Shown here piece after piece: positions 1 to 64,000 of a stretch of 64,000 nucleotides of DNA. Each line of letters opens with the position of its first letter. Within the stretch, counting starts at the first letter, position 1. This DNA comes from Candidatus Parcubacteria bacterium (GTDB lineage Bacteria > Patescibacteriota > Minisyncoccia > UBA6257 > HR35): the NCBI GenBank assembly GCA_025999335.1, contig AP024681.1, positions 322,565-386,564 of the forward strand, written 5' to 3'. The translations under genes and the position numbers were made by a program. The notes under the pieces are model-generated. The model saw nothing but the letters and a program-made list of their open reading frames with translations. It ran no database searches and was not told the DNA's origin.

Positions 1-759
1 ATTTACAGCGCTTTGGGTTTACTTCAAGATCAATTGATAACTAAACCAGTTTTGCGCAATCCCCATCATTCATCTTCAGCAACAGCTATTTTAGGTGGAG
101 GCAAAGAGGCTAAACCTGGTGAAGTAACTTTATCGCATAGAGGTGTTTTGTTTTTTGATGAATTACCAGAATTTAGGCGCGATATTCTTGAAGGCATAAG
201 AGAGCCTTTAGAGACAGAAGAAATAGTAATTGCCCGAGCTAAAAAAACAATCAAGTATCCGGCAAGTTTTTTGTTTGTAGGAGCTTATAATCCTTGTCCT
301 TGTGGCTATTACGGCGATGAACAAATTGAATGCAAGTGCACCATTGCTGAAATCAATAAATATCAAAAGAAAATATCTGGGCCAATTTTAGATAGAATTG
401 ATATTTATTTATACGTACCACGAATTAATAGCGAAAAAATATTAAGCTTCAAAGAAAACAATTTAAATCAAATAAAAACTAAAATCATAGAAACAGTAGA
501 AAAAATGCAATATCGTTATCGCAAAGAAAATTTTAAATATAATAGTAAAATCCCTGTAAAAGCATTAAAAACTTATTGTAAATTAGACACCGCTAGCGAG
601 AATTTTTTAAAAAAAGCAATTGATGCTTATCGTTTATCTTTGCGTAGTGTTCATAAAATATTAAAATTAGCCCGCACTATAGCTGACTATAATGATCAAG
701 AAAATATAAAATTAGAGCATTTAAGCCAAGCCTTGCAATATAAATTAAGTACAAATTAA
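1..759 (+). CDS. comM: Mg-chelatase-like ATPase ComM/YifB, C-terminal part (5' end lies outside the window)
   Basis: The ORF frame is open from nt 1. C-terminal region of YifB/ComM-type proteins with a Cys cluster (CPCGYYGDEQIECKC). The frame continues upstream of the first Met in the track. Confidence 0.6.
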   Translation: MYSALGLLQDQLITKPVLRNPHHSSSATAILGGGKEAKPGEVTLSHRGVLFFDELPEFRRDILEGIREPLETEEIVIARAKKTIKYPASFLFVGAYNPCPCGYYGDEQIECKCTIAEINKYQKKISGPILDRIDIYLYVPRINSEKILSFKENNLNQIKTKIIETVEKMQYRYRKENFKYNSKIPVKALKTYCKLDTASENFLKKAIDAYRLSLRSVHKILKLARTIADYNDQENIKLEHLSQALQYKLSTN

Positions 760-769
760 TTTTATTTCC

Positions 770-1891
770 ATGATTATCTTGAAAAAAAATAAATTATTAA
801 AAAACAATCTTCATAAAACTAAAAATAAAAATGTGATTTTAAGGGTTGATTTTAATATAGATTTGAAAGATGGACATCTTGTTGACAAATACCGTCTAAA
901 TGCTGCTAAAGCAACCATTTATGCCTTAAAACAAACAGCAAATAAGATAATCATTATCAGCCACTTAGAAAACAATAAATTTAAGTCATTTAAAAAATTT
1001 CTTCCCTTTATAGAAAAGTTTCTCAAACAAAAAATAGTATTTTGCAATAGTTTAAACAAAGATATTGTCCAAAACATAAAAAATAAAATTATTTTTATAG
1101 AAAATATAAGACTTTGGCCCGGAGAAAAAGCTAACGACCTTATGCTTGCCAAACAAATAAAAGAACTTGGCGATGTTTTTGTTAATGAAGCGTTTTCCGT
1201 TAGCCATCGCAAGCACAGCTCTGTATACTGGCTACCCAAGCTAATGCCGACATTTTATGGTTTAAACTTTGAAAAAGAAATAAAATTATTAAACACTGTT
1301 TTAAAACAAAAAAGGCATGTTTTAATTTTGGGTGGCGCTAAAATAAGCACTAAACTACCTTTAATAAAAAAATTCTTACAAAAAAAGGCATTGGTTATTT
1401 TAGGAGGTGGTTTAGCAAACACAGTTTACAAAGCTTATAATTTTAAAATAGGCAAATCATTGATTGAAAAAAATATTTTAAATGATATCAAAAAAATAAA
1501 TAATGAAAATTTAATTTTACCTATTGATTTTTATGTCTTAAGTGATAAAAAAATTTTTTATAGGCGATTAGACGAAATTAAAAACAATGATATAATTTTA
1601 GACATTGGCGATAAAAGTTTAGACTTATTCAAAGAAAAACTACAAAATAATAAATATTATATTGTTTGGAATGGACCTTTGGGTTATGTAGAAAATCAAA
1701 CTTTTCAAAATGGAACTTTGCAACTAGCAAAGTTTTTAATAACAAAAAATAAAAACACTGTTGTCGGCGGCGGTGACACAATCGCTTTTTTAGAAAGTCA
1801 TAATTTAATGAAAAAATTTAAAAACATATCAACCGGGGGTGGAGCTATGTTGCATTACTTAGCTTTTGAAAAATTAAGTTTTAAAATATAA
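770..1891 (+). CDS. pgk: phosphoglycerate kinase
   Basis: 373 aa. PGK signatures: N-terminal RVDFNI, VSHRKHSSV, C-terminal GGGDT and STGGGAMLHYL. Confidence 0.85.
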   Translation: MIILKKNKLLKNNLHKTKNKNVILRVDFNIDLKDGHLVDKYRLNAAKATIYALKQTANKIIIISHLENNKFKSFKKFLPFIEKFLKQKIVFCNSLNKDIVQNIKNKIIFIENIRLWPGEKANDLMLAKQIKELGDVFVNEAFSVSHRKHSSVYWLPKLMPTFYGLNFEKEIKLLNTVLKQKRHVLILGGAKISTKLPLIKKFLQKKALVILGGGLANTVYKAYNFKIGKSLIEKNILNDIKKINNENLILPIDFYVLSDKKIFYRRLDEIKNNDIILDIGDKSLDLFKEKLQNNKYYIVWNGPLGYVENQTFQNGTLQLAKFLITKNKNTVVGGGDTIAFLESHNLMKKFKNISTGGGAMLHYLAFEKLSFKI

Positions 1892-1893
1892 AA

Positions 1894-2337
1894 ATGAAAA
1901 ATGATTTTTCTGAAATCATTGTTTACACCGATGGAGGTTCTCTTAATAATCCCGGTAAGGCAGCTATTGGAGTGGTTATTCATTATAAAAACCAAACAAA
2001 AGAATATTCTCGAGTAATAGGCGAAAATAAAACTAATAATGAAGCTGAATATGAGGCAGTTATTTTTGCTTTAGAAAAAGTAAAACAATTGTTTGGCAAA
2101 AAAAATTTACAAAAAGTAAACATTGTTTTAAATCTTGACAGCGAGCTTGTTGGTAATCAATTAAAAGGAAAATATAAAATAATGGAAGAAAAATTAATTC
2201 CTTATTTTATTAAATTTCATAACTTAAAAATTGATTTACCGAATATAAGTATTAACATTATCCCCCGAGAAAAAAATGCAGCCGCTGATGCTTTAGTAAA
2301 AAAATCATTATTCCCCAGTTTTTTAACATTTATTTAA
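1894..2337 (+). CDS. rnhA: ribonuclease HI
   Basis: 147 aa. The motif VYTDGGSLNNPGKAAIGVVI...NNEAEYEAVIFALE is typical of RNase H type 1. Confidence 0.75.
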   Translation: MKNDFSEIIVYTDGGSLNNPGKAAIGVVIHYKNQTKEYSRVIGENKTNNEAEYEAVIFALEKVKQLFGKKNLQKVNIVLNLDSELVGNQLKGKYKIMEEKLIPYFIKFHNLKIDLPNISINIIPREKNAAADALVKKSLFPSFLTFI

Positions 2338-2397
2338 GATTTGCTTGATTTAGCTTTTTTAAAAAATGGTTTATAATTTATTAAAAATTTTTTAAAA

Positions 2398-3762
2398 ATG
2401 GATGACCTTTTTGAAACAACCTGGGAAAAAATACTGAATAATATCAAGGAAAATGTTGGACAATCGTTGTATAATGTGTGGTTTGCCAATCTGATGCCTA
2501 AAAACTATTCCCAGGGTATTCTTAAAATCGAGGTTCAAAGTAAATTTGTAAAAGATTGGCTAGAAAAAAAATTTCAACATATTATTCTTAAAGCCATTAA
2601 AGAAGAACTGCCGGAGATTAAAAATATTGAAATATGCGTTTCAACTAAAAATGATGTTAATAAAATAATTACCTATAAAAAAAGCATTCAAACAAAATTC
2701 CACAAAGTTTTTTTAGAAAAACCTTTATCAATTTTTGACACCAACCCTCATACTAATTTAAACCCTCGTTACCGCTTCGATAATTTTGTTGTCGGCAAAA
2801 GCAATGAATTAGCTTTTGCGGCTTGTCAAGCTGTTGCCAAAAATCCCGGCAAAAGTCATAATCCTTTGTTTATTTATGGACCGGTGGGCGTTGGAAAGAC
2901 GCACCTTCTCCAAGCTGTTGGCAATGAAACTTTAAGAATAAACAAAAATTCCAAAGTCAAATATATAACAACCGAAGAGTTTACCAATGAGTTTATTAAC
3001 GCTCTTAAAAACCATTCAATGGAAGATTTCAAAACAAAATTTCGCGAAGTTGATATTTTAATCTTAGACGATGTTCAGTTTTTATCAGGCAAAAACACTT
3101 CTCAAGAAGAATTATTTCATACTTTTAATTATTTATACAACATGTATAAACAAATTATTTTTTCATCGGATAGACCGCCGCGTCTTATCCCTGATATTGA
3201 AGAAAGGTTAAAGTCAAGATTTGAAGGGGGTTTGGTTATTGACATTAATCCTCCTGATATAGAAACAAGATTGGCTATTTTAAAATTAAAAAGCCAAGAA
3301 AAAGGCATAATTCTTGATGAAGAAATTTATGAAATAATCGCCAAAAAAATAACTCATAATATCAGAGAATTAGAAGGAGCTTTAAGCGCTGTTTTATTTT
3401 ATTATTCAAAAAACGAGAAAATTTCTAAAGACAAAATAGAAGAAATAGTTAAAAAATTTTCTAAAGATTATTACAGAAAAATTACTCCTAAAAAAATTAT
3501 TAAAATTATCTGTGAACATTATGACATTAAAGAAGAGGATGTTTTTAAAAAAACAAGAACCAAAAATTTGGTTGAGATAAGACAGTTCTTAATTTATCTA
3601 TTAAGAGAAATTTCACAATTATCTTATACTTCTATAGGTCAAATCTTAAAAAAAGACCATACAACTATAATATATTCATATGAAAAAATTGTTGAAAAGA
3701 TTAAGAATAAACCTGAATTAAATCAAGAATTAGAAACAATTAAATCAAAAATAATAGAATAA
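2398..3762 (+). CDS. dnaA: chromosomal replication initiator DnaA
   Basis: 454 aa. AAA+ Walker A GPVGVGKTHLL, sensor motifs and a C-terminal DNA-binding helix-turn-helix. It lies immediately upstream of dnaN. Confidence 0.9.
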   Translation: MDDLFETTWEKILNNIKENVGQSLYNVWFANLMPKNYSQGILKIEVQSKFVKDWLEKKFQHIILKAIKEELPEIKNIEICVSTKNDVNKIITYKKSIQTKFHKVFLEKPLSIFDTNPHTNLNPRYRFDNFVVGKSNELAFAACQAVAKNPGKSHNPLFIYGPVGVGKTHLLQAVGNETLRINKNSKVKYITTEEFTNEFINALKNHSMEDFKTKFREVDILILDDVQFLSGKNTSQEELFHTFNYLYNMYKQIIFSSDRPPRLIPDIEERLKSRFEGGLVIDINPPDIETRLAILKLKSQEKGIILDEEIYEIIAKKITHNIRELEGALSAVLFYYSKNEKISKDKIEEIVKKFSKDYYRKITPKKIIKIICEHYDIKEEDVFKKTRTKNLVEIRQFLIYLLREISQLSYTSIGQILKKDHTTIIYSYEKIVEKIKNKPELNQELETIKSKIIE

Positions 3763-3927
3763 ACAAATTATTAACAAATTATAAAGAAGTTATTATTTAA
3801 AAATAGTGTTTATTAATAAATAAAAATAAATATTTTTACAATTTATCCACAAATTAACATTACTATTATTACTACTATTAATAATATAATATTTAAATAA
3901 TATAATAAATTTATTTGAAAACATACA
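3763..3927. promoter_or_regulatory. candidate oriC: AT-rich dnaA-dnaN spacer with a perfect DnaA box TTATCCACA at 3843-3851
   Basis: A 165-bp intergenic region, almost entirely A/T with ATTACTA/ATAATATA-type reiterations typical of a DNA-unwinding element. One perfect consensus DnaA box lies in the classical dnaA-dnaN position. Confidence 0.5.
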
Positions 3928-5055
3928 ATGGAAATAACTATTTTAAAAGATAAATTAAAAGAGGTTTTGCAAATAATTTCCGATATTTGTTCAAAAAGAA
4001 GTGATCTTAATATATTAAATTATTTTTATCTTGAAGCTAAAGATAATAAAATTTATATCTCTGCAACTGATTTAGATTTAAATTATCAAACAACCTTTCC
4101 TTCGAGAATAATCAAAGAAGGAAAAATTTTAATTCCCGCTAAACAATTTCAAAATATAATTGAAAATTTATACGAAGATGATTTAACTTTAGAAACAAAA
4201 GATAATGTTTTGTTTATTAAGACCAAACAAACATTTTCTTCTCTTCCTGGTTTACTAGAAGAAGATTTTCCCACTTTTCAAAATATTAATTATGATAATT
4301 ACTTTGAAATTGACTCTAATATTTTTGATGATTTTGTAAACAAACTTTACCCCATTCTTTTAACTTCTGATTTAAGACCAGAATATTCTGGTATTTATTT
4401 TGATTTAAATAATGATAATTTAAATTTAGTTGCTACAGATACAATCAGATTGGGCATTCAGTTGGTTAAACCTCAATTATTTGAAACTAATATAAAAAAA
4501 ATAAATGCTTTATTATCAAAAAGACTGATTAGTGAATATAAAAGTATTAGAAAAAAATCAGGCAAATTAAAAATATATTTTGAAGAAACGCAAGTAACTT
4601 TTGAAATTTTAAACCATAAACTAACAACAAAATTAAGTTCTATTGAATACCCAAATTATAAATCATTTATGTCGCCAAACAATTTTCTTTTTAGTTTTTT
4701 AATAGACAAAGATAATATTTTGAAAGCTTTACGTCTTAGTAAGATTTTTTCAGGCAATCTAAGAGAAGTTGAATTGAGTTTTGATTTAAAAAATAATAAA
4801 TTAACTCTTTATAGTAAAAACGAGTTTTTGGGTGAAAATAAAAATATTATTGATTTTCAAATTAAAGATAATAATCTTGTTGATGATTCTTTTAATATTA
4901 AATTTAGCGTTGACTTTTTGATTGATGGATTTAATGTTAACGAAGGTGAGAAAATTTTTGCCGGTTTTTTTAATGGTCCTCATCAAGATAGTTCCCCGAT
5001 TTACATCAAATCACCTCTTTACGACGATTTTTTCTATATAGCTATTCATCGATAA
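3928..5055 (+). CDS. dnaN: DNA polymerase III beta sliding clamp
   Basis: 375 aa with a three-domain beta-clamp-like layout. Sits in the conserved dnaA-dnaN position. Confidence 0.85.
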   Translation: MEITILKDKLKEVLQIISDICSKRSDLNILNYFYLEAKDNKIYISATDLDLNYQTTFPSRIIKEGKILIPAKQFQNIIENLYEDDLTLETKDNVLFIKTKQTFSSLPGLLEEDFPTFQNINYDNYFEIDSNIFDDFVNKLYPILLTSDLRPEYSGIYFDLNNDNLNLVATDTIRLGIQLVKPQLFETNIKKINALLSKRLISEYKSIRKKSGKLKIYFEETQVTFEILNHKLTTKLSSIEYPNYKSFMSPNNFLFSFLIDKDNILKALRLSKIFSGNLREVELSFDLKNNKLTLYSKNEFLGENKNIIDFQIKDNNLVDDSFNIKFSVDFLIDGFNVNEGEKIFAGFFNGPHQDSSPIYIKSPLYDDFFYIAIHR

Positions 5056-5056
5056 A

Positions 5057-5287
5057 ATGAAAAGCATTAATTATGTTTTAACTAATCAAGATATATTCAA
5101 AATTGCTTCTCTTTTAAAAAAATACTTTCCTAAAAAAAATATTACTATTAAAACAGATAATTTTAATAAAAATAACATAAGTATTATTTTCAAAGATAAG
5201 GTTGACAGATTACTTTTAGAAGAAATTCGTTTACTTCTTTTTGAAAAATATCCAGATAAAAAATTTTTTTTAAAATTTAAAAATTAA
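5057..5287 (+). CDS. hypothetical small protein (76 aa)
   Basis: The ORF is tightly coupled to the dnaN stop. No recognisable motif. Confidence 0.3.
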   Translation: MKSINYVLTNQDIFKIASLLKKYFPKKNITIKTDNFNKNNISIIFKDKVDRLLLEEIRLLLFEKYPDKKFFLKFKN

Positions 5288-5292
5288 ACACA

Positions 5293-7314
5293 TTACTCAC
5301 TGTTTGCCCATTGTTTTACTGGTTGCTCCCAGTTATAAAACTGAGGATCATTAGCAGGATTTGATGGCATCGGACCTAAAGGATCATACCTATCAACATA
5401 ATATAAAATATTGTGAATTCCGTAATCAGAAAAGTATTCGCCGTTTAACATTGGTTTGTTAATAAATTTCTTTTGATAAGTTGCAAATTTTTCAGGAGTA
5501 ATTTTGTCTTTATCAATAACATTTTTAAGAAAATCATGGACAATAGGTAAAGCGGCGACCAAACTTGAGCCTAAGGATCGCATTCTTTTGCCATCAGTAT
5601 TACCAGCCCAAACACCGATAACAAAGTTAGGAGTGTAGGCAAAAGCCCAGGCATCTTGATAAAATTGGGTTGTGCCTGTTTTAAGGGCAACTTCGTAGCC
5701 AGGAAAGATTGTTAAATAAAGACTACGGCTAAAAAGTCCTTTGCGCGCTTCAATATCTTTAAGAATATCATTAACCATTCTAGCGGTTTCAGGTGAGATG
5801 ATTTGCTCTTCCTTAACTTTGTGTTCGTAGATTATTTTTCTGTCTTTGATAATTTTTAAAACAAATGTTTGGTTCGTTAGTTTGCCTTCATTAGCTAAAG
5901 CGCCGTAAAATTTTATTAAATCAGCCATTCTTACTTCAGCGGCGCCTAGAGCAGCTGATAAACCATAAGCTTGCCAGTCTTTTAGATAATCCATACCTAT
6001 TTTTTTTGCTAATTCAAAAACTTTTTCGGGTATAGCCAAATAAAATACTTTTACCGCGGGAACATTTCGAGATTCCGCTAAAGCTTGTCTTAAGGAAACA
6101 GGTCCTTTAAATTTATTGTCGAAATTTTTTGGTTTGTAATTACCAAAATTGGTTGGTAAATCAAAAACTATTGTCTCTGGGGAATAGCCGAGTTCAAATA
6201 ATGACGCATAAGCAAGGGGCTTAAAAGCTGATCCAGGTTGCCTTAAGCGAAAAGGAACATTGACTTGTCCGTCAATGCTTTCGTCATTAAAATCTTTAGA
6301 ACCAACTAATGCTATAATTTCTCCTGTTTTTGGATTAATAGCCATTAAAGCAGCATTAGCGCCACCGTAATTTTTTTTGTTTCTTTCGGCCATTTCTTTA
6401 ACGCTTTTTTCAGCTATTTTTTGAATGTCTAAATCTAAAGTGGTTATTACCTTTAAATTGCTATTTTCTAAATTTTCATTTACATCAGGGAGATGCAATG
6501 ATTTTATAAAATTAATTGTTTCAATGACAAAATGAGGAGCTATTAAGCCCGCATATTTAAATTTTTGAATTTTAATTTCCTCGTTTAAAGCATTAACGTA
6601 TTCTTCTGGAGAAATTATTTTTGCATCTTTCATTTTTTTAAGAATAAAATCTCTTCTTTCTTTTGTTTTGATAATATTTGTTGGAGTTAAAGGAGCGTAA
6701 ATATTAGGTGACTTAGGAATGGCAGCCAAGATTGCCATTTCCGATAAAGATAAATTTTCCAGTTTTTTGTCAAAATAAAATTCAGCGGCTGCTTTAACAC
6801 CAACATTGCCAGCGCCAAAATATATTGAATTAAGATAATAGGTTAAAATTTTTTCTTTAGAATAATTTTTTTCTATTTTAATGGCTAGTAAAATTTCTTT
6901 TATTTTACGAATAAAAGTTTTTTCCTGAGTTAAAAATAAATTTCTCGCCAACTGTTGAGTTATTGTTGAACCGCCGTAAGTTAAGCTGCGATTTTTAATA
7001 TTTAAGAATATAGATCTTATAATGCCTCTTAAACTAATACCAGGATGTTCGTAAAATTGTTCGTCTTCAGCGGCTAAAAAAGCTTTAACAAGAAGAGGTG
7101 GGATTTTATCAAAATCAACCCAAGTTCTTCTTAAGCCAATTTTATACAACAAAACCGTGCCGCTGCGATCAAAAAACTCTGTGCCGCCACTAATTATTTT
7201 TTCGCCTAAAATATTTGGAGTTGGCAAATTTTTGTTAATGTATAATATAACAGCGAGAGAAAAGCTGGTTGTTATTAAAACTAAAGATAAACAAATTTTT
7301 AAAAAAAGTCTCAT
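5293..7314 (-). CDS. class A penicillin-binding protein (transglycosylase + transpeptidase)
   Basis: 673 aa. N-terminal membrane anchor, GT51 motifs (EDEQFYEHPGIS, RKIKE), and transpeptidase motifs SGSAFKP (SxxK) and KTGTT. Confidence 0.85.
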   Translation of the reverse strand: MRLFLKICLSLVLITTSFSLAVILYINKNLPTPNILGEKIISGGTEFFDRSGTVLLYKIGLRRTWVDFDKIPPLLVKAFLAAEDEQFYEHPGISLRGIIRSIFLNIKNRSLTYGGSTITQQLARNLFLTQEKTFIRKIKEILLAIKIEKNYSKEKILTYYLNSIYFGAGNVGVKAAAEFYFDKKLENLSLSEMAILAAIPKSPNIYAPLTPTNIIKTKERRDFILKKMKDAKIISPEEYVNALNEEIKIQKFKYAGLIAPHFVIETINFIKSLHLPDVNENLENSNLKVITTLDLDIQKIAEKSVKEMAERNKKNYGGANAALMAINPKTGEIIALVGSKDFNDESIDGQVNVPFRLRQPGSAFKPLAYASLFELGYSPETIVFDLPTNFGNYKPKNFDNKFKGPVSLRQALAESRNVPAVKVFYLAIPEKVFELAKKIGMDYLKDWQAYGLSAALGAAEVRMADLIKFYGALANEGKLTNQTFVLKIIKDRKIIYEHKVKEEQIISPETARMVNDILKDIEARKGLFSRSLYLTIFPGYEVALKTGTTQFYQDAWAFAYTPNFVIGVWAGNTDGKRMRSLGSSLVAALPIVHDFLKNVIDKDKITPEKFATYQKKFINKPMLNGEYFSDYGIHNILYYVDRYDPLGPMPSNPANDPQFYNWEQPVKQWANSE

Positions 7315-7342
7315 TTTTATAATATTTCATTATAATTTAATT

Positions 7343-8989
7343 ATGGATAATTTTAAAGATTTTGATAAATTTCAAAAAGATCAAGAAAAGCTAGCAATGA
7401 CCTTGGCCGATTCTTTAGGAATGGATTATTATGATTTGCAAGTTAATAAGCCATCTGTTGAAGCTCTGAAGGTTGTTGACGAAGAAGTTGCTCTTAAATT
7501 AAAAGTTATCCCGATTAAAAAAGATTTAAACACAATAATTTTAGGCGTTGTTGATCCTTTTAACCCCGAAGTAGAAACCTTAAAACAAAAATTAGAAAAC
7601 GAAGGCTTAAAAGTTAGTTTAGCGATTATTTCTAATCAAAGCTTTGATATCGCTAAAGATGATTATAAATTTATAAGTCGCCGCAAAATTAGTTATGCTA
7701 AAGTTTTTGAGGTTAATACCGATGTTATTAATGATGTTAATCAAAATATTGATAACAGAGAAGATTTGCAAAAAGTTATGCTTCGTACTTTAGAAGAATC
7801 ACCTTTCTTTTTGCTTGATTATGTTTTAGCCGGCGCTTTAAAATTTAATGCTTCAGATATTCACTTTGAGCCTTACGAGAAAAAAGCAATAATTAGATAT
7901 CGTTTAGATGGTTTGTTGTATGATGTTTGCGAATTGTCGCAAACTGCCTATGATTTAATTAAAAATAGAATAAAAGTTTTGTCTGGATTAATGATTAATG
8001 TTACTAACAAGCCTCAAGATGGTAGTTTTTCATTAACTGTTATTAATAAAAAAATAGACATAAGGGTTTCTATTATTCCTGTGGGTATTAACGAAGCTAT
8101 TGTTTTAAGGGTTTTAGATTTTAGTCAAATCAAAGTCAATTTAGAAGATTTGGGTTTTAGAGAAGACGATTTGGAGTTTTTAAACGAAGCTATTGCTGCT
8201 CCTAATGGTTTAATTCTTAACACTGGACCGACAGGATCAGGAAAAACAACAACTCTTTACTCTATTTTAATGAAAATCAAAGATCCAACAATTAAAATTG
8301 TAACCGTTGAAAATCCTATTGAATATAAAATTGAAGGTATTAGCCAAACGCAAGTTGACGAAACAAAAGGGCTTACTTTTGCTTCTGCTTTAAGAGCTTT
8401 TTTAAGACATGATCCCGATGTTATTTTAGTTGGCGAAATCAGAGATAAAGAAACAGCCGACACCGCTATCCAGGCAGCTTTAACTGGACACCTTGTTTTG
8501 TCAACTCTTCACACCAACGATACTTTAGGAGCTATCCCAAGGTTATTTAGTTTAGGCGTCGATGTTAAATTAATACCTTCAGCCTTACGGTTAATTATCG
8601 CGCAAAGGTTATTAAGACAAATATGCAGTAATTGCAAAGAAGAATATAGCGCCGATGAAGACTTAATAAAAAAAATTAAAGCTAAACTAATAGACCTACC
8701 AAAAAGAGTAAAAACAAGTTTTAACTTTGATTATACGAATCTTAAGTTAGCTAAAGGCAAGGGTTGCGACAAATGTTTTAATACCGGCTATAAAGGTAGA
8801 ATAGGCATCTTTGAATTTTTGCGAATGTCTAAGGCATTAGAGGAGCTAATATATCAAAAACCATCGGAGGCAGAAATTTTAAAAGCAATAAAAGACGATT
8901 TTGTTTCTTTGCAGCAAGATGCTTTAATAAAAGCTTTAGAACACAAAACAACGATCGAAGAAGTTGAAAGAATAACTGGGTTGATTTAA
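7343..8989 (+). CDS. type II/IV secretion (pilus assembly) ATPase GspE/PilB family
   Basis: Walker A GPTGSGKTTTL, Asp/His boxes and a C-terminal tetracysteine (CSNC...CDKC). The start was moved to Met 7343 because the track ORF from 7157 overlaps the convergent PBP gene. Confidence 0.8.
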   Translation: MDNFKDFDKFQKDQEKLAMTLADSLGMDYYDLQVNKPSVEALKVVDEEVALKLKVIPIKKDLNTIILGVVDPFNPEVETLKQKLENEGLKVSLAIISNQSFDIAKDDYKFISRRKISYAKVFEVNTDVINDVNQNIDNREDLQKVMLRTLEESPFFLLDYVLAGALKFNASDIHFEPYEKKAIIRYRLDGLLYDVCELSQTAYDLIKNRIKVLSGLMINVTNKPQDGSFSLTVINKKIDIRVSIIPVGINEAIVLRVLDFSQIKVNLEDLGFREDDLEFLNEAIAAPNGLILNTGPTGSGKTTTLYSILMKIKDPTIKIVTVENPIEYKIEGISQTQVDETKGLTFASALRAFLRHDPDVILVGEIRDKETADTAIQAALTGHLVLSTLHTNDTLGAIPRLFSLGVDVKLIPSALRLIIAQRLLRQICSNCKEEYSADEDLIKKIKAKLIDLPKRVKTSFNFDYTNLKLAKGKGCDKCFNTGYKGRIGIFEFLRMSKALEELIYQKPSEAEILKAIKDDFVSLQQDALIKALEHKTTIEEVERITGLI

Positions 8990-9018
8990 ACTAAAATCTG
9001 AGTTATAATTTAAAACAA

Positions 9019-9371
9019 CGGAGAACAGCTGATCGCTTTGTTTTTAAACAAAGAGGAAAGTCCGGACACCGTTTATTTTAAAGCGCCTTTGAAAAAAGGA
9101 AAAGCGAAAGCTTTTAACGACTAAAACAGAGACCATTCTAGCTAAACATTGATTGTTTAGCCAAAGGTGAAAAGCAAAAAGATGTCAAAAAACCCTTTTT
9201 TTGGCTACTTTTTGCTCTCAAGAAGTAATTCTTGAGATGGTTTAGTCGTTCGCTTTATCACGGTGCAAGGCCGAGCTTTGGCTTATGCCAAAGAGTGCCG
9301 CATTAAAGAAAAAAGAAATTTTTTCTTTAGACAGATGATCAGCTCAAACAGAATCCGGCTTATGTTCTCCG
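9019..9371 (+). ncRNA. rnpB: RNase P RNA (bacterial type)
   Basis: A 407-bp gap between ORFs. It contains the universally conserved P4 strands GGAAAGTCCGG (9056-9066) and ACAGAATCCGGCTTA near the 3' end. P1 pairing is CGGAGAACA/TGTTCTCCG and P2 pairing is GCTGATC/GATCAGC. Confidence 0.75.
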
Positions 9372-9396
9372 TCTTTTTAAATTAACATTAACTATT

Positions 9397-10092
9397 ATGG
9401 CAGGACATTCTCATTGGGCACAAATTAAGCACAAGAAAGCTATTGTTGATGCTAAACGTGGGCAGCTTATAAGCAAATTGGTGCGCGCTATATCTATTGC
9501 CGCTCGCGAAGGTTCAAATCCGGAATTGAATTTTAAATTAAGATCAGCCATTGAAAGAGCTAAAAATTTTCAAGTGCCTATAGAAAATATTGAGAGGGCT
9601 ATTAATAAAGTTTCAGAAACAAGCAAGCTTGAAGAAGTATTTTATGAAGCATACTTGGATGAAGTTCAGTTGCTTATTAAAACAATTACCGATAATAAAA
9701 ATAGAACTTTAGGAGAAATCAAACATTTATTAAATAAATATGGCGGTAGATTAGGCGAGGTAGGTTCAGTGAGGTGGAATTTTAAAGAGGTAGGCGTTAT
9801 TGTTGTTGATGATAAGGATGTGGATAAAATTTTAACAGACATTGATTTGATTAATGATTTTGAAAACAAAGGATCAGAAGGTAAAACTTGGTTAATAGTT
9901 GAATCTAAAAAAATAAACGATGTTAAAAACCTGTTAGATTCTAAAAAAATCCCTATTTACGATATTTTTTTAGATTTTAAGCCTTTAAATACAGTTAATA
10001 TTGAAGACGAGAGTAAAAAAAATAAAATTAACGCTTTTATAGAAGAAGCTTTAAATCTTGATGAAGTTGACGAGGTTTTTGTAAATATATAA
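9397..10092 (+). CDS. yebC: YebC/PmpR family transcriptional regulator
   Basis: 231 aa. The N-terminus MAGHSHWAQIKHKKA is diagnostic for the YebC family. Confidence 0.85.
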   Translation: MAGHSHWAQIKHKKAIVDAKRGQLISKLVRAISIAAREGSNPELNFKLRSAIERAKNFQVPIENIERAINKVSETSKLEEVFYEAYLDEVQLLIKTITDNKNRTLGEIKHLLNKYGGRLGEVGSVRWNFKEVGVIVVDDKDVDKILTDIDLINDFENKGSEGKTWLIVESKKINDVKNLLDSKKIPIYDIFLDFKPLNTVNIEDESKKNKINAFIEEALNLDEVDEVFVNI

Positions 10093-10207
10093 TTAATTAA
10101 AAGTATTGTTTAAAAAAAATTTGTATATAATATATATAATCAATTAACATTTAAGTCGTTCATTAAATATTTTTTAGGTTTTTAATTTTTATTTTTTTTA
10201 TTAAACA

Positions 10208-10405
10208 ATGAGAAAAATACTAATAGAAGCATTTACAGACGAAGAAGAAGACACAGGAGAAGAAAGTTGGTTAGAAGAAGAAAATTGGGAAGACGATGAA
10301 TTTGAAGACGAAGGCGGTGAAGACGAAAATGGAGACGAAGGGTTTGAAGAGGAAGATTGGGACGAAGGGGACGAAGAATATGACGGAGAAGAGAGCAATG
10401 AATAA
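10208..10405 (+). CDS. extremely acidic small protein (65 aa, ~60% Asp/Glu)
   Basis: ORF followed by a strong intrinsic terminator, with a long AT-rich leader. No homology recognised. Confidence 0.4.
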   Translation: MRKILIEAFTDEEEDTGEESWLEEENWEDDEFEDEGGEDENGDEGFEEEDWDEGDEEYDGEESNE

Positions 10406-10431
10406 TAAATTAATTTAAACAAAGCATTCTT

Positions 10432-20609: not shown

Positions 20610-20681
20610 CGTCCATAGCTCAGCGGTTAGAGCACCGACCTTATAAGTCGGGGGTCCCTGGTTCAAATCCAGGTGGACGCA
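20609..20681 (+). tRNA. tRNA-Ile (anticodon TAT/UAU)
   Basis: Acceptor GCGTCCA/TGGACGC, D-stem GCTC/GAGC, a perfect 5-bp anticodon stem CCGAC/GTCGG, loop CTTATAA (anticodon TAT), and T-loop TTCAAAT. No encoded CCA. Confidence 0.7.
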
Positions 20682-20685
20682 CTTA

Positions 20686-21156
20686 TTATAGATAAAATTG
20701 ACGATAAATAATATCAATAAAAGGTACTTTATCTTTTTCTTCTTCAAGGATTTCTTTTAGAAACTCTATAACTTCATCTTCGCCAATAAAAAAAGGTTCA
20801 ATGGGTATGTGAACACCTAAAGATAATTTTTTAGGGAACAAGAAAATGAATGTTCGATAATCATTCGAGAATTTTTCAAAAGCATAAAATTGATTCCAGT
20901 CATAAAATTTATCATTAATATGTAAGCCACGCCTAGAAAGCTTAATATCCATTAATTTTGGTTCGTAGAAATGTGGATGGAAGAAGAATATTATGGATAT
21001 TAAAGAAATAACCATTAACCAGAAATCAGTATTAATAATAGATAATATTAAAGTTGCTCCAAAAATAGCTCCCCATAATAAATGCCAAATTAAATCTCCA
21101 TAAGGATGATGGATATGATCAAAGGTTTGCCACCTTAATTCTTTTGTCTCGTTCAT
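20686..21156 (-). CDS. hypothetical membrane protein (156 aa)
   Basis: ORF with two or three predicted TM helices. No motif recognised. Confidence 0.35.
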   Translation of the reverse strand: MNETKELRWQTFDHIHHPYGDLIWHLLWGAIFGATLILSIINTDFWLMVISLISIIFFFHPHFYEPKLMDIKLSRRGLHINDKFYDWNQFYAFEKFSNDYRTFIFLFPKKLSLGVHIPIEPFFIGEDEVIEFLKEILEEEKDKVPFIDIIYRQFYL

Positions 21157-21212
21157 TGGCGATTATTTTTAAAGATTTGATATAGTATAATATATAATTA
21201 TATTATAAATCT

Positions 21213-23708
21213 ATGAAAAAGTATAATTTTAAGAAAATAGAAAAAAAGTGGCTATCTCTTTGGATCAAAAAACGCTTATGGAAAGTTAAGGATTCTTTAC
21301 ATCATAAAAAGAAAAAGTATATTTTAGATATGTTTCCCTATCCTTCGGGTGAAGGTTTGCATGTTGGCCATGTTGAGGGTTATACGGCTACAGATATTTT
21401 AACCAGATTTTACAGGATGAATGGTTATAATGTTTTGCATCCTATAGGATTTGATGCTTTTGGTCTGCCAGCTGAAAACTATGCCTTAAAAAAGAAAAAA
21501 AATCCCTCTTCGTTTGTGCCTAAAAATATTGCTCGTTATCGAAAACAATTATTATCTTTGGGTTTTAGTTATGATTGGGACAGAGAAATAAGCACCACCG
21601 ATCCTGAATATTACAAGTGGACACAATGGATGTTTTTACAAATGTATAAACATGGATTGGTTTATGAAAAAGAAGCGCCTATTAATTTTTGTCCTAACTG
21701 TAAAACAGGTTTAGCCGACGAAGAATCTATTGGAGGCAAATGTGAAAGATGTGAAACGCCAATAGAGGTAAGATTTTTAAAACAATGGCATATAAAAATT
21801 ACAGCTTATGCTGAACGTTTGTTAGAAGATTTAGAAGAACTTGATTGGCCCGAACATATAAAGGAAATGCAGAAAAATTGGATTGGTAAAAGCGAAGGCT
21901 ATGAAGTAAAATTTGCTTTAACTGACTATCCAGAGCCATTGAAAATTTTTACTACACGTTTAGATACAATTTTTGGAGCAACTTTTATTGTGCTATCTGT
22001 ATCTCATCCATTAATTTTTAAAATAACTAAACCTGATTATATGATGTTTATGGAAGATTATGTGCGCAATGAACTCAAAAAAGAAAAATTAGGCATTATT
22101 GACAAAGAAATTAGCGGTATTTTTACTGGTAGTTACGCGATTAATCCTATGAATGGTTTTAAAATCCCGATTTGGGTAAGTAATTATGTGCTTAGTGGTT
22201 ATGGAACAGGAGCGATTATGGGCGTACCAGCTCACGATGAACGCGATTGGAATTTTGCGAAAAAGTTTAATTTAGATATTATAAAAGTCATCAAACATTC
22301 TCTTGATGAAGAAACTAATGCCGACTTTACTTCAGTTCAGTGTTTTACTGAAGACGGCATTTTAATTAATTCTGATAAATATTCGGGATTAACTAGTAGC
22401 GAAGCGCGAGAACAAATAGGGGCTTATCTTATAAGCTTGGGCTTAGCTGAGAAGAAAATTTATTATAAATTAAGAGACTGGATTTTTTCGCGACAAAGAT
22501 ATTGGGGCGAACCCATTCCTCTTATTAGATGCAATAAATGTGGCATTGTTCCTGTGCCTGAAAAAGACTTACCTGTTGTTTTACCTAAAGTGAAAAGTTA
22601 TCAACCTACAGGCACAGGCGAATCACCTTTAAAAAATATTCATCATTGGGTTAGAGTAAAATGTCCATCGTGTCGTTCTATAGCTGAACGCGAAACTCAA
22701 ACAATGCCTCAATGGGCTGGTTCTTGTTGGTATTTTTTAGCTTATATATTAAAGAAAAAACAATCATCCAAAAAGTATAAAATAAGCTTTGATTTAAAAA
22801 AACTTAAATATTGGATGCCGGTTGATATTTATGTTGGCGGCGTCGAGCATGCTGTTTTACATTTACTATATGCTCGTTTTTGGAATAAATTTCTTTATGA
22901 CTTAAATTTAGTTCCCTGTAAAGAACCTTTTTTAAAACTGTTTAATCAAGGAATAATTTTGGGTCCTGATGGGCGTAAAATGTCTAAATCAAAAGGCAAT
23001 GTTATTAATCCTGATGATATTATAAAGCATTACGGCGCTGATACTTTACGAATGTTCGAAATGTTTTTAGGACCGTTAGAAGTTGAAAAACCTTGGTCTT
23101 CTGAAGGTATTAAAGGCATTGAAAGATTTTTGCAACGCGTTTGGAAGCTTTCCCTTTGGTTAGACAAAGTTTATAAAACAAAAAGAACTAAATTGCTTAA
23201 AAATAAAGCAAAAGAACAAGAATTATTGATTGCTTTGCATAAGCTTATTTATGAAGTAACCCAATCAATTACAAGTTTTAGATTTAATATTGCCATAGCA
23301 AAAATGATGATTTTCGAAGAAACATTAAGAAGAAATTTAGAAAATAATGTTTATATTGCCAAAGATATATTTTTAACTTTTATTAAACTACTATTTCCTT
23401 TTGCGCCTTTTATTTCTCAAGAGATTTGGCATTTATTAGGCAAAAAGAATTTTTTAGATAAAGAGAAATGGCCTCAATTCAATCCTAAATTATTAAGTAG
23501 CCAGTTGACAACCTATATTATTCAGGTTAACGGCAAAAAACGAGGTGTTTTAGAAGTTAAGGCAGACAATTTATCTGTTAATGAAGCAAAAAAATTAGTT
23601 CAATCTTTGCCTTTGTATAAAAAATATTTAGAAAACAAAACAATTAAACAAATTATCTTTGTTAAAGGTAAAGTTATTAATTTTGTTTTAGCCGATGCTA
23701 AAAGCTAA
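21213..23708 (+). CDS. leuS: leucyl-tRNA synthetase
   Basis: 831 aa. MFPYPSGEGLHVGHVEGYTATD (HIGH), VGGVEHAVLHLLYARFW and KMSKSKGN are all typical of LeuRS. Confidence 0.9.
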   Translation: MKKYNFKKIEKKWLSLWIKKRLWKVKDSLHHKKKKYILDMFPYPSGEGLHVGHVEGYTATDILTRFYRMNGYNVLHPIGFDAFGLPAENYALKKKKNPSSFVPKNIARYRKQLLSLGFSYDWDREISTTDPEYYKWTQWMFLQMYKHGLVYEKEAPINFCPNCKTGLADEESIGGKCERCETPIEVRFLKQWHIKITAYAERLLEDLEELDWPEHIKEMQKNWIGKSEGYEVKFALTDYPEPLKIFTTRLDTIFGATFIVLSVSHPLIFKITKPDYMMFMEDYVRNELKKEKLGIIDKEISGIFTGSYAINPMNGFKIPIWVSNYVLSGYGTGAIMGVPAHDERDWNFAKKFNLDIIKVIKHSLDEETNADFTSVQCFTEDGILINSDKYSGLTSSEAREQIGAYLISLGLAEKKIYYKLRDWIFSRQRYWGEPIPLIRCNKCGIVPVPEKDLPVVLPKVKSYQPTGTGESPLKNIHHWVRVKCPSCRSIAERETQTMPQWAGSCWYFLAYILKKKQSSKKYKISFDLKKLKYWMPVDIYVGGVEHAVLHLLYARFWNKFLYDLNLVPCKEPFLKLFNQGIILGPDGRKMSKSKGNVINPDDIIKHYGADTLRMFEMFLGPLEVEKPWSSEGIKGIERFLQRVWKLSLWLDKVYKTKRTKLLKNKAKEQELLIALHKLIYEVTQSITSFRFNIAIAKMMIFEETLRRNLENNVYIAKDIFLTFIKLLFPFAPFISQEIWHLLGKKNFLDKEKWPQFNPKLLSSQLTTYIIQVNGKKRGVLEVKADNLSVNEAKKLVQSLPLYKKYLENKTIKQIIFVKGKVINFVLADAKS

Positions 23709-24060
23709 AACAAACTTGCGGCTTAAGGGGAAGATAGCTGAAGATTTAGCCGCACAATTTATTCAAAGTAAAAATTTTAAAATTAGAGAACGGAATTGGG
23801 TTTTACCTAATGTTGGCGAGATTGATATTATTGCTGAAAAAAATGGTATTCTTAATTTTATCGAGGTTAAAGCGTTATGGAAGAGTAAATATTTTCAGCC
23901 TGAGTATCATTTTAATAAGAAAAAAATCTTTAAACTTACAAAATTAGCTTCGTTTTATGCAAATCGTTATAATTTTGATCACTGGTTCTTGTCTTTAATA
24001 GCAATTAATTTTGATAATTACAAAATTCAAATTAAATACTACCCCCGCTTAATTTTATAA
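23695..24060 (+). CDS. YraN/UPF0102 family endonuclease-like protein
   Basis: 121 aa. GEIDIIA...FIEVK motif arrangement of UPF0102. Overlaps the leuS stop by 14 nt. Confidence 0.55.
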   Translation: MLKAKTNLRLKGKIAEDLAAQFIQSKNFKIRERNWVLPNVGEIDIIAEKNGILNFIEVKALWKSKYFQPEYHFNKKKIFKLTKLASFYANRYNFDHWFLSLIAINFDNYKIQIKYYPRLIL

Positions 24061-24399
24061 ATGTTTTTTGAGCGCAGAAAAAAAAGAAAATTATGGCAAA
24101 TAATAAGTTTATTTCTATTTATTTTTATTATTGTTATATTGTATAATATTTACTTAGAAAGAAGTAAAAATATGTTGTATTATAAAGAAATCAATAATTT
24201 TAAAAAAAACTTAACTTCCGCTCAATTGGAAAATTTAACTTTGATGAATAGAGTTAATTATTTAAAGCATCCTTTAAATATAGAAAAAGAAAGAAAAGAC
24301 AAAATGGGAGAAAAGTTGCCTAATGAAAAAGTTATTGTCGTTTCTAAAGAATTACTAGACAACACAGTAATTCCTATTTTTGGCAAAGAATATAAATAA
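24061..24399 (+). CDS. FtsB/DivIC-like septum formation initiator (tentative)
   Basis: 112 aa. N-terminal TM helix, coiled-coil segment, and a C-terminal ...KMGEKLPNEKVIVV resembling the FtsB family C-terminus. Confidence 0.4.
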   Translation: MFFERRKKRKLWQIISLFLFIFIIVILYNIYLERSKNMLYYKEINNFKKNLTSAQLENLTLMNRVNYLKHPLNIEKERKDKMGEKLPNEKVIVVSKELLDNTVIPIFGKEYK

Positions 24400-24463
24400 A
24401 ACATTAAAGCTTTTGTTTAGTTTGATGTTGTTATTGATTGACAAATTCTTGTTTTCTATTTAA

Positions 24464-24535
24464 GGACGGTTAGCTCAGTGGTAGAGCACTTCGTTTACAC
24501 CGAAGAGGCCGCTGGTTCGATCCCAGCACCGTCCA
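24464..24535 (+). tRNA. tRNA-Val (anticodon TAC)
   Basis: Acceptor GGACGGT/ACCGTCC, anticodon stem CTTCG/CGAAG with loop TTTACAC, and T-loop TTCGATC. Confidence 0.85.
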
Positions 24536-24632
24536 CATCGTGTTTTTGTTAAATTTTTGTTAAAAATTTAATCAAAAATAAATTAATAAAGCATATGAAA
24601 AATATTTTTTAAAATATGATATAATAAAAATA

Positions 24633-25403
24633 ATGGAAATTTTAATAGCTTTATCTATTATTGTACTTATTATAATTATTAGAGGTTTAAGAATTGTTAA
24701 TCAATACGAACGAGGAGTAGTCTTAACTTTAGGAAAATATTCTAGCACTCGTCAGCCGGGTTTAACTTGGGTTTTTCCTCTGATTCAGCAAATGATTAAG
24801 GTTGATTTAAGAGTCAATACTGTTGATATTCCTCAACAAGAAGTTATCACTAAAGATAATGTTACGGTTGGCATTAATGCAGCGGTTTATTTCCGCGTTG
24901 ATAACCCTGAGAGAGCTGTTTTAGATGTTGAAAATTATCGTCACGCTGTGGCTATTTACGCTCAGGCAGCCTTAAGAGATGTAATTGGTGGTATTGAATT
25001 AGATGTCTTGCTTTCTGAAAGAGATAAAATTGCTGAAGAAATAAAGAAAGTTGTTGACGTAACAACTTCTTCTTGGGGTGTTGATGTTTCTATAATCAAG
25101 ATTCAAGACATCGAGCTTCCTGCTGATATGAAAAGAGTTATGGCTAAACAGGCTGAAGCTGAGAGAGAAAAAAGAGCAATTATTATTAGAGCCGAAGGAG
25201 AATATATTGCTTCTCAAAAATTAGCAGAAGCTGCTCAAGTTCTTAGTTCTGTGCCTGGAGCAATTTCGATGAGAACTTTACAAACGATTGAAAAAATTAA
25301 TCCCGATCCTTCAAAAACAGTAATTTTTATGTTGCCTGTTGAGTTTATGGAAGGAATTAAATCTCTAGCTCAGTTTTTAAAAGATAAACAAGGGAATGAA
25401 TGA
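24633..25403 (+). CDS. SPFH/band-7 (stomatin/prohibitin-like) membrane protein
   Basis: 256 aa. N-terminal TM helix, SPFH core, and a coiled-coil Ala/Glu-rich segment (AKQAEAEREKRA). Confidence 0.8.
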   Translation: MEILIALSIIVLIIIIRGLRIVNQYERGVVLTLGKYSSTRQPGLTWVFPLIQQMIKVDLRVNTVDIPQQEVITKDNVTVGINAAVYFRVDNPERAVLDVENYRHAVAIYAQAALRDVIGGIELDVLLSERDKIAEEIKKVVDVTTSSWGVDVSIIKIQDIELPADMKRVMAKQAEAEREKRAIIIRAEGEYIASQKLAEAAQVLSSVPGAISMRTLQTIEKINPDPSKTVIFMLPVEFMEGIKSLAQFLKDKQGNE

Positions 25404-25860
25404 TGGAATTTTAGATTATTTAATAACATTAGGCAATAAAGAAATTTTAGATTATTTAATAAATTTAGGCTTAATATTATTGTTTTCGATTGCATTCATA
25501 CTAAATATTACTAGAAAAAAACTTCTGGCTAAAAAGAAAGCTGAACTAAAAAGTTTTTATAAAGATAAAGTATTTTTTTTATGTGAAGGAATTTATTATT
25601 TAAAAGATAATTTTATTCAGTTTTCAGGAGAAGCTTTTGGGTCTTCAATACGTCCTAGTATGAAGTTGTACAATCCAAGTATTGGCGAATATGTTATAAA
25701 AGAAGTTTACGCAGACGAAGAAAATCCTGATAAATCCAGTCCAGAAATTCCTGATGGTACAACCGATGCAGCGATTGTGATTCAAACAGACAATTTTAAT
25801 CGCCAAGCTTTTGAGGAAATTTTAGCAAAAGATAAAATTGTAGTTTTCGAAGTTCGCTAA
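25396..25860 (+). CDS. membrane protein, possibly an NfeD-like partner of the SPFH protein
   Basis: 154 aa. Overlaps the SPFH gene stop. Has a TM segment followed by a soluble C-terminal domain. The call rests mainly on gene context. Confidence 0.3.
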   Translation: MNDGILDYLITLGNKEILDYLINLGLILLFSIAFILNITRKKLLAKKKAELKSFYKDKVFFLCEGIYYLKDNFIQFSGEAFGSSIRPSMKLYNPSIGEYVIKEVYADEENPDKSSPEIPDGTTDAAIVIQTDNFNRQAFEEILAKDKIVVFEVR

Positions 25861-25864
25861 GCTA

Positions 25865-26686
25865 TTATGTTACTTCTTTAAGAAATTCTTCTGCTAATTT
25901 CGGAATATCGTTGTTACTTTGATAGAAATATTTCCAAACAATAACAATGTCAGCATCATTAAATATTGCTCTTTGAACTTCCTTTAAAGTATCGCCACCG
26001 GCAATAGAAATTAAAACATCATAGTTACTTTTAATTCTTCTAATTTCATATAAAGGAATTTGCTTTTCTTTATTAAATTTTTCTTCATCAACACCGCGAT
26101 GAAGAATGATAACGCGAGGGAGTTTTTTTAATTTTCTTAAAACATTAAGAGGAAACTCAACATTCATCATATCAACCATAGAATCTATGCCTAAATCTTC
26201 GCATTTCTGAATAAAAGCATTAAGAGATTCAATTGGTGCGCAACCAAGAGCAATCACTGCATCAGCTCCAGCTTCGGCAGCAATTTCAACTTCAGTTTCA
26301 CCTCTGTCCATCATTTTTAAATCTGCTACCACATAAGGAATTATTTCTAAATTTAAAAATGATTTTTCTATTGTTTTTATTTGAAAATCACTTTGTTTAA
26401 GAATTTCTAAAATTGATGATAGTGATAAATTGAATGTTTTAGAAATTTTTTTAGAAAATATACTTGATTTTAAAGTTTGATTGACGAGATGCTGTTGATA
26501 CCATTCTTTAATCCGTTTTATTCCTTTTACCCCGTAACGTTTAATTAAGGGCGTTCCGGCTTCAATTAAAATTCTATCGCTTAGAGGTAATTGAAAAATA
26601 ATTTTTTGGGCTTCTTGAAGAGTGCTATTCAAGGCAATTTGAAGATAACGTTTTTTAGAATCAAGTTTTGAATATTTTCCTTGCAT
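25865..26686 (-). CDS. 3-hexulose-6-phosphate synthase / OMP-decarboxylase-fold family protein with an internal insertion
   Basis: LQIALNSTLQEAQKII...IEAGTPLIKRYGV and VVADLKMMDRGETEVEIAAEAGADAVIALG align to HPS/KGPDC motifs (LQVAIDL, ELGTPLIK, DMKTMDAGE...AGAD). The C-terminus ISIAGG fits the same family. Confidence 0.55.
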   Translation of the reverse strand: MQGKYSKLDSKKRYLQIALNSTLQEAQKIIFQLPLSDRILIEAGTPLIKRYGVKGIKRIKEWYQQHLVNQTLKSSIFSKKISKTFNLSLSSILEILKQSDFQIKTIEKSFLNLEIIPYVVADLKMMDRGETEVEIAAEAGADAVIALGCAPIESLNAFIQKCEDLGIDSMVDMMNVEFPLNVLRKLKKLPRVIILHRGVDEEKFNKEKQIPLYEIRRIKSNYDVLISIAGGDTLKEVQRAIFNDADIVIVWKYFYQSNNDIPKLAEEFLKEVT

Positions 26687-26742
26687 TTGTATAATTTATT
26701 ATAACATTTTTATAATTTATTTTTTAATACTAAAAAGTATTA

Positions 26743-27909
26743 TTAGTTATTTTCTGTAAATTGCTTTGGTGAATTTTTATTTTTAGCAATAAATTCGCTC
26801 CATATTTCTAAAGGTGTTTCTTTAGCTTGTCGGGGATCTTTATAAAAAGCGCGATGTCTTTCATAAATTTTTTTTAAGTCATCAATGGTTAAAGCATTAA
26901 TAATTCGTCTGATATGGGGAGTAATATGGAAATAAGTTTTATACATTAAAGTATCAAAAGCTCTTGTTTTCAAAAACTCAAACTTAAACATTGTTGCTAG
27001 CAAGGTTTTTGCTAATAATTCCTGACTTACTTTTTTGCCAAATCTATATCTTCTTATTATCTCATGTTCAAAATCATGAACTACAGGAAACGCTTCAAAC
27101 TCAGCTTTAGTTTTAAAGCCAGCTTTATTTAAGTTATGCCAGATCCAAGTATGACTAGCTCCTAAAACTATTAAAATATTTATTGGTTTTTTGTTTTTAG
27201 CTTTTATTTGAAGAGAAGGATTATTTTCAATTAACTCTCTAATTACTCGAGGAAGATTTTTAAGCATAAATTCGTCTCTTTTTTGAAGACACGTTATTGC
27301 AAAATCTTTTAATATTTTGTTGTATTTTTCTAAAGCTTGTTCAAATGAATAGTTTTTTTTGATTAAAGAGTATCGAAATTTATAAAGACTCGTTATAGCT
27401 TTTTCAGTTAAGGTATACAAATTTGAATCGCGAGGTACGTCAATTAAACCAATTATTTTATTTTTTCCTAATAATCTTTTGGCGATTTGCAGTAACCAAA
27501 ATTTGCCGTTAATTTCTGGTTTTATGTTGTTTACAAGTTTTTCTAATGATTCTTTGTTTAACTTTTCATTAGGTTTAAAGTTATCTTCAATTGTTAAATT
27601 ATTATCTTTAAAAAATTGGAAATCTTCTTTAGTTAAATAACCCCGGGAGCTTATTTCTAAAAGACGCAAATGTGTTTTTTCCCAGCTAGTAAATTCAGGA
27701 AGGTAAATATCTACTTTATTTAAAAGTTTGGTGATTCTTGTTTCTGAAATTTGAGAATCATGAGATTCAAAAAAGAACATAAAATTTAAATTATAACCTC
27801 TATTTTTAAAATCTTCAGCAATTTCTTTAAGTTTTTGTTGCCAAACATCTATTTCTGATTTTTTTAAATTTTCTTTTGTTTTTTGTTTCTTTAAAGAAGG
27901 TTGTTCCAT
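26743..27909 (-). CDS. hypothetical protein, paralog 1 of a tandem pair
   Basis: 388 aa. Shares motifs GYNLNFMFFFESHD, DIYLPEF, LGASHTWIWHNL and KAEFEAFPVVH with the adjacent gene. Confidence 0.4.
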   Translation of the reverse strand: MEQPSLKKQKTKENLKKSEIDVWQQKLKEIAEDFKNRGYNLNFMFFFESHDSQISETRITKLLNKVDIYLPEFTSWEKTHLRLLEISSRGYLTKEDFQFFKDNNLTIEDNFKPNEKLNKESLEKLVNNIKPEINGKFWLLQIAKRLLGKNKIIGLIDVPRDSNLYTLTEKAITSLYKFRYSLIKKNYSFEQALEKYNKILKDFAITCLQKRDEFMLKNLPRVIRELIENNPSLQIKAKNKKPINILIVLGASHTWIWHNLNKAGFKTKAEFEAFPVVHDFEHEIIRRYRFGKKVSQELLAKTLLATMFKFEFLKTRAFDTLMYKTYFHITPHIRRIINALTIDDLKKIYERHRAFYKDPRQAKETPLEIWSEFIAKNKNSPKQFTENN

Positions 27910-27919
27910 TGAAGATATT

Positions 27920-29278
27920 TTATATTGGATGATTTATGTTTATGTATTTTGACCAAATATCTAAAGCTGTTATTTTGCCTTCTCTAATTTTTTTTAATTC
28001 TTCAAATATGTGGCGAACATCGTTTAAAGTGAGTTGGCTAATTATGGTTCTTAAATAAGAAGAAAGATTTGTTATGTAAGAAAGAGATGATAGTCTATAA
28101 AATTCATACGTAAAATACGCTTCAGCCAAACTTTTTGCTGCCAGTTCTTGTATTTTTTCACGATATTTGCTTTTTTCTGATTCGTTTAATTTACTATAAA
28201 CAAAAACATATTTTCGCAAAATTTCAGGATACAGAGAATACACAAATGGCATTTTTGTGAATTTTCTTTTCGTCGGTATGCCTGTTTCTTCTAATTTATG
28301 AAAGATTCTTGTATGGACTGCGCCTAAATTTAACAAGATTTTAATACCTTCTTTGCTCAGAGCTTTTTGCTGTAATTCAGGATGTTCGTTAAGTAAATTA
28401 TCTATAGTTTTTGGAAGTTGTTCAAGCATATAATTTTCTCTTTCTTGCATAAGCTCAGAATATTTTTCAATAGAATTGATTATATTTTCTAATAATTGAT
28501 CGAAATTTTCATCAGGCATTGGTGGGTAATTATCTGGATTAAGAGAATGAAGAGGGGAAGCCTCTAAGACCTCAGATATCTTTTTTTCCAAAGGATGATC
28601 AAGAGGAAGATCTACTATAACAATTGGTTTTTTTGTTCCTTTTATGATTTTAAAACTTTGCAACCCATATTCTAAATAACCAAAAAATTCAGATATATTT
28701 TCTATGTCTTTTTCGTTTAACTCTTTACCTATTTTTAAAATTTTACTTATTTCTTCTTTTAAATTTAAAAATTCAATTACTTGCTTGCCTTTTACTTTGT
28801 TGACAAAAAGTTCAAGAAAAGAAATTTTTGACAAGACAAGATCATCTAGGATCTCAGGTTCTTGAAAATAGGATTCTATAAGAATATCGATTATATCTTC
28901 AGGGGTTGCTTTTACTTTAATTAGAAGAGCGGAAACAGCGTTTGAAGATAATAATTTAGCAAGAGGTTCTTTCTTAAACAAATCTAAAATTTTTTCTAAG
29001 TCATTTTTTTCAAATTTACCTCGGGAGATGCCATTCATTACAATTAAGTCTATTTTTCTCCATCTTATTGATTCAGGAATATAAATATCTGCTGCTGGCA
29101 GTAATTCTTTTAAGGCGCGATAAGTAGCTGGGTCGTAATGTTCTTCAAATAAAATATTAAATTGCAGATTATACCCCTTTTTTTCGAAAAATTCACGCAG
29201 TTTGTTTAATTTCACTAATTTTTTTGTTGGTTTATTGTCTTTTTGTTTTTCACGATGGAAATATTTTGGTATGGTCAT
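27920..29278 (-). CDS. hypothetical protein, paralog 2 of a tandem pair
   Basis: 452 aa. Shares motifs GYNLQFNILFEEHYD, DIYIPES, LGAVHTRIFHKL and KRKFTKMPFVY with the adjacent gene. Confidence 0.4.
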   Translation of the reverse strand: MTIPKYFHREKQKDNKPTKKLVKLNKLREFFEKKGYNLQFNILFEEHYDPATYRALKELLPAADIYIPESIRWRKIDLIVMNGISRGKFEKNDLEKILDLFKKEPLAKLLSSNAVSALLIKVKATPEDIIDILIESYFQEPEILDDLVLSKISFLELFVNKVKGKQVIEFLNLKEEISKILKIGKELNEKDIENISEFFGYLEYGLQSFKIIKGTKKPIVIVDLPLDHPLEKKISEVLEASPLHSLNPDNYPPMPDENFDQLLENIINSIEKYSELMQERENYMLEQLPKTIDNLLNEHPELQQKALSKEGIKILLNLGAVHTRIFHKLEETGIPTKRKFTKMPFVYSLYPEILRKYVFVYSKLNESEKSKYREKIQELAAKSLAEAYFTYEFYRLSSLSYITNLSSYLRTIISQLTLNDVRHIFEELKKIREGKITALDIWSKYININHPI

Positions 29279-29646
29279 TATTGATTATTTTTATTTCAAA
29301 ATTTTAGCAGATTTTTTATAAAATAAAAAACTAATAGTTTTTTAACTATTACTTAATTGATTAACATACCAAAAATGAAGTGTTGTGGCCGTAGGTTTGA
29401 TTTTACATTATTCACAATTATAAGGCTATCAAATTTATAATTTTGCTTAAAATATTATTAGAAGTACAATAATTTCAACGAAACCTCTCTGGATGGTTTT
29501 GCTTATTTCTATTCGAGCTTGCTTTCCTCTATTGGTTAATAGTTGACAGAGGACGTTGAACGGGTCGATAAATTAATTAACTTTTTATTAAAAGCCTAGT
29601 CTTTAGCGATCATTATACTAATTACCCTCTAAAGTTTTAATAAAAG

Positions 29647-32600
29647 ATGCTCAATAGAATAAAAACAAAATTTTTTTATTTGTTTTTAATTATTATTTTA
29701 GAATTTTTATTTTTTTCAAATGTGTATGCAGTATCTCCAACAATAAGCGATGTTAAATTTAAAGGAGCTGGCGACAATAATAAAATTGTCATATTTTTTG
29801 ATCAACCTGTTACTACGGCAACAAATAGTCCTCCTGGTTCTCCCGGTTCTTATTTAGTTCCAAGTGATTTTGTTTTAGGTGGTTCTGTTGGCGGCGGTGT
29901 AACAATAAACTCTGTTGAAACAATCACGATGCCCTTTTTTAATAAAACTATTGCTATTTTATCTCTTAGTGGTAATGTTAATCCTACAGCATTAGGACAG
30001 TGGACAGTTGCTGCTTCCTCGTCTCAAATATTTAATTCAAACGGCGAACCAGTTCCAACAACAGTTATTGATTTAAATGGAAAGGGAGATAATGTCCCAC
30101 CTAATGTTTTAAATGTTTTATTGGCTCATCAAAATGAACTTTTTGTACGTTTTTCCGAAGAAATTGATCAGACATCCGGGCAAGCTACTTCTAGTTATTC
30201 TAATTTGCAAACTTCAGCTACCGGCGATACTCCTGGAATTACCGAAAGATCGGTTTTTATGGAGAGAACCTTTGCGGTAATTAGAGTAACAACTTCTACA
30301 ATTTTGGGCTGGGGCAGCGGTAATACGATTGATGTTGGTGGCATTCAAGATTTAGTTGGTAATGCAATGATAACCTCAACAATTACTATTTTGCCACCAT
30401 TGAACATTAGCGAGGTGAAGGCAGAATCAACAACCAATAATCAGGATGAATTTATAGAAATTTATAATTTTAGCGATCTTAATATCAATATAGCCACTGA
30501 TACTTTTTTCTTGCATATTAGAAATGGTGCTACTGACACGGCAAAAACTTTAACCTTAAGAAGGAACCAAATCCCTAGCTTTGGTTATTATTTAATTTGC
30601 TCGGCTTCACATTATAGCGGGACGGTTGCTTGTGATGCTACTTATGATTCTTCTGCGATTGACATTACTCCAAACTCAGCTGTTTATATTTCTGCAACTT
30701 CAAGCACTTCGACAGCGTTAAGAATTGATTTATTAGGCATGGGCAGCGCCGAGATTTTTGAAGCCGCAACCACTGCTTCATTAATGGCTGGAAAGTCATT
30801 TGAAAGAAAAGCGCACCCCAATTCTTCAACTTCAACAATGGCAATGGGCGGTAGTGATGAATTTAAAGGCAATGGTTTTGATACAAATAATAATAGCCTC
30901 GATTTTCTTTTAAGAGACATACCTCAACCGCAAAATTCCCTTTCGCCTAGAGAATTTCCGTTTGGTCAAAGTAGTCAAAGCAATGATGTTACCCCACCAC
31001 AGGTTATGGGTTCTTTCCCAAGCGGTGCTTTAGGTGAAATTGTACCTAACAATCTTCCCGAGATTGGTTTTGGTTTTAACGAACCAGTTCAGGAGGCAAG
31101 TGTTAACACTTCAACAGTAAAATTATTTAAAGGATCAGATACAAGCACTAATTATTGTCAATCAGTTGATTATGTAAATTTTGTTGATCCCATAAATCCA
31201 AGATCACCAGGGCGATGCTTTATTAGCCCTTCAAGTTTGCCTCTTGATACGACGGCTACTTGGACATTTAAAATTTTAGGCGATGCTTCAAACGCAACTT
31301 CTAGTATTGCCGTTAGGGATTTTAATAATAACGCTTTAAATCAGCCAACCTCTAACAAAGGAGATGGGACTGGAAGTTATGTTGTTCAATTTAGACCTTC
31401 ATCGGGTGGCAGTGGATTTACCTTTACTGAGCCACCAATTATGGTTTGGGGCACTTTACCGTTTGAAGGTTCTTTTAATATTCCTACAAATATTAAAAAG
31501 GTATTTATAAAGTTTTCAAACAATGTGGCGACTTCAAGCGCTAATTTAAGTTCCACACATTTTAAAGTAAGAAAAATTTCTGATTTAAGTGAGGTTCCTT
31601 TATCTTCGATTACCGCAATATCAAGCGGGCCACAATTTACTTCAGATGTTGTTGTTCTTAATCTCGGCGCCACATTATCAGCTAATACTGAATATGAAAT
31701 TGTAATTGAGAATGTTTCAAGTCAAAATGGTCTATCAAGCGTTACTAGTTTTCCTCGAAGATTTACAACCGGTGGTTCGGCAGATACTTCCGGTCCTCGA
31801 GTTATTGGAAGATTGCCAAATATTTCTAGCAATGTTCCTGTAAGCGCAATTGATATTCATATAATGGCTGATGACAGGATTGATCCAATGTCAATTTCAA
31901 CAACTACAGTTAAAGTCTTTCAAGGAAGCAATGAGATTCCTGGTAGAGTTGACTTTGATCCATTTACTGGCGAAATTCTGTTTTTTACTAATAATGTTTT
32001 TCAAGCAAGCACTACTTATACAGTTAGACTTTACGCTTCAGGCACTACGCCTTGTATTAAAAATTTATCCGATATTTGTTTGCAAGATGACGACGGCATA
32101 GCCAATAATTTTTACGAATTTAGTTTTACTACCGGCGATCCCGATACGCAAGCACCGAATATTCTTTTTGCTCATGCCGACCAGAGAAATCTTTCCCTTA
32201 CTTTTAACGAACCCATTGATCCAAGACAAGCCGTTGATTTTAATAATTACACTCTTGTTGTTAACAATGCAACCTCTGTAATTTCAAGCTTAGCTGGACA
32301 AAGGATTTTTTATGACTACATCCATAGAACGGTGGTGATTGAAAATCTTAATTTACCAGTTAGAGCCAGCTTTACAATTACTGTTAGTAATATAACCGAT
32401 CTTTCTGGTAATTTGATTGGTTCACCTAATTCTGTAAGTGGAATTGTTGAAGATATTAATATGACCGGCGGTATGGTTGGACCAGGCGCAGCCCCGCCTC
32501 CGCCACCGGGGGATGTTCCTCAAAACTTTTCAACAACTACTTTCGCTCTTGCCCCTCAACCTGATGTTTTTCCAATGTCACCATTGGCAGGAGCGACAAC

Positions 32601-35600
32601 CAATTACTTTATAGGTATTCCAATTTCAAGACAAGTTAAAAATTCTTTTGGTGGTGGCAAAATTGTTTTGACATTTCCTAGCGGTTTTGATATTAGCAAT
32701 GCTTCTTTGCGTGTTTTTACCGGTATAACCCCTGATGCTAATGGCCCTGGTCCAGGAGTTTTAACGCCAAGTTTAACCAAAGATGCTAGCGCCAGAACAA
32801 TTACTCTAACTTTAGACACAAATACAAGATGTGATAACGGCAATAATGCGCCTTGTTCAGGTGACGCTCATGATTTCTTGCAATTTGATATTTCTGGCAT
32901 AGTTAATTCTTCTATTCCTAAAGACGCTGCGAGCGGTGGTTATACTCTTGATATTAAAACTTTTGAGGGAACAACTGTTTTAGAATCTTTGACTTCGCGA
33001 CCATTTTTCATTGTTGCTGGTGGCAATAGTTCTTTAGTAGTTAATGTTTTGGCAAGTGGCGCAATATCAGGAAATGCAAAAGTCAAGCTTTTTTCGCCAA
33101 TGACCGGTCCAAGAGATGCTATAAGCACGACATTTTCTAGTAGTTCGGCGACTGCAACCTTTACTAATTTATTAGAAGGTGACTATTTTGTTAACACTGA
33201 TCCTGTTGTAAGCTTGGGGAGTAATGATTATTTAGGTGTTTTTATGCCTAATCCGATTAGGGTTCAAGGCGCAACAACAACTTTTTCTTTAACATTGCAA
33301 CCAACCACAGGTTTTGCCACTGTGACTGTCCAGGTAACCGGTCCTAGTGGTAAATTTATTGATATTTTTGCTCATAGTATGGATGGCAAGTTTTTCAAGA
33401 AAGCAACGACAACAACCGGCTCGGTTCAAAATGTAATTTTAAAACTTGCAACCGGTACCTGGTGGATCGGTGTTGGTCCGCAAATACCAGATGATCCTTT
33501 TAGTGGTCCACCGCCGGCGCCAGATTTTATAGCGCAACCACCAGTTGAAGTTAAAATTATTTCACCTTCGAATATTCAGGAAAATTCAGGCACAATTAAT
33601 GATGGTACAGTAATTTTTGCTTTATCTGCTGCTGATAAAACAATTTCCGGTAGCGTAGTTGATCATCAAGGACGAGCGGTGGTTAATGCTGATGTTTTTG
33701 CTTTTCAACCTCAAGGCGGTTTTGATACTCATACGCAGAGCGATGGTTTAGGTAAGTTTACTTTAAAGGTTTCGGCTGGTTTATATCAAGTTGGTGCTTT
33801 TAAATTTGGCTTGCCGCCAGCACCAGAAATATCTGTTGAAGTCAAAAATGATGGTACTTTATTGGTTAATGGACAATCGGCTACATCGGTAACAATAAAA
33901 ATTATAAAACCTGAAAGAACCATTAGCGGTAAAGTTTTAGATCAAAATAATAATCCAGCGCAGAATGCATCAGTTTGGGCTTATTGCGATCCGAATGTTA
34001 CCAATAATGCTTGTTTAGGTCCCGGTGATCATTCTTGGTCGCCAACTGGTCAAGACGGTTCCTACTCGCTTTTTGTTAAAAATGGTACCTGGAAAGTTGG
34101 CGCCTTTTTGCCAGGGTTTGGCGAATTAGGTTTGCAAAGCGTTACAGTTTCTAGTTCTGATATGACTAATGTTAATTTTTCTCCGCCAACAAACGTGACT
34201 TTCTTAAATATTAGCGGAACTATTTGTCGTGATACTGATGTAAGCGGTAGTGCTACTATTTGTGGTTCTGGAGATGAAAAGGTTTCGGGCGTATTTGTGA
34301 GAGCTGAAGGTGCTGCTGGTCATAATAATAGTGTTAGCGATATAAACGGTGCTTATCAATTAAGAGTACTAGCAACAACTTCTGCTTACACTCTTGAAGC
34401 TTGGGACCCAGCTATGGGCCGAATAAGACCTTTAAGTGTGATTGCTTCCTCAACCGATAGGACTGGTCAGGATTTTGTGATTCCAACACCGCGAACAATT
34501 ACAATTAATGTTAAAGACAGTAATGGTAATTTTGTTACTGTTAAAGAACTATTTGTTGATTTTGAAGATTTTACAAATAAGGTATTTAATCATATAAAGA
34601 TTAATAATGCTAATTCTGGAACATTGCAGCTTCCTGATGGTTCTTATAAAGTTAGAGCTGGTTTGCCGGCACAATTTTTAGGACATTCAGTTATTTCTTC
34701 TGATGCTGTGGGCACTGTTTTTGCAACTTCAACCGGAATATTAACTGTTGATGGCAATGAAATAATTAAAGTAACCTTGCCAGTAATGGGAGTTATTGCC
34801 GGCACTGTTAAAGATGAAGCAAATAATCCAATTGATGTTTGGGTAAGTTTTGGTAATCAAGGAACAGGAATTTTTACCGGAGTATTAGCAAATGCAAGCG
34901 GTACTTATTCTATAGTTTTACCTTTTGCTACTTATACTGTTTCGGCGTTTAAGGAAGGTTACTTTTCAACACCGGTTATTCAAGGCGTTGCTACAACCTC
35001 AACAACGACACTTAACTTAACTGTAACCCGAGCTAATTTTACAATTTCGGGAAGAGTTACAATTAATAACACTCCTGCTCCAAGGGCATTTGTTTGGGCA
35101 GAAAGAGCGGGAGGTGGATTTAGTAGCGCAGAGACCGGTTCTGACGGTAATTACACTTTAGCAGTTTCTGCTGGAACTTGGCGAGTCTTTGCAGTTAGTC
35201 ATGGTTATGCTGAAGCTGAAGCTTCATCTCCGGTCGAAGTTACTACTGCTTCGATTTCTGGAGTAAATATTAATCTAACAACAGCTATTACTTTATCTAC
35301 GGTCAAGACTTGTTCAATTATACCAGCTCAAGGAGGCAACTGCTCTTATGATCCTAATAACGATGGCATTAAAGAAATAAGCTTAACTTTTCCGGCTGGT
35401 GCTTTAGGTTCGGATTCCAGTCCAGCTATTGTAAGCATTAGCGAAACTAATGTTCTTCGTGAAAGTGAATCCATTAAACCAGCTGGAAAAGAATTTGATT
35501 TAGAAGTAGTTGATGCAAATGGAATACCAATTGATACTTTTAACTCGCCTGTTATTGTAGAAATTATTCAAAGTAAAGCTGATTTAGCTTCTGCTGGTTT

Positions 35601-36879
35601 TGACACTAAAGCTGAAGCAGATGGATTGAAATTTATTCAGCCATCAGAAACAACTAATGAATTTGATGTTAGAGTTAGCACAGTTGATTACCTTGATGCT
35701 TCAGGCAATCTTGTTTCTTCTCCGGCTGCTGATTTAAGTAATGTTAGTTTCATTAAAATTACTGCTGAAACAACTCACTTTTCTGGTGGTGGCGTAGGAG
35801 GCAGTGGCGATACAATAAGACCTTCAGCGCCAACCGGTGTTTCTGCTTCTGTTTCTGAGACAACCGTAAATCTTAGTTGGAATGCAGTAACAACAAATTT
35901 TGATGGTACGCCTATTACTGATTTAGCTGGTTATCGTATTTATAGAAGCACTTCGCAAAGTAGTGGATTTTCCTTTATTGCGAGCGTTAGTTCAACGACT
36001 ACTAGTTATTCTAATAGTGGTTTAACAAGGGGGACTACTTATTATTATAGAGTGACAGCAATAGATACAAGTAATAATGAATCTGACCCATCTTCAACTT
36101 CCAATGCGGCAACAATTTCTCAATCGGTTAGCGGTAGTGGTGGCGGTAGTGGTGGAGGCGGTGGTGGCTCAACGCCAATTCCAACCGGGACATCTACTAC
36201 GAGCACAATTCCTGTTTCAACAACAACAACCACGACAACTGCTACTACCACAGCTCCAACAACTACTCCTACAATCACTACTACAACCATTTCAATAACA
36301 CCTGAAGTTAAAAAACAAACTGGCTTACCAAAAGTTAAACCTAAAGTAAAAGCAAAAACTAAAGCTTTAGCTATTAAATTTAAGAGAAATTTGACCATAG
36401 GTTCAACCGGCGATGATGTTAAGGATTTGCAAACATTTTTAGAGAATAAAGGATTTTTGAAGATGCCTAAAGGAATTGCTAAAGGTTATTTTGGTCCATT
36501 AACGGCATCAGCTTTAAAGGCTTATCAAAAAAGTGTAGGTCTTTCTGCTACTGGTTATTTTGGGACCACGACAAGAGAGAAAATTATAGAAGAGATGGGC
36601 ATAGAAATTCCTAAAGAAAAGCCAATTAAGCCAAAAGGAAAATTTAAACGACCGCTTTGGCGTGGTTCAAAGGGCGAGGATGTTAAGTTACTTCAAGAGA
36701 TTTTAGCTAAGAAAGGATTTTACAATGGTTCAATTACAGGTTATTTTGGTTCTTTGACAGAAAAAGCAGTTCAAGAATTTCAACTTCAATATAAAATTAC
36801 CACAAAAAACAATCCTGCTTTTGGGTTTGTTGGTCCTTCGACAAGAGCTAAACTTAATGAATTATTGGATGAAGAATAA
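29647..36879 (+). CDS. giant secreted cell-surface protein (2410 aa): signal peptide, lamin-tail domain, multiple Ig-like/carboxypeptidase-regulatory-like domains, FN3, Gly/Thr-rich stalk, and two C-terminal peptidoglycan-binding domains
   Basis: N-terminal signal peptide (LFFSNVYA|VSP). An LTD-like segment with EFIEIYN (~30397-30790). Repeated ...GKVLDQNNNPAQNASVWAY/...GSVVDHQGRAVVNADVFAF CarbPepD_reg-like units. An FN3 module (PSAPTGVSASV...LSWNAV...GYRIYRS...YYYRVTAID). Low-complexity GSGGGSGGGGGGS and TTTTTTTATTTAPTTTPTITTTT stretches. Two PG_binding_1-like repeats (GDDVKDLQTFLENKGF...GYFGPLTASALKAYQ; GEDVKLLQEILAKKGF...GYFGSLTEKAVQEFQ). Confidence 0.8.
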   Translation: MLNRIKTKFFYLFLIIILEFLFFSNVYAVSPTISDVKFKGAGDNNKIVIFFDQPVTTATNSPPGSPGSYLVPSDFVLGGSVGGGVTINSVETITMPFFNKTIAILSLSGNVNPTALGQWTVAASSSQIFNSNGEPVPTTVIDLNGKGDNVPPNVLNVLLAHQNELFVRFSEEIDQTSGQATSSYSNLQTSATGDTPGITERSVFMERTFAVIRVTTSTILGWGSGNTIDVGGIQDLVGNAMITSTITILPPLNISEVKAESTTNNQDEFIEIYNFSDLNINIATDTFFLHIRNGATDTAKTLTLRRNQIPSFGYYLICSASHYSGTVACDATYDSSAIDITPNSAVYISATSSTSTALRIDLLGMGSAEIFEAATTASLMAGKSFERKAHPNSSTSTMAMGGSDEFKGNGFDTNNNSLDFLLRDIPQPQNSLSPREFPFGQSSQSNDVTPPQVMGSFPSGALGEIVPNNLPEIGFGFNEPVQEASVNTSTVKLFKGSDTSTNYCQSVDYVNFVDPINPRSPGRCFISPSSLPLDTTATWTFKILGDASNATSSIAVRDFNNNALNQPTSNKGDGTGSYVVQFRPSSGGSGFTFTEPPIMVWGTLPFEGSFNIPTNIKKVFIKFSNNVATSSANLSSTHFKVRKISDLSEVPLSSITAISSGPQFTSDVVVLNLGATLSANTEYEIVIENVSSQNGLSSVTSFPRRFTTGGSADTSGPRVIGRLPNISSNVPVSAIDIHIMADDRIDPMSISTTTVKVFQGSNEIPGRVDFDPFTGEILFFTNNVFQASTTYTVRLYASGTTPCIKNLSDICLQDDDGIANNFYEFSFTTGDPDTQAPNILFAHADQRNLSLTFNEPIDPRQAVDFNNYTLVVNNATSVISSLAGQRIFYDYIHRTVVIENLNLPVRASFTITVSNITDLSGNLIGSPNSVSGIVEDINMTGGMVGPGAAPPPPPGDVPQNFSTTTFALAPQPDVFPMSPLAGATTNYFIGIPISRQVKNSFGGGKIVLTFPSGFDISNASLRVFTGITPDANGPGPGVLTPSLTKDASARTITLTLDTNTRCDNGNNAPCSGDAHDFLQFDISGIVNSSIPKDAASGGYTLDIKTFEGTTVLESLTSRPFFIVAGGNSSLVVNVLASGAISGNAKVKLFSPMTGPRDAISTTFSSSSATATFTNLLEGDYFVNTDPVVSLGSNDYLGVFMPNPIRVQGATTTFSLTLQPTTGFATVTVQVTGPSGKFIDIFAHSMDGKFFKKATTTTGSVQNVILKLATGTWWIGVGPQIPDDPFSGPPPAPDFIAQPPVEVKIISPSNIQENSGTINDGTVIFALSAADKTISGSVVDHQGRAVVNADVFAFQPQGGFDTHTQSDGLGKFTLKVSAGLYQVGAFKFGLPPAPEISVEVKNDGTLLVNGQSATSVTIKIIKPERTISGKVLDQNNNPAQNASVWAYCDPNVTNNACLGPGDHSWSPTGQDGSYSLFVKNGTWKVGAFLPGFGELGLQSVTVSSSDMTNVNFSPPTNVTFLNISGTICRDTDVSGSATICGSGDEKVSGVFVRAEGAAGHNNSVSDINGAYQLRVLATTSAYTLEAWDPAMGRIRPLSVIASSTDRTGQDFVIPTPRTITINVKDSNGNFVTVKELFVDFEDFTNKVFNHIKINNANSGTLQLPDGSYKVRAGLPAQFLGHSVISSDAVGTVFATSTGILTVDGNEIIKVTLPVMGVIAGTVKDEANNPIDVWVSFGNQGTGIFTGVLANASGTYSIVLPFATYTVSAFKEGYFSTPVIQGVATTSTTTLNLTVTRANFTISGRVTINNTPAPRAFVWAERAGGGFSSAETGSDGNYTLAVSAGTWRVFAVSHGYAEAEASSPVEVTTASISGVNINLTTAITLSTVKTCSIIPAQGGNCSYDPNNDGIKEISLTFPAGALGSDSSPAIVSISETNVLRESESIKPAGKEFDLEVVDANGIPIDTFNSPVIVEIIQSKADLASAGFDTKAEADGLKFIQPSETTNEFDVRVSTVDYLDASGNLVSSPAADLSNVSFIKITAETTHFSGGGVGGSGDTIRPSAPTGVSASVSETTVNLSWNAVTTNFDGTPITDLAGYRIYRSTSQSSGFSFIASVSSTTTSYSNSGLTRGTTYYYRVTAIDTSNNESDPSSTSNAATISQSVSGSGGGSGGGGGGSTPIPTGTSTTSTIPVSTTTTTTTATTTAPTTTPTITTTTISITPEVKKQTGLPKVKPKVKAKTKALAIKFKRNLTIGSTGDDVKDLQTFLENKGFLKMPKGIAKGYFGPLTASALKAYQKSVGLSATGYFGTTTREKIIEEMGIEIPKEKPIKPKGKFKRPLWRGSKGEDVKLLQEILAKKGFYNGSITGYFGSLTEKAVQEFQLQYKITTKNNPAFGFVGPSTRAKLNELLDEE

Positions 36880-37170
36880 GATTAATTTCTTTTTGCTTTT
36901 TTGTTAGGTTCTTTTTGGCTAACTAATTTAAATACTTTTTAAAAGTATTTTTTCTAATTTAAGAATATTTTGACATTTTAGTTGTTTGCGAAGATATTTT
37001 TTCATATTGGAAGAATTTTCTTTGCTGATGGTTTTAGTTCGCTATGACCAACTTCATATTCCTTTTTTTAAAATATTTTCCTTTTTGATTTAAACGAATT
37101 ATTATTTTAGCAAATTTAAGGCGATCTTACATAAAGATTTTTTGATAAAATAATAGTAATTTATTTTTTT

Positions 37171-37244
37171 CGGGACATAGCGCAATTGGTTAGCGCGCCA
37201 GCATGGGGTGCTGGAGGTTGCGGGTTCGAGTCCCGCTGTCCCGA
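37171..37244 (+). tRNA. tRNA-Pro (anticodon GGG)
   Basis: Acceptor CGGGACA/TGTCCCG with the C1:G72 pair typical of bacterial tRNA-Pro. Anticodon stem CCAGC/GCTGG with loop ATGGGGT, and T-loop TTCGAGT. Confidence 0.8.
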
Positions 37245-37250
37245 TATTTT

Positions 37251-37973
37251 TTATTTAAAATTACCACAAGCAAAACCTAAAGTGATAAGAGCATCGGTAT
37301 TTTGTAATTTTAGTAATTTTTTGATTTCATCATCATGCAAAGCTCCGGAGATAACACCACCAATATTTTCGTTTGCTAAGCGTAAGCCGAGGCTTTGCGC
37401 ATAAAGTCCGGTTTCAATAAGGATGAATCTACCACCGCGTTCACCGTATTTATTAACAGTTCTTTCAGGAATAGCGACAAAAATAAAAAATACCGCGGGT
37501 TCTCCTTCTAATTCTAAGCCAAAGAATTCTTTAATTTCATTCCATTCAGGGCAATTTGTTACTATTGAGAGAGAATGATTGTCGGCATTATAGTAGACGA
37601 TTTTTTTGTTTAATTTGCTTTTAACATTAAATAAACAAGCAAAAACTTCAATAGGATATTTGCCGCCAGCTGATGGTAATAATCTTTTTGTTGAATTTTG
37701 TTGAGCAAAAGCATAAAACAATGACCCTAATTGTTTTTCTGAGATAGGCACGCTAGAAAATTCTCTAGTACTTTTTCTTTGAGACATTATATAGGCTAGA
37801 CGATCTTTAGGCTTTTTTAAAAATAAATCTTCACTAGGGTAAAAAATTTGGGGTATGGTTTTAAAAGTTCGAGCATCTTCTATGAGATTTTTGATTAATT
37901 TTAAAGATGTTTGCTTGTTTAGTTTAGAATTTTCCCAGAACAACCTAAAAAGATCTGCTTTGTTTTCGTCCAT
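37251..37973 (-). CDS. SagB/McbC-type FMN-dependent dehydrogenase (azoline oxidase) of a TOMM-like cluster
   Basis: 240 aa nitroreductase-fold protein with the SagB-type motif PSAGGKYPIEVF and an RKSTREF segment. Adjacent to the YcaO gene on the same strand. Confidence 0.65.
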   Translation of the reverse strand: MDENKADLFRLFWENSKLNKQTSLKLIKNLIEDARTFKTIPQIFYPSEDLFLKKPKDRLAYIMSQRKSTREFSSVPISEKQLGSLFYAFAQQNSTKRLLPSAGGKYPIEVFACLFNVKSKLNKKIVYYNADNHSLSIVTNCPEWNEIKEFFGLELEGEPAVFFIFVAIPERTVNKYGERGGRFILIETGLYAQSLGLRLANENIGGVISGALHDDEIKKLLKLQNTDALITLGFACGNFK

Positions 37974-37977
37974 TGTT

Positions 37978-39234
37978 TTATCCTAAAGGATGAGGCAATT
38001 TATTTGGAAATTCGACTTGATTAACTAAATCAGGATATCGCCATTTTACATCTGCTGTCCGTCCACCAAGAAAAGGAGCTCGTTCATCGCCGTGAAGCAA
38101 AGATAGCTCTGGAGATAAAACTCTTATTACATTTAAACCAGTTTCACGCACTTCGTCAATGGTTATATCACGATAAAATAGTCTGATGTTTTGTTCTTTT
38201 AATTGTTTAATTAAATTTGTTAAAATTTCAATTGTGTTAGTAGCTTTATTTTCTTGGGCTTGTTTTTGATATGAAAATCGTTTTTTTAACAAGGGAGTTT
38301 TGTGCCATAAGTGTGGATAAAGAGTATAGTAAACGGCATGTTTGTCAAAATCAACAATATCTTCAATTTTATTAAGTTTTAAATCTCTATTATAAAGGCT
38401 ATAAAATCCAGCAAAAATTACCCCTTGAATCCATTCAAGATATGCTTTTTCAATGGCTTCTTCATAAGTTGGTCGACAAGCAACGCCCATTGAAATTCGT
38501 TTTTTATTTCTTAGCGGCAAATGACCACAAACAATAACAACAGGATGAGGATTCCATTGTTGAGTTATATCAAAACAGAAAATTTCGCCACCCTTTTTTA
38601 AAACAGGATTTGTATATTTTTCATCAAGCTTGATTTCTCTGCCGCCTAAGGAATTAAGCCAATAAACAGTTAAGGCATCTCTTTCTAAGACTTCTTGAAT
38701 CCCCAACAATAAAGCATTGAACTTATTAAAATGAGCCGCTAACCCAGTTGACGTTGAGGGAAGAAAAGCTTTGTTAGATTTTGTGCCTAACCCAATTAAT
38801 TCTTGCGGGACCCAAAATTTTTCGTTATTATACACCGAATAAACTTCGCCAAAAAATGCTTCTTTAATATCAAATTTTTCCCAAGGAAAATTTTTGTTAT
38901 TATACTGTTTTTCTAAAAAAAGAGAAAATTGATCATGGGTAATTATTTTTTCATTTTTTATTTCTGATAATTTTTTAACTGGAAAATTTATTAAAAATGC
39001 CGAATATCTTTCCATAGCTTCAGCAATAGCACTAATAGTTGCTATTTGTTCATCTTGGTTGATCCCACCACTGGCTGATCTCCATGCTTCAATGGAATTT
39101 TCAGGTACAGAAACATTGGCTATATTTTCAATATCTGCAAAAGTGTTTTCAACTTTTTGAGGCGGAAGAACAATCCCGCAACGAAAACTTGTCGCTTTTT
39201 GTAAAACATATTGATTTAAAGTTTTTTTAAACAT
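37978..39234 (-). CDS. YcaO-domain cyclodehydratase
   Basis: 418 aa. YcaO ATP-binding signature ...GGINQDEQIATISAIAEAMERYSA. Pro-rich C-terminus ...FPNKLPHPLG, as in azoline-forming YcaOs. Separated from the SagB-like gene by 4 nt. Confidence 0.75.
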   Translation of the reverse strand: MFKKTLNQYVLQKATSFRCGIVLPPQKVENTFADIENIANVSVPENSIEAWRSASGGINQDEQIATISAIAEAMERYSAFLINFPVKKLSEIKNEKIITHDQFSLFLEKQYNNKNFPWEKFDIKEAFFGEVYSVYNNEKFWVPQELIGLGTKSNKAFLPSTSTGLAAHFNKFNALLLGIQEVLERDALTVYWLNSLGGREIKLDEKYTNPVLKKGGEIFCFDITQQWNPHPVVIVCGHLPLRNKKRISMGVACRPTYEEAIEKAYLEWIQGVIFAGFYSLYNRDLKLNKIEDIVDFDKHAVYYTLYPHLWHKTPLLKKRFSYQKQAQENKATNTIEILTNLIKQLKEQNIRLFYRDITIDEVRETGLNVIRVLSPELSLLHGDERAPFLGGRTADVKWRYPDLVNQVEFPNKLPHPLG

Positions 39235-39361
39235 CGCTATTAATATTTATTCTTATAATGCTTCTTTAAAATTAATCAATAATTTTTTGTTTTTTATAAT
39301 TGCGTAGCATTATTATTGATTAATAAATTAAGATAAACAAGAAAAAAATAATAAAAATTAA

Positions 39362-48245: not shown

Positions 48246-48673
48246 TAAATACCAAAATTTAAAGCCTCTTCTTTGCTAGGAAACCAGATATCAATATGTT
48301 CATTGAATCTTTGGTTCATTTTATCTTCAATGATAAATATTTTATTACCAAAAACTCTGGGAATTCTTATTTTTGTTCCAAAAGGAAGGATATTTGAAGC
48401 TGCTATGCCATCTCTAACAGGCGTATTATAAGCTGTTATCCAAGGCGTATCGTCGGTTTCATCAAAACTTGAAGAATAGCCAGTTATATTTAAGAACATT
48501 ATTTTTTTAATTTTCGGCTCATTTTGGTTATGATTTGTTTTGATTTCATCTATATTTAAAAAAGCCCCTTGTTCAACTAAAGGGTTAATACTCGCTACTG
48601 ATGGCGAAAAGGCATTGGTAAATAAAGCCAAGGATAAAAGTGGCAATGATATTTTGATGAATATGTTTTTCAT
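48215..48673 (-). CDS. secreted 3D-domain protein (MltA-like/YabE-like cell-wall associated)
   Basis: 152 aa with a signal peptide. The C-terminal segment with conserved Asp residues (DETDDTPW...DGIAAS...RIP...DKMNQRFNEHIDIWF) matches the 3D domain. Confidence 0.55.
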   Translation of the reverse strand: MKNIFIKISLPLLSLALFTNAFSPSVASINPLVEQGAFLNIDEIKTNHNQNEPKIKKIMFLNITGYSSSFDETDDTPWITAYNTPVRDGIAASNILPFGTKIRIPRVFGNKIFIIEDKMNQRFNEHIDIWFPSKEEALNFGIYYDVLVEILE

Positions 48674-48883
48674 CGTAAGGTAATGCTTATAAATTATTAA
48701 TGATTAATTAATCTATTTTAAAAACCCCCAATAAGGGGGTTATTATAATATATATTATAAGATAAAAAATTTATTAAAGCAATTTTGGTTGTGGATAATT
48801 AAAGTCTTAAATACCTTGCAAAAAAAGGCTTTTTATATAGGTTTTTTAGGTATTTTTTAGCTTTTATGTTATAATCAAACATT

Positions 48884-49492
48884 ATGGAATTATTTTTAAT
48901 CATTTTTATCATTGTTTATTCAATTATTTTACATGAAATTGCCCACGGTTATGCTGCTTATCGTTTGGGAGATATGACTGCAAAATACGAAGGTAGATTA
49001 AGCCTTAATCCTTTGGTTCATATAGATATTTTTGGCACTATTTTACTGCCTATTTTAGGTTATATGTTTGGAGGAGTTATATTTGGCTGGGCAAAGCCTG
49101 TTCCTTATAATCCTTATAATTTAAACAATCCTCGTCGTGATTCTGTTGCTATTGCTTTAGTTGGACCTTTAACTAATTTAATTATTGCTTTATTATGTGT
49201 TTTTATGTATAAAATCCTCGCAGTGTTCAATTTTGATTCTTTTGCTGGTTTTGATTTTTTAAATTTATTAAAAGAAACTATAAAACTAAACATAGCTTTA
49301 GCAGTATTTAATTTTTTACCAATTCCACCTTTAGATGGCTCAAAGTTGCTTTTAACGAAATTATCTTTTGAAGATTACCATCAATTAGAATTATTAGGCT
49401 TTGTTTTATTGATATTTTTAGTTTTTTCTAGCTGGTTACCAGTGTTTGTAAATATAATAAGCAGTTTTGTATTTCGATTTTTCGGTATTTAG
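48884..49492 (+). CDS. membrane zinc metalloprotease, M50/site-2-protease-like family
   Basis: 202 aa polytopic membrane protein with HEIAHG (HExxH) in the first TM helix and a downstream LDG motif. Confidence 0.6.
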   Translation: MELFLIIFIIVYSIILHEIAHGYAAYRLGDMTAKYEGRLSLNPLVHIDIFGTILLPILGYMFGGVIFGWAKPVPYNPYNLNNPRRDSVAIALVGPLTNLIIALLCVFMYKILAVFNFDSFAGFDFLNLLKETIKLNIALAVFNFLPIPPLDGSKLLLTKLSFEDYHQLELLGFVLLIFLVFSSWLPVFVNIISSFVFRFFGI

Positions 49493-49495
49493 ATC

Positions 49496-51313
49496 TTAAA
49501 CATTTAACAAAGATCCTTTTGGTTCATTGATTAGTTTTTGAAACTGTTTTTTTTCTATTACTTCCTTCTTAATTAAAACTTTAGCTAATTTTTCAAGTTT
49601 ATCTTTTTTAATTTCTAAAATTTTTATGGCTCTTTCAAGGGCATTGTTTAAAATATTTTTAGTTTCATTATCTATTAATTCAGCCATTTTTTCAGAATAT
49701 TCTTTTTCGTAAAAGCTTTTGCCTATAAAACTTTGAGTTGAAGATGCTAGCGATATAGGTCCAATATTTTCTGACATACCAAAGCGAACAACCATTTGTT
49801 TAGCCATTTCTGTGGCTACCTCTAGGTCATTGCTTGCGCCAGTGGTGATATCATTAAAAACTAATTTTTCAGCAGCATAACCACCTAAAATTGAAGCCAG
49901 TTCGTCTAGAAATTCTTTCTTTGAATAAAAACTTTTTTCTTCTACAGGTAGTTTAAGAGTATAACCACCAGCCTTACCTCTGGAAACGATAGATATTTTT
50001 TGGACAGGGTGGCTATGAGGTAAGTAATGGGCTACAATCGCATGGCCACTTTCATGATAAGCAGCTATTTCTTTTTCTTTTTTAGAATAAACTTTTGTTT
50101 TTCTTTCGGGTCCTAATAAAACTTTTTCAATAGAATCTAATAATTCTTTTTGACTAATGCTGTCTTTATTGCGTCTCGCAGCTAAAATTGCCGCTTCGTT
50201 GCATAGGTTAGCTAAATCAGCTCCGGAAAAACCAGGAGTACGTTCGGCTACTTCTTTAATATTTGTTTTACCGATTTTTTTGTCTCTAAGGTGTATTTTT
50301 AAAATTTCTTCTCGAGCTTTAACATCGGGTAAATCTAAAACAATTTTTCGGTCAAACCTGCCTGGTCGCAATAAAGCGGGGTCTAAAACATCAGGTCTAT
50401 TTGTTGCGCCTAAAATTACAATTTTTGTGCCTTTTTCAAAGCCATCCATTTCAACTAAAATTTGATTTAAAGTTTGCTCACGTTCTTCATGTCCGCCGGT
50501 AATGCCAACGCTCCTTACTTTGCCTATGGCATCTAATTCGTCTATAAAAAGAATGCAGGGTTGATTTTTTTTAGCTATGGAAAAAGCATCACGGACTCTA
50601 CCTGCGCCAACGCCTACAAACATTTCAACAAATTCTGAACCTGATATATAAAAAAATGGTACATTAGCTTCTGAACTTACAGCTCGAGCTAAGAGTGTTT
50701 TACCGCTACCTGGAGGTCCAACAAGCAAAACTCCTTTAGGAATTTTAGCGCCGATACGAAAAAATTTTTGTGGATTTTTTAAAAATTCAACAATTTCCAT
50801 TAATTCTTCTTTAGCTTCTTCTAAGCCAGCTACATCTTTAAAAGTTACTTTATCAGGAGAGTTAGGATTATAAACCTTAATACCTGATTTACTAAAAGTA
50901 AATATTTGGCTTGTTCCTCTTTGAGCTTGTTTAAATATTTGCCAAAATATCCAGGCAATGATTAACAAAGGAACAATATTAAACAAAACAGCAAAAATAA
51001 TTTCTTTAAAATTAGTTGTTTTTTGTTCAATGTCTAAAGCAAAGATAGTGGTGGTATTAAGTCCATAGTCTTTAAAGATTTGGTAAACACTTTCCTTCGG
51101 ATCTTTGTTGGTAATATATATTTGATCTTTGCTTTCGCCAATAATTTGCGATTCGTCTCTAAGAATTATTCTAGTGATTTCGTTATTTTGTACTTTTTTA
51201 ATAAATTCAACTAAAGATATTTTTTGATTTTTATATGTTTCGTTAGCTCCTATAAAAATTAACAGAAAGAGCAATAACAAAGAAATAACTATGTATATAT
51301 TTTTATAGTTCAT
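49496..51313 (-). CDS. ftsH: ATP-dependent zinc metalloprotease FtsH
   Basis: 605 aa. TM anchor, AAA module ([19 protein letters not shown]), second region of homology, and HESGHAIV zinc site. Confidence 0.9.
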
Positions 51314-52355
51314 TAGCCAGTTTAAGAATTAAGCTTTTGTCTTCGTTTTTTAATTTTTCAATAATAAAGTCGTAAGTTTTATCTACTTCTAATTTATTTA
51401 GATTTTCGAAAATCAAACCTTTAGCGCCGTTGACTTCAACAACGCCGAAAATATCATTTTTAGATTTAACAACGCCGCTCACTTTATCGCCTTCTTTATA
51501 TTTTTTAAGAATTTGCACCCAAGGATCAATAGTTAAGTTTTTTAAGCTAAAATTTGCTCTATTATTTTTTATTTGAATAAGCTTCGCTTCTATTTCCATA
51601 CCTATTTTAAAATTTTTTTCAAGGTTTGCCAATTGTTCTTCAGGAATTTCTGAAGCATGAATTAATCCGTCCATTGCCGGATTATCGTTAAATCTTACGA
51701 AAAGTCCAAAGTTGCTAATACTAACAATTCTAACTTTCATAATGTCGCCAATAATCATTTTTTTGAAAACTTCTTGATAAAGTTCTTCTTTAGCTGCTTT
51801 TTCTGACAAGATTAACTTGTTTTGTTTTAACTCTGCAGAAACAATGCGACATTTTATTTTTTGGCCTATGAATTTTTTTAAATGTTCAAGAATAGCATTT
51901 TTATCATTTTTTTCATTAATACGTGGATAGTATTCAGGTGACATTTGCGATAAGGGAATAAAGCATGGCATACCTTCAACTTCACCTAACCATCCTCCTC
52001 GATTTGCATCTTTAATTTCAATCTCCAATAAATCGTTTTTTTGGTAGTGAGTTAAAATTTTTTGCCATTTGTCAATGTTAGAAATTTCCTGGAGGATAAC
52101 CTCGTAATTTCCGTAATCATCGCTTAAACCTATGATTTTTACCCCGACTTTATCACCAACTTTCAATTGTTGAGCTAAATTTTTGCATTGCAAATAATAT
52201 ATACCGTATAAGCGTCCTGTGCCATAAGGACTTAAATCAATTATTATCTCATTACGTTTTTTACTCATCACTGTTCCTTGAAGAATAGAATCAATTTCTA
52301 AAGGCTTCGCTAGCTTTAATTTAATATTGTTATTAGCTTGTTTAACTTCAGTCAT
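51303..52355 (-). CDS. S1 RNA-binding domain repeat protein (reduced ribosomal protein S1-like)
   Basis: 350 aa with about four S1/OB-like repeats (for example GDKVSGVVKSKNDIFGVVEVNGAKGLI and GDIMKVRIVSISNFGLFVRF). Confidence 0.5.
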   Translation of the reverse strand: MTEVKQANNNIKLKLAKPLEIDSILQGTVMSKKRNEIIIDLSPYGTGRLYGIYYLQCKNLAQQLKVGDKVGVKIIGLSDDYGNYEVILQEISNIDKWQKILTHYQKNDLLEIEIKDANRGGWLGEVEGMPCFIPLSQMSPEYYPRINEKNDKNAILEHLKKFIGQKIKCRIVSAELKQNKLILSEKAAKEELYQEVFKKMIIGDIMKVRIVSISNFGLFVRFNDNPAMDGLIHASEIPEEQLANLEKNFKIGMEIEAKLIQIKNNRANFSLKNLTIDPWVQILKKYKEGDKVSGVVKSKNDIFGVVEVNGAKGLIFENLNKLEVDKTYDFIIEKLKNEDKSLILKLANEL

Positions 52356-52573
52356 TGTTTTGTTTTAATAATTTAATTCAAATTTAAATTGAATAATAAA
52401 TAACGATTTTATTATTATATCATAAAATTTAAACAACAAATTTAAATTATAATTAATTTCAAGTTTTATTCTCTAAAAACTTGATATTAATTTTCAATTG
52501 ATATATATTATAATAAAATATTATAAAAAAGCTTTATAATTATATTTTAATTAAATATTTTTAAAGTTCAACT

Positions 52574-53071
52574 ATGGAAATTAAAAGTCATAAAAACTTC
52601 GCGGAAATTAATGTTGGAGCCATTAGTTTTTTTTGTGATCCTTCGGATGATTTTTTGGCCGAAGTTGATAATAAAAATGTGATTTTATTGTCAAATCCGT
52701 CTTTAGATTTAAATTATAACCGCATCTTTAATGCGGCTGGCGAATATAATGTTGATGATGTGTATTTTTGGGGCTTTAATAATAAAAAAAATATTGCTTA
52801 TTTATTAGAATATAAAAAAAATTTTCTTTTTTATTGCAATGGCGGCGTTGCGCAAGAAACAATTAAGCATATTAAGGCGTTTTATAAGAATATAGATGTT
52901 TTACTTTTAGGCAAAGACAATACTGATAAGGAGATTATTGCTGCCTTAAAGCCGAAAATTATTTTTTCTTTTAGGAATATTGAGGTTAATAAATTTACAA
53001 AAGAAAAAATATCTAAAGTTAAATTAAATTTTAAAAAGGTCGAAAATGTTTTATATATTTTTTCATCATGA
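52574..53071 (+). CDS. hypothetical protein (165 aa)
   Basis: ORF preceded by a long AT-rich spacer. No motif recognised. Confidence 0.3.
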   Translation: MEIKSHKNFAEINVGAISFFCDPSDDFLAEVDNKNVILLSNPSLDLNYNRIFNAAGEYNVDDVYFWGFNNKKNIAYLLEYKKNFLFYCNGGVAQETIKHIKAFYKNIDVLLLGKDNTDKEIIAALKPKIIFSFRNIEVNKFTKEKISKVKLNFKKVENVLYIFSS

Positions 53072-53268
53072 AAAAACTTAATCCTCATTTTTTAGCCCTT
53101 ATGGTTGTCGTAGGATTATATTTATTATGGTGGTTAAGTGGTGGTAATTTTTTAGGAGTTGTTCAACGTCCTTCGCCATTAACAGTAGGCACAGCTTTTA
53201 TTGCTAATAATCTTAAATTAGGCGCGATTACTGTCTTCGAATCTTTTTATAAAGTAATTAATAAATAA
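53068..53268 (+). CDS. small membrane protein (66 aa)
   Basis: Short ORF overlapping the previous stop. One TM helix. Confidence 0.25.
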   Translation: MKKLNPHFLALMVVVGLYLLWWLSGGNFLGVVQRPSPLTVGTAFIANNLKLGAITVFESFYKVINK

Positions 53269-53280
53269 TTTATTATCTTA

Positions 53281-55596
53281 ATGAAAGAAAAAATTTTCTC
53301 TCAAGATCTTACCGAAGAATTAAGGCAAGCTTATTTAGATTATGCGATGAGCGTGATTGTTTCTCGAGCTTTGCCTGATGCTCGTGATGGTTTAAAGCCT
53401 GTGCAACGGCGTATTTTGTATACAATGAAAGAATTAAGTCTTTGGCCCAATGATAAATTTACCAAATGTGCTAATATCGTTGGTAATACCATAGCTCGTT
53501 ATCACCCTCATGGCGATCAGGCTGTTTACGATGCTTTAGTAAGGATGGCTCAAGGTTTCTCTTTGCGCTATCCTTTAATTATTGGTCAGGGAAATTTTGG
53601 TTCGATTGATGGCGATCCGCCAGCTGCTTATCGTTATACTGAAGCTAAATTGTCGTCTTTTTCTGTAGAAATGTTGTCTGACATTGATAAAGAAACAGTT
53701 GACTTTCGACCTAATTATGACAATACTAAAGAGGAACCTGTAGTACTGCCATCACGATTTCCTAATTTAATTGTTAATGGTTCTTTAGGCATAGCCGTTG
53801 GTATGGCAACAAGCATTCCGCCTCATAATTTAACAGAAGTAATGAAGGCGGTAAAATTTTTATTGCAAAACAATCTTAAAGCAGACATTGACGAACTTTT
53901 AACAATTATTCAAGGACCAGATTTTCCTACCGGTGGTTTAATTTACGGCGTAGGCGGTTTAAAGAATTCTTATTTAGAGGGCAAGGGTAGTATTATTTTA
54001 AGAGGCGAGGTTATAACTGAACAAGCTAAAAAAACAAGGTTAGTAATTATCTCTTTGCCATGGCAAGTGAACAAATCCGAACTTGTTAAAGAAATAGCTA
54101 ATTTAGCTTTAGAGAAAGTTATACCGGAAATAAAAGATGTTCGTGACGAATCAAATAAAGATGGCGTAAGAATTGTTATTGACATTAAAGATGGCGATCT
54201 TGATAAAATTAAAGCTAATTTATATCGTTTGACTTCTTTGCAAAAAACTTTTTATTTAAATTTAATTGCTCTTGATCAAGGCTTGCAACCAAAAATTTTT
54301 AATTTAAAAGAATTGTTGTTGGCGTGGATTTATCATCGTCAGGATGTCATTCGTCGACGCACAAAGTTTGACTTAGACAAAAATAAAGAGCGCGTTCATT
54401 TGCTTGAAGGCTTTGATAAAGCTTTAGAAGATTTAGATAAAGTGATTAATATTATTAAAAAATCTAAAGATAAAAACGACGCTCTTATTAATTTGAAGAA
54501 GAAATTTTCTTTAAGCGATAAGCAAGCCGATGCTATTTTAGAAATGCCTTTACGTACTTTAACTCAGCTTGAGAGGCATAAAATTTTACAAGAATTAAAA
54601 GAACGTCTTTCGCTTATAAAAGAACTGGAAACTATTTTAAAAAACCCTAAAAAAATCGATGAATTAATTATTAAAGAAGCCGATGAGATTATAAAAAAAT
54701 ATCCTTCGCCACGCTTAACCAAGATTGTTCATTCCCAAGATCTTGAAATTAGCAAAGAGCAAAAAATACCCTTAGAAAAAGTATGGTTAATCATTGATAA
54801 TAAACATTTTGTTTCTTTAGCGCCAATTGATAAATTAAGCATTGATAAATTATTTAAAAAAGAACCAATTAAGTTCTTGTCAATTGTTAATACAACTGAT
54901 AAGCTATTAGCCATTAGCAAGAAAGGCAGAGTATATACTCTTAATCTTAGCAATTTCTATTTTAGCGGCAAATATCTTGAATCACAAATTAATTTAGACA
55001 AAGACGATGCTATTGTTTCTGTTTTGCCAAATCCTGATCAGGCTAAATATTTATTATTGATTACCCATAATGGTTTTGGTAAAAAGGTTGCTTTAAAGGA
55101 TATTCTTAGTAATAGACGTAACGGCGTACAAGCCATTAAGATGAAAAATGATTTTTTGGTTGATGGTGTTTTTGTTCAAGATTCAAATATTGTTGGTTTG
55201 ATTAATAACAAAGGCAATATTTTATTGCTAAAATGTACCTTACCGGTTCAAGGTAAAAGCGCTAAGGGATTAAAAATGATGCGTGATGGCGGTATAGAAA
55301 AAGTTTTTCTTTATCAAAGCGATATCTTATTATTAATATTTGAAAAAGGCTTCTATAAAAAGATAAACTTAAAGGAAATTAAGATTCAAAATCGAGGCAC
55401 TAAAGGTGTTAAGTTATTTGATAATAAATATGGCAGATTATTGTTAGCGCAGACATTAAGTGATAATAAGGAAATTATTATTTTTGGCGATCAACTAAAG
55501 AGAATTTCTCTTAATAGTTTAAGTCTTAGCAAGCGCATTAGTTCACCTAAACAGCTTGATAAGATTGAATTGATTAATTCTTGCTTGCTTTTATAG
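53281..55596 (+). CDS. gyrA: type IIA topoisomerase subunit A (GyrA/ParC-like), shortened C-terminal domain
   Basis: The N-terminus [30 protein letters not shown] and the active-site region [10 protein letters not shown] match GyrA/ParC. 771 aa, and no gyrB is adjacent. Confidence 0.75.
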
Positions 55597-55614
55597 AGAA
55601 TAAGAATTTTTTAT

Positions 55615-56148
55615 TTGACTATATCAATGTTTTTAAAACCTCAAAATATTTTAAACGAGTTAAGAAATAATAAAATTATCACGCCTTCAATGAAAGGAGC
55701 TGATTTTGGTTGTGGTTCTGGTTATTTTACAGCTTTATTAGCTAATGAAGTTGGACAAAACGGTTTAATTTATGCCATTGATATTCAAGAAGATGTTCTT
55801 AAGGAAGCGCAAGAATTTCTTAAGAATTTAAATATTAATAATGTTCGTTTTATTTTAGCTGATCTTGAAGAAAATTCTCAGTTAGAGTCGGAAACTTTAG
55901 ATTTTGTTTTTATTTCGCAATTATTATTTCAAGTTGAAAATGTTGAGAGAATTTTTTTTGAAGCAAAAAGAGTTTTGAAAAAAAATGGTTATCTAATTAT
56001 TGTTGAGCCTTTAAGAGATAATTATTTATTTCGAGAATATAAAGTTTTATCTGAAAATAATATCGAATCTTATCTTAATGAAAATGGATTTAAAATAATA
56101 TTAATGAAAAAGTTTAGCGGTTATTTTTTATCAGTTAGCCAAAAATGA
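55615..56148 (+). CDS. class I SAM-dependent methyltransferase
   Basis: 177 aa. Motif I DFGCGSGYFT plus motif II/III spacing. Confidence 0.6.
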   Translation: MTISMFLKPQNILNELRNNKIITPSMKGADFGCGSGYFTALLANEVGQNGLIYAIDIQEDVLKEAQEFLKNLNINNVRFILADLEENSQLESETLDFVFISQLLFQVENVERIFFEAKRVLKKNGYLIIVEPLRDNYLFREYKVLSENNIESYLNENGFKIILMKKFSGYFLSVSQK

Positions 56149-57305
56149 ATCTCAATTCTTTAGCTGATAAAATTAGAGATTGGGATAGCATCACTAAGTT
56201 AAAAATTCTCTTTTTCTTGATTGTTTTAGCGCTTATAGGTTTTTTTGTTATTAAAAATGTTTTTTTTGGTCAACAGAAAAGCAATTTACCTTGTTTTCGA
56301 GCTACAATTCGTATTTGGAGTCCTTTTAATAATAATGATTTGCTGGCAGTTTTAAATCCATTACACTCATATTGCATATCGTTTGTTTTTGAAAATAAAA
56401 CTTTAGACGATATAGATATGGATTTTATTGATAGTTTATTGAATAATAAATATCCTCATATTGTTTACTTGGATGATAATTTATTAAATAAATATCAAGA
56501 ACATTTAGTATCTGAACCAATTCTTTTTAATGTAGATACTTTAATTTCTTATTACAATAAAGATTATCTAAATTTTTTAGGTTTGCCAAAACTAAAAACT
56601 ATTGATGACATTCCGACTTTTGTTTCCCAAGCAAAAGCATCGTTAAAAAAAGATGTTTATCCTGTTGGCTTAGGTAGCGTAGAAATTCGCAATTATAAAG
56701 AAATAATTTTTTCTATTTTTAGTGGTTATATGCGAATATCTAATAACTTTAAACCGCAGGAAACCTTTAAAAAAACAATGGATTTTTATACCTCTTTTTC
56801 TGATCCAACATCGCCAAATTTCAGTTATCCTTTAGATAGTGGTAGCGATATTCAAAATTTTGCTGCTGAAAAATTAGTAGTTTATTTCGGTTTTTATCAA
56901 GATAAAAATGAGATTAATAAATTTAATCCCCGGCTTAATTATGAAATATATTATTTCCCAAATGTTTTACCGCCTAAAATAATTTTATCTTCTAAAAGAT
57001 ATTATTGGGCTATTGTTAAAAGAGATAACATCAATCTTTCTAAAGATGTTCTTAATTTCTTTATAAAAAAAAATCCTGATTCGTTAGATTCTTTTATCAA
57101 AAAATATGATTTGGTGTCGGAATGGGAACGCCAACCATCTCAAGATAAACAAATAGTTTTGGAATCTTTTAAAAATTATGGCACAAACATTGATTATAAA
57201 ACTAAATTATCGATATTAAGATATATTAGTGATTATTTAAATAATATCGATAATCCTGTTGAAGCAAATAAAATATTAAATTTTGTTAATTCAATTAGAT
57301 TTTAA
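56145..57305 (+). CDS. hypothetical membrane-anchored protein (386 aa)
   Basis: N-terminal TM helix then a large soluble domain. No motif recognised. Confidence 0.35.
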   Translation: MNLNSLADKIRDWDSITKLKILFFLIVLALIGFFVIKNVFFGQQKSNLPCFRATIRIWSPFNNNDLLAVLNPLHSYCISFVFENKTLDDIDMDFIDSLLNNKYPHIVYLDDNLLNKYQEHLVSEPILFNVDTLISYYNKDYLNFLGLPKLKTIDDIPTFVSQAKASLKKDVYPVGLGSVEIRNYKEIIFSIFSGYMRISNNFKPQETFKKTMDFYTSFSDPTSPNFSYPLDSGSDIQNFAAEKLVVYFGFYQDKNEINKFNPRLNYEIYYFPNVLPPKIILSSKRYYWAIVKRDNINLSKDVLNFFIKKNPDSLDSFIKKYDLVSEWERQPSQDKQIVLESFKNYGTNIDYKTKLSILRYISDYLNNIDNPVEANKILNFVNSIRF

Positions 57306-57311
57306 ATATTT

Positions 57312-57746
57312 ATGCAGCAAAATTATTTACAACAATTTTTATTTATAATAATGATTTTAATTATATTTTCGCCTATATTTATTAAAGCAGCAAGAGTTGA
57401 TTTAGCAAGCATTGTTGTTTGTTCAGCAACCCCTTGTACTTGGGGAGATTTTATAGCTACTTTGCAAAATGTTATAAAAGCAATTGTCGAAATATCTTTT
57501 TATTTAACTGTTTTATTTAGCGTTATTGGTTCTTTTATGATTATGTTTCACGGACCAAGGCCTGATTTTTATCAGAAAGGTAAAAGTTTTATTCAAATTT
57601 CGATTACTGGCTATATTATTTTATTATTTTCAGCATTGATTTTTGATACTATATTAGGCATTTTACAACCTCAATTTGTTAGTCAATATTTTTTTAAAAT
57701 TATAGAGATAACAAAAATTTTAAGTCTTAATAATTATTTTAATTAA
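57312..57746 (+). CDS. VirB2/TrbC-like (T4SS-type) pilin family protein 1
   Basis: 144 aa. Signal/TM, Cys pair (CSATPC), then two hydrophobic helices separated by a short basic loop. Member of a tandem array. Confidence 0.5.
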   Translation: MQQNYLQQFLFIIMILIIFSPIFIKAARVDLASIVVCSATPCTWGDFIATLQNVIKAIVEISFYLTVLFSVIGSFMIMFHGPRPDFYQKGKSFIQISITGYIILLFSALIFDTILGILQPQFVSQYFFKIIEITKILSLNNYFN

Positions 57747-57748
57747 TT

Positions 57749-58162
57749 ATGAAATATTTTTATTTTTTATTAATAAGTATGCTATTTGTTTTTAATTTTA
57801 CGCCTAATTCATTTATGATTCAAGCTCAAAGTGCTGCTTCTTATTCGCCGGTGATCTATTATAATTCTTTAAAATCAGCTATTTTAGGTTCTTTAAGATG
57901 CGGACAAGTTCCGACGCCAACATCAGCTTGGACGCAGTTAAAACAATGTTTACTTGATGCTGTGTCGTCTTTAAGAGGTATATCCTTGCTGTTTTTAGCT
58001 TTAGCAATTATTGGATCAGGTATTTACTTATTAACAACGCCATTGTTTGGTCTTAAAAATATAGCTTTGGCTTATAAAATTTTAACTTGGTCAATTATTG
58101 GCTTTATTATTATTTTAACCGCTGATATTATTGTTGGACAGTTAGACCTTCTTTTAAGATAA
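57749..58162 (+). CDS. VirB2/TrbC-like pilin family protein 2
   Basis: 137 aa with the same architecture. Cys pair in the mature N-terminal region. Confidence 0.5.
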   Translation: MKYFYFLLISMLFVFNFTPNSFMIQAQSAASYSPVIYYNSLKSAILGSLRCGQVPTPTSAWTQLKQCLLDAVSSLRGISLLFLALAIIGSGIYLLTTPLFGLKNIALAYKILTWSIIGFIIILTADIIVGQLDLLLR

Positions 58163-58165
58163 AAA

Positions 58166-58594
58166 ATGTTAGTTCGTAAAAAATTTTTATTTATTTATCT
58201 AATATTTATACTTATTATTCCAATATATAATTTTTATGTACTTTCAGGAAGCGATGAAACTGCAAAAGTAGAAATTAGTTTTGTTACTTACACAGCTGCT
58301 GTTTGTCCGCCTTCTATTTTGGGTATACCTAGTTCGCGAGCTTCTTGCACTTTTCCTTCAATTGTTGATATTATTGCTACTACTTCTAATTTTATTATTT
58401 CTGAGTTAGCTCCTTTAACTTTAGTTATTTTAATTATAATAGGCGGATTTTTATATATTTTAATGGTATTTCAACCATCTTTTCTTGAATTAGGGCATAA
58501 GTATATTCAATGGGGAATTTATGGCTATGTTATTTTACTTTTGATTTTTTCAATCTTAGTATTTATTCAAACCACTTTTACACCATCGCCATAA
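58166..58594 (+). CDS. VirB2/TrbC-like pilin family protein 3
   Basis: 142 aa with the same architecture (CPPS...SCTFPS). Confidence 0.5.
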   Translation: MLVRKKFLFIYLIFILIIPIYNFYVLSGSDETAKVEISFVTYTAAVCPPSILGIPSSRASCTFPSIVDIIATTSNFIISELAPLTLVILIIIGGFLYILMVFQPSFLELGHKYIQWGIYGYVILLLIFSILVFIQTTFTPSP

Positions 58595-58694
58595 AAATTT
58601 TTTTATAAAATGTGTTATAATTAAAATGGAAGTATAAAGCAAATAACACTGGTCGTTATTAAATAATTAATTTTTAAAAACTTCTCTTTTAAAA

Positions 58695-59126
58695 ATGACT
58701 TATCTTAGTCGTCAAAATAAAGCAAAAAAAATTATTTTCGTGTTATTTTTCTTAGGATTATTATCTTTAGCGACTTTCAAATTTGTTTATGCTCAGACTG
58801 GTGGTACTGGTGGCACAGGGGGTACGGCTACTGGTCCTTTTGATATAGTGCCGTCCGGTGTGCCTACCACTATATGTGGCGAGAGGGACAATCTTTTAGT
58901 ATGCGGTGGTAAATGGGCAACAACTATTTTAAGATATTTAATTTTCATTGCCGTAGCTTTTTCTGTAATAATGATTGCTTATGCTGGCGTAGAATATATA
59001 CTATTTGGTGGTGGAGACGGAGCTAAAAATGCTAAAAATAGAATTATATACGCTATTGTTGGATTAGTTATTGCTTTTATAGCTTTTGTGGCCGTTAGAA
59101 TGATAGTCAATACTCTTACTTCATAA
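58695..59126 (+). CDS. VirB2/TrbC-like pilin family protein 4 (Gly-Thr repeat after signal peptide)
   Basis: 143 aa. Signal peptide, QTGGTGGTGGTATGP, Cys pair (TICGERDNLLVCGG), then two TM helices. Confidence 0.55.
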   Translation: MTYLSRQNKAKKIIFVLFFLGLLSLATFKFVYAQTGGTGGTGGTATGPFDIVPSGVPTTICGERDNLLVCGGKWATTILRYLIFIAVAFSVIMIAYAGVEYILFGGGDGAKNAKNRIIYAIVGLVIAFIAFVAVRMIVNTLTS

Positions 59127-59256
59127 AATCCATAATTATTCATAAAAGATTTAGAGTATATAAGTTATTTAAAATTAAAAATTTATACCTTGATCTGAAG
59201 AAATTATGGTGAATTTTTAGTTATTTAAGGTTAAAGTTATATAAATACGTTAGTTT

Positions 59257-64000: not shown

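Follow-up and report, generated by a model that had tools for sequence, protein, structure and literature searches.

A tandem pair of ancient paralogues in a Parcubacteria genome as candidate cytoplasmic relatives of the TIKI/TraB/GumN and Ere/ChaN-like hydrolases

Two adjacent genes on the minus strand of a 64,000-nt stretch of Candidatus Parcubacteria DNA (the whole of which we call the window) encode paralogous proteins of 388 and 452 residues. The reading that we favor, and that we consider probable rather than secure, is that these are co-transcribed, ancient paralogues of a new CPR family, and that this family forms a distant branch, located in the cytoplasm, of the TIKI/TraB/GumN – Ere/ChaN-like hydrolase superfamily. 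The genomes of CPR bacteria (Patescibacteria) are tiny, and a large share of their genes are without annotation; the present one lies on a 680-kb contig. With this reading, no fewer than 658 protein clusters, each of them labelled 'hypothetical', would gain the structural and mechanistic context of a predicted TIKI/TraB/Ere/ChaN-like His/Glu hydrolase. The family is a candidate for a new Pfam entry, which would be a useful advance in annotation, and its wider impact depends on the substrate.

The tandem pair and its family

The downstream paralogue, of 388 residues (26743..27909, minus strand), is GenBank BCX15462.1, 'hypothetical protein KatS3mg097_354', and the upstream paralogue, of 452 residues (27920..29278, minus strand), is BCX15463.1, 'hypothetical protein KatS3mg097_355'; the GenBank source record of both is a Candidatus Parcubacteria MAG. 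An earlier, sequence-only reading of this DNA had placed two minus-strand open reading frames here, and its coordinates and strand are exact. It had also taken the pair for an old tandem duplication, a view borne out by BLASTP, in which the two proteins match at E=8e-39 with 29% identity, collinearly from about residue 25 to the C-terminus. Judged by this alignment, the proteins are true paralogues, and chance resemblance is excluded. The 452-aa copy has ∼65 additional residues, present as one or more helical insertions between core motifs 2 and 3. Read directly, the junction (27910..27919, minus strand) has 10 nt from the TAA that ends the 452-aa gene to the ATG that starts the 388-aa gene, and this stop-to-start spacing implies that the two genes are co-transcribed.

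To which family do these proteins belong? The sequence-only reading could not place their family, and indeed neither protein has a sequence match in Pfam, NCBIfam, PADLOC, PHROGs or the PDB. Curated HMMs (Pfam PF01963, PF04187 and PF05139; NCBIfam) match zero of 76 family members, even at E<=10, and the family profile, run against PDB sequences, finds no member of the TIKI/TraB/Ere/ChaN superfamily and no Ere or BcR chain. The earlier reading had named, as the outcome that would count against it, a clear place in some well-characterised family with an unrelated housekeeping role; what we find is a new family with only remote kinship to a known superfamily. Word-indexed searches with the 388-aa protein and with a 76-sequence profile returned essentially self-matches alone because 5-mer seeding fails on sequences so divergent and so AT-rich; hence, we turned to an exhaustive HMMER search, which recovered 658 cluster representatives at E<=1e-3 and 353 at E<=1e-10. 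Labelled members are assigned to Ca. Parcubacteria, Ca. Levybacteria and 'Patescibacteria group', together with one short contig binned as Bacteroidetes. The family is, on these assignments, widespread in Patescibacteria/CPR (Parcubacteria, Microgenomates and others) and apparently largely restricted to CPR. A related-locus search of genome contigs with a single protein found no locus; the family alignments offered no sufficiently conserved stretch, and the search succeeded with members sharing DIY[IV]PExxGW. An origin in a defense system or phage was considered and set aside, there being no PADLOC match and a single stray PHROG match at E=0.002.

Duplication recurs in this family. Further tandem pairs occur at two loci (L005 and L119), and two members (P0038 and P0112) are two-domain fusions with the catalytic residues intact in both halves; both fusion frames are uninterrupted under code 11, which rules out read-through artefacts. 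Given such recurrent tandem copies and fusions, it is plausible that the 388- and 452-aa copies cooperate, whether in a hetero-oligomer or as partners that have sub-functionalised. The family is also quick to change: across the same genome pairs its median identity is 32%, versus 76% for RecR, 75% for YbaB, 62% for Prs, and 58% for both DnaX and CysRS. By this measure it evolves much faster than its housekeeping neighbors while the putative catalytic residues stay fixed, a combination that fits an enzyme tracking a fast-changing, possibly peptide, substrate. Taken together, the recurrent duplication or fusion and the very rapid sequence change around an unchanging putative catalytic core suggest that the biological role of the family is not trivial.

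Conserved residues and predicted fold

Five motifs run through the family. In the 388-aa protein (all minus strand), motif 1, FMFFFESH (27760..27783), brings E48 and H50 to the end of core strand b1; motif 2, DIYLPE (27694..27711), holds D67 and places E72 at the end of strand b2; motif 3, KIIGLIDVP (27433..27459), lies on strand b3 with K151 and D157; motif 4, QKRDEFML (27262..27285), carries R211 on a long helix (residues 189-228); and motif 5, LGASHT (27148..27165), with G250 and H253, falls at the end of strand b4. Their equivalents in the 452-aa copy, on the same strand, are E45/H47 (29138-29146), DIYIPE (29072-29089), KPIVIVDLP (28604-28630), QERENYML (28424-28447) and LGAVHT (28310-28327), and this copy keeps all of the family-invariant residues (E45-x-H47, E69, K217/D223, R280 and G319/H322). 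Among 152 domain copies of the family, H50, E72, D157, R211 and G250 are each found in 151 and H253 in 148. The Glu at the E48 position is present in nine of the 152, both window proteins among them, with S, G or A in most members. Around the motif-4 Arg the consensus is R-[ED]-x-[YF]-[MI].

The sequence-only reading had listed several motifs common to the pair: GYNL[NQ]F, DIY[LI]PE, LGA[SV]HT.I.H.L and K.[EK]F...P.V[HY] are found in both proteins, whereas from FE[ES]H.D only the FE[ES]H part stands, the Asp of the 388-aa copy being one position out (FESHDS, against FEEHYD in the 452-aa copy). The majority of these motifs recur throughout the family. That reading saw in the His/Glu/Asp residues the mark of an enzyme, and the near-invariant set does resemble an active site. 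Its further proposal, that the enzyme is metal-dependent, is left uncertain by analogy, as the superfamily that the pair resembles holds both metal-dependent (Tiki) and demonstrably metal-independent members (EreC and RRSP; PMC7979712, PMC6254334).

The AF2 model of the 388-aa protein (pLDDT 91.1, pTM 0.90) has a parallel beta-sheet core (b1, 40-48; b2, 68-71; b3, ∼152-154; b4, 242-250; b5, 266-271), a helical insertion (78-146) and a C-terminal helical region (280-376). In having a mainly parallel central sheet, flanking helices and likeness to solved members, the model shows the features of the superfamily fold. EreC, BcR135/136, ChaN, HopBA1, PMT and RRSP share one fold, with a catalytic ExH...E...(R)...H set at the ends of the core strands (PMC6254334, PMC7979712). 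In the model, E48-x-H50 closes b1, E72 closes b2 and H253 follows b4. The top-probability Foldseek match in the PDB is ChaN, at a probability of 0.87, with no match at E<=1e-3.

In profile comparison, the five motifs are collinear between the family and a diverse TraB/GumN alignment, for which 13 diverse sequences were assembled from plasmids by tblastn. Aligned by hhalign, the family and this template score 25.6 with P=0.015 and a probability of only 3%, with the five anchors all in register and R211 (R in 151 of 152 copies) set against the TraB/GumN Arg. For each of two family alignments, zero of 150 column-shuffled controls reach 25.6 (z ∼5); the null is 14 +/- 2.3 with maxima of 21.0 and 23.6, reversed profiles score 15-16, and the Gumbel-estimated p is ∼1e-3. 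Comparisons with a single YbaP and with close YbaP orthologues (Neff ∼2) are insignificant, and global-mode hhalign gave meaningless output.

Could the resemblance be that of a generic three-layer alpha/beta sandwich, with no TIKI/TraB/Ere/ChaN homology, so that the pair would represent an independent new enzyme class with other chemistry, with phosphorylated sugars or nucleotides as substrates, for instance, or with a tetrapyrrole-methylase-like fold? We regard this as unlikely. Structural alignments to the methylases are shorter (119-137 residues) than those to TIKI-type proteins (144-172 residues), and strand 1 lacks a glycine-rich SAM loop, having instead the family consensus F-[YF]-[SGAE]-x-H. 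Moreover, the five TraB/GumN motifs are matched both in order and in secondary-structure position, the hhalign score exceeds all of the shuffles for either alignment, and the residue types reproduce the experimentally defined catalytic set of EreC.

Neither the 388- nor the 452-aa protein has a signal peptide or TM segment (19-aa Kyte–Doolittle maxima of 0.88 and 1.13), and hydrophobic windows above 1.6 occur in just 6 of 152 family members, where they are mostly a buried core strand. From such profiles, the family proteins are most likely cytoplasmic. A member of this fold need not be an enzyme, and the pair might instead bind a ligand or serve as a scaffold without catalysis, in the manner of haem-binding ChaN or of the inactive C1/C2 domains of PMT. 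We find this very hard to credit, as PMT is without the 2His/2Glu set whereas in our family, at ∼30% overall identity, the His, Glu, Asp, Arg and His positions are each conserved in no fewer than 148 of 152 copies, a pattern of conservation typical of catalytic residues, and as the family, unlike ChaN, has no lipoprotein or export signal.

A predicted active site

We infer homology to the superfamily and, with it, hydrolase chemistry; the roles of single residues given here are predictions by analogy with EreC and TraB. In the proposed mechanism, H50, at the end of strand 1, would act as the general base that deprotonates water, which E72, at the end of strand 2, would position together with H253 after strand 4. 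The resulting hydroxide would then attack an ester or peptide carbonyl. The Arg predicted to stabilise the oxyanion is R211 (cf. R261 of EreC and R-[ND]-x-x-[WM] of TraB), and the predicted second catalytic His is H253 (cf. H289 of EreC and VGAxHL of TraB). E48, which is specific to the sub-clade of the window pair, may orient H50 as E47 does in EreC, and D157, a family-specific invariant on strand 3, may stand where TraB/GumN proteins have their conserved Glu. As no residue of the set is missing from either copy, both are probably active enzymes. The predicted active site (H50, E72, D157, R211 and H253) is open to direct test.

A close parallel is EreC (PMC7979712): set side by side, its E47/H50/E78/R261/H289 and the E48/H50/E72/R211/H253 of the window protein are the same residue types in the same order and at similar positions. 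The CPR family nevertheless has no sequence-level match to the Ere/BcR esterases (EreA/EreB/EreC and BcR135/BcR136; Erythro_esteras; PDB 6XCQ, 3B55 and 2QGM). Its first Glu, where present, is at -2 from the His rather than at -3 as in EreC, its invariant D157 on strand 3 is an addition, and, unlike the Ere enzymes, it has no link to macrolide resistance. For TraB/PrgY/GumN (PF01963; E. coli YbaP, Enterococcus PrgY/TraB, human TRABD and Tiki1/2), the Pfam model misses the CPR family, whereas genuine TraB/GumN members such as YbaP carry PF01963. Proteins of the TraB/PrgY/Tiki/GumN type are typically membrane-anchored, periplasmic or extracellular (PMC12329661), in contrast to the CPR family with its absence of signal peptide and TM segment. 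Motif 3 ends in Asp in the CPR family and in Glu (KP[VI]xx[LM]E) in TraB/GumN, and the CPR proteins have an additional C-terminal helical region of ∼100 residues as well as a further helix between motif 4 and motif 5.

ChaN (Campylobacter jejuni, PDB 2G5G; Cofac_haem_bdg, PF04187) is an exported haem-binding lipoprotein with no shown hydrolase activity; the CPR proteins differ in being, most likely, cytoplasmic, with a full catalytic-type residue set, no export signal and no PF04187 or other sequence-level match. RRSP (the MARTX Ras/Rap1-specific endopeptidase, PDB 5W6L) and HopBA1 (PDB 5T09) are domains of secreted toxins or effectors and carry additional lobes for targeting, whereas the CPR family gives no sign of secretion or toxicity and sits in a housekeeping gene context.

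Gene context and possible substrates

Upstream of the pair, on the opposite strand, lies a giant gene (29647-36879, plus strand). Its product has an N-terminal hydrophobic leader, CarboxypepD_reg repeats, fn3 and two C-terminal PG_binding_1 domains, and is by these domains a plausible surface protein. The sequence-only reading had connected the pair with this gene across a 367-nt non-coding leader; the adjacency is real, but the interval is of 368 nt (29279..29646), and as the pair and the giant gene are divergently transcribed it is a shared intergenic region rather than a leader joining them. Promoter-like sites in this spacer are no commoner than in shuffles. A structured RNA or leader was considered there and set aside, with no Rfam match at E<=1 and folding z-scores of -0.19 and -0.08.

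The proposal built on this adjacency was that the pair modifies, processes or exports the surface protein, or mediates host interaction, in functional coupling to the giant gene. The spacer could hold a shared regulatory region, and the processing of extracellular proteins or peptides is indeed a function of the relatives Tiki and PrgY (PMC6254334, PMC12329661). However, the genes are on opposite strands and the paralogues carry no export signal, and the co-occurrence with the giant gene that the earlier reading had asked about is absent: among ∼31 non-redundant homologue loci, not one places a giant or adhesin-like gene beside the family member. Likewise, in LeuRS-anchored synteny none of 80 related CPR loci has the family. 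The pair shows 100% identity across four strain-level assemblies, whereas the giant gene has accumulated 14-27 SNPs and frameshifts, from which it follows that the two evolve independently. Coupling to the giant gene, which we hold to be the least probable of the explanations considered and scarcely credible, is already largely refuted by this context, and a misleading guilt-by-association with a surface protein is thereby removed.

What the homologue loci do have as neighbors are housekeeping genes (recR, prs, dnaX, cysS, TIM, GalT, histidine phosphatase, mnmA and alaS), and no functional clue is consistent across the ∼31 loci. Linkage to recR/dnaX was downgraded as such a clue, as the linked loci are from one narrow lineage (RecR 72-82% identical) and the linkage is therefore synteny rather than independent co-occurrence; recR, dnaX, prs and cysS are all absent from the 64-kb window.

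A different kind of substrate is suggested by two other genes of the window, which lie 8 kb away on the same strand as the pair: a YcaO gene (37978-39234, minus strand) and a nitroreductase-fold, SagB-like gene (37251-37973, minus strand). Might the pair be hydrolases that process peptides, serving RiPP or pheromone-like peptides as immunity enzymes or as leader or maturation peptidases, and be linked to these genes? Tiki/TraB-family peptidases are co-encoded in CPR graspetide loci and have been proposed as leader or maturation peptidases (PMC8939145), a radical-SAM gene is directly upstream of a family member at another locus (L104), and fast evolution with a fixed active site and recurrent duplication is what one would expect of enzymes tracking diversifying peptides. 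Against this, the 7.2-kb giant gene and a tRNA, on the other strand, separate the YcaO genes from the pair, and YcaO, ATP-grasp and other RiPP enzymes are not recurrent neighbors in the ∼31 loci; we consider the explanation quite improbable. We would give similarly low credence to a fuller version, in which the family would be a CPR-specific, fast-evolving cytoplasmic peptidase/esterase that forms an obligate two-domain unit, as tandem genes or as a fusion, and processes diversifying peptides (RiPP precursors or pheromone-like signals, cf. PrgY/TraB and Tiki), here linked to the YcaO/SagB-like genes. If this two-domain, peptide-processing reading were true, the pair would belong to the molecular exchanges of episymbiotic CPR bacteria with hosts or competitors.

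Downstream of the pair, and co-directional with it, is a gene for a 273-aa protein resembling 3-hexulose-6-phosphate synthase (OMPdecase/HUMPS family; 25865..26686, minus strand). This adjacency is not conserved at the homologue loci of other genomes. The gap between the pair and this gene is 56 nt, within which the HUMPS-family gene may have its own extended -10 promoter-like site.

The paralogous gene pair and its family

Both minus-strand open reading frames were confirmed at the coordinates that the sequence-only reading had assigned to them, 26743-27909 for the downstream paralogue W388 (388 aa) and 27920-29278 for the upstream paralogue W452 (452 aa), in a window of AT-rich bacterial DNA (GC about 29%) that contains tRNAs and a bacterial RNase P RNA. 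The same reading had taken them for an old tandem duplication, which BLASTP bears out: the proteins are collinear across almost their full length at 29% identity (E=8e-39), W452 carrying additional helical insertions between conserved blocks 2 and 3. As just 10 nt lie between the W452 stop and the W388 start, the pair is almost certainly co-transcribed, judging from the gene layout. In an exact-sequence look-up the two proteins, BCX15462.1 and BCX15463.1, are found on a 680,436-bp contig under the title [quoted passage not shown]; the locus is also present in GCA_041640215.1 and three Logan assemblies.

To what family do these proteins belong? Neither matches anything in Pfam-A, NCBIfam, PADLOC or PDB sequences; PHROGs gave a single stray match (E=0.002) and nothing else, and word-indexed searches of 5.8 billion proteins returned self-hits only. 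A profile of just the two proteins, run exhaustively with HMMER, brought in 658 cluster representatives at E<=1e-3, of which 353 reach E<=1e-10; most are 320-400 aa long. Every named member is annotated "hypothetical protein", the sources being Ca. Parcubacteria, Ca. Levybacteria, "Patescibacteria group" and one short contig binned as Bacteroidetes. Searching 76 members against Pfam revealed no recurring family even at E<=10, the 76-sequence profile found nothing meaningful among PDB sequences, and the initial remark that the family could not be placed holds for the curated databases searched (Pfam, NCBIfam, PADLOC and PDB sequences).

Across 152 aligned domain copies (W388 numbering), H50, E72, D157, R211 and G250 are each conserved in 151, [E/D]212 and H253 in 148, D67 in 147, K151 in 139, T254 in 138 and W76 in 137; W452 retains all the near-invariant positions (H47, E69, D223, R280, G319 and H322). 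No signal peptide or transmembrane segment was found in W388 or W452, and a strongly hydrophobic window occurs in only 6 of the 152 family members, mostly at a buried core strand; the family accordingly looks cytoplasmic. In two members, P0126 (573 aa) and P0094 (549 aa), about 230 residues are added at the N-terminus; Pfam gives no significant match to these extensions, only a sub-threshold Ribosomal_L12-C-like one in P0126. They are possible accessory domains and might offer a clue to the substrate.

Fold, predicted active site and proposed superfamily placement

AlphaFold2 gave a mediocre model from the two paralogues alone (pLDDT 70) and a model with pLDDT 91.1 and pTM 0.90 from a 76-sequence alignment. 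The modelled core has five strands (40-48, 68-71, about 152-154, 242-250 and 266-271), accompanied by a helical insertion (78-146), a long helix bearing R211 (189-228) and a helical C-terminal region (280-376). Foldseek found no significant match in the PDB; the top entry both by probability and by TM was ChaN (2g5g; prob 0.87), and HopBA1 was also in the list. The structural matches, each with two figures of which the second is the alignment length in residues, were EreC (6xcq; 8.1, 172), a "Succinoglycan biosynthesis protein" (2rad; 7.9, 159), a TraB-family protein (8bqs_DQ; 7.8, 151), ChaN (2g5g; 7.7, 166; 16% identity), a second "Succinoglycan biosynthesis protein" (2qgm; 7.2, 155), HopBA1 (5t09; 7.2, 144) and RRSP (5w6l; 6.7, 168).

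A "2His/2Glu" catalytic set at the core-strand ends has been defined, in RRSP as E3900-x-H3902, E3930 and H4030 (PMC6254334). In the metal-independent enzyme EreC the residues are E47, H50, E78, R261 and H289: water is activated by H50 as general base, which E47 orients, and is positioned by E78 and H289, while R261 stabilises the oxyanion (PMC7979712). In W388, E48-x-H50 ends the first strand, E72 ends the second, R211 lies in the long helix and H253 comes right after the fourth strand, so that the modelled residues appear to resemble the EreC set in both order and topological position.

Profile comparison points the same way. We built a TraB/GumN alignment from E. coli YbaP, its enterobacterial orthologues and diverse proteins 24-48% identical to YbaP (from Proteus, Rhizobium, Aeromonas, Aureibacter, Lysinibacillus, Stenotrophomonas and Sphingomonas), and its five conserved motifs match those of the family one-for-one and in order: G[ST]xH with F[YF][SGAE]xH, ADAxhVE with ADIYIPE, KP[VI]xx[LM]E with KPIxx[IV]D, R[ND]xx[WM] with R[ED]x[YF][MI], and VG[AST]xHL with LG[AS]xHT. 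Unsupervised hhalign of the two gave a score of 25.6 (P=0.015, probability 3%), and the extended alignment holds all five motif anchors in register. When the TraB alignment columns were shuffled 150 times, scores were 14.0 +/- 2.2 (maximum 21.0) against the 76-sequence family alignment and 13.7 +/- 2.5 (maximum 23.6) against the 152-sequence one, and the reversed TraB alignment scored 15-16; the real scores, 25.45 and 25.86, exceed every shuffle, with a Gumbel estimate from the null moments of p about 1e-3.

The link to the TIKI/TraB/Ere/ChaN superfamily therefore comes from fold, topological residue placement and collinear profile similarity, three partly independent lines of which none is decisive by itself. 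Since no curated HMM detects the family, it is not filed under PF01963, PF05139 or PF04187, and is best described as a new family inside this superfamily, new to curated databases. We think it probable, on the combined analysis, that the pair are cytoplasmic His/Glu hydrolases (esterases or peptidases) of this type, in which catalysis would proceed by Ere-like water activation. The cytoplasmic look is shared with the Ere enzymes, whereas PrgY, TraB, Tiki and ChaN differ from the family in location. The main rival, in which the resemblance in fold would be a generic one and the chemistry another, we consider unlikely; its sole pointer is the presence of several sugar-phosphate enzymes among the immediate neighbours. 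For a large set of CPR "hypotheticals" this is a solid gain in annotation, with some intriguing evolutionary behaviour, though the biology of the family will be unsurprising until a substrate is found.

Genomic neighbours, duplication and evolutionary rate

Among about 31 non-redundant homologue loci, the genes that recur nearby are prs and recR, in 7 loci apiece, and histidine phosphatases (4); singletons include TIM, GalT, MnmA, AlaRS, a sortase, a radical SAM protein and an ABC ATPase. The prs/recR loci share the string dnaX-ybaB-prs-recR-FAMILY-(trpR-like)-u182-cysS, and the recR-to-family gap is -4 to +2 nt in six of them. A DNA-metabolism link may exist; however, the loci with recR linkage belong to a single narrow lineage (RecR 72-82% identical) and so are not independent evidence for functional coupling, and the linkage is probably lineage synteny. 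None of the dnaX, prs, recR and cysS genes of the string is in the window, and the family is absent from 80 LeuRS-region loci of other bacteria, including CPR MAGs at <=50% LeuRS identity. In a single Parcubacteria-like lineage (metagenome contigs L096-L099, L105, L119 and L120) the family gene extends the conserved dnaX-ybaB-(prs)-recR cluster, and behind it come a TrpR-like gene, a gene of ~185 aa that has no annotation, and cysS; L114 has the family gene right after dnaX.

Two-copy forms recur. Tandem copies occur in L005 (397 + 383 aa) and L119 (352 + 340 aa), two copies with one gene between them in L116, and two complete fused domains in P0038 (705 aa) and P0112 (687 aa, MEK7580192.1), whose reading frames are uninterrupted under code 11 and keep the catalytic residues in each half. 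In a neighbour-joining tree W388 groups with P0003 (38% identity), in a sub-clade that includes P0005, the other copy of L005; W452 falls outside it and the fusion halves elsewhere, so duplication and fusion have recurred. W452 could be an orthologue of P0005 that has diverged fast, the two sharing their gene order, or it could stem from a separate duplication. That two-copy forms keep turning up hints that two domains may work together. In a single case (L130:1841-2098), an 85-aa GIY-YIG nuclease-domain gene directly precedes fused P0112, together with a SpoIID-like gene.

When five syntenic genomes are compared, the family evolves faster than any other gene of its neighbourhood, with a median identity of 32%, against 76% for RecR, 75% for YbaB, 62% for Prs, 58% for both DnaX and CysRS, and 42% for u182. 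Its catalytic residues are fixed despite this rate; that the pair are non-catalytic binders we regard as very improbable.

The giant gene and other genes of the window

The sequence-only reading had also tied the pair to the adhesin-like giant gene, describing a 367-nt leader between them. The adjacency stands; the leader does not, since the giant gene (29647-36879) is on the plus strand, and the 368-nt spacer is divergent. Promoter-like sites in this spacer are no commoner than in shuffles, its folding energies equal those of shuffles, and it has no Rfam match. No giant or adhesin-like neighbour occurs in the roughly 31 homologue loci. Over four strain-level assemblies of the locus the pair is 100% identical, while 14-27 substitutions each (over 13 kb) and two frameshifting indels fall nearly all within the giant gene. 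The functional tie is thus not supported, the adjacency is an accident of this genome's layout, and a role of the pair in surface-protein modification is hardly credible.

The 2410-aa product of the giant gene has CarboxypepD_reg repeats, fn3 and two C-terminal PG_binding_1 domains. Strain variation at the locus resides in this gene; flanking genes are identical. The window and the related locus L002 carry it whole, and frameshifts split it in L001 (T deleted at 30485, G inserted at 36034) and L003 (G inserted at 36034). Substitutions cluster at 35235-36185, and the variation could be diversifying selection, recombination or pseudogenisation.

At 37251-39234(-), a nitroreductase-fold (SagB-like) gene (240 aa) directly follows a YcaO cyclodehydratase gene (418 aa); this combination is the hallmark of azoline-type RiPP biosynthesis, which one would not expect in a CPR genome of 680 kb. 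Upstream of both genes are three unannotated ORFs on the same strand (275, 224 and 240 aa; 39362-41747(-)), none with a Pfam match. The YcaO and SagB-like genes are 8 kb from the pair, and the RiPP clusters of CPR bacteria come with Tiki/TraB peptidases (PMC8939145), both of which favour a narrower version of the hydrolase reading, peptide maturation; we hold it to be quite unlikely, as no RiPP enzyme recurs as a neighbour among the homologue loci.

Just downstream of the pair, 25865-26686(-) encodes a 3-hexulose-6-phosphate-synthase-like protein (OMPdecase/HUMPS family); its best NCBIfam match, the HPS half of bifunctional Fae/Hps, scores 176.6 against a curated cut-off of 274, so that its exact activity is uncertain. 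An Rfam "Plastid-ycf2 5UTR RNA" at 20609-20682(-) (score 66.0, gathering 65.7) is exactly antisense to a plus-strand tRNA (20609-20681) and is almost certainly an artefact of the model matching tRNA-like sequence. Two class-I aminoacyl-tRNA synthetase genes lie 2 kb apart (17345-19465(+) and 21213-23708(+)); each matches the model of the LeuRS editing domain, weakly in the case of the 706-aa enzyme. The interval between them holds a small HSP20 gene and, at 19478-20269, a PrsW-type intramembrane protease. Finally, this minimal CPR genome has a 182-aa SET-domain (protein lysine methyltransferase-type) gene at 15533-16081(-), adjoining an HD-domain protein (14890-15462).

Follow-up and report, generated by a model that had tools for sequence, protein, structure and literature searches.

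A 250-kDa modular surface protein of CPR bacteria with a putative self-cleaving, MAIN-type joint beside its wall-binding anchor

The longest open reading frame of the window, the term used here for the whole 64,000-nucleotide stretch of contig AP024681.1 that was analyzed, probably encodes a Sec-secreted, modular CPR surface protein of 250 kDa, in which a wall-bound C-terminal fragment carries the ectodomain on a self-cleaved joint of the MAIN type. Judged by its sequence, the protein appears to be a new and CPR-wide member of the recently described releasable wall-anchored surface proteins, with cleavage as a prediction. MAIN (Microbial Autoproteolysis INducing) domains are GAIN_B-like domains of bacteria and archaea (Brogan & Rudner, bioRxiv 10.64898/2026.05.12.724683, May 2026). 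[quoted passage not shown] Virtually all MAIN proteins carry, from N- to C-terminus, a signal peptide, adhesion or enzyme domains, the MAIN domain and a wall anchor. LTD, fn3 and CarboxypepD_reg are on the list of MAIN-associated domains, and PG_binding_1 occurs in 3 of the ~15,000 MAIN proteins tabulated (Brogan & Rudner, 2026). The available parts of the text and supplements of that preprint contain no mention of Patescibacteria.

The reading frame (29647..36879, on the + strand, as are all features given below) is complete, with an ATG start, 2410 aa and a stop codon included in the coordinates, and its translation contains zero internal stops. It occupies 11.3% of the window, the second-largest ORF encoding 839 aa, in agreement with the first-pass annotation, which had named it the largest gene at 11% of the sequence. 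The strings quoted there (EFIEIYN at aa 268-274, GSGGGSGGGGGGS and T7ATTTAPTTTPTITTTT) are all found in the translation. The GC content of the gene is 0.37-0.39 vs ~0.29 in its surroundings, which is explained by amino-acid composition (GC2 is 0.48, and Thr, Ser and Gly make up 31% of the protein). GC3 is 0.22, as in all other genes of the window, and is the same as in the genome. The gene is therefore native, and this agreement in GC3 rules out horizontal transfer as the source of the raised GC. All 14 cysteines are arranged in seven close pairs, compatible with an extracellular location of the protein. The window also carries an RNase P of class A and 8 tRNAs, i.e., it is bacterial, and a Mur ligase together with a LytR-CpsA-Psr (LCP) gene, and thus the organism makes its own wall. 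Promoter and terminator scans around the gene did not exceed the shuffled expectation, and the 368-nt leader showed neither an Rfam match nor unusual folding (z = 0.16).

An independent Logan contig (L048, SRR27730031) is 99.8% identical to the window across 8010 nt. At 36029-36034, where the window reads G5A, this contig has G8, which shifts the frame by +2 within the FN3 domain and yields ORFs of 2136 aa and 275 aa. Such a difference would suit a pseudogene or an assembly artefact, with frameshifts in the population and a long ORF that is not expressed as one protein. We consider this explanation highly improbable, given that the ORF is unbroken in the window, that its GC3 equals that of the genome, and that more than 40 orthologues are intact through the same region. 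Furthermore, poly-G differences are frequent among short-read and assembly errors, and apart from this site the window has no G or C run >5. It is more likely that the L048 difference reflects a strain-specific lesion or a mistake in assembly or sequencing than that the window ORF is artefactual.

The N-terminus was read from the sequence as a Sec-type signal peptide (aa 1-28, 29647..29730) composed of MLNRIKTK, a hydrophobic core and VYA|VS. The protein has a single hydrophobic segment, located here (aa 5-33, KD19 of up to 2.1), with a basic n-region before it and VYA|VS at its end, and these properties fit the signal peptide that had been suggested earlier. Domains were sought by Pfam scans of the whole protein and then of ten overlapping segments, the latter leaving aa 940-1260 and ~1880-2050 unassigned, as well as by iterated HMMs built from the orthologue alignment. 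These HMMs place six Big_5-type Ig-like domains in total between aa 31 and 924. Two of them (aa 31-135 and 152-241; 29737..30369) were recognized by the iterated family HMM with E values of 1.5e-11 and 2.2e-24, Pfam Big_5 being weak. Four further ones (aa 466-565, 610-695, 728-795 and 836-924; 31042..32418) were found by Pfam and the family HMM, the latter giving E values of 5.8e-18 to 1.3e-25 and 5e-4 for one weaker copy; Pfam Big_5 (PF13205) scored 27.6 and 31.9 bits in two segments, with a cut-off of 23.6. Between the two groups lies a putative lamin-tail-like domain (LTD, aa 250-440, 30394..30966) that includes EFIEIYN. The LTD assignment of the first-pass annotation finds support at the family level, as Pfam LTD matches 14 of 16 orthologous segments (best E 2.5e-14), but the copy in the window protein scores 21-23.5 bits, below the Pfam cut-off of 34.3. 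A PDB profile search with the LTD segment found no lamin structure.

A Gly/Pro-rich linker (GGMVGPGAAPPPPPGDVP, 32464..32526), also read from the sequence, leads to a beta-sandwich domain without a Pfam match (aa 960-1125, 32524..33021). A PDB profile search with aa 955-1135 returned nothing significant, and a YcnI/cohesin-like sandwich is the best explanation that we can offer for this domain. CarboxypepD_reg-like repeats follow (33040..35250; Pfam and iterated HMM), two of them divergent (aa 1132-1183 and 1225-1276; E 2e-9 and 7e-4) and six firm (aa 1332-1868; E 3.7e-26 to 9e-15). On the whole protein, CarboxypepD_reg (PF13620) reaches 104 bits in 4 stretches vs a cut-off of 32.3, so the repeats reported earlier are real, although "more than 8" was a slight over-count. 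The six Big_5 domains, the sandwich at aa 960-1125 and the ZU5/GAIN-like domain described next, i.e., half of the domains, were absent from the first-pass annotation. Domain searches detected no enzyme domain in the protein.

The domain at aa 1880-2052 (35284..35802) is predicted to be a ZU5/GAIN(MAIN)-like beta-sandwich of the autoproteolysis type, its model showing the GAIN_B/ZU5 fold. Structural matches of the model include the GAIN domains of CD97, CELSR1, GPR126 and BAI3 (scores of 9.8-8.6), UNC5B (9.3) and the FIIND of CARD8 and NLRP1 (7.3 and 7.1), with the autoproteolytic domains of Nup98/Nup145 scoring lower. GAIN domains were also ranked at the top by Foldseek, without significance. 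At the sequence level, Pfam ZU5 gives weak matches, none over the cut-off, to 7 of the 20 segments taken from orthologues (best E 0.013). The window's own aa 1880-2052 segment has no Pfam ZU5 match, and a PDB profile search with aa 1872-2052 gave nothing significant. A diverse family profile searched against the PDB yielded the ZU5 domain of ZO-1 below threshold (E 0.51), aligned at the N-terminal GG..GV.I.IP..AL motif.

Near the end of this domain lies H2044-F2045-S2046 (35776..35784), the only H[FLM][ST] in the whole protein, placed in the model between the last two strands (164-173 and 177-180). The predicted scissile bond falls between nt 35781 and 35782, a position to which conservation, the model and gene fission point. 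The motif reads HFS, HFT or HLT in 20 orthologues, where the His never varies and the third residue is S or T throughout. Alignments of 21 and 31 sequences keep H2044 without exception (21/21 and 31/31), and in the latter, which was deliberately made diverse, no other column is invariant. A profile search of 1.84 billion representative proteins retrieved 615 relatives at E <= 1e-3, most of them 2000-5000 aa long and with the domain located ~80% along the length; among the proteins listed, H-[FLM]-[ST] is found in 128 of 134 domain matches that cover the motif. It is also kept in nearly all of the 43 genome loci described below, one Peregrinibacteria variant reading PTFS. HFS corresponds to HX(S/T), the motif for autoproteolysis in GAIN and ZU5 domains.

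Split genes offer evidence of a different kind. Homologues P0013 and P0014 stop exactly at ...THF. On contigs L046 and L047 a stop codon comes directly after the Phe, and a second ORF begins further downstream, after a gap of a few bases in L046 and of a few dozen in L047, starting with MIKKITQAIGVLWFGIALTAFA|GGGPGEGGDS... and VIRKIFTIVLVLVLGLSLTSGAEA|AGGPGEGGDS..., respectively. Each second ORF consists of a signal-peptide-like leader and the post-HFS residues of unsplit relatives, followed by FN3 and PG_binding_1. The signal peptide of this anchor fragment looks cleavable, and the fragment has no membrane segment. The gene products of L046 and L047 reproduce the predicted cleavage products. 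The two split proteins are 64% identical and mutual nearest relatives, therefore the fission is old and has been kept. As evolutionary evidence that does not depend on experiment, the split sequences argue that the working protein can do without a covalent bond at HF|S.

Beyond the motif, the FN3 module noted in the first-pass annotation was recovered as a fibronectin type III domain at aa 2060-2150 (35824..36096), with Pfam fn3 (PF00041) scoring 30.9 bits on the whole protein and 37 bits on the segment (cut-off 25). It is followed by a Gly-/Thr-/Lys-rich low-complexity linker (aa 2160-2250, 36124..36396), evident on reading the translation and poorly conserved across orthologues. Two predicted PG_binding_1 domains close the protein (aa 2254-2312, 36406..36582; aa 2337-2403, 36655..36855), the second also being matched by the NCBIfam SleB N-terminal PG-binding region. 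With 96.4-104.6 bits for PG_binding_1 (PF01471) in two stretches and a cut-off of 23, the C-terminal pair proposed earlier is retained. Neither an LPXTG near the C-terminus nor a second hydrophobic segment is present, which places the protein outside the sortase-anchored class, and Pfam searches with the whole protein and its segments detected no SLH or CWB2. The predicted N-fragment (aa 29-2045) has a computed mass of 212.5 kDa and a pI of 4.65, and the predicted C-fragment (aa 2046-2410) 38.2 kDa and a pI of 9.71. Overall, the secreted, modular architecture with a C-terminal wall anchor that had been postulated is supported by the domain searches. This architecture draws further support from the swappable C-terminal modules of the orthologues, the basic anchor vs the acidic ectodomain and the wall-synthesis genes of the window.

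Full-length orthologues, 27-54% identical over up to 100% of the length, were found in MAGs that bear the labels Liptonbacteria and Wolfebacteria. When species-representative genomes were scanned, 43 loci emerged, with labels such as Liptonbacteria, Uhrbacteria, Kerfeldbacteria, Peregrinibacteria, Gracilibacteria, Peribacteria, Falkowbacteria, Colwellbacteria, Kaiserbacteria and Paceibacterota; in some cases the automatic assignment to "Gammaproteobacteria" or "Saccharibacteria" looks unreliable. The affiliation with the CPR is indicated by the homologues, all of which come from Patescibacteria-type MAGs. Conservation is even along the body and lower in the first 100 residues, the linker and the anchor. 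The C-terminal module is swapped between orthologues, which carry one or two PG_binding_1 domains, sometimes with a coiled coil, or other repeats; the alternative modules (GDPRVYV-type repeats; GERAGVVNSFK...AYSGAKR) had no Pfam match. A conserved neighbourhood was considered and rejected, as the flanks differ in loci L001 and L003, and tblastn of 11 flank proteins of the window against 47 loci gave no match. The gene is a solitary one and has no relation to the YcaO/nitroreductase pair next to it. Our search of the literature returned no specific description of an S-layer or giant surface protein of this kind in the CPR.

Based on the above, we propose that the protein would be exported by the Sec pathway with removal of its signal peptide. 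The MAIN-like sandwich would fold, and a His-assisted N-O acyl shift at S2046 would cut F2045|S2046, a step suggested by the fold, the motif conservation, the gene fission and the experimental precedent in the family. The basic FN3-linker-PG_binding_1 fragment would bind the peptidoglycan of its own cell non-covalently, the Gly/Thr/Lys linker spanning the wall, and the 212-kDa N-fragment would be held on this 38-kDa wall-bound fragment by beta-strand complementation alone. The acidic ectodomain, comprising ~16 predicted beta-sandwich modules (6 Big_5, the LTD, one YcnI/cohesin-like and ~8 CarboxypepD_reg), would be displayed and could dissociate or be shed, e.g., under mechanical load. The first-pass annotation had pictured one continuous rigid stalk, which is probably wrong on an essential point, because the ZU5/GAIN-type module is located between the ectodomain and the FN3-linker-anchor part. 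The two parts are likely to be held together non-covalently.

Compared by description, the window protein shows the MAIN-type order of signal peptide, ectodomain, MAIN and surface anchor. Its likeness to YfkN and other MAIN proteins, also drawn by description, extends to large size, the same N-to-C order and a GAIN_B-like sandwich ending in HX(S/T), which is HFS in both YfkN and the window protein. However, the window protein is from the CPR, has PG_binding_1 rather than a sortase-type or SLH anchor, has its cleavage site separated from the anchor by FN3 and a long low-complexity linker, lacks an enzyme domain, is Gly-rich after the cleavage site and has split-gene relatives. Unlike the eukaryotic GAIN domains of adhesion GPCRs and the ZU5/FIIND domains of UNC5, PIDD, NLRP1 and CARD8, it lacks both the GAIN_A helical subdomain and a 7TM or death-fold partner; its anchor is a wall-binding domain, and sequence similarity is under the family thresholds. 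ZU5 autoprocessing was predicted to be general in large bacterial surface proteins with adhesion modules (Zhang et al., 2012; PMC3482391). The cases given there are mostly RHS/toxin proteins with an N-terminal ZU5, whereas the domain of the window protein is C-proximal, beside the anchor, and no toxin or RHS module accompanies it. Clostridioides difficile CwpV and the bacterial SEAL and eukaryotic SEA domains are reported to be similar (PMC3256870, PMC10556640) in being surface proteins, tethered to wall or membrane, that cleave themselves through an N-O acyl shift and whose fragments remain non-covalently bound to each other, but the folds and motifs are unrelated and CwpV is anchored N-terminally via CWB2 repeats. 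Finally, the S-layer proteins SbsA/SbsC and Sap resemble the window protein in their beads-on-a-string of Ig-like domains (SbsA-type Big_5 among them), their acidic body and their basic wall-binding module, while the window protein lacks SLH, is two to three times larger and has a predicted self-cleaving module.

Regarding the role of the ectodomain, adhesion would be our first choice and a surface coat the second. Adhesion fits the MAIN precedent and the more variable N-terminal tip. An S-layer-type coat, in which the acidic ectodomain would self-assemble into a surface lattice of CPR cells with the basic C-fragment as wall tie, is somewhat unlikely, but we keep it as a serious alternative. 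It is compatible with cleavage, which would in that case serve assembly or turnover rather than adhesion. The coat would account for the same domain order in many CPR classes (43 loci) and for the even conservation over 2000 residues, a pattern that would be unusual if the protein were a fast-evolving adhesin. An acidic body joined to a basic anchor and arrays of SbsA-type Big_5 are typical of Gram-positive S-layer proteins, and S-layer proteins were reported to be prevalent in Patescibacteria (bioRxiv 10.1101/2024.05.28.596244). However, no SLH or other known S-layer anchor was found, 250 kDa exceeds the usual size of S-layer proteins, the promoter scan was not above chance, and the MAIN proteins reported to date contain domains for adhesion or enzymatic activity (Brogan & Rudner, 2026). 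The first-pass annotation also raised a role as host-cell adhesin for an epibiotic lifestyle and suggested that the Thr-rich stretch could be O-glycosylated; both ideas are speculation.

It is also conceivable, although unlikely, that the protein is an uncleaved rigid adhesin, a single covalent chain with PG_binding_1 in its own wall, where the ZU5-like domain would act as a structural or binding sandwich in the manner of ankyrin ZU5. The conservation of the His and Ser/Thr of HX(S/T) far above all other positions, the splitting of the gene exactly at HF|S in two diverged species and the self-cleavage of bacterial domains of like type and architecture (Brogan & Rudner, 2026) all speak for the cleaved form instead. 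Very little weight is given to a reversed topology, with the N-terminal segment as an uncleaved membrane anchor and the distal PG_binding_1 pair gripping the peptidoglycan of a host. CPR bacteria are often epibionts and PG_binding_1 cannot tell own from foreign wall, but MAIN anchors are always C-terminal (Brogan & Rudner, 2026) and VYA|VS is a cleavage-type site after the hydrophobic core. Moreover, the anchor fragment of the split genes has its own, putatively cleavable signal peptide and no membrane segment and must therefore attach by itself, and the organism has its own wall genes.

How CPR/Patescibacteria attach to and detach from their hosts, and what their surface layers are made of, are open questions because few of these bacteria have been cultured. 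The gene family provides a concrete candidate, conserved CPR-wide, for attachment or surface structure, and it would bring CPR bacteria, with PG_binding_1 as a non-covalent anchor, into the range of the newly described MAIN domains. A bolder and doubtful extension is that the family forms the main outward structure of ultra-small CPR cells, either host-attachment fibre or S-layer, and works as a two-piece mechanical fuse with a GAIN-like joint. If so, the 212-kDa ectodomain would tear off its wall-bound stub under load, and the epibiont would detach or leave material on the host; the ancient fission at the scissile bond would mean that the two-piece state is the working form, and GAIN-type mechanics would be present in one of the deepest bacterial radiations.

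The preferred reading of a self-cleaved joint makes a simple biochemical prediction, namely cleavage at HF|S that is lost in S2046A. The predicted ends are ...ITAETTHF and the neo-N-terminus SGGGVGGSGDTIR, peptide signatures for which existing metaproteomes can be screened. After the cleavage site, the window protein and its closest relatives (14) have GGGVGG/GGGPxx in place of the hydrophobic xFAxxx strand of most relatives (120), and therefore fragment retention may be weaker in this clade.

In the homologous contigs L046 (1-3729) and L047 (176-7246), the orthologous gene is present as two ORFs, the upstream one ending precisely with the HF of HFS, the motif at which the protein is predicted to cleave itself. 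In the downstream ORF, a newly acquired signal-peptide-like leader precedes GGGPGEGGDS..., the FN3 domain and PG_binding_1. Judging from the identity of 64% between the two species concerned, the gene fission is old. In a single orthologue, that of the Peregrinibacteria MAG locus L016, HFS is replaced by PTFS (His to Thr), with the domain ending at approximately ORF residue 2526. This protein is possibly unable to cleave itself and might act as a natural control.

All 14 cysteines of the 2410-aa window protein are found in seven pairs with a spacing of 8-20 residues and one pair per domain (residues 318/329, 504/524, 803/811, 1062/1070, 1447/1456, 1527/1539, and 1889/1899), an arrangement that points to loops stapled locally by disulfides. 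Of these pairs, 1889/1899 lies within the ZU5-like domain, and its conservation is restricted to the closest clade.

Concerning the modular composition of the homologues, P0011 (2720 aa) has an insertion of approximately 350 residues inside the LTD domain, consisting of Kelch/beta-propeller-like repeats with W.YNG..W motifs, which suggests that the LTD region is a site tolerating the addition of binding modules. The C-termini of homologues P0020, P0021, and P0022 and those of P0002, P0012, and P0017 contain other modules instead of, or besides, PG_binding_1. Among the orthologue C-termini, a conserved module of ~130 aa (GERAGVVNSFK...IAYSGAKR) and repeats of ~45 aa of the GDPRVYVI/GKTVYLI type have no Pfam match; presumably, they represent alternative wall-binding anchors.

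The independent Logan contig L048, which is 99.8% identical to the window over 8010 nt, has G8 around positions 6810-6817, where the window reads G5A (36029-36034). The result is a +2 frameshift within the FN3 domain that leaves two ORFs of 2136 and 275 aa in place of one. Possible causes of this difference are an assembly error at the homopolymer, a lesion of the strain or slipped-strand variation.

Directly upstream of the window ORF, two divergently transcribed ORFs of 388 and 452 aa (26743-29278, minus strand) matched nothing in Pfam, and no homologous gene was present in the regions flanking any of the related loci. On the other side, a YcaO cyclodehydratase (129.6 bits) adjoins a nitroreductase-family protein, possibly a SagB-like dehydrogenase (37251-39234, minus strand), and these are followed by three ORFs without a match in Pfam (39362-41747). 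This group may represent a small RiPP cluster of the azoline/TOMM type within a reduced genome.

Finally, ARAGORN identified a tRNA-Ile with the anticodon UAU at 20609-20682; isoleucine tRNAs with this anticodon are uncommon among bacteria. The Rfam match to 'Plastid-ycf2 5'UTR' on the opposite strand of the same bases, barely over the threshold (66.0 vs. 65.7 bits), is almost certainly spurious and due to the tRNA.
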